Part shown: piece after piece, positions 1-7,777 of the stretch | Numbering within the stretch: the stretch's first letter is position 1 | Layout: every line of letters begins with the position of its first letter | Source: a virus | Taxonomy: Duplodnaviria > Heunggongvirae > Uroviricota > Caudoviricetes | DNA: 7,777 bases | Reading direction: 5' to 3' (one strand) | Virus record (IMG/VR): IMGVR_UViG_3300000059_000049 | Span: 1-7,777 of that record | Program-made: the position numbers and the translations under genes | The notes under the pieces: model-generated | What the model saw: only the letters and a program-made list of their open reading frames with translations | Told to the model about the DNA's origin: nothing | Databases searched by the model: none

Positions 1-96
1 AGGGTGAACATCCTCGTTAGTTCCGGCAAGCGCACTAATAACCTCATCGGCAGCTTCAATAATTTTCTTGGCCTGTTCTCTGGTAATACTGGTCAT
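1..96 (-). CDS. hypothetical protein, 5' part only (gene runs off the left edge of the window)
   Basis: ATG at 94-96 (minus strand) opens a frame that stays open for 32 codons to the window edge (MTSITREQAKKIIEAADEVISALAGTNEDVHP...). Same orientation as the rest of the block, 10 nt after the stop of the 107..640 gene. Only a weak SD upstream; not in the ORF track because it is short and truncated. Confidence 0.3.
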   Translation of the reverse strand, partial: MTSITREQAKKIIEAADEVISALAGTNEDVHP

Positions 97-106
97 AATT
101 TATGCT

Positions 107-640
107 TTAGTTGTAGCCAATCGGATTAACAGCAACAATAACGCCATCCGCGAACAAATCTTTAATGAGGTGTTCGCTCGGCTCGCCTTTTTCGTACTCT
201 TCAATAAGGTAAGTGTCTCCATCTTCATTGATATAAACAGGAAGAATGGAACCGTTGATGAAGTAGGTTCCGTTGTTATCGAGGATTTTTGCCTCGGCGA
301 TTTGTTTTTTGGTAAAACGATCTTCTTTTGTCAAAGTTGCCATATCTGTTTCCTTATGTGGGTTAATTTTATTGTGTAGCTTCCTGAATGGGGTCCACAC
401 TATATCGATATACAGTTCAACTAACGGTTCAAATACTCTCCCCATTAGAACAGTCACTAATATTGAGGCTATTGGTATCAGCAACACAAAAAACAGAATG
501 ATAAACAGCAATTCTATTGCTCTACTCTTTCGCGGATATTCTTTTCTGAATAAAGTGGGCATTTCCTCCCCATTAAATGCGTCAATGATTTCTCCAGTGT
601 TTTGCGCTGCACCGAAATTATCTTTAAATCCTTTTTTCAT
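107..640 (-). CDS. single-pass membrane protein of unknown function (177 aa), AT-rich cargo-like gene
   Basis: ORF with ATG at 638-640 preceded by GAGGAAG 11 nt upstream. Translation has a basic stretch (RKEYPRKSR) followed by one strongly hydrophobic segment (LLFIILFFVLLIPIASILVTVLM), then a ~110-aa hydrophilic domain. The region 100-660 is visibly more AT-rich than the rest of the window. An in-frame internal ATG at 341-343 is preceded by AGGAAACAG. Confidence 0.6.
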   Translation of the reverse strand: MKKGFKDNFGAAQNTGEIIDAFNGEEMPTLFRKEYPRKSRAIELLFIILFFVLLIPIASILVTVLMGRVFEPLVELYIDIVWTPFRKLHNKINPHKETDMATLTKEDRFTKKQIAEAKILDNNGTYFINGSILPVYINEDGDTYLIEEYEKGEPSEHLIKDLFADGVIVAVNPIGYN

Positions 641-646
641 CGTTTG

Positions 647-1336
647 CTATTCTTCCTCACATCCAAGATATGAAAGAGATGTAATTGCTTTCGCACGGAA
701 ACCACCAATATTCCTAAGCGCGCTTTTAAGTTCTTCAAGGTCAGATTGTGATTTGATCATGAAACTTAACCGCGCAATTCCAGACATAGAGTCAGAACCA
801 TTCACTGCGTTGTAGTGATATATGTATCGGGTGACTGATTGAGTCACGCCCTCCTGCTGGTGGTTTATATTGGCGTCCTGTCTTGTGTTGGCCTGCTCCA
901 ACTCTTCGATACGTTCAGCCATCGCAGCACACTCTTCAAAGTTGCTTAATGCTTTTCGCTCCGATTCAGCGCATTGTTTTTCCAGTTCTGCTATGCGCTT
1001 ACCTCCATCCACGATTACTCCCTCGTAATGCTCGCGCTGCTCGTTGAGTTTTGATTTTGCCGACTCCAGTTGTTTTGTTAGTTCCGCAATTCGGCAAACA
1101 TCGTTGATACGCGTTTCCTCTAATGCGTTGATCTCATCCAGTAGTGCCAAAGCAACCTTTGGATTAAAGGCAGCAATAAATTCAGCGTTGTTTTTCAGAA
1201 CGTGTTGCGCAATGGCCTGACTACTTAGTCGGACCTCATAACCACGTGCGCCACGGTGTGGTTTATATGAGTCCCAGTCTCCCCACGTTGCTTTCACTGC
1301 CGCCTCACGCAGTGCCTGGTAATTAATTTCGCTCAC
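647..1336 (-). CDS. Ea22-like (ead/Ea22 family) coiled-coil phage protein, 229 aa
   Basis: GTG start at 1334-1336 preceded by AGGAGG (spacing 6). N-terminus MSEINYQALREAA... shared with neighbouring paralogs; central segment predicted coiled-coil from sequence ([26 protein letters not shown]). Shares a 38-nt near-identical DNA segment with the 6256..6888 gene. Confidence 0.75.
   Translation of the reverse strand: MSEINYQALREAAVKATWGDWDSYKPHRGARGYEVRLSSQAIAQHVLKNNAEFIAAFNPKVALALLDEINALEETRINDVCRIAELTKQLESAKSKLNEQREHYEGVIVDGGKRIAELEKQCAESERKALSNFEECAAMAERIEELEQANTRQDANINHQQEGVTQSVTRYIYHYNAVNGSDSMSGIARLSFMIKSQSDLEELKSALRNIGGFRAKAITSLSYLGCEEE
1023..1060. repeat. 38-nt segment shared between Ea22-like paralogs (partner at 6560..6597)
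   Basis: tcgtaatgctcgcgctgctcgttgagttttgattttgc versus tcgtaatactcgcgttgctcgttgagttttgattttgc, 2 mismatches; encodes the KSKLNEQRE(H/Y)YEG segment in both proteins. Confidence 0.7.
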
Positions 1337-1347
1337 TGGTTGCCTCC
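1323..1347. repeat. gene-junction cassette ttaatttcgctcactggttgcctcc, copy 1 (copy 2 at 1768..1792, degenerate copy near 2030..2042)
   Basis: 25-nt segment repeated with 1 mismatch at 1768..1792. On the minus strand it reads GGAGGCAACCAGTGAGC..AAATTAA, i.e. SD plus GTG start plus first codons of an Ea22-like gene, and contains the TAA stop of the upstream gene. Confidence 0.7.
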
Positions 1348-1781
1348 TTATTAATCAGTTTATACAGGTGCACCACAGTCACAGAGAGTGCATCCATCGC
1401 TCTTTTATCTAGGCACGGGGCCAGAGCAACCAGTTCATTTATTGCAATCTGAATACGCTGCTCCGCCGCCAGCGTCGCGCGATTGCTCTCCAGTTCTGCA
1501 ATTCGGCACATGGCATCAATATTTGTGTCTTCCAGGCGCTTAATTTCGCCCAGGAGTGCCAGCGCAACTTTTGGTGGGATAGCCGCGATATAACGGGCAT
1601 TAGCACCAGCATTCCTTTGTCCATCAATGCCAGGCCAGTCAATAAAGTATCCGCAATGCCTACCCTCAGACGTGCGCGCAGGATAAATGCCGTTATGACC
1701 CGGCAAAATATATGCTACCCATTCATCTTGCGTTGCCTGTTCCGCCGCCTCGCGCAGTTCTTGATAGTTAATTTTGCTCAC
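1323..1781 (-). CDS. Ea22-like (ead/Ea22 family) phage protein, 152 aa
   Basis: GTG start at 1779-1781 preceded by GGAGG in the same junction cassette as the gene at 1336. N-terminus MSKINYQELREAAEQAT; PKVALALLGEI...CRIAEL segment paralogous to the 647..1336 product. Overlaps the downstream gene by 14 nt. Confidence 0.75.
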   Translation of the reverse strand: MSKINYQELREAAEQATQDEWVAYILPGHNGIYPARTSEGRHCGYFIDWPGIDGQRNAGANARYIAAIPPKVALALLGEIKRLEDTNIDAMCRIAELESNRATLAAEQRIQIAINELVALAPCLDKRAMDALSVTVVHLYKLINKEATSERN

Positions 1782-1792
1782 TGGTTGCCTCC
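1768..1792. repeat. gene-junction cassette, copy 2
   Basis: ttaattttgctcactggttgcctcc, 24 of 25 identical to 1323..1347. Confidence 0.7.
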
Positions 1793-2034
1793 GCTTCCCA
1801 CGTTTTCAGACTTTCACCACAGAACGGGCAAAATGAAACTCGAATAGGCGATTTAGAAAATTCACCAGACCGCAGCATGATCAGGTCTTGTGAATGAATT
1901 AATGCATGGTTATAGATTTTGTATTTCAGCAGACCTTTTCGCGTCGTGTATTCAGCGTCATGCTCCAGGGATTGTGCCAACGCCGCGCACGGTTCTATCT
2001 TGTTGCCATTAATTTGGCATTTTGACTCACTCAC
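1768..2034 (-). CDS. small diverged Ea22-like N-terminal paralog, 88 aa, with C-terminal CPFCG motif
   Basis: GTG start at 2032-2034 preceded by AGGGGG. The 5' coding DNA (gtgagtgagtcaaaatgccaaattaatggc...) is a degenerate copy of the gtgagcaaaattaactatcaa... start of the two downstream paralogs; KINGNKIEPCAALAQS aligns with KINYQELREAAEQATQ. Confidence 0.55.
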   Translation of the reverse strand: MSESKCQINGNKIEPCAALAQSLEHDAEYTTRKGLLKYKIYNHALIHSQDLIMLRSGEFSKSPIRVSFCPFCGESLKTWEAEATSEQN

Positions 2035-2635
2035 TGGTTGCCCCCTGAATACGCTTAAACTCTATTACCCATACCCATGGATTAGCATTCCAGCTTTCTT
2101 CGCTATAAATTGATTTCCATAGACTTGTGAAGGTGTCTTTTGCATAAACCACCAGCTCTGTTGCCAGCCCCATCTTGTTTGGCTTTCCATCAGACCAACG
2201 GACACCTTCAGAGCGTGCATCTTTTTCACTGATGTCGTTCAGCCGTTCCACACGCACATCGGTAATTTCCAGAAGAATGCGTGATGCCCAGCGCGGCATG
2301 TGAATTGATGGCGTCCACTTTTCTGATACAGGTTTATTACAAACCTCGACCGGAACCCGGTGCGTTTGTTCTGTCCAGGAGTTACGCACGCTTGCGCGAT
2401 AAACCAGCGTTGCGACGTCCGTCGCTTTGCCATGCACACGGTAAGTTTCACGAACCCAAATACGATCGCCCGGTTGACCATATGGACAATGCTTGGCAAG
2501 CGACTCTGCGGCCACTGCCCGTCCATAGAATTTTTCTTCAACAATTCTGCGAGTCTGTGTTTTATTCCCGCCAAGAATTGCCCGGACCATTTCATCGTTA
2601 AAAATCATCCCGCGTTCTTTCATTTTTTGATCCAC
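2027..2635 (-). CDS. hypothetical phage protein, possibly ASCH/PUA-like fold (202 aa as drawn)
   Basis: ORF 4 nt after the stop of the upstream gene. Start is uncertain: GTG at 2633-2635, or ATG at 2621-2623 or 2606-2608. N-terminal MVRAILGGNKTQTRR resembles the ASCH GxKxxExR signature; this is motif-level resemblance only. Confidence 0.65.
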   Translation of the reverse strand: MDQKMKERGMIFNDEMVRAILGGNKTQTRRIVEEKFYGRAVAAESLAKHCPYGQPGDRIWVRETYRVHGKATDVATLVYRASVRNSWTEQTHRVPVEVCNKPVSEKWTPSIHMPRWASRILLEITDVRVERLNDISEKDARSEGVRWSDGKPNKMGLATELVVYAKDTFTSLWKSIYSEESWNANPWVWVIEFKRIQGATSE

Positions 2636-2639
2636 TCCA

Positions 2640-3635
2640 TCAGTTATTGAACGTGATCACTCCGCGCTCGATGGCGAAGTCGAAAAGCTGGTTAGCGGCT
2701 ACGTAAAGGCGTATGCCATGTGCTTTTTCCCATGCCCGGACATCGTTTTCTGCGCTTCTGGCGCATTCATCGCAAAGAGGAACGGCCCAGCGATCGTGTT
2801 CGTTTAACGAGCGGGCGCGGTACATGAACGGGTGATTAACTTTGCCACCGCATCCGATGCACGGACGAGAAATCACAAACCGGAGATAAGCCGGGCTTTT
2901 ACCGAGAACCGCTTTTGGTCGGCGCATATACAGCAGGCCGGAATCCTCATCTACAGACAGGTTGACGATCTGCTCTGCGGTTATGTCCACCAGCTCACGG
3001 GTGCTGTGCTCCCAGGTGATATCCGATTCTTTCAGTGTGCCGGTAGGGATTTCCTGTTTTGGCTGACAAAATGCAATGCGACCGGCTTCATCTGGCAGCT
3101 CGTCTTTCAGATTCCGGCGAATGGCCCAAAAAGTGAGTTCAACCATGCTCAGATCGCGTTCTGGCGGTAGTTTTAACTCGCTCGCAGCCCAGTTCATAAC
3201 CCAGTTGGCACGATTCAGGGATAACTGGTCGTCCAGCTTGCCGTACCCCTTCATCATGTATTCCGCATCATGCTTCCAGCACAGGCGAACGGCAGAGCCG
3301 TTATAGAAATGAGTGGTTAGCTGGTGGCTGCAATCGCGCTTATCGTGCGCCTGGCAATCGTGGATATTGGAACTTACCCAATGAACAAGCGAATCTTCAC
3401 CGCCCAACGCGTTAAATACGCGCTCGCTTTGAAAAAACGGTTTCAGAGACTGGTTGGCAACCAGCGAATAATTCAGATCCACTACGCCATCTGGCGTGTT
3501 TTCAGCCTGTTCACGCGGAAGTGGAGAGATAATGAAACGGCGACCTGCGCCAATGTAGTTACTGGTGGGCTTGTCTACCGGAAAGACAGCCACACCAGCT
3601 CCGTTTACGAAATGAGGTGTGATTATTGCACTCAT
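2640..3635 (-). CDS. phage protein with C-terminal HNH-like Cys/His zinc-binding cluster (possibly DUF968-type), 331 aa
   Basis: ATG at 3633-3635, first gene after the only intergenic gap. The C-terminal cluster, encoded at roughly 2700-2870, is PCIGCGG...NHPF...NEHDRW...PLCDEC...KAHG (CxxC, H, N/H, CxxC, H), typical of HNH/His-Me finger modules. The large N-terminal region is unassigned. Confidence 0.8.
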   Translation of the reverse strand: MSAIITPHFVNGAGVAVFPVDKPTSNYIGAGRRFIISPLPREQAENTPDGVVDLNYSLVANQSLKPFFQSERVFNALGGEDSLVHWVSSNIHDCQAHDKRDCSHQLTTHFYNGSAVRLCWKHDAEYMMKGYGKLDDQLSLNRANWVMNWAASELKLPPERDLSMVELTFWAIRRNLKDELPDEAGRIAFCQPKQEIPTGTLKESDITWEHSTRELVDITAEQIVNLSVDEDSGLLYMRRPKAVLGKSPAYLRFVISRPCIGCGGKVNHPFMYRARSLNEHDRWAVPLCDECARSAENDVRAWEKAHGIRLYVAANQLFDFAIERGVITFNN

Positions 3636-3739
3636 AATGTATACCGACTCTGTTTTGTTCCGAGCGGTAAAATAATATGTTAGAAAATTAAAATCAATAT
3701 TCTAACATCATTTTGAGTGCATAAACGATGTGTTCAGGA
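3636..3739 (-). promoter_or_regulatory. intergenic region with candidate promoter (TTGATT, ~17 bp, TATTTT on minus strand) for the 3635 gene
   Basis: Only gap over 10 nt in the whole gene block; AT-rich. The minus-strand sequence ...tattgattttaattttctaacatattattttaccg... contains -35-like and -10-like hexamers at plausible spacing, overlapping the inverted repeat at 3677..3708. Predicted by eye only. Confidence 0.3.
3677..3708. promoter_or_regulatory. perfect 9-bp inverted repeat ATGTTAGAA-N14-TTCTAACAT (candidate operator)
   Basis: Read directly: 3677-3685 ATGTTAGAA and 3700-3708 TTCTAACAT are exact reverse complements, separated by 14 nt. It lies between the phosphatase stop (3740) and the start of the next gene (3635). 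Confidence 0.45.
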
Positions 3740-4426
3740 TTACAACTGCCCTCCCTTCACCTGCTTTAGCGTCAGATTCCCGCAAAAAACCGCGCCAGTG
3801 TCTATGTAGTGCTGGTTCCAGAAAGATTTCGGGCTGTTTACTGGCGTATGCCCGAAAATAAAGCTATCTGCACCAGTGATTATTCCACCAACACCATCAA
3901 CCGCGTCATAAAATCGCTCACGCCGCCAGGTAACATTGAGATCGCTAACAGGTTTACCAAACTGGTATTCGTTATCAGGATAGTCGGCATGGGCTATAAC
4001 GATAGTTTCATGCCCGGTGTTCAGCTCAATGATATAGGGCAAACGTCTTACCAGCTCCACCAGCGCCCTGGCTAATATTTCCCGATCAGCGTCCAGCATG
4101 AAGAACCATTGACCACCATTCATTAGCCAGTTATTCACGTTGCCTGCGGGACTTAACGCATCGATCATTAATCGCTCGTGGTTTCCCATAACCGACCGAA
4201 ACCAGGGCATCTGCAATAGCTCCAGGCATTCAACATTTTCGGTGCCGCGATCGATAAGGTCGCCAACCGATATCAGTAAATCCTGTGTAGGGTCAAAATC
4301 CACACGATGGAGTTCATTCATAAGTAGGGTGTAGCAACCGTGCAAATCACCAACAACCCATATGTTTCTGTAGCCTGAACCATCAATACGGCTATATAAA
4401 TTCACTTCATGCAGCACCTGGGTCAT
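3740..4426 (-). CDS. serine/threonine protein phosphatase, lambda PPase (ORF221/NinI) / PrpA-PrpB family, 228 aa
   Basis: ATG at 4424-4426 overlaps the upstream stop (ATGA). Translation carries the calcineurin-like phosphoesterase motifs GDLHG, GDLIDRG, GNHE and, near the C-terminus, GHTP, and aligns along its length with my recollection of lambda phosphatase ([12 protein letters not shown]..., [34 protein letters not shown]). The longer TTG-initiated form from 4456 is rejected. Confidence 0.9.
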
Positions 4427-4734
4427 GCGGCAACCTTCTCCCGCAGCCAGATACAAACCGGACCATCTTCAGTGTCATGAATAGAGCCAACAAACCAGCC
4501 TTCGCCCTCTGGTCGCTCCGGTTCCCAGGCGGCAATATCGGGACCATCTGCGTCCAGATTAAAATCATCTTCATCCATAGTTTGGATGGTCCACTGAAGA
4601 TTATTTGCCTTCAACCATGCGTCAAATTCTTCCGTTGAAATATATTCACGCCCTGCACAAAACTTTTCATACTCCGGATGTGTCCAGCAGCCATATTCAT
4701 CACGTTCTACCGGCATTTCTTTAATGATGCTCAC
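4423..4734 (-). CDS. hypothetical acidic phage protein, 103 aa
   Basis: GTG start at 4732-4734 with GGAGGA 8 nt upstream, overlapping the upstream stop (GTGA). Acidic, Trp-rich sequence ([22 protein letters not shown]...). A DUF551-like C-terminus is possible but not established. Confidence 0.65.
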
Positions 4735-4955
4735 TCTTCATCCTCCAAGTCGGCAACGGCCTCCATCACATCAGAACCGCGAATAACCTCAAAAGCACGG
4801 CAGGCCATTTCAAACACCTGTTGTTCTTGCGGATGCGGTGACTCCCAATACTTAAAACCAGGTCGATGCTCGTAACCCATCATGGAATAAAAATCGCCAG
4901 CAAGTTCAATCGCGGCATCAACAAGTTCGCGATTTGTCATCGTCTGTTCTGTCAT
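4731..4955 (-). CDS. hypothetical small acidic protein, 74 aa
   Basis: ATG at 4953-4955 overlaps the upstream stop (ATGA); AGGAAA upstream. Alternative in-frame ATG at 4938-4940. Acidic C-terminus (DLEDEE). Confidence 0.6.
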   Translation of the reverse strand: MTEQTMTNRELVDAAIELAGDFYSMMGYEHRPGFKYWESPHPQEQQVFEMACRAFEVIRGSDVMEAVADLEDEE

Positions 4956-5227
4956 TTTGTTTTTTCCTGTCTGAACATCACTATCATCAGGTCGCCTTTT
5001 GTCGCTATCCTCGCTGTTGTGCCTGGTTCAATGCTGCCAAGTTCAAATGCGTCATAGAACGCTTCTAATGCCTTCTGGCGTAGTTCCTGTTTGCGCCGTT
5101 TTTTCCACTGTTTCAGGAAAATGGAACCCAGCCATCGCCATGTACGGGACATGATGTAAAGCCAACCGAGAAGTGCCAGACCGGAATTTAGGAGCGTATC
5201 GATCGTTATTGTCGTGTCGATATTCAC
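4952..5227 (-). CDS. small membrane protein, 91 aa, one hydrophobic segment followed by a highly basic stretch
   Basis: GTG at 5225-5227 overlaps the upstream stop (GTGA), with strong SD AAGGAGG 7 nt upstream. Hydrophobic segment LLNSGLALLGWLYIM followed by KQWKKRRKQELRQK. Confidence 0.6.
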   Translation of the reverse strand: MNIDTTITIDTLLNSGLALLGWLYIMSRTWRWLGSIFLKQWKKRRKQELRQKALEAFYDAFELGSIEPGTTARIATKGDLMIVMFRQEKTK

Positions 5228-5934
5228 TGGCTGCCTCCTTTGCGAAGCTGTTCAGCAATACTTACGCATATCTCTGCGCCTCTAATCAGCCCCGGAACAT
5301 TCTTGTTTGGACCAACTTCACCATCGACAAAATCAATCATCGCGTTACGAGCCATATCCACGCCCTGCGCACGTACTTCAGCCAGGAAAGCATCGGTGGC
5401 TGGGGTGTCAACACGGATACTGTCGCGCAAGATGAAAAATGCATTGAGCATTCCAGTCTCTGGCACTTCATCCTGATGCTTCTCATACGCATCAAGAGCC
5501 TTCATCATCTCAGCTCCGAATGGTTGAGGGTGCACAGACTTCAGCTCCGCATTCTCCGCCGCCAGCACCGCGCGTTCGCTCTCCAGTTCTGTAATGCGCC
5601 GTCTTGCAGCATCCAGTTCAATCGACAATTTTTCCAACTGCTCTTTATGCTTCTTGTATTCCTGATATGCGTGCCAAGACTGACCTTTGCGCACACTATC
5701 CGTGATATCAGTAATCTGTTCTGGTGTTAGCGCGGTCAGTGCCTGTGCTGGGAAAATCAGCACTTTCCCGGAATCCCAATCAAAACCAGCGTGAATTGAC
5801 TGAACCTCAACTGAAGGTGTTGAACCAATGCTGCCAGGCGAATGAACAACGATCGTTACATCCATATCGCGACGATGGCTGTGGTTGTTGGACAAAATAC
5901 GATTCACCAACTCAGAAAATTTGGAAAATTTCAT
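5224..5934 (-). CDS. Ea22-like mosaic coiled-coil phage protein, 236 aa
   Basis: ATG at 5932-5934 overlaps the upstream stop (ATGA), AAGGGA upstream; the GTG-extended form from 5985 is rejected. Central segment predicted coiled-coil ([33 protein letters not shown]). C-terminal part paralogous to the 7115..7618 product ([12 protein letters not shown]; two near-identical DNA segments). Confidence 0.75.
5369..5403. repeat. 35-nt segment shared between paralogs (partner at 7347..7381)
   Basis: gcacgtacttcagccaggaaagcatcggtggctgg versus gcacgtatttcagccaggaaagcgtcggtggctgg, 2 mismatches; encodes PATDAFLAE(V/I)RA. A second shared segment lies at 5549..5574 and 7509..7534 (26 nt, 1 mismatch). Confidence 0.7.
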
Positions 5935-6254
5935 GCTGATTCCCTTTGCTCTTCCTGGATAATGTTGTTGCAATCTTTCACGCACTCGTTGCAGATGAAA
6001 ACGTTGTCCCCGGCAATTAACTTTTTAACGGTGTGCTGGGATTTGTTGCAGAAGCTGCAATAAAGCGTTGGACTGGCTGATACGGATGGTGCGCCAGATG
6101 TCAGCCGCGCGATGTCGTTCTTGCGACGCAATATCACACGGCTGCACTCGACCAGCATCTCCGGGGATATATCCTCCTCCGTGGCGAGCGCCTCCAGACG
6201 TTCGAGCAAGCGAAATACTTTTTCCTGGGTGATTGCAGAATGCGATGTGGTCAT
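5931..6254 (-). CDS. small phage protein with C-terminal ClpX-type C4 zinc-finger (ClpX zinc-binding-domain-like), 107 aa
   Basis: ATG at 6252-6254 with AAGGAG 6 nt upstream, 1 nt after the upstream stop. C-terminal [39 protein letters not shown] (encoded at roughly 5950-6070) matches, from memory, the E. coli ClpX N-terminal zinc-binding domain [40 protein letters not shown], including all four Cys. The N-terminal ~60 aa are unrelated; the AAA+ module is absent. Confidence 0.75.
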
Positions 6255-6255
6255 C

Positions 6256-6888
6256 TCACTCTCCTTTGATGCGAATGCCAGGGGCGCGTGGCACATTAAC
6301 TTCCACGATGCGCACAGTTGGTTTGTACATCTCAATTGCTGTCAGCCAGTCAGCTCCTGTCATGCGCTTTTCCGCATCGCCATTAGTCCACTGAACCGGT
6401 ACACCAATAGCCTTCATCGCGATTTCTATTTCCCCGGCAATGGCGCTTTTTCCGCAACCAGTAAAACCAGAAACAACGACAAGAACTTCACCTTTGGCTG
6501 GTTTTATTTCCCGTGCTTCCAGTTCTGCAATACGCTTACTCCCATCCGAGATAACACCTTCGTAATACTCGCGTTGCTCGTTGAGTTTTGATTTTGCTTC
6601 CTCAAGCTCAACACGCAGCTTCCCTACCGTTAGCGCAATATCCTCGTTCTCCTGGTCACGGCGTTTGATGTATTGCTGGTTTCTTTCCCGTTCATCCAGT
6701 AGTGCCAGCACGGTTTCTGGTCCGGCCAGAAATTTGAAGGCGTTGAGCGCATCAATATCCACACCGTAATCTTTAAGTTCCTGTTCACTTATCAGATCAT
6801 CATCAACTGGCAACATTAACAGGCGTTCCATTGCCGGAATTGCACGTTCTGCCGCCTCACGCAGCGCCAGTGTGTCGATATTGCTCAT
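6256..6888 (-). CDS. Ea22-like coiled-coil phage protein with a Walker-A-like GxxGxGKS motif in its C-terminal part, 210 aa
   Basis: ATG at 6886-6888 with GAGGAGG upstream, overlapping the upstream stop (ATGA). N-terminus [16 protein letters not shown]; [13 protein letters not shown] segment shared with 647..1336 (38-nt DNA repeat). [18 protein letters not shown] is encoded at about 6430-6475. The longer form from 6912 is rejected. Confidence 0.75.
6560..6597. repeat. 38-nt segment shared between Ea22-like paralogs (partner at 1023..1060)
   Basis: See partner at 1023..1060; read directly from the sequence. Confidence 0.7.
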
Positions 6889-7118
6889 TGTGCCTCCTCG
6901 ATTTCGTCCCATTCCACCCAGGCATTCTCTCCATCAGCATCGATTTCGCCTTTGTGACCGCATTTGGAACAGACGGCCTCATCACCCGCCCACAAAGAAT
7001 CTTTGGTTACCGACCATCCTGTTACCTTGGCTTTGCCGTGCTGGCACTTAGGGCAATCATCAAGCCATTCGACTTCGACCGTTGACGGACCAAATCCATG
7101 TTCAGTTCGGATGCTCAT
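6885..7118 (-). CDS. small zinc-ribbon protein (two CxxC pairs) with acidic C-terminus, 77 aa
   Basis: ATG at 7116-7118 overlaps the upstream stop (ATGA), AAGGAG 8 nt upstream. DDCPKCQHGKAKV...CSKCGHKGEI gives a CxxC-N26-CxxC zinc-ribbon pattern; ends EWDEIEEAQ. Confidence 0.7.
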   Translation of the reverse strand: MSIRTEHGFGPSTVEVEWLDDCPKCQHGKAKVTGWSVTKDSLWAGDEAVCSKCGHKGEIDADGENAWVEWDEIEEAQ

Positions 7119-7618
7119 GACTGAACTCCTTTGCGAATCTGTTCCGCCCATTCTTCAAGGGATTTCTCCGCATATTCACCGGACAGGCCATCAATTGGGT
7201 GCGGTTCATTAGCCAACTCTTCTTTCGCTGACAGAATCATGCGTGTAACGTCGAAAACTTCACGTAAAGACTTATTGATAAATCCGTGGTTGAAAGCGGC
7301 AGCAAGGCGGCTTGCGGTGTAGTTAATCCCCTCGTTGCGTGCCTCCGCACGTATTTCAGCCAGGAAAGCGTCGGTGGCTGGCATATTTCCTGTTACTTTC
7401 ATGGCCTCCAAAATAACCAGAACGCCATCTCGCCCAACCAACTCGGAGATAATCTCAGTGTTGTCGCCAACAACATCACAGAATGCCTGAACAGCTTTAC
7501 GAGCAAGTGCATTCTCCGCCGCCAGCGCCGCGCGCTCTTTCTCAAGTCGGGAAATTTCCGTTACATACTCAGCGTTACGCTCTGCCAGTTGTGCGGGCGT
7601 TAAACCTTCAGACTTCAT
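7115..7618 (-). CDS. Ea22-like mosaic coiled-coil phage protein, 167 aa
   Basis: ATG at 7616-7618 with AAGGAG 6 nt upstream. Predicted coiled-coil LEKERAALAAENALARKA and the [12 protein letters not shown] segment are paralogous to the 5224..5934 product, with near-identical DNA at 7347..7381 and 7509..7534. Confidence 0.75.
   Translation of the reverse strand: MKSEGLTPAQLAERNAEYVTEISRLEKERAALAAENALARKAVQAFCDVVGDNTEIISELVGRDGVLVILEAMKVTGNMPATDAFLAEIRAEARNEGINYTASRLAAAFNHGFINKSLREVFDVTRMILSAKEELANEPHPIDGLSGEYAEKSLEEWAEQIRKGVQS
7347..7381. repeat. 35-nt segment shared between paralogs (partner at 5369..5403)
   Basis: See partner at 5369..5403. Confidence 0.7.
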
Positions 7619-7777
7619 GCACTCTCCTTTCGAAATAAACGTACTGATTAATCATGCCCAGGGGCATTTCGAGTTTTTCTGCGATCTCACGGCGGGGAAC
7701 GCCACACTGATGAAGCTGCCGCGCCAGCTCTATATCGCTCTGCCGGTATTTGGCTGACTGGTGAAAGTCACCTTTCA
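7608..7777 (-). CDS. 3' end of a gene for a helix-turn-helix protein (start lies beyond the right edge)
   Basis: Minus-strand frame open from the window edge to TGA at 7608-7610: ...KGDFHQSAKYRQSDIELARQLHQCGVPRREIAEKLEMPLGMINQYVYFERRVHEV. The pattern resembles sigma-70 region-4 / LuxR-type HTH. Its last 11 nt overlap the start of the 7115..7618 gene. Not in the ORF track because no start codon lies within the window. Confidence 0.45.
   Translation of the reverse strand, partial: KGDFHQSAKYRQSDIELARQLHQCGVPRREIAEKLEMPLGMINQYVYFERRVHEV

What the first reader, a model, noticed from the sequence alone, without database searches (positions are those of the whole stretch)
107..640. AT-rich membrane-protein gene with an internal lacZ-like ribosome-binding site: moron-like cargo, possible exclusion or abortive-infection factor
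This gene is compositionally distinct (clearly AT-richer than the rest of the window), which suggests separate acquisition. It encodes an N-in single-pass membrane protein (basic stretch, then a 23-residue hydrophobic helix) with a ~110-aa C-terminal domain. Inside the ORF, an in-frame ATG at 341-343 is preceded by AGGAAACAG-AT, a near-copy of the classic lacZ SD context, so the C-terminal 78 aa (MATLTKEDRF...) may also be made as a separate soluble product. A membrane-anchored protein with a nested soluble isoform at the distal end of a prophage operon fits superinfection-exclusion or Abi-type morons, but its function is unknown.
Basis: partly seen in the sequence, partly recalled or inferred. 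Interest (0 to 1): 0.65.

Follow-up and report, generated by a model that had tools for sequence, protein, structure and literature searches.

The report
Two phage genes fused by one-base deletion
The 177-codon "membrane-protein gene" is really two normally separate small phage genes (plus a scrap of a third) joined in frame by a one-base deletion that removed a stop codon, and the "internal lacZ-like ribosome-binding site" is the second gene's own start signal; this is an ordinary event in a recombination-prone phage region, and nothing points to a defence role.

Summary
The ORF 107-640 (minus strand, 177 aa), its low GC (38% against 48%), its single hydrophobic helix and the in-frame AAGGAAACAGAT-ATG at 341-355 are all real.

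It is not one purpose-built gene. It has three parts:
- Codons 1-26 are a frameshifted remnant of a 62-aa upstream gene.
- Codons 27-97 are a complete DUF4014 small membrane protein, which normally is 72 aa long and has its own stop.
- Codons 100-177 are an independent 78-aa gene. It stands alone in phage JEP4, and a 67-aa form stands alone in phage STP03.

Relatives that keep the same two genes separate read AAGGAAAGCTGATATG (stop, one base, start). The window and phage D6 read AAGGAAAC(A/T)GATATG, one base shorter, so the stop is lost and the genes fuse.

The internal Shine-Dalgarno sequence and ATG are therefore the second gene's ancestral start. That makes a free 78-aa product plausible alongside a membrane-anchored fusion.

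The fused form is common: a cluster of 160 sequences on 133 contigs. Both halves show dN/dS below 1.

The function of both halves is unknown. There was no hit to defence-system models, no structural match, and no promoter or terminator of its own, and the gene is not at an operon end. The exclusion/Abi moron reading is unsupported. Interest is low.

The parts
107..640 (-). Composite open reading frame of 177 codons plus a TAA stop: leader remnant + DUF4014 + 2-codon bridge + 78-aa gene
   Evidence: Pfam and PHROG matches split it into two units
563..640 (-). Codons 1-26 (MKKGFKDNFGAAQNTGEIIDAFNGEE). This is a frameshifted remnant of the 3' end of a 62-63-aa upstream gene (…SAAQNRWKNxLRTKGE*). 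Its ATG at 638-640 has a poorly spaced SD (12 nt).
   Evidence: DNA alignment with L008, L011, L012 and L013. An 11-nt gap in the alignment puts this leader out of frame in NZ_LR890273. It is absent in D6. SD spacing.
350..562 (-). DUF4014 / phrog_1832 small membrane protein, codons 27-97. The start ATG is at 560-562. This is the stretch PGAP annotates as a 'DUF4014 family protein, missing C-terminus' pseudogene in near-identical records.
   Evidence: Pfam PF13198, E 1.5e-19, 70.6 bits, profile positions 2-71 of 72. phrog_1832, E 2.2e-30, positions 1-71 of 72. PGAP annotation.
443..511 (-). Predicted transmembrane helix, residues L44-M66, preceded by the basic motif FRKEYPRKSR
   Evidence: hydropathy and charge counts; AlphaFold helix
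341..355 (-). Fusion junction AAGGAAACAGATATG. It holds the SD (AAGGAAA, 349-355), the site of the 1-nt deletion (between 348 and 349) and the ATG (341-343) of the downstream gene. The ancestral form is AAGGAAA(G/A)CTGA(T/A)ATG, with a TGA stop.
   Evidence: junction comparison; SD energy and rarity
107..343 (-). Independent 78-aa gene (MATLTKEDRF…NPIGYN*), acidic (net -7), predicted to be a small beta-rich domain. The family's conserved 67-aa core is 110-307.
   Evidence: stand-alone orthologues JEP4_26, WP_000212569.1 and STP03_027; family alignment; AlphaFold pLDDT 75
647..1336 (-). Upstream neighbour: an Ead/Ea22-like gene whose TAG stop lies 6 nt before the ORF's first ATG
   Evidence: Pfam PF13935, E 1.1e-20
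1..97 (-). Start of the next co-directional gene (MTSITREQAKKII…), a homologue of ES18 gp38. In ES18 that gene directly follows the DUF4014 gene.

Best explanation
The ORF is a stop-loss fusion. It lies in the accessory 'ea' gene array of a D6-like phage-plasmid, the kind of array that in lambdoid phages follows the ead/Ea22 genes.

Shown:
- Ancestrally, a 72-aa DUF4014 membrane protein gene ended …AAG GAA AGC TGA. One base later came the ATG of a separate 78-aa gene. The DUF4014 gene's last codons (Lys-Glu, AAGGAAA) doubled as the next gene's Shine-Dalgarno sequence.
- Deletion of one base (AAGGAAAGCTGATATG to AAGGAAACTGATATG) removed the stop and put the second gene in frame.
- A similar accident upstream put a 26-codon remnant of a third gene in frame.

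Inferred:
- Ribosomes that start at the DUF4014 start (Met27, or Met1) now read through. They make a bitopic inner-membrane protein (N-in, one helix) carrying the 78-aa domain on a flexible linker at its C-terminal end, probably on the periplasmic side.
- The intact, unstructured SD-ATG at 341-355 still allows independent initiation. That would yield the free cytoplasmic 78-aa protein, the form made wherever the gene stands alone.

The biochemical role of both parts is unknown. They behave as dispensable, freely shuffled accessory proteins in a co-directional gene array. They do not behave as a self-contained defence cassette expressed from the prophage.
For: 1. Two separate family matches. 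DUF4014/phrog_1832 covers residues 27-97 over the full 72-position profile. The 78-aa part has no Pfam hit. phrog_8930 (116 positions) covers residues 62-177, so it spans the junction.

2. Stand-alone DUF4014 genes of 72 aa end in a stop followed 1-3 nt later by the next ATG. This holds in an Stx1c phage, ES18, Bas106 and an Actinobacillus phage.

3. The same two genes are unfused and adjacent in E. coli TUM2820 and in plasmid pZ0117EC0062-2. Their junction is exactly one base longer than in the window and in D6.

4. The 78-aa gene stands alone after a different gene in JEP4, at 97.6% identity. A 67-aa form stands alone in STP03.

5. In a sample of 24 IMG/VR loci found through the protein core, 9 are fused to DUF4014, 1 is unfused after DUF4014, 2 follow an Ea22-like gene and 12 are short stand-alone forms. 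All 12 copies that carry the N-terminal MATL extension (9 fused, 1 unfused after DUF4014, 2 after an Ea22-like gene) keep an SD-like purine run before the same ATG: AAGGAAA after DUF4014, AAAGGAGAG after the Ea22-like gene.

6. The fused protein is widespread: a 177-aa cluster of 160 sequences on 133 contigs, plus 151-aa forms.

7. Between the window and D6, dN/dS is 0.30 for the DUF4014 part and 0.11 for the 78-aa part. The binomial P against neutrality is 0.002 and 0.0002.

8. AlphaFold of the fusion gives a long helix, a linker with pLDDT below 50 spanning the junction, then a beta domain, with pTM 0.37. This indicates two independent modules.

9. The SD at the internal ATG pairs at -6.2 kcal/mol with a 6-nt spacing in unstructured RNA. 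Only 1.7% of ATGs on this strand do as well.
Against: - No expression data exist, so whether one, the other or both products are made is inferred.
- PGAP calls the DUF4014 part a pseudogene.
- The fused copies are closely related (94% identity or more in the 78-aa part), so retention of the SD and ATG says little on its own. The ATG is also just a Met codon of the long ORF.
- The window-D6 divergence may partly predate the deletion if the junction spread by recombination. L133 is such a mosaic. In that case dN/dS would not measure constraint on the fused state.
- The starts available to the DUF4014 part in this window have poorly spaced SDs (1 nt for Met27, 12 nt for Met1). The long product may therefore be made at low level.
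- The N-in/C-out topology rests only on the positive-inside rule.
Confidence: 0.8

Rival explanations
1. Decaying wreckage. The one-base deletion inactivated the DUF4014 gene, as in PGAP's pseudogene call. Only the 78-aa protein made from its own start still matters, and the long ORF is an accident that has not yet picked up a stop.
For: - PGAP annotates a pseudogene in three near-identical records, and annotates the 78-aa CDS separately in one of them.
- The region is littered with chimeric and deleted ORFs: P0024, P0025, P0027, P0031, P0035 and P0039.
- The leader is itself a frameshifted remnant.
- L144 has a disrupted DUF4014 N-terminus.
- The SD spacing is poor for Met1 and Met27.
Against: - The frame is open across all 534 nt in more than 130 contigs and in alleles about 10% diverged.
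- dN/dS of the DUF4014 part is 0.30, not about 1.
- In D6 the DUF4014 start keeps the standard coupled junction AAAGGAGAGTGATGTG.
Confidence: 0.2
2. Selected 'Rosetta-stone' fusion. DUF4014 and the 78-aa protein work together, and tethering the 78-aa domain to the membrane is the adaptive, functional form. The internal start would be irrelevant, or would give a regulated second pool.
For: - Where the two genes are adjacent, the fused state outnumbers the unfused one: 9 to 1 in IMG/VR, plus D6 and several plasmids.
- The fused unit travels intact through at least 3 upstream and 2 downstream contexts.
- Both halves show dN/dS below 1.
Against: - The two genes are usually not neighbours. DUF4014 is mostly followed by an unrelated 87-aa gene. 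The 67-aa core gene sits among varied neighbours with no consistent membrane-protein partner.
- The same stop-less DUF4014 allele is also found fused to that unrelated 87-aa gene (P0024).
- AlphaFold shows no contact between the domains.
- The predicted N-in/C-out topology would put a normally cytoplasmic protein in the periplasm.
Confidence: 0.12
3. One reading: a single, separately acquired moron encoding a membrane-anchored protein with a designed nested soluble isoform, acting in superinfection exclusion or abortive infection.
For: - Low GC.
- A single-pass membrane helix.
- A real internal start.
- Some known exclusion proteins are small membrane proteins (own knowledge).
Against: - The architecture arose from a 1-nt deletion between two independent genes.
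- There is no promoter-like or terminator-like site on the gene strand in 1-1500.
- The gaps to both neighbours are only 6 and 9 nt, inside a long co-directional array.
- No PADLOC hit and no Pfam hit other than DUF4014 above gathering score; NCBIfam gave only one weak hit far below its cut-off.
- There is no published work on DUF4014 in the library searched.
Confidence: 0.05

Closest known systems
Phage D6 orf103 (YP_009914780.1, annotated 'DUF4014 family protein', 151 aa)
   Same: Same fused DUF4014 + 78-aa architecture and the same 1-nt-shorter junction (AAGGAAACTGATATG). It is 87% identical over residues 26-177 and sits in the same place in a D6-type phage-plasmid, after the ppp, pdcB and Ea22-like genes.
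   Different: It starts with GTG at the Met27 position, directly coupled to orf102, and has no 26-codon leader. One base differs in the spacer (ACT against ACA).
Stand-alone DUF4014 (PF13198) / phrog_1832 proteins: ES18 gp39, an Stx1c-phage 72-aa ORF, Bas106_0022, pPE4 gp22. The D6 record's note also likens orf103 to 933W gpL0067.
   Same: Full-length profile match. They share the basic FRKxYPRxSR motif, one hydrophobic helix and the LHNKINPYKE tail. They also share the position after the ead/Ea22-like genes.
   Different: Those proteins are 72 aa long and have their own stop, followed 1-3 nt later by the next gene's ATG. Here the stop is missing and 80 more residues follow.
Free-standing 78-aa / 67-aa genes: JEP4_26, WP_000212569.1, Salmonella phage STP03_027
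   Same: JEP4 is 97.6% identical and STP03 is 83% identical over the core. JEP4 uses the same ATGGCAACTTTG start.
   Different: They are separate genes. In JEP4 the gene follows an Ea22-like gene ending …KGE*. In STP03 it is on the opposite strand between head and portal genes and is followed by a hairpin and a T run.
Nested in-frame dual-start phage genes (lambda S107/S105, lambda C/Nu3, phiX174 A/A*, T7 gene 4A/4B). Named from own knowledge, not tested here.
   Same: One reading frame has two initiation sites, so a long product and a co-terminal short product could both be made.
   Different: Those are old, conserved designs with demonstrated products. This one is a recent accident at a gene boundary, its products are undemonstrated, and its two halves are unrelated proteins.
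Small membrane superinfection-exclusion / Abi proteins (lambda SieB, P22 SieA, HK97 gp15, T4 Imm).
   Same: A small phage-encoded membrane protein in a non-essential region.
   Different: There is no sequence or profile similarity, no transcription signals of its own and no phenotype data.

Membership tests
DUF4014 (Pfam PF13198) / phrog_1832 | Profile match above the curated gathering score | tested here: met
   70.6 bits against a cut-off of 23.2; residues 28-97 match profile positions 2-71 of 72. phrog_1832 E 2.2e-30.
DUF4014 (Pfam PF13198) / phrog_1832 | Small protein of about 72 aa ending …NPY(K/R)E(N/S/D) with its own stop codon | tested here: not met
   The stop is missing because of a 1-nt deletion, and the frame runs on for 80 more codons. 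Typical members are 56-95 aa.
DUF4014 (Pfam PF13198) / phrog_1832 | One hydrophobic helix after a basic N-terminal motif, and a position after ead/Ea22-like genes | tested here: met
   for the helix; for the context
phrog_8930 (unknown function, 116-position profile) | Profile match | tested here: met
   E 2.8e-74 over residues 62-177. The profile's first 38 positions lie in the DUF4014 part and start at about Met66. The family therefore appears to be built on this same chimeric ORF called from an internal Met.
Moron (an independently transcribed insert in a phage genome; definition from own knowledge of Juhala/Hendrix) | Own promoter and terminator flanking the gene | tested here: not met
   No promoter-like sites and no minus-strand terminator-like sites in 1-1500. 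The gaps to neighbouring genes are 6 and 9 nt. This was a simple consensus scan only.
Moron | Present or absent between otherwise conserved neighbours; atypical base composition | tested here: met
   The 78-aa gene is absent between DUF4014 and the MTxITREQ gene in ES18, and is deleted in pEC361_3. GC is 0.38-0.40 against 0.48.
Known anti-phage defence / Abi / exclusion systems | Match to a model of a known or candidate defence protein | tested here: not met
   No PADLOC hit for the 177-aa or the 78-aa protein at E up to 0.01.
Known anti-phage defence / Abi / exclusion systems | Protection or infection-dependent toxicity phenotype | not testable with these tools
   Needs a phage challenge experiment.
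Nested dual-start gene | In-frame internal start codon with a functional ribosome-binding site | tested here: met
   SD pairing of -6.2 kcal/mol at 6-nt spacing in unstructured RNA. The same ATG is the sole start in the stand-alone orthologues JEP4_26 and WP_000212569.1.
Nested dual-start gene | Two co-terminal protein products actually made | not testable with these tools
   Needs tagging and a western blot, N-terminal proteomics or initiation-site ribosome profiling.

The most novel reading that the evidence does not exclude
The fusion is kept by selection as a dual-localisation device. The same acidic 78-aa domain would be delivered to the outer face of the inner membrane as a DUF4014-anchored fusion, and to the cytoplasm from the retained internal start. 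This would give the phage-plasmid two activities from one frame, and would imply that DUF4014 and the 78-aa protein act on a common target.
Probability: 0.1. Interest if true: 0.5.

Novelty: new member of a known kind. Interest (0 to 1): 0.22.

Why it matters
The main value is for annotation, and as a clean example of a known process.

It shows base by base how a one-nucleotide deletion at a tightly coupled TGA-N-ATG boundary turns two genes into one ORF with a ready-made internal start.

It also explains inconsistent database treatment of the same DNA:
- PGAP annotates a pseudogene, with or without a separate 78-aa CDS.
- RefSeq annotates D6 orf103 as a 151-aa 'DUF4014 family protein'.
- phrog_8930 has a profile that straddles the junction.

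It removes a candidate from the list of possible defence genes. If someone wanted a natural system to study the loss of termination-reinitiation coupling against de novo internal initiation, the fused and unfused alleles form a matched pair.

Tried and rejected
- Function by sequence. Pfam gives only DUF4014. NCBIfam, PADLOC and Rfam give nothing meaningful.
- Literature. There were 0 papers for 'DUF4014' and 0 for the PHROG phrase 'released from the phage upon host infection'. I found no published source for that label in the library searched and disregard it. A review of exo-xis proteins does not mention DUF4014 under any of the terms I searched (transmembrane, membrane, L0067, DUF). It says only that a variable gene set follows ea22.
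- Conserved partner. I looked for a conserved partner gene next to the 67-aa core gene in five other phage contexts. The neighbours differ.
- Species representatives. A pattern scan of GTDB representative genomes gave 0 matches, so the element is strain-level accessory DNA.
- Plus-strand ORFs overlapping the region (68-379 and 273-815). I set these aside because all the family matches found lie on the minus-strand frame; the plus-strand ORFs themselves were not searched.
- Assembly error as the cause of the frameshift. Rejected, because the same junction occurs in D6, in several complete plasmids, in a chromosome and in 9 IMG/VR contigs.

Full report
**What is there**

The minus strand carries an ATG-to-TAA reading frame at 107-640 that encodes 177 residues. 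It is the lowest-GC part of the window: 0.384 against 0.483 overall. Every 534-nt window with GC of 0.40 or less starts at positions 1-357.

The GC deficit is largest at codon positions 1 and 2. GC1/GC2/GC3 are 0.47/0.29/0.40, against roughly 0.58/0.41/0.47 in the other genes. Most of it therefore reflects a protein rich in Ile, Leu, Phe, Lys and Asn, and only about 7 points lie at silent sites.

Residues 44-66 form a strongly hydrophobic stretch (Kyte-Doolittle 19-residue mean of 3.24). Its N-terminal flank carries +5/-2 charges and its C-terminal flank +1/-3, so the positive-inside rule favours N-in/C-out.

The in-frame ATG at 341-343 is preceded by AAGGAAACAGAT. This differs by one base from the lacZ leader as I remember it. 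Predicted anti-SD pairing is -6.2 kcal/mol at 6-nt spacing. Only 3 of 181 ATGs on this strand do as well. The surrounding 91 nt are essentially unstructured.

**It is not one gene**

Pfam matches only residues 28-97, to the whole 72-position DUF4014 profile (E 1.5e-19). The last 78 residues match no Pfam family. PHROGs gives phrog_1832 (72 positions) for residues 27-97. It also gives phrog_8930, whose 116 positions run from residue 62 to the end, across the junction.

Near-identical DNA (97-98%) occurs in about 90-kb D6-like E. coli plasmids and in one chromosomal prophage. In those records PGAP annotates window-equivalent 350-562 as a 'DUF4014 family protein, incomplete, missing C-terminus' pseudogene. 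In NZ_LR890273 it also annotates the internal-ATG product as a separate 78-aa CDS, WP_000212569.1.

BLAST matches to other phages break exactly at about 346-348. JEP4 and APC_JM3.2 share only 90-346. pEC361_3 shares only 348 onward.

**The junction, base by base**

Free-standing DUF4014 genes are 72 codons long and end …AAT AAA ATT AAC CCx TAx AAG GAA A(A/G)C TGA. The next gene's ATG follows one base later. This holds in an Stx1c phage, Bas106 and Actinobacillus phage pPE4. ES18 gp39 ends in TAA followed by CCC and then ATG. The Lys-Glu codons AAGGAAA thus serve as the downstream gene's Shine-Dalgarno sequence.

The very same gene pair, DUF4014 then the 78-aa gene, exists unfused in E. coli TUM2820 and in the D6-like plasmid pZ0117EC0062-2. 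The three junctions compare as follows:

| Source | Junction | State |
|---|---|---|
| TUM2820, pZ0117EC0062-2 | CCATATAAGGAAAGCTGATATGGCAACTTTG | two genes, TGA stop present |
| Phage D6 | CCATACAAGGAAA-CTGATATGGCAACTTTG | fused |
| This window | CCACATAAGGAAA-CAGATATGGCAACTTTG | fused |

One deleted base removes the TGA from the frame and brings the next ATG into frame, giving …K E T D M A T L….

**The second gene is independent**

In the P22-like phage JEP4 the 78-aa gene (97.6% identical) follows an Ea22-like gene that ends …IRIKGE*. The junction there is AAAGGAGAGTGATATGGCAACT.

In the virulent Jerseyvirus STP03 a 67-aa version lies alone on the opposite strand between head and portal genes. 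It is followed by a GC hairpin and a T run.

The family is small: 20 clusters of 67-80 aa, all enterobacterial. Its conserved core begins at KQIAEAKILD. The MATLTKEDRFT extension is specific to the E. coli lineage. It shares its first codons with other genes that follow DUF4014, such as MATLQELIDL… and MATLTKKERAWLNE….

**The leader is also a remnant**

Codons 1-26 align at the DNA level with the 3' end of a 62-63-aa gene (…SAAQNRWKNxLRTKGE*). A 1-nt deletion after GCGCAAAAC shifts the frame, and the stop has been lost. In NZ_LR890273 an 11-nt gap at this boundary puts the leader out of frame. D6 lacks the leader and starts with GTG at the Met27 position, coupled to orf102. The 177-codon frame is thus three pieces.

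**How common, and is it maintained**

The 177-aa protein belongs to a 90%-identity cluster of 160 sequences on 133 contigs. The 151-aa D6-type forms make further clusters.

A pattern scan of IMG/VR found 110 unfused junctions and 9 fused ones. Most of the unfused junctions precede an unrelated 87-aa gene. All 9 fused junctions precede the 78-aa gene. This scan required the SD and the ATG in its pattern, so it cannot speak to their conservation.

An independent sample, found through peptides of the protein core, gave 24 loci:

| Arrangement | Loci |
|---|---|
| Fused to DUF4014 | 9 |
| Unfused, after DUF4014 | 1 |
| After an Ea22-like gene | 2 |
| Short stand-alone forms | 12 |

All 12 copies that carry the MATL extension (the first three rows) keep the same ATG with an SD-like purine run before it: AAGGAAA after DUF4014, AAAGGAGAG after the Ea22-like gene.

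The fused unit occurs with at least three different upstream contexts and two downstream contexts.

Between the window and D6, dN/dS is 0.30 for the DUF4014 part (16.5 non-synonymous and 14.5 synonymous differences) and 0.11 for the 78-aa part (5 and 10). Both depart from neutrality, with binomial P of 0.002 and 0.0002.

There is a caveat. Recombination is active here; L133 combines a D6-type DUF4014 tail with a window-type 78-aa gene. Some of this divergence may therefore predate the deletion.

**Structure and function**

The fused 151-aa model shows one long helix, a linker with pLDDT below 50 across the junction, then the same beta domain, with pTM 0.37. The two modules appear independent.

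DUF4014 is a narrow family. It has only 13 clusters at 50% identity among 1.84 billion representative proteins. No paper in the searched library mentions it.

There are no PADLOC hits. No promoter-like site, and no terminator-like site on the gene strand, lies in 1-1500. No Rfam family matches.

The gene sits 6 nt after an Ead/Ea22-like gene and 9 nt before the next gene. It lies in a long co-directional array that continues for more than 15 genes in related plasmids.

**Most likely mechanism**

Shown: two ancestrally separate, translationally coupled genes were fused by a 1-nt deletion. The internal SD-ATG is the second gene's native start.

Inferred:
- Ribosomes that initiate on the DUF4014 part now read through and make a membrane-anchored fusion.
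- Independent initiation at 343 still yields the free 78-aa protein. It probably does so less efficiently than before, because termination-reinitiation coupling is gone.
- In this window the upstream starts have poorly spaced SDs (1 nt for Met27, 12 nt for Met1). The long product may therefore be minor.

The biochemical roles are unknown. The parts behave as dispensable, freely shuffled accessory genes.

**Rivals**

- *Neutral wreckage, in line with PGAP's pseudogene call.* This fits the many other chimeric ORFs in the region: P0024, P0027, P0031, P0035 and P0039. It fits less well with the open frame in diverged alleles and with dN/dS below 1.
- *A selected functional fusion.* This fits the predominance of the fused state where the two genes are adjacent. 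It is weakened because the two genes are usually not neighbours. The stop-less DUF4014 allele is also found fused to an unrelated gene (P0024).
- *The exclusion/Abi moron reading.* No test supports it.

**Verdict**

It is a new instance of a known kind of event: a stop-loss fusion that creates a nested start. It lies in database-known but unstudied families. Interest is low. The main value is in correcting annotation.

Noticed in passing
window 1331-1344, 1776-1789, 2029-2042, 5222-5235 (minus strand): The gene-boundary motif GGCA(A/G)CCAGTGA(G/A)(C/T) occurs four times, against 0 expected in shuffles. Each copy holds the SD and GTG start of one gene overlapping the last codons (…EATSE…) of the previous gene. 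A second boundary type, AAAGGAGAGTGA(T)ATG/GTG ('…KGE*'), recurs in related phages. These conserved linkers look like the recombination points at which modules are shuffled.
   Followed up: partly
window 5931-6335 (minus strand): A 134-aa protein whose C-terminus is a ClpX C4-type zinc finger (PF06689, E 1.4e-17). It is a phage-plasmid-encoded copy of the ClpX N-domain and could interfere with ClpX substrate or adaptor recognition.
   Followed up: no
window 647-1336, 1323-1781, 6256-6912 (minus strand): Three Ead/Ea22-like paralogues lie within 7.8 kb. Their repeated N-terminal sequences could drive the deletions seen in database chimeras such as P0027 (an Ea22-like N-terminus joined to the last 48 residues of the 78-aa protein).
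   Followed up: partly
phrog_8930 (matched at window residues 62-177): This PHROG's 116-position profile begins inside the DUF4014 transmembrane region, at about Met66 of the ORF, and runs through the 78-aa protein. The family therefore appears to be built on mis-started calls of this same chimeric ORF.
   Followed up: partly
L009 2498-2701 (Salmonella phage STP03): A 67-aa homologue of the 78-aa protein sits alone on the opposite strand between the head-morphogenesis and portal genes of a virulent Jerseyvirus. It is followed by the hairpin ggccccataacggggcc plus a T run. This copy of the gene looks like a true moron.
   Followed up: partly
window 7116-7118 against 7149-7151 (minus strand): The ORF listed as 6885-7151 probably starts at the ATG at 7116-7118 (MSIRTEH…) rather than at 7149-7151. 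That ATG has a strong, well-spaced SD (-8.2 kcal/mol, 6 nt) and forms an ATGA overlap with the stop of the upstream gene.
   Followed up: no
P0031, P0035, P0039, P0024 (database proteins related to the window ORF): Further in-frame chimeras occur at the same gene boundaries: Ea22-like + DUF4014 (271 aa), the N-terminus of the 62-aa gene + a DUF4014 C-terminus, and the stop-less DUF4014 fused to an unrelated 87-aa gene. Boundary fusions seem to recur in this region.
   Followed up: partly

Follow-up and report, generated by a model that had tools for sequence, protein, structure and literature searches.

How did several genes of one phage operon come to carry the same short stretches of DNA within sequence that otherwise cannot be aligned? 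The question is raised by a 7,777-nt stretch of viral DNA (hereafter the window), for which a sequence-only reading had proposed a mosaic family of Ea22-like paralogs in a lambdoid prophage. The answer that we favor, with a probability of about 85%, is that these genes arose and were reshuffled through homologous recombination at short DNA anchors that keep the reading frame.

Element and operon

The setting in a lambdoid prophage was rejected by comparison with relatives, as the window belongs to an E. coli phage-plasmid of the D6-like (P1-family) type and the genes form its early-type accessory operon. All 15 genes in the window lie on the same strand and are tightly stacked. The location differs from that of lambda ea22, which lies under pL in the exo-xis region: the Ea22-family genes of the phage-plasmid sit between ref and the pmgU/hot/humD region. 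Among 5426 complete E. coli genomes, the closest match covered 92% of the window in four pieces, and an identical arrangement was found in none.

Family members and their architecture

The following genes were considered as members.

647..1336, minus strand: g647, Ea22-like, 229 aa; PF13935 at 1.1e-20, phrog_250 and phrog_29890
1323..1781, minus strand: g1323, short Ea22-like, 152 aa; PF13935 at 7.3e-19
1768..2034, minus strand: g1768, Cys-rich, 88 aa; not a family member
5224..5934, minus strand: g5224, EaE-like, 236 aa; phrog_368 at 8.6e-56, also phrog_6026, 492 and 614
6256..6888, minus strand: g6256, lambda-type Ea22, 210 aa; PF13935 at 8.6e-35, 120.8 bits
7115..7618, minus strand: g7115, EaE-like (phiV10 gp46 type), 167 aa; phrog_614 at 1.8e-55

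Five of these minus-strand genes draw on one cassette pool, as judged by shared DNA patches and protein similarity, but the sixth listed by the sequence-only reading, g1768, was removed. It had no Pfam match, its sole profile match was phrog_4030, hhalign against the Ea22 profile gave nothing, and a heptad-like segment was absent. It shares with the family only a junction sequence at 2027-2051, a 16-25 nt match (GGAGGCAACCAGTGAG) whose 28 bits are inside the chance range.

The designation as Ea22-like paralogs applied to three of the five genes. In the search with the Ead_Ea22 profile (PF13935, InterPro IPR025153; cut-off 27 bits), g647, g1323 and g6256 scored 75, 69 and 121 bits and are members of this family, but g5224 and g7115 did not pass; these two are EaE-like and share the same cassettes. 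No curated Pfam or NCBIfam family was found for the EaE-like pair, and g5224 itself gave no match to PF13935, which is passed by homologues with 63% identity across 100% of the query. Similarity at the protein level joined g1323 to g647 (E=1e-18), g6256 to g647 (E=1e-16), g5224 to g7115 (E=4e-5) and g1323 to g5224 (E=6e-4). The two groups are also bridged by phrog_368, which spans the N-terminal half of the Ea22 type as well as the C-terminal half of the EaE-like type; the profile-profile link of the g5224 family to lambda-type Ea22 was weak, with a probability of 14% over the coiled coil only.

Each of the three Ea22/Ead proteins starts with a helix module, continues as a coiled-coil stalk and closes with an end domain that varies. 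In g6256, which has more than 8000 homologue clusters, an N-terminal helix region and a long helix (residues 57-125) precede a C-terminal domain in which the motif GFTGCGKS is invariant; the protein ends in GIRIKGE. Its identity to lambda Ea22 is 61% across the N-terminus and coiled coil, and both proteins have the GIRIKGE end. The C-terminal domain of g647 is of its own type (phrog_29890). The short g1323 matches positions 1-90 of the 139 in PF13935, and its Ea22 N-terminal half leads into the ELESNRATLAAE coiled-coil cassette, common to g5224, and a 45-aa tail; its counterparts were flagged as incomplete by PGAP, with pseudogene flags in the relatives L001, L008 and L009. Compared with lambda, the window holds three copies of Ea22 and two EaE-like relatives in one operon.

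In the two EaE-like proteins, the coiled coil comes after a variable N-terminus and ahead of a middle cassette, and the C-terminal cassette is helical. They resemble the EaE-like proteins of P22/ES18/phiV10-type phages (PHROGs 614, 492 and 368). In g7115, a short N-terminus is followed by the EKERAALAAENA anchor, the middle cassette and a second anchor, and the C-terminal cassette closes with QIRKGVQS. The C-terminal half of this gene has 95.8% nucleotide identity with gp46 of phiV10, a match that begins at the 3' end and extends as far as the PATDAFLAE patch. The same two anchors and an RKGG-Q end occur in g5224, whose order is an N-terminal helix with three strands, a long helix at residues 87-134, the middle cassette and an anchor; its C-terminal cassette is helical, with QLRKGGSQ as the last residues. 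The helix-plus-three-strand domain, as modelled, is an extra part in comparison with the phage EaE-like proteins.

The coiled-coil character proposed from the sequence was borne out. Heptad-like segments or a long heptad-like helix were detected in all five family genes (residues 62-110 and 138-166 in g647) and were absent in three of the four comparison proteins. The AF2 models contained the long helices of g6256 (57-125) and g5224 (87-134) with a block-mean pLDDT of 77-92, while the C-terminal domain of g6256 was mostly below 50. The variable domains gave low-confidence models for which the fold search returned no matches, and in the PDB sequence search no C-terminal domain of these genes corresponded to the solved lambda domain.

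Shared DNA patches

The DNA patches shared among the five genes, with the homology breakpoints observed in relatives, were as follows.

P1, minus strand, 980..1069 (g647) and 6517..6606 (g6256): 90 nt, 83%, 96 bits; breakpoints 977, 994, 1005, 6520, 6592, 6602
P2, minus strand, 1264..1349 (g647 start): junction GGAGGCAACCA-GTG plus the N-terminal MSxINYQxLREAAE module
P2, minus strand, 1709..1794 (g1323 start): pair 1264-1347/1709-1792, 84 nt, 76%, 71 bits
P2, minus strand, 6840..6898 (g6256 start): N-terminal module only, 51-52 nt, 71-75%, 34.7 bits; breakpoints for all P2 copies 1349, 1733, 1750, 6847, 6868
P3, minus strand, 5364..5403 (g5224) and 7342..7381 (g7115): 40 nt, 92.5%; breakpoints 5403, 7342, 7381/7384
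P4/5, minus strand, 5549..5611 (g5224), 7509..7571 (g7115) and 1461..1518 (g1323): pairs 5549-5587/7509-7547 (39 nt, 87%) and 1461-1518/5554-5611 (58 nt, 79%); breakpoints 5550, 7509, 7547, 1461
P6 (PKVALALL...CRIAEL), minus strand, 1080..1163 (g647) and 1492..1575 (g1323): pair 1080-1162/1492-1574, 83 nt, 67%
P6, short copy, minus strand, 6691..6721 (g6256): breakpoints 6707-6720 in seven relatives
P7, junction, minus strand, 5223..5256 and 7115..7147 (g7115 3' end): 22 nt, 91%; carries AAAGGAGG ahead of an overlapping GTG start
P8, junction, minus strand, 6255..6290: ggcattcgcatcAAAGGAGagTGAgATG, encodes GIRIKGE-stop

The repeats noticed by eye were all recovered, with 36 of 38 nt identical at 1023/6560, 33/35 at 5369/7347 and 34/39 at 5549/7509. 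The latter two are part of P3 and P4/5 and encode the ERAxLAAENA module and a further one; the N-terminal MSxI...LREAAE module recurs as P2 at three gene starts, and the PKVALALL...CRIAEL module as P6. The repeats reach beyond the lengths first noted (39-90 nt, in frame, in the extended pairs), with scores of 47-96 bits for six extended pairs and 35-38 bits for three further pairs. The description of the patches as near-identical was too strong, since the copies are 67-95% identical and their longest exact runs are only 11-23 nt.

Several patches recur beyond the window. The P2 junction was also found after QLRKGGNQ-stop in L008, L009, L010, L012 and L013. P8 holds the Shine-Dalgarno sequence of the gene following g6256, which encodes a ClpX-type zinc-finger protein (ATG at 6254); lambda ea22 has an identical 25-nt sequence at its 3' end, and the junction is common to Ea22 genes with four different C-terminal domains.

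Breakpoints, hybrid genes and reassorted cassettes

The proposal that the patches are exchange points was upheld by comparison with 12 related loci. Homology breakpoints inside the family genes fell in patches in 27 of 28 cases, with patches covering 33.5% of the gene space (P=3e-12), and 15 of the 28 were no more than 6 nt away from the edge of a patch (P=2e-7), in a test that is partly non-independent: related plasmids inherit shared breakpoints by descent, some alignment ends are patch-only paralogous matches, and P8 was defined from the lambda comparison. In eight relatives, homology to g6256 was lost at 6592/6602 (the edge of the KSKLNEQRE patch) and regained at 6279/6288 (the GIRIKGE junction). 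Five relatives kept homology to g7115 only from 7509 upward, that is, from its P4/5 copy.

Hybrid genes were joined at the same places. The hybrid protein of L006 consists of residues 1-77 of g1323 and 66-229 of g647, and the joint in L006, L010 and L011 lies inside P6 (window 1162/1550). L014 has a g5224 that carries a g7115-type middle cassette between both anchors. Proteins with an Ea22 N-terminus and an EaE-like C-terminus occur in D6 (orf92), L008 (7356-8030) and L010 (7718-8356). Among 106 homologues of g5224, in which P3 is the anchor separating the middle from the C-terminal cassette, seven middle and nine C-terminal cassettes occupied 20 of the 63 combinations, and eight quartets had all four cassette combinations. 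Alternative coiled-coil cassettes were also present in the g6256 family. The C-terminal domains are indeed variable, as had been suggested, but variation also affects inserts at the N-terminus and cassettes within the coiled coil.

Could duplication and divergence in place within the plasmid lineage, with occasional unequal crossover, have produced this pattern without horizontal exchange of cassettes between phages? The tandem g1323 and g647 have a common N-terminal module, and the single fused gene of the relatives, with its joint in a shared patch, is the signature of unequal crossover. However, the same cassettes are 94-97% identical at the nucleotide level in phiV10 and phiv142-3, epsilon15-like phages otherwise unrelated in genes; the same C-terminal domain occupies operon slots in D6 and L014 different from that in the window; and lambda ea22 combines the same coiled coil and 3' junction with a different C-terminal domain. 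These horizontal matches and slot changes indicated that in-place events are one contributor and not the whole story, and we consider this explanation by itself unlikely.

Ancestry of the patches

Selection at the protein level on coiled-coil or oligomerisation motifs of ancient paralogues could in principle have kept the patches with no role for recombination, as they encode heptad-like helix segments. At patch positions with an identical amino acid, however, the same codon was used in 64 of 93 cases, where codon usage would predict 33.7 (P=2e-10). This excess indicated that the similarity reflects shared DNA ancestry and not only protein constraint. The sequences flanking the patches are unalignable between family genes, against 79-95% DNA identity within patches, and protein selection does not account for breakpoints and hybrid joints in patches or for the reassortment of cassettes. 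P6 was the exception, with eight identical codons against 6.8 expected between g647 and g1323; here the similarity could be due to protein constraint, though the L006 joint lies there. As a general account, protein selection is very improbable.

Even less credible is a machine dedicated to diversification, whether a diversity-generating retroelement or a site-specific system of the invertase-shufflon or some other type. Many alternative cassettes do lie between fixed anchors, but no reverse transcriptase, invertase or site-specific recombinase was found in the window or in the flanks of the 12 relatives, nor any recombinase gene in the window; the repeats all have the direct orientation and keep the reading frame, inverted ones are no better than 20 nt at 80% identity and so at chance level, and the alternative cassettes lie in other phages rather than silent in the same genome. 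Chance matching of biased E/A/L/K/R-rich coiled-coil coding sequence can be put aside and is refuted for the main patches: although junction matches of 16-25 nt (22-30 bits) fall within the range of 40 codon-block shuffles (best self-hit 24.8 +/- 1.9 bits on average, maximum 30), nine self-hits beat all 40 (top 96 bits, lowest E 7e-22), and these repeats above 30 bits, with strong Pfam and PHROG profile matches, are the opposite of the unrelated proteins and chance identities that the sequence-only reading had named as the outcome against it.

Proposed mechanism and known systems

Recombination at short in-frame anchors would use two kinds of site. Some anchors are intragenic, within coiled-coil coding sequence (e.g. 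ELExERAxLAAENA and PATDAFLAE), and others are gene junctions bearing the ribosome-binding site of the next gene, namely GIRIKGE-stop/AAAGGAG and QLRKGG-Q-stop/AAAGGAGG-GTG-MSxIxYQALREAA. Exchange probably takes place inside the operon, by unequal crossover between tandem paralogues, and between unrelated temperate phages (lambda-like, epsilon15-like and P1-like) meeting in E. coli. It would be performed by relaxed phage recombinases, possibly together with RecA aided by the adjacent Ref. Given what is established on minimal homology, exact runs of 11-23 nt are short for RecA to exchange efficiently; with such runs in the window, the exchanges must have relied on partners of closer match or on relaxed recombinases.

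Phage tail-fibre and receptor-binding genes likewise have conserved N-terminal or stalk segments and distal domains swappable between unrelated phages. The window proteins differ from them in being non-structural early proteins, and Pfam/PHROG profile searches found no tail-fibre homology in the window genes. A modular model of lambdoid phage mosaicism was reportedly put forward by Susskind and Botstein in 1978. The locus agrees with the boundary-sequence model of Clark 2001, as cited in PMC3233612, and with relaxed homologous recombination by Rad52-like recombinases (De Paepe et al. 2014, PMC3945230) in having short conserved sequences at module boundaries. As in the latter, exchanged segments are about 95% identical over a few hundred bp and flanked by traces of lower-identity homology. 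A difference is that many anchors here are intragenic, so that sub-gene cassettes are shuffled in frame. The exchange also crosses the divide between lambda-like and P1-like phages, which was uncrossed among the functional phages of De Paepe et al. (PMC3945230) but is consistent with the frequent gene exchange of P1-like phage-plasmids (PMC10879196).

For Ea22, a three-part architecture, mosaic blocks, unrelated C-terminal domains, several variants per genome, a tetrameric state and a pro-lysogenic role have been described (PMC7093339, PMC10834534). The window proteins may act like Ea22 of lambda and Stx phages, as tetrameric pro-lysogenic coiled-coil scaffolds with variable heads for host partners. 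Earlier publications cover mosaic Ea22 genes, genomes with multiple variants, and recombination at boundary sequences, which leaves modest novelty; the locus is an unusually clean case of phage gene mosaicism of a described kind. A possibly new point is that the C-terminal K/RGE motif of Ea22 is encoded by AAAGGAG, and this sequence is also the ribosome-binding site for the gene that follows in close abutment.

Five genes connected by in-frame repeats

All-against-all BLASTP comparison of the encoded proteins connected g6256 with g647 (E=1e-16), g1323 with g647 (E=1e-18), g5224 with g7115 (E=4e-5) and g1323 with g5224 (E=6e-4), the genes being named by their start coordinates. The sequence-only reading had counted the product of 1768-2034 among the mosaic Ea22-like paralogs; BLASTP and repeats linked the other five genes, and this one was not a member.

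647-1336, minus strand: g647, Ea22 group
1323-1781, minus strand: g1323, Ea22 group
5224-5934, minus strand: g5224, EaE-like
6256-6888, minus strand: g6256, Ea22 group
7115-7618, minus strand: g7115, EaE-like
1768-2034, minus strand: g1768, rejected as a member

The product of g1768 had no Pfam hit, phrog_4030 as its sole match and no BLASTP link to the others. An hhalign comparison with the Ea22 profile found nothing, the protein contained no heptad-like segment, and the gene shared only the junction GGAGGCAACCAGTGAG with the family genes.

The DNA repeats reported earlier were borne out, with 36/38, 33/35 and 34/39 identical nucleotides. Self-comparison of the window showed that they belong to longer in-frame direct repeats of 39-90 nt with 67-93% identity, hereafter called patches and named by the encoded peptide. 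The six main repeat pairs scored 47-96 bits and three more scored 35-38 bits, while the best self-hit in 40 codon-block shuffles had a mean of 24.8 bits and a maximum of 30; all nine pairs thus outscored each of the shuffles, and a chance origin of the identities was not upheld. In codon-by-codon tracks, the patches were mostly identical at all three positions and the flanks were unalignable. Where the amino acid was the same within patches, the codon was identical at 64 of 93 positions versus 33.7 expected from window codon usage (P=2e-10). The exception was the PKVALALL patch between g647 and g1323, with 8 same codons versus 6.8 expected.

Relation to the Ea22 and EaE-like families

Three of the five products passed the gathering threshold of the Pfam family Ead_Ea22 (PF13935, 27 bits): g6256 with 120.8 bits, g647 with 75 bits and g1323 with 69.1 bits, the last matching only the N-terminal two thirds of the profile. 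The Ea22 label therefore stood for these three, whereas g5224 and g7115, as well as g1768, fell below the threshold. Over the N-terminus and the coiled coil, the protein of g6256 shared 61% identity with lambda Ea22; the C-terminal domain was different, and the end GIRIKGE was common to both. The remaining two matched the EaE-like PHROGs, g7115 hitting phrog_614 (1.8e-55) and g5224 hitting phrog_368 (8.6e-56), phrog_492 (9e-28) and phrog_614 (1e-17). In the alignment, the "eae-like protein" gp46 of phage phiV10 corresponded to g7115. The NCBIfam search returned no family for these proteins.

The two groups were connected by phrog_368, to which the N-terminal halves of the Ea22 proteins aligned over the first half and g5224 and g7115 over the second. 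Natural combinations of this kind were found in phage D6 orf92 and in the proteins at the g7115 slot of the related loci L008 and L010, in which an N-terminal Ead_Ea22 region (5.8e-11) is joined to an EaE-like C-terminal region that ends in QLRKGGNQ. Furthermore, g5224 homologues with the same N-terminal domain and another middle cassette (the exchangeable segment between patches) passed PF13935 at 32-38 bits, demonstrating that Pfam Ead_Ea22 membership here depends on the cassette present. The sequence comparisons indicate that both groups draw on one cassette pool. No homology outside the shared cassettes, and no deep homology over the whole length, is claimed, because hhalign between Ea22 and the g5224 family gave only a weak link (probability 14%) confined to the coiled coil.

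Breakpoints and hybrid genes

The window was aligned to 12 loci, which were nine D6-like plasmids, phage D6, phiV10 and phiv142-3, and a breakpoint was defined as the end of an alignment of at least 100 nt inside the five genes. The 37 distinct positions merged into 28 sites, and 27 of these lay in patches (binomial P=3e-12, the patches making up 33.5% of the gene space); the distance to a patch edge was at most 6 nt for 15 of the 28 (P=2e-7). These values are to be read with the qualification that related plasmids share breakpoints by descent, that some alignment ends are patch-only paralogous matches, and that the patch at the GIRIKGE junction goes back to the lambda comparison and not to an intra-window repeat.

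The individual hybrid genes hold independently of these statistics. Loci L006, L010 and L011 each had a single Ea22 gene composed of g1323 residues 1-77 and g647 residues 66-229, with the joint inside the PKVALALL patch. This is the product expected of an unequal crossover between the tandem pair in the window, or of the reverse event. The EaE-like protein of L014 was g5224 with a g7115-type middle cassette placed exactly between the ERAxLAAENA and PATDAFLAE anchors. In eight relatives, the part of g6256 bounded by the KSKLNEQRE patch edge and the GIRIKGE junction was replaced. The 3' half of g7115 was found in phiV10 and phiv142-3 at about 96% identity, ending at the PATDAFLAE patch, and only the first 37 codons of this gene, up to the ERAALAAENA patch, were common to five relatives. 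In L008, its first 13 codons were fused to an orf92-type body.

Exchange was also evident at the level of whole families. In 106 complete g5224 homologues, the first 127 residues were nearly invariant; beyond them, seven different middle cassettes were delimited by LAAEN and PATDAFLAE, and nine C-terminal ones by AFLAE-RA and QLRKGG-Q. Of the 63 possible pairings of a middle with a C-terminal cassette, twenty occurred in this sample, and all four combinations were present in 8 quartets. The g6256 family had alternative coiled-coil cassettes between LTVGKLRVE and a 12-residue stretch, and some members carried the g647-type segment INALEETRINDVCRIAELTKQ. The variability previously ascribed to the C-terminal domains therefore extends to the coiled coils in the g6256 family.

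The coincident breakpoints, hybrid genes and conserved junctions supported the proposal that the patches are recombination exchange points, and short conserved sequences at module boundaries with coincident breakpoints are what boundary-sequence mosaicism comprises. We assign a probability of about 0.85 to cassette exchange as the account of the sequence pattern. Genes of diversity-generating retroelements or shufflons (reverse transcriptase, invertase) were absent from the window and the related loci annotated, and inverted repeats in the window were at chance level only.

Conserved junctions and the K/RGE end

Two recurring junction types, A and B, were recognized. Type A, ggcattcgc(a/c)tcAAAGGAGagTGAgATG, encodes GIR(I/L)KGE*, after which comes the ATG of the next gene. 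It stands at the 3' end of Ea22 genes whose C-terminal domains are of four unrelated kinds, and it has different genes downstream. The same 25 nt are present in lambda ea22, which has ATC in place of ATG, and 933W and phiV10 have the variant AAA(A/G)GAGGTGAGTAATG. Type B, cgcAAAGGAGGCAACCAGTGAgc.a.att.a.taccaggcactgcgtgagg, codes for (Q/E)(L/I)RKGGNQ* and shares nucleotides with a GTG start, after which MSxIxYQALRE is encoded. In type A as in type B, the codons of the conserved C-terminal residues form a Shine-Dalgarno sequence, placed 6-7 nt before the start codon of the following gene, with AAAGGAG coding KGE (Ea22) or RKG (EaE-like) at the following positions.

6255-6270, at the end of g6256, minus strand
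5223-5245, at the end of g5224, minus strand
7115-7135, at the end of g7115, minus strand
1040-1075 of the related locus L005

The significance of the K/RGE end of Ea22 proteins has been called unknown (PMC7093339). As its codons are the Shine-Dalgarno sequence of the following gene, this end may be explained as a ribosome-binding site, which offers a simple reason for its conservation.

Operon structure and replicon

The window contained 15 genes in one stack, with all substantial ORFs on the minus strand. Ten of the 14 gene junctions were overlapping, seven of them as ATGA or GTGA, and the neighbours lay within 6 nt of each other at 13 of the 14. A scan of the window for sigma-70-like promoters detected one site in total, on the plus strand, versus 9.2 +/- 2.6 expected, and none on the coding strand; the Rfam search of the window matched no RNA family. 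These features pointed to the interior of a single long operon, probably translationally coupled. The depletion of promoter-like sites, with none on the coding strand, also led us to discard internal promoters as an explanation of the patches.

The closest DNA matches were E. coli plasmids of 90-95 kb, which aligned at 97-98% identity and in every case split into 4-9 pieces. At least 80% of the window was covered by only 6 of 5426 complete E. coli genomes, the top match reaching 92% in 4 pieces, and none was collinear throughout. The best phage match was D6 (56% of the window covered, 91.6% identity). According to the record annotations, D6-like, P1-family phage-plasmids carry the operon between ref and the pmgU/hot/humD/phd region. 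Sequence and position thus identify the source of the window as a D6-like (P1-family) phage-plasmid of about 90 kb, whose accessory operon it represents. The lambdoid prophage suggested earlier as the source was wrong for the replicon, the nearest relatives being D6-like plasmids and phage D6. The genes, though, do belong to the lambdoid early-accessory type.

Predicted protein architecture

The coiled coils expected from the sequence-only reading were recovered, as heptad-like segments exceeded the cut-off (99th percentile of the null) in all five family proteins, the scan being a crude one. Among the comparison proteins, g1768, the phosphatase and the DUF968 protein had none, and the ASCH-like protein had a single borderline segment, at the cut-off itself. 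The AF2 model of g6256 showed short helices over residues 6-55, a single 69-residue helix over residues 57-125 (block-mean pLDDT 77-92) and a beta/alpha C-terminal region mostly below pLDDT 50. In the model of g5224, an N-terminal helix with three strands, of low confidence, was followed by a helix over residues 87-134 (pLDDT 79-91) and a helical C-terminal region. The helix and three strands agree with the secondary-structure pattern described for the N-termini of Stx-phage Ea22 proteins (PMC7093339).

In the published description (PMC7093339, PMC8614690, PMC10834534), Ea22 proteins have a coiled coil that forms tetramers, preceded by an N-terminal region and followed by a C-terminal domain that varies, and the model of g6256 is consistent with this three-part layout. 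Unlike lambda-type Ea22, g1323 has no C-terminal domain. The terminal K/R-G-E was present only in g6256 (GIRIKGE) of the three Ea22-group proteins, with g647 ending in GCEEE and g1323 in SERN. The locus also differed from that of lambdoid ea22, which lies in the exo-xis region and is expressed early from pL, whereas the operon here lies between ref and pmgU/hot/humD.

Both models were confident for the long helices only, the variable domains being mostly below pLDDT 50-70, and Foldseek of the g6256 and g5224 models against viral predicted structures gave nothing at E <= 0.001; for these reasons no function could be assigned to the cassettes. The PDB sequence search with four proteins gave only insignificant hits (E >= 0.1), and the PADLOC defence models only weak coiled-coil matches to JetC (E >= 7e-4, 12-16 bits). 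The defence-system, structural and RNA-family searches yielded no further functional lead.

Interpretation of the cassettes

For Ea22, published work describes pro-lysogenic activity, a "mosaic organization" and as many as three variants per genome (PMC7093339, PMC8614690, PMC10834534). Boundary sequences as recombination targets are the classic model of Susskind and Botstein and of Clark et al. 2001, as cited in PMC3233612. Rad52-like phage recombinases act on short, diverged homologies, yielding mosaics of median length about 400-500 bp and median identity about 95% (PMC3945230), and P1-like phage-plasmids have about 30% recombining genes (PMC10879196). Because Ea22 mosaicism, boundary sequences and phage-plasmid exchange have already been published, the finding is one more well-resolved case of an established phenomenon in an established family, and no new kind of system is revealed. 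It adds modestly to this in three respects: lambda-type early accessory genes circulate in P1-family phage-plasmids, EaE-like proteins draw on the same pool, and the C-terminal motifs may be read as ribosome-binding sites. The results also indicate that database labels such as Ead_Ea22 can follow cassette content.

By analogy with the work on lambda and Stx phages, oligomeric coiled-coil stalks would present interchangeable heads to host or phage partners, influencing the lysogeny decision. A broader proposal, which we consider doubtful, is that the patches are not mere remnants but selected linkers of a combinatorial Ea22/EaD and EaE cassette system spread across unrelated temperate phages (P1-like phage-plasmids, lambda-like and epsilon15-like), in which fixed coiled-coil anchors and Shine-Dalgarno junctions would allow in-frame exchange of heads, probably in an arms race whose host targets might be lysogeny control or counter-defence, for example. 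If so, the K/RGE ends of Ea22 and the RKGG ends of EaE-like proteins would be nucleotide signals and not protein motifs, their coding DNA serving both as the ribosome-binding site of the coupled gene and as the recombination linker.

Cassette exchange at this locus provides a compact natural case of in-frame sub-gene domain shuffling. The five paralogues, their anchors and the recombinant products in relatives all lie within 7 kb, which makes the locus a convenient substrate for the minimum anchor length, the tolerated divergence and the question of which recombinases (RecA with Ref, or Red/RecT/Erf) make phage mosaics.

Other features of the operon

Several further features were observed on the minus strand of the window.

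107-640: ORF of 177 aa with a DUF4014 part (residues 28-97) and a phrog_8930 part (residues 62-177)
2027-2640: ASCH-like gene
2640-3635: DUF968/HNH protein (P1 PdcB-like)
3740-4426: lambda-type Ser/Thr phosphatase (Ppp/NinI-like metallophosphoesterase)
5931-6254: free-standing ClpX-type C4 zinc-finger protein (PF06689, 1.4e-17)
6259-6520: C-terminal domain of g6256 (residues 123-210) with a Walker-A-like GFTGCGKS
6885-7118 and 1768-2034: small proteins with the paired Cys motifs CPKC...CSKC and KC...C...CPFC

The phosphatase and DUF968/HNH genes lie in the conserved operon core, with 91-99% identity in relatives where aligned, unlike the flanking mosaic genes. The ASCH-like gene was a second variable spot with breakpoints at 2046, 2217, 2311 and 2546, and some relatives have there an insertion of a PAPS-reductase-family gene and two small ORFs (L001 6018-7898, L009 3530-5410, L011 3029-5059). 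The region of the 107-640 ORF is annotated in close relatives as a truncated DUF4014 pseudogene and a separate small ORF, so that the ORF represents either a further mosaic joint or a frameshift difference. The equivalent of g647 in L001 was split by a frameshift (L001 4626-5323), and equivalents of g1323 were flagged by PGAP as incomplete Ea22-like pseudogenes (L001 5448-5768; L008 1501-2278), for which reason g1323 in the window may be a remnant and not a working gene.

The GFTGCGKS of g6256 was invariant except for one substitution in 1 of 30 homologues. The domain matched the SRP54 P-loop only weakly (E=0.2), is too short for an NTPase at about 85 aa and has a poor AF2 model; together these speak neither for nor against nucleotide binding. 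The two small Cys-motif proteins look like zinc ribbons and matched phrog_4446 (6885-7118) and phrog_4030 (1768-2034), both of unknown function. The ClpX-type zinc-finger gene lies directly downstream of g6256, starting 2 nt after the Ea22 stop codon, a position conserved in D6-like plasmids. P1 Phd is a substrate of ClpXP, and phd/doc is also present on D6-like plasmids. The zinc-finger protein might be a modulator of ClpXP substrate choice.

Follow-up and report, generated by a model that had tools for sequence, protein, structure and literature searches.

Locus organization

The window, by which we mean the whole 7,777-nucleotide stretch of viral DNA analysed here, carries ORFs that all lie on the minus strand according to the ORF listing. 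It is 98.9% identical to the E. coli plasmid pMUB-MIN14-1 and is syntenic with phage D6. It is best read as a section of the long early accessory operon, encoded on the minus strand, of a D6-like phage-plasmid related to P1. Two adjacent genes and the intergenic region that precedes them are the subject of this report.

3636 to 3739, no strand assigned: intergenic regulatory region of 104 nt, between a ppp-like phosphatase gene and the DUF968 gene
2640 to 3635, minus strand: gene for a 331-amino-acid YdfU/PdcB-family protein (DUF968; PHROG_96 'HNH endonuclease'), assigned by Pfam and PHROG matches
3156 to 3470, minus strand: N-terminal helical domain of that protein with a beta-hairpin and a possible second metal site (residues ~56 to 160)
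2661 to 2879, minus strand: its C-terminal Cys4 zinc-finger/His-Me (HNH-type) core (residues ~253 to 325)
2027 to 2623, minus strand: gene for a 198-amino-acid ASCH-fold protein (PHROG_874); the ORF extends to a GTG at 2635 (202 amino acids, 2027 to 2635)
2546 to 2569, minus strand: ASCH octapeptide G23-N-K25-T-Q-T28-R-R30 (GxKTxTxR, the 'GKTR' YqfB type)

Given that homologues with as little as 47% identity all retain M1, P7 and G14 of the 331-residue protein, the ATG at 3635 is its likely start, and the RefSeq start (GTG 3593) is probably too short. For the ASCH-fold protein, the ATG at 2623 is the likelier start because it is the RefSeq start and because most family members begin with MKERP. 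Overlapping minus-strand ORFs go on downstream of this second gene and a terminator scan called no terminator-like site 3' of it, and thus the transcription unit runs beyond the pair. Base composition over the two genes is unremarkable, and an Rfam scan of the whole window matched no RNA family.

Putative C1-type operators upstream of the DUF968 gene

The 104-nt gap is the sole one longer than ~6 nt between minus-strand ORFs of the window, and it is kept in pMUB-MIN14-1, ECdb0009_p7 and phage D6. Within it lies the palindrome ATGTTAGAA-N14-TTCTAACAT (3677 to 3708), whose arms are perfect over 9 nt or 92% matched over 13 nt; none of 200 shuffles gave a match. An earlier, sequence-only reading of this DNA had described the gene pair as preceded by the window's one sizeable gap with a perfect inverted repeat, and this description holds. 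The following elements are proposed for the region.

3674 to 3690, minus strand: putative gene-proximal D6-type C1 operator TAATTTTCTAACATATT, with an exact TTTCTAACA and fitting the D6 consensus TAgTTTTCTAACACAat
3695 to 3711, plus strand: putative distal D6-type C1 operator CAATATTCTAACATCAT, inverted, matching TTTCTAACA with one mismatch
3669 to 3697, minus strand: weak candidate sigma-70 promoter TTGATT-17-TATTTT, matching 8/12 consensus positions by eye
3627 to 3721, minus strand: speculative long-range RNA stem (13-nt arms at 3709 to 3721 and 3627 to 3639, 92% complementary)

The half-site TTTCTAACA, which was derived from the window palindrome itself, is present in 12 copies in the D6 genome (91 kb), where 0.87 would be expected (maximum of three in 200 simulations). 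By annotation, the D6 sites that were checked are associated with c1, pmgS, icd-ant, hrdC-dmt, the ref/orf88 divergent region, a pdcB-like gene and the orf117 operon, and half-sites precede c1, ref, icd-ant, pmgS and hrdC. D6 therefore exhibits the arrangement that characterizes P1-type operators, namely a recurrent asymmetric site of ~17 bp that precedes c1 as well as early or accessory operons. On the basis of this recurrence and these gene positions, we read the half-site as the counterpart, in D6-type elements, of the C1 immunity operator of P1. The D6 consensus is related to the P1 consensus ATTGCTCTAATAAATtt, and a TCTAA core is common to the D6 consensus and the annotated P1 C1 operators. 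A scan of D6 with the P1 consensus, allowing up to four mismatches, returned only three poor sites, which indicates that D6-type elements use another operator sequence. The flanking bases likewise differ from those of the P1 operators (TTTTCTAACACA against TTGCTCTAATAA), and the immunity specificity would accordingly be unlike that of P1.

In other respects the resemblance to P1 is close. The C1 operators of P1 (17 bp, asymmetric, single or paired, such as OpmgRa/OpmgRb and Oc1ab) are also present in multiple copies upstream of early genes and c1, and they likewise overlap promoters; the proximal putative operator in the window overlaps the spacer and -10 element of the candidate promoter. Moreover, the inverted pair OpmgRa/OpmgRb of P1 lies directly after ppp-pmgQ, and the pair in the window is similarly located after ppp. 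The two window operators differ from those of P1 in that their starts are 21 bp apart and they do not overlap, and the same spacing recurs in an inverted pair at the divergent ref region of the closest plasmid (12786/12807). We therefore read the palindrome as belonging to a set of C1-type immunity operators spread over the genome, to which C1 would be expected to bind, and not as a private element. The earlier proposal that it provides the gene pair with its own, separate regulation is at odds with the 12 half-sites in D6, at c1 and other genes.

The same reading had also mentioned a promoter-like sequence in the gap, and here the outcome is mixed. Candidate hexamers can be picked out by eye (TTGATT at 3692 to 3697 and TATTTT at 3669 to 3674, separated by a 17-nt spacer), but they match the consensus weakly, and a sigma-70 scan demanding at least 9/12 matches reported no promoter in the gap.

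The palindrome could instead act mainly at the RNA level, either by causing weak termination or attenuation downstream of ppp or as a leader that masks the DUF968 start codon, and not as a repressor site. The read-through leader does fold unusually well: the segment 3745 to 3600 (minus strand) has a minimum free energy of -35 kcal/mol, a stability reached by no shuffle in 200 (z -3.9), and the predicted fold includes the long-range stem. The palindrome would then form an inner hairpin followed by AUUAUUUUA, and the outer stem would, speculatively, pair the DUF968 AUG in read-through transcripts. However, the hairpin is AT-rich and a terminator scan of the gap called nothing, and a four-sequence alignment reveals no covariation for the stem. 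Furthermore, the half-site recurs in D6 mostly as single copies, beside genes whose P1 or P7 counterparts bear annotated C1 operators, a pattern that an RNA hairpin would not explain. We therefore judge a mainly RNA-level role to be quite improbable, although RNA-level and repressor-site functions are not mutually exclusive.

If C1 acts at these operators as we propose, it would silence the DUF968 gene, the ASCH gene, the upf87.4-like and Ead/Ea22-like genes and others beyond them during the plasmid-prophage state. Infection or induction would then turn these genes on alongside the remaining C1 regulon. A D6-type C1 operator consensus and regulon map would have predictive value for cargo that is silent in the carrier state of widespread E. 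coli and Salmonella phage-plasmids.

A DUF968 protein with an HNH-type core

The 331-residue protein matches Pfam DUF968 over the full model (positions 1 to 171) with residues 161 to 325 (E 1e-44; 153.1 bits against a gathering cut-off of 27.8), and it matches PHROG_96 over its full length (6e-103). DUF968 has been placed in His-Me finger group 7 together with DUF1364/YbcO, represented by PDB 3g27 (PMC5714182). These matches bear out the earlier recognition of an HNH-like Cys/His protein.

The C-terminus reads RPC259IGC262GGKVNH268PFMYRARSLNEH280DRWAVPLC288DEC291ARSAENDVRAWEKAH309G. In an 18-sequence alignment of proteins with at least 47% identity, C259, C262, H280, C288 and C291 are invariant and H268 and H309 are not, and the core shows a beta-beta-alpha-metal fold with a zinc-binding CxxC...CxxC pair and a conserved histidine. 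The protein is 98% identical to D6 orf98, annotated as 'similar to P1 pdcB'. YdfU/PdcB proteins from 175 phage records are 25 to 38% identical over residues 1 to 328. P1 PdcB and YdfU of the E. coli Qin prophage, which are likewise phage or prophage encoded, are full-length homologues within this identity range that have the same DUF968 domain and the same Cys4 plus His core, and both are annotated as being of 'unknown function'. Their genomic settings differ: P1 pdcB follows phd-doc-pdcA and lambdoid homologues reside in the nin region, whereas the window gene follows ppp behind a C1 operator pair.

Some searches were uninformative. NCBIfam models matched neither the DUF968 nor the ASCH protein, sequence searches of both against PDB sequences found nothing, and Foldseek gave no PDB match with E<1 for the DUF968 model. 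A lambda-Orf-like N-terminal domain has been reported for Gram-positive DUF968 proteins (PMC4118853), and no such domain was detected here. A literature search, with the P1 and D6 genome papers outside its scope, found no experimental work on any member of either family.

The C-terminal Cys4-zinc His-Me (HNH) module is structurally closest to the P1 Ref nuclease, a RecA-dependent HNH enzyme (PDB 3plw). The two proteins share 12% identity with an hhalign match that is not significant, and the DUF968 protein has an additional conserved N-terminal domain of ~250 residues. In a weak hhalign alignment with a Ref homologue, the HH position of Ref is occupied by a residue other than histidine in DUF968, which makes the catalytic geometry uncertain. 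Given this module, we propose that the protein would cut or process DNA in phage replication or recombination, as is also suggested by the place of such genes in lambdoid nin regions.

An ASCH-fold protein with YqfB-type residues

The second protein contains the segment ILGGNKTQTRR (residues 20 to 30 of the 202-residue ORF), which fits the ASCH signature GxKxx(T/E)xR, and it has the beta-barrel (PUA-like) ASCH fold. Among 54 relatives, K25, T28, R29 and R30 are invariant and E143 is kept in at least 90%. The fold and these invariant octapeptide residues agree with the earlier assignment of this product to the ASCH/PUA-like group. Pfam ASCH (PF04266) does not match the window protein even at E<=10, it matches 29 of the 54 relatives weakly (best E 6.8e-4), and a profile of the family found nothing among PDB sequences. 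The lone Pfam match at E<=10, Pyridox_oxase_2, was rejected as spurious.

For E. coli YqfB, catalytic roles have been assigned to K21, T24 and E74 together with the oxyanion residue R26, and the octapeptide motif has been defined (bioRxiv 10.64898/2026.02.27.708502). When the family is aligned with the single YqfB sequence by hhalign, residues 7 to 31 fall on YqfB 3 to 27, an alignment of only the N-terminal 25 residues and of low probability, in which K25 corresponds to K21, T28 to T24 and R30 to R26. A global alignment places E143 on E74 and VIEFK on VIEFK, and is not significant alone (z 2.1). As judged from sequence and fold, therefore, the complete YqfB-type set (Lys, Thr, Glu and the oxyanion Arg) is present.

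The protein nevertheless departs from YqfB (PDB 1te7, 9kyf) in several ways. YqfB-type proteins are single domains of ~103 to 110 residues, whereas this one has 198 to 202, about twice the size, with ~90 extra residues in two large insertions (~66 to 120 and ~145 to 186). The family also has an invariant PSIHMPRWASR motif and E63, both absent from YqfB, and the window protein is phage-borne and, if our operator assignment is correct, C1-controlled. Because of its size, insertions and extra invariant motifs, we classify it as YqfB-like in motif and not as a YqfB orthologue, and the ~90 extra residues and PSIHMPRWASR motif suggest that its substrate could differ greatly.

Retention of the catalytic-type GxKTxTxR motif makes the protein appear more enzyme-like than a passive reader. 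With the Lys/Thr/Arg/Glu set of the YqfB-type N4-acylcytidine amidohydrolases, it would act as a hydrolase on a base that carries an acyl group or another modification, whether in a nucleoside, in tRNA or in DNA. The phage-borne ASCH branch to which it belongs is very large (44,761 clusters at 50% identity) and uncharacterised. It is conceivable, though we advance the idea only tentatively, that the branch comprises early 'erasers' of acyl or other modifications on host tRNA, nucleotides or DNA, perhaps tied to the upstream HNH protein in D6-like elements. If true, such an eraser (ac4C34 of elongator tRNA-Met being a tRNA example) would reprogramme translation or evade modification-sensing host defence. 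Recent reports describe ASCH proteins as tRNA ac4C erasers, and a phage ASCH subfamily with ac4C amidohydrolase residues, found in hundreds of temperate phages, offers a concrete and cheap biochemical hypothesis that follows from them.

A non-catalytic role is the other possibility for this protein, which would then read m6A or another modified base in nucleic acid in conjunction with phage methyltransferases or recombination functions, independently of DUF968. Binding of modified bases has been predicted for ASCH domains, which are reported to occur as fusions with N6A methyltransferases or to share operons with them (PMC4738411). Homologues of the window gene adjoin methyltransferases in F116 and RothD, and nine of 150 immediate neighbours belong to methyltransferase families (Dam, three; MT-A70, three; DNA_methylase, one; Methyltransf_25, two). 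These are a small minority of the neighbours, however, and the window has no methyltransferase gene. The YqfB-type catalytic residues also argue against a reader, with K25, T28 and R30 invariant and E143 nearly so, and we regard this role as unlikely.

Independent occurrence of the two genes

A survey of complete E. coli genomes placed this DUF968 gene in 99 replicons, 48 of which have the D6 junction without the ASCH gene and seven of which have the window-type junction. Part of the junction query was matched by 235 replicons, compared with 101 that had any match to the DUF968 gene. D6 lacks precisely the ASCH gene, with homology to the window ending at 2637 and restarting at 2013. Phage P7 presents the opposite case, an ASCH gene with no DUF968 gene adjacent to it. 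More broadly, when 80 viral loci with an ASCH gene were examined, only three had a DUF968 homologue within 5 kb. Most of the 150 genes immediately adjoining ASCH genes encode DksA/TraR zinc fingers, RecT, DUF4060, PNKP-type HAD or Dam/MT-A70 proteins, and DUF968 appears among them twice.

Several D6-like elements do carry ASCH alleles of 99, 81, 50 and 46% identity, each located 4 nt after a nearly invariant DUF968 gene, and this arrangement could hint at some functional link. We gave low weight to conserved functional coupling as its explanation, since ASCH homology also breaks inside the gene at a conserved motif (window ~2546 to 2550), and such an intragenic break and the exact absence from D6 are typical of phage mosaicism. 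We read the ASCH gene as a separately mobile cassette. The two genes are not an obligate pair, they are found apart much more frequently than side by side, and their juxtaposition is a chance one in a mosaic region.

The sequence-only reading had joined the two products into a possible modified-base-sensing nuclease pair. In such a model, recognition of a modified base by the ASCH protein would guide cutting of modified DNA by the HNH protein, and the two genes, with an operator of their own, would form a module for type IV restriction-like defence or for DNA processing. Known PUA-like plus HNH type IV enzymes (TspA15I/VcaM4I, ScoMcrA and EcoKMcrA) do combine a PUA-superfamily fold with an HNH nuclease (PMC6765204), and both motif-level domain calls, DUF968 and the ASCH fold, have survived. 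In those enzymes, however, a reader of SRA, EVE or SBD type and the nuclease are joined in one polypeptide encoded in cellular defence contexts, whereas the window has two separable genes, neither fused nor in a conserved operon, with an enzyme-like ASCH domain and apparent prophage-repressor control. Their adjacency is limited to a minority of D6-like replicons, neither protein matched a PADLOC defence model at E<=0.01, and the ASCH protein keeps YqfB-type catalytic residues. In addition, a general C1 immunity operator implies that both genes are repressed in the lysogen, the opposite of what prophage-borne defence requires. The joint type IV function is thus unsupported, and we consider it most improbable.

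We instead favour, as the probable account, that both are early accessory genes under C1 repression in a D6-like phage-plasmid. The first would probably encode an HNH nuclease for recombination or DNA processing and the second a probable base-modification hydrolase, and the two products would not be required to act together.

Comparison with phage P7 and database annotations

The P7 protein Upf86.8 is 83% identical to the window ASCH protein, and upf87.4 and Ead-like genes come after its gene, as they do in the window. In the 'hea' operon of P7, the Upf86.8 gene comes first behind the annotated C1 operator, Op(hea), and the P7 segment directly after this operator shares the string ATATTGATTTT with the candidate promoter of the window. 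The P7 arrangement differs in that a lone operator of P1 type, ATTGCTCTAATAAATAT, stands where the window has a pair, and no DUF968 gene separates it from the ASCH gene.

As they stand, our results annotate, in a routine way, the accessory region of a phage-plasmid and correct a few points. In addition to the short RefSeq start of the DUF968 gene, the database labels 'DNA primase' and 'morphogenetic protein' look wrong for ASCH homologues; the former is the RefSeq label of Upf86.8, and the ASCH fold gives it no support.

Gene context of the DUF968 and ASCH genes

DUF968 and ASCH are most likely early accessory genes of a D6-like phage-plasmid, unrelated to each other and both under predicted control by C1, the P1-type prophage master (immunity) repressor. 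The E. coli plasmid pMUB-MIN14-1 is 98.9% identical across 2.8 kb around these genes, many other plasmids of ~90 kb are 92-97% identical to the same region, and synteny extends to phage D6, a P1-related phage-plasmid. In the closest plasmid, a promoter region divergent from ref precedes the entire gene block. Every sizeable ORF in the window is on the minus strand and packed end to end with its neighbours, and the gap at 3636-3739 was confirmed as the sole real intergenic gap.

Features of the window in transcription order
Upstream, minus strand: DUF4752 gene, then two small ORFs, first in transcription order and before the Ppp-like gene
3740-4456, minus strand: Ppp/NinI-like Ser/Thr phosphatase gene, 5' of the gap
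3636-3739: intergenic gap of 104 nt between the Ppp-like and DUF968 genes
2640-3635, minus strand: DUF968 gene, after the gap
2027-2635, minus strand: ASCH gene, after the DUF968 gene
1768-2034, minus strand: upf87.4-like gene, after the ASCH gene
Downstream: Ead/Ea22-like genes, after the upf87.4-like gene

The genes that follow overlap both ASCH and one another, and the scan called no terminator-like site after the ASCH gene; the transcription unit thus exceeds a DUF968-ASCH pair.

Three Ead/Ea22-like paralogues on the minus strand (647-1336, 1323-1781 and 6256-6912) have in common a repeated N-terminal segment (INYQ.LREAAE...), and short DNA repeats occur between them, such as 1286-1348 and 1629-1792, which match a single target in contig L024. 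Recombination within the operon probably acts on this region. A small minus-strand ORF (5931-6335) matches PHROG_6797 and, weakly, a 'protease' PHROG. The annotation of the closest plasmid names its product a ClpX C4-type zinc-finger protein, which may act on host ClpX as a decoy or adaptor.

Separability of the two genes

The evidence says that DUF968 and ASCH are not an obligate pair. Phage D6 lacks exactly the ASCH gene, with window homology ending at 2637 and resuming at 2013. A search of 5,426 complete E. coli genomes found this DUF968 gene in 99 replicons, 48 of which carry the D6-type junction without ASCH and only seven the window-type junction. Among the same genomes, 235 replicons partly match the junction query as opposed to 101 with any DUF968 match, and therefore at least 134 match the ASCH side only. 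More broadly, a DUF968 homologue lies within 5 kb of an ASCH-family gene in only three of 80 diverse viral contigs, two of these three being D6-like elements. Dominant among the 150 immediate same-strand neighbours of ASCH genes are DksA/TraR zinc fingers (13), RecT (9), DUF4060 (6), PNKP-type HAD (4), Dam (3) and MT-A70 (3), and DUF968 occurs twice. Individual phages are equally varied: SPN9TCW has EaE/EaF, AH07 a small HNH, and both RothD and F116 have methyltransferases.

Two D6-like contigs carry a DUF968 gene 96-99% identical to that of the window, whereas their ASCH gene is only 46-50% identical. Homology with these contigs stops ~90 nt past the start of the ASCH gene (window 2546-2550), where a conserved octapeptide is encoded, and this break is a typical mosaic junction. 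ASCH alleles of 99, 81, 50 and 46% identity occupy the slot after DUF968, in some cases with a PAPS-reductase-family gene behind them (the strain MINF_7C plasmid). Some phages have both genes in one genome without adjacency: in Vibrio phage pVa-1 (KX581095.3), an ASCH-family gene (6471-7076) and a YdfU-like DUF968 gene (20527-21522) are 14 kb apart.

Neither protein matches a PADLOC defence model. Given this result, the separability of the genes and the larger transcription unit, the proposal of a modified-base-sensing pair akin to type IV restriction is unsupported.

A candidate pair of C1 operators

The gap contains the palindrome ATGTTAGAA-N14-TTCTAACAT (3677-3708), with TTCTAAC in each arm and no match in 200 shuffles, placing it beyond chance. 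The sequence-only reading had described this repeat as the genes' own operator; the palindrome is real and looks functional, but its half-site recurs at other operons across D6. The 9-mer TTTCTAACA occurs 12 times in D6 against 0.87 expected (maximum of three in 200 first-order Markov simulations). Positions in the following list were placed by the D6 annotation.

Candidate operators in the phage D6 genome
194: directly upstream of c1
10320: upstream of pmgS
21265: upstream of icd-ant
54206: between the capsid gene and orf52
64111: upstream of hrdC-dmt
75975: downstream of ref
76635: ref/orf88 divergent region
80704 and 80727: upstream of the pdcB-like gene
89943: upstream of the orf117 operon
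Two more: non-coding stretch following the tRNA genes
One more: within the pmgM-like gene
Coordinates of the remaining three sites of the set: 8915, 9071 and 11363

Several of these operons correspond to ones annotated as C1-controlled in P1 or P7: c1, pmgR-pmgS (the P7 sht operon) and the P7 hea operon, which starts with an ASCH homologue. In this homologue, Upf86.8, 83% of residues are identical; no other gene separates it from the annotated operator Op(hea), which is followed by the string ATATTGATTTT, also present in the window. In P1, the inverted operator pair OpmgRa/OpmgRb directly follows ppp-pmgQ, and the ref-divergent region of the closest plasmid carries two inverted sites with a 21-bp offset identical to that of the window pair. 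The D6 consensus TAgTTTTCTAACACAat and the P1 consensus ATTGCTCTAATAAATtt, the latter built from ten annotated P1 operators, have a TCTAA core in common. Scanning with the P1 consensus yields almost no sites in D6, which fits the idea that D6-like elements are heteroimmune to P1.

A promoter-like sequence had also been noted in the gap. The sigma-70 scan called none there; the best candidate by eye is TTGATT-17-TATTTT, with 8/12 matches. From these sequence comparisons we conclude that two D6-type C1 operators, presumably bound by C1, make up the palindrome and lie over an internal promoter. The genes behind it would consequently belong to the immunity-controlled regulon, and would be off in a lysogen and on after infection or induction.

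The DUF968 leader RNA is unusually stable (MFE -35 kcal/mol, z -3.9). A 13-nt stem formed by UGCACUCAAAAUG and CAUUAUGAGUGCA (window 3627-3639 and 3709-3721, minus-strand RNA) would pair the DUF968 start codon in a ppp read-through transcript, and a transcript from the internal promoter would be without the 5' arm of this stem. The stem might restrict DUF968 translation to transcripts from the gene's own promoter.

The DUF968 protein

The 331-aa ORF is present as claimed, with a C-terminal Cys/His cluster in which C259, C262, H280, C288 and C291 are invariant among 18 homologues, down to 47% identity. RefSeq begins the gene of the closest plasmid (6908-7861) at the GTG corresponding to 3593, 42 nt downstream of ATG 3635, giving 317 aa. 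This start is probably too short and ATG 3635 the better choice, because the 14 upstream residues (MSAIITP...G) are kept family-wide in homologues down to 47% identity and the D6 annotation also gives 331 aa.

The HNH-type assignment is supported by a Pfam DUF968 match (E 1e-44, residues 161-325), a full-length match to PHROG_96 'HNH endonuclease', the Cys/His conservation, and published work that assigns DUF968, like DUF1364/YbcO, to His-Me finger superfamily group 7 (PMC5714182); the nuclease activity is putative, as is its substrate. The N-terminal domain is also conserved, with invariant C94, Q95, C119, W120, H122 and D123. Full-length homologues (25-38% identity, residues 1-328, tblastn) occur in 175 phage records, among them P1-like phages, whose version is PdcB, and numerous lambdoid and Stx phages, whose YdfU gene has replication genes O/P, Q, RusA and methylase genes close by. 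The P1 record describes PdcB as of 'unknown function; 25% identical to P76162', which is YdfU, and our literature search found no functional study of YdfU. AlphaFold gave a model of moderate quality (pLDDT 65.9), good at residues 60-180 and 250-320, and a Foldseek search with it returned nothing significant. A weak hhalign match to Ref falls on the C-terminal PCxxC...PLC segment. This YdfU/PdcB-type HNH zinc-finger protein probably acts on DNA in replication or recombination.

The ASCH protein

The 202-aa ORF carries ILGGNKTQTRR at residues 20-30 as claimed. Its real start is probably ATG 2623 (198 aa), since RefSeq uses this codon and most relatives begin MKERP. The protein itself has no match in Pfam or NCBIfam; among 54 diverse relatives, 29 give weak matches to Pfam ASCH. 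The AlphaFold model, made with a 54-sequence alignment, is confident (pLDDT 90.3). Both domain calls of the sequence-only reading, HNH-like and ASCH/PUA-like, were right. The family is very large (44,761 50%-identity clusters at E<=1e-3) and present in 361 phage records.

The octapeptide (G23-N-K25-T-Q-T28-R-R30) has the 'GKTR' form seen typically in YqfB-type N4-acetylcytidine amidohydrolases, whose functional residues are K21, T24, E74 and R26 (PMC6972931; bioRxiv 10.64898/2026.02.27.708502). With a YqfB sequence checked against PDB entry 1te7, K25/T28/R30 align with K21/T24/R26 (hhalign), and E143 falls on E74 and VIEFK on VIEFK (global alignment). Across the family, K25, T28, R29 and R30 do not vary, and at least 90% of members keep E143. 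The protein looks like an enzyme with YqfB-type chemistry, and the product of this mobile cassette probably hydrolyses a modified base. Orthology with YqfB was rejected because the protein is about twice the size and its family has invariant elements of its own, E63 and PSIHMPRWASR. The latter (residues 109-119, window ~2279-2311, minus strand) is the family's most conserved motif (R119 invariant; P109-R115, A117 and S118 at least 90%), is absent from YqfB, and sits in an insertion into the ASCH barrel, where it may form part of a substrate- or phosphate-binding site. Both the DUF968 and ASCH families are already known and experimentally uncharacterised, and the predicted hydrolase activity of this large phage ASCH subfamily is the most testable point.

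Database names for this family include 'DNA primase' for P7 upf86.8 in RefSeq NC_050152 (4250-4831 of our P7 record) and 'Morphogenetic protein' for relatives in UniRef, and neither label fits the ASCH fold.

Follow-up and report, generated by a model that had tools for sequence, protein, structure and literature searches.

The window, that is, the whole 7,777-nt stretch of DNA analysed here, is a closely packed array in which all long open reading frames lie on the minus strand. Its sole sizeable non-coding stretch is a gap of 104 nt at 3636–3739, in agreement with the initial annotation, which had described it as the only intergenic gap. The gap is flanked on one side by the stop codon of a metallophosphoesterase gene (3740–4426, minus strand) and on the other by the ATG of a DUF968 gene (2640–3635, minus strand); read on the gene strand, it runs ...CACTCAAAATGATGTTAGAATATTGATTTTAATTTTCTAACATATTATTTTACC...ATG. 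The metallophosphoesterase, which resembles P1 ppp and lambda NinI, is identified by Pfam PF00149 and by the annotation in relatives, and its start at 4426 was adopted from the 228-aa annotation in the E. coli plasmid pEC361_3. The DUF968 gene (Pfam PF06147, E 1e-44) is P1 pdcB-like and HNH-like; relatives label it DUF968 or HNH endonuclease, 'similar to P1 pdcB', and it is the first gene downstream of the operator and promoter proposed below. The metallophosphoesterase gene ends 31 nt upstream of an inverted repeat, ATGTTAGAA-N14-TTCTAACAT, which occupies 3677–3708 and is assigned to neither strand. Direct reading of the window gives a left arm ATGTTAGAA at 3677–3685, a spacer AATTAAAATCAATA of 14 nt at 3686–3699, in which 13 of the 14 positions are A or T, and a right arm TTCTAACAT at 3700–3708. 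The exact 9-bp arms and the 14-bp AT-rich spacer that had been reported are thus present as described, and the repeat can be extended to arms of 13 nt with one mismatch around a 6-nt centre.

Judged by its closest matches, the window is part of a D6-like, P1-family phage-plasmid of E. coli. The gap region is 99% identical to pEC361_3, phage D6 matches at ~92%, and P1, P7, and SJ46 match in parts only. The D6 annotation likens the genes on either side of the gap to P1 ppp and P1 pdcB. A 601-nt query (3400–4000) is matched in 91 of 5,426 complete E. coli genomes, nearly always on plasmids of ~90 kb, and the whole window, which is mosaic, touches 961 plasmid records. The exact element of the window is absent from the searched collections, in which the best matches are mosaic and 97–99% identical. 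The locus had been placed inside a 'prophage block'; based on the pEC361_3 and D6 matches, the element is a plasmid prophage and not an integrated one.

Taken by itself, a perfect 9-bp repeat is within what chance can produce: the window has two perfect inverted repeats with arms of 9 bp or more and a spacer of at most 30 nt, against 0.77 in dinucleotide shuffles (P ~0.2). The perfect symmetry is also not the conserved feature. Among 35 homologous gaps, which comprise 33 IMG/VR loci, D6, and the window itself, a perfect 9-bp symmetry is found in one, and typically the perfect core is 7 bp long (GTTAGAA/TTCTAAC). Both the expectation of 0.77 per shuffled window and the restriction of the perfect symmetry to this variant alone are what an AT-rich palindrome formed by chance and devoid of function would present. 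However, by their scores both arms belong to a motif family with a very strong enrichment in intergenic DNA, the region is better conserved than the neighbouring coding sequence, and the exact geometry of the pair recurs. Chance falls far short of explaining how often the half-site recurs across related genomes, and the chance reading, to which we leave next to no probability, is effectively refuted.

This recurrence was seen by searching the closest complete relatives, D6 and pEC361_3, for further copies, the check which the initial annotation had proposed for its operator idea, and the outcome is clearly positive. ATGTTAGAA and GTGTTAGAA are found repeatedly between genes. RTGTTAGAA is present in D6 in 12 copies, of which 11 are intergenic against 0.18 expected under a first-order Markov model of intergenic DNA (Poisson 1.6e-16), and D6 coding DNA contains one copy against 1.24 expected. 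An unbiased screen of the intergenic 8-mers of D6 ranks TGTTAGAA first, with 11 copies observed against 0.39 expected, distributed over 10 different gaps. Alignment of the sites yields an asymmetric consensus of ~18 bp, about RTGTTAGAAAAYTAATTT, and a scan with a 22-nt weight matrix (PWM), whose score distribution is bimodal, returns 17 sites at 16 bits or more in D6 and 21 sites at 14 bits or more in pEC361_3. All of these sites lie between annotated genes, and a few overlap a neighbouring stop codon by at least one base.

The D6 sites precede c1, lpa, repL, both icd/ant operons, ref (and, divergently, orf88), and hrdC-dmt; further sites are located before pmgS, before orf117-dut, and in the ppp|pdcB gap. 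RTGTTAGAA-type sites do not precede the structural operons of D6. Most copies of the motif are single and asymmetric, and the paired copies are always arranged head to head with an offset of 16 nt, which places the 9-mers 14 nt apart. Of such pairs, D6 has two and pEC361_3 has five, the latter located at rdgC, ref|orf88, the focal gap, lpa, and the tRNA|pmgS region. P1 contains neither RTGTTAGAA nor a matrix match in the 90.3 kb scanned. In IMG/VR, the exact 20-mer TTGATTTTARTTTTCTAACA is found in the same D6-like contigs and otherwise only in two unrelated AT-rich chance matches, and a literature search for the motif string led to unrelated papers only, among the matches listed.

Under the matrix, the palindrome of the window resolves into two unequal sites. 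The proximal, strong half-site AATATGTTAGAAAATTAAAATC lies at 3674–3695 on the plus strand, with its core ATGTTAGAA at 3677–3685, and scores 28.6 bits, while the distal, weak half-site ATGATGTTAGAATATTGATTTT lies at 3690–3711 on the minus strand, with its core ATGTTAGAA at 3708–3700, and scores 16.1–16.3 bits. With a matrix that omits the D6 orthologue of this locus, the proximal and distal sites score 26.7 and 16.3 bits, respectively. Scores of at least 16 bits occur at 4e-6 per position in an AT-rich null, in which scores of at least 20 bits never occur in 3 Mb; elsewhere in the window no position exceeds 7 bits, and the two sites alone score. The distal site overlaps the proximal one with an offset of 16 nt, and since the AT-rich tails of overlapping sites cannot both be optimal, one half is weaker. 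Among the relatives, the proximal site ranges over 25.5–30.2 bits, its core being kept (as TTCTAACAT) in 33 of the 35, and the distal site over 4.9–21.5 bits. On this evidence, the palindrome reads as a strong and a weak asymmetric site, each of ~18 bp, arranged head to head. The arrangement is that of a bivalent operator, with inverted, overlapping sites and the hexamers TTGATT and TATTTT within or beside the pair. The two-fold symmetry at every site that characterizes operators of the lambda CI/Cro type is not seen, as the halves of the pair differ strongly in score. The dimeric HTH palindrome that had been proposed is accordingly replaced by a family of mostly single, asymmetric sites, in the manner of the P1 C1 operators.

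The two hexamers are the −35/−10 pair that had been noticed on the minus strand upstream of the HNH-like gene, and they hold up well. Both were read from the sequence: the candidate −35, TTGATT, occupies 3692–3697 on the minus strand (read 3697–3692), and the candidate −10, TATTTT, follows 17 nt later at 3669–3674 on the same strand (read 3674–3669). TTGATTTTA, which covers the TTGATT region, and ATTATTTTACC, which covers the TATTTT region, are each invariant in 35 of 35 relatives. A promoter and terminator scan of 3400–4000 reported no promoter at 9/12 or better and no terminator in the gap; TTGATT-17-TATTTT went unreported because it matches the consensus at only 8 of 12 positions. In the alignment of the 35 relatives, which spans a 700-nt stretch in 737 columns, conservation is highest over the 60 nt that begin with TTGATT and end at the ATG. 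Their mean column entropy is 0.04–0.07 bits against 0.1–0.5 in the flanking coding sequence, and they require 0.36 parsimony steps per column against 0.49–0.92 in the flanking coding sequence. The proximal half-site, TTGATT, TATTTT, and the leader are all contained in these conserved 60 nt.

A distant element, L044, whose C1 is 44% and whose DUF968 protein is 56% identical, is informative for the promoter. Its DUF968 gene is still preceded by TTGATTTTAATTTTCTAACAC, the proximal site is retained, and TTGATT is present, followed 17 nt on by TAGCCT (TAnnnT) in place of TATTTT, so that the layout of the pair is kept. The distal arm is missing from L044, and hence also the hairpin that the two arms could form in RNA. 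This pattern supports TTGATT-17-TATTTT, which we propose as a candidate sigma-70 promoter of modest strength for the DUF968 gene, one that carries the strong operator core in its spacer; transcription would start at ~3662. An alternative promoter with one hexamer in each arm, as in P1 Oban, namely TTAGAA-17-TAACAT, is less likely because L044 lacks the distal arm yet keeps TTGATT-17-TAnnnT. At the ref|orf88 site, TTGATT stands at a different place with respect to the operator core, and thus no uniform register of promoter and operator exists, which counts against the operator reading. A late promoter of the Lpa-dependent P1 type was also considered. Extraction and alignment of six annotated P1 late promoters define a 9-bp palindromic −22 box, AAGTGACTT, located 4 bp upstream of the −10 hexamer. 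The pattern AAGTGACTT-N4-(−10) does not fit the gap, from which the box is missing, and D6 has a single intergenic copy of the box elsewhere. Separately, ACTTCACAC/AAGTGTGA is present several times in the long gap upstream of DUF968 in L044 (345–670); no other intergenic 8-mer of the L044 locus is repeated as often (4 gaps), and it is possibly a regulatory motif of L044's own.

The hairpin itself is the basis of a rival explanation, in which the repeat acts in RNA as a weak intrinsic terminator or attenuator between the phosphatase and DUF968 genes and any protein binding is incidental. Its predicted stability on the gene strand, −10 kcal/mol (z = −4.7), its position shortly after a stop codon, and the AUUAUUUUA that follows it would agree with such a role. 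However, the stem contains only two G-C pairs and is followed by a U-rich tail that is interrupted, which departs from an intrinsic (Rho-independent) terminator, and the terminator scan is silent. The hairpin of D6 is weaker (−7.3 kcal/mol), the bivalent site at hrdC has no U tract, and the motif mostly occurs as single sites, from which no hairpin can form. Moreover, the hairpin is gone in L044 while the proximal site is kept, which argues against the RNA hairpin as the selected feature and leaves the attenuator, offered initially as the alternative to an operator, as a weak proposal. We therefore regard termination as an improbable primary function of the repeat; a minor terminator effect in read-through transcripts may occur. 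A search of Rfam 15 produced sub-threshold chance matches only, namely tsr32 at 22 bits (gathering 98) and isrK at 16 bits (gathering 50).

A further RNA structure is predicted over a longer stretch. The fold of 3725–3630 has −24.6 kcal/mol (z = −4.2), and in it positions 3709–3718 pair with 3630–3639 on the minus strand, such that an ACUCA/AAUG stretch just upstream of the distal arm is joined to CAUU/UGAGU at the DUF968 start codon. Based on this predicted pairing, read-through transcripts could mask the DUF968 start, and transcripts from the internal promoter would not.

Returning to protein binding, the repeat probably serves the C1-type master repressor of the D6-like (P1-family) plasmid prophage as a bivalent operator. 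The identity of the regulated genes and the analogy with P1 point to C1 as the binder. The c1 gene lies outside the window, and the evidence on the repressor comes from close relatives: D6 orf1 and the 'phage repressor protein' of pEC361_3 are C1 homologues of 345 aa that are 21% identical to P1 C1 (BLASTP E 2e-8), and C1 homologues related to the D6 type carry Pfam PF27008, Phage_P7_repressor_C1. A search of solved structures found none matching P1 C1. P1 C1 reportedly binds as a monomer. The P1 record annotates the C1 operators Oc1, Olpa, Oref, Omat, Odmt, Oban, and OpmgRa/b, and the D6 sites at c1, lpa, ref, dmt, and pmgS match Oc1, Olpa, Oref, Odmt, and OpmgR, respectively. For the D6 repL and icd/ant (immI) sites, we take the P1 counterparts to be Op53 and Op51. 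The components of a P1-family C1 operator set are thus found together, including a repressor of the C1 family, dispersed asymmetric sites, and the promoters of the C1 regulon, among which the repL and ant/icd counterparts are the presumed ones.

P1 carries 22 dispersed asymmetric 17-bp C1 operators with the consensus ATTGCTCTAATAAATTT (PMC8546580). The D6-type sites resemble these P1/P7 operators in that they are numerous, dispersed, asymmetric, and ~17–18 bp long, with a specific 5′ block and an AT-rich tail. As in P1, they are placed before c1, lpa, ref, the dmt operon, and the pmgR/pmgS region, and repL and ant also have D6 sites. Further likenesses to P1/P7 are the head-to-head overlapping pairs, some of which span a promoter, and the repressors, both of which belong to PF27008. 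Unlike P1/P7, the D6-type recognition sequence is RTGTTAGAAAAYTAATTT rather than ATTGCTCTAATAAATTT, and neither phage has the motif of the other; the D6-type repressor, for which binding is predicted, has 345 aa and is only 21% identical to P1 C1. The P1-type C1 operator core is not found in the gap or in any intergenic region of D6. Since P1 lacks the D6 motif and the intergenic DNA of D6 lacks P1-type operators, the two motifs go with two types of repressor. The site does not match the consensus ATTGCTCTAATAAATTT that defines P1 immunity specificity, and it would thus be an operator of a different, D6-type specificity within the same type of system.

Within the D6 group, elements whose C1 shares only 44–51% identity with D6 C1 keep the same motif, and motif and repressor therefore do not visibly co-vary. 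This constancy would also suit a more conserved binder, and a rival explanation accepts the motif family as real and assigns it to another regulator encoded by the element or by the host, such as Lpa, an Lxc/Bof-like cofactor, or another DNA-binding protein of the early region. However, sites are placed before c1, lpa, repL, icd/ant, and ref, all of them controlled by C1 in P1, and not before the structural operons. The late operons are instead marked by another motif, AAATCACA, which fits a late-promoter role, and the P1 late box has no match in the gap. The presence of AAATCACA at late operons, together with the failure of the P1 late box to fit the gap, argues against a late activator as the binder. 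A regulator other than C1 is accordingly judged unlikely.

The late motif was encountered as the second enriched motif in the intergenic DNA of D6. It reads TGTGATTT on the plus strand of the record and AAATCACA on the gene strand, and has 12 intergenic copies against 0.53 expected. Copies of AAATCACA lie ahead of the late operons prt, ddrB, R, pmgB, 23, 7, and mat at a distance of 45–60 nt, with a −10-like hexamer after them; examples of TGTGATTT are found at positions 25234, 27740, 38128, 45504, 54137, 67406, and 72113 of the D6 record. The motif is missing, in either form, from the gap of the window. Probably, AAATCACA is the D6 counterpart of the Lpa-dependent late promoter of P1, with a different box sequence.

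For the C1 operator, the nearest structural parallels are the bivalent operators of P1. Oban(ab) and Oc1(ab) each consist of two inverted 17-mers with an overlap of 6 bp, and the Oban pair spans the −35 to the −10 of P1ban. Measured between outer edges, the D6-type pair is 32 bp with an overlap of ~4 bp, in comparison with 28 bp and 6 bp for P1 Oban. A positional parallel is provided by OpmgRa/PpmgR/OpmgRb of P1 (formerly Op86a,b), an inverted pair of C1 operators at an internal promoter that lies right after ppp(-pmgQ) in the same long operon, which is the relative position of the site in the window. Unlike the latter, OpmgRa and OpmgRb are 32 bp apart, do not overlap, and flank the promoter instead of covering it, and the downstream genes are pmgR/pmgS in P1 and the DUF968 gene in the window. 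The site in the window resembles the lambdoid CI/Cro operators in being an inverted repeat over a promoter that would serve lysogenic repression. The lambdoid operators, each of them a dimer-bound palindrome, are gathered at two loci; unlike these, the D6-type sites are mostly single, asymmetric, and scattered over ~90 kb.

The proposed mechanism follows from this arrangement. In the lysogen, C1 would occupy the strong proximal site and, helped by it, the weak distal site. One C1 molecule would bind per half-site, as in P1, and binding would be cooperative. The bound pair would cover the −35 and the spacer of the internal promoter and thereby occlude it. When C1 is inactivated, the internal promoter, whose activity is predicted from sequence, would fire. 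Upon induction, the long early/accessory operon would start at the C1-controlled divergent ref|orf88 promoter, ~1 kb past the right end of the window, and the internal promoter would then boost DUF968 and the following genes inside this operon. The initial annotation had suggested that the promoter keeps distal genes expressed during lysogeny; contrary to this, if a repressor operator overlies the promoter, the genes are expected to be silent in the lysogen and to be expressed once it is induced.

The mechanism most likely repeats what P1 already shows, the site being an ordinary phage switch element that differs in sequence. Its value lies in a concrete operator consensus, RTGTTAGAAAAYTAATTT, in a map of the regulon for the D6-group elements, which are common ~90-kb phage-plasmids of E. 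coli and relatives, and in placing the DUF968 accessory genes under predicted lysogenic repression. Both could be used for predicting immunity groups and for annotating D6-like plasmids. The deposited D6 record has no operators annotated; the D6 consensus may already have been published in the D6 genome paper.

Adjacent to the conserved 60 nt, the outer edge of the distal arm (3707–3710, operator positions −1 to 2, without strand) is hypervariable. The alignment of 35 relatives contains 18 variants of these four positions, 1-nt indels among them, and the column entropy at the edge reaches 1.82 bits, the highest of the 737 columns. On a neighbour-joining tree that was built without the hypervariable columns, the columns of 3710, 3709, and 3708 require 10, 9, and 8 parsimony steps, respectively, which are the top three of the 737 (mean 0.76) and correspond to at least 8–10 independent changes. 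The perfect 9-bp palindrome of the window is one of these outer-edge variants. As a result of this variation, the predicted strength of the distal site spans the wide range given above, while that of the proximal site stays within its narrow one.

We advance tentatively, and as an unlikely reading, the idea that the weak half of the bivalent operator is an evolutionary tuning point. If so, each lineage would have reset the silencing of the DUF968 accessory operon in its lysogen with the promoter untouched. The hypervariable edge could reflect recurrent selection or a mutational hotspot caused by the bound repressor or by the palindrome. Quasi-palindrome template switching and gene conversion between operator copies were each considered as the cause of the hypervariable triplet and were rejected, as the observed variants are not those predicted by either. 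The outer 2–4 nt of one arm are also hypervariable at ref|orf88 (L160–L187, ~70 nt before the ref ATG) and at the bivalent operator of lpa (L189–L219, ~110 nt before the ATG), so that three bivalent operators have a hypervariable arm edge; at the focal site, the other arm and the promoter are frozen. At the hrdC operator, the variation is in the centre and not at the outer edge.

The remainder of the window provides observations on the operon itself. The segment 4731–7384 is ~95% identical to modules of phiV10, O157 typing phages, and Stx phages, which are unrelated temperate phages, and the genes in these shared modules include Ea22-like, DUF4752, and eae-like ones. Since the segment is common to unrelated temperate phages, the early/accessory operon is a mosaic that exchanges with lambdoid and other prophages. 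Additionally, three ead/Ea22-like paralogues (647–1336, 1323–1781, and 6256–6912) have similar N-terminal segments, with (S)(E/K)INYQ(A/E)LREAA in two of them and a related 10-residue segment in the third. Two of the paralogues have in common a central block, ...KSKLNEQRE(H/Y)YEGVI(V/S)DG(G/S)KRIAELE..., and these similarities suggest a shuffling of modules inside the window.
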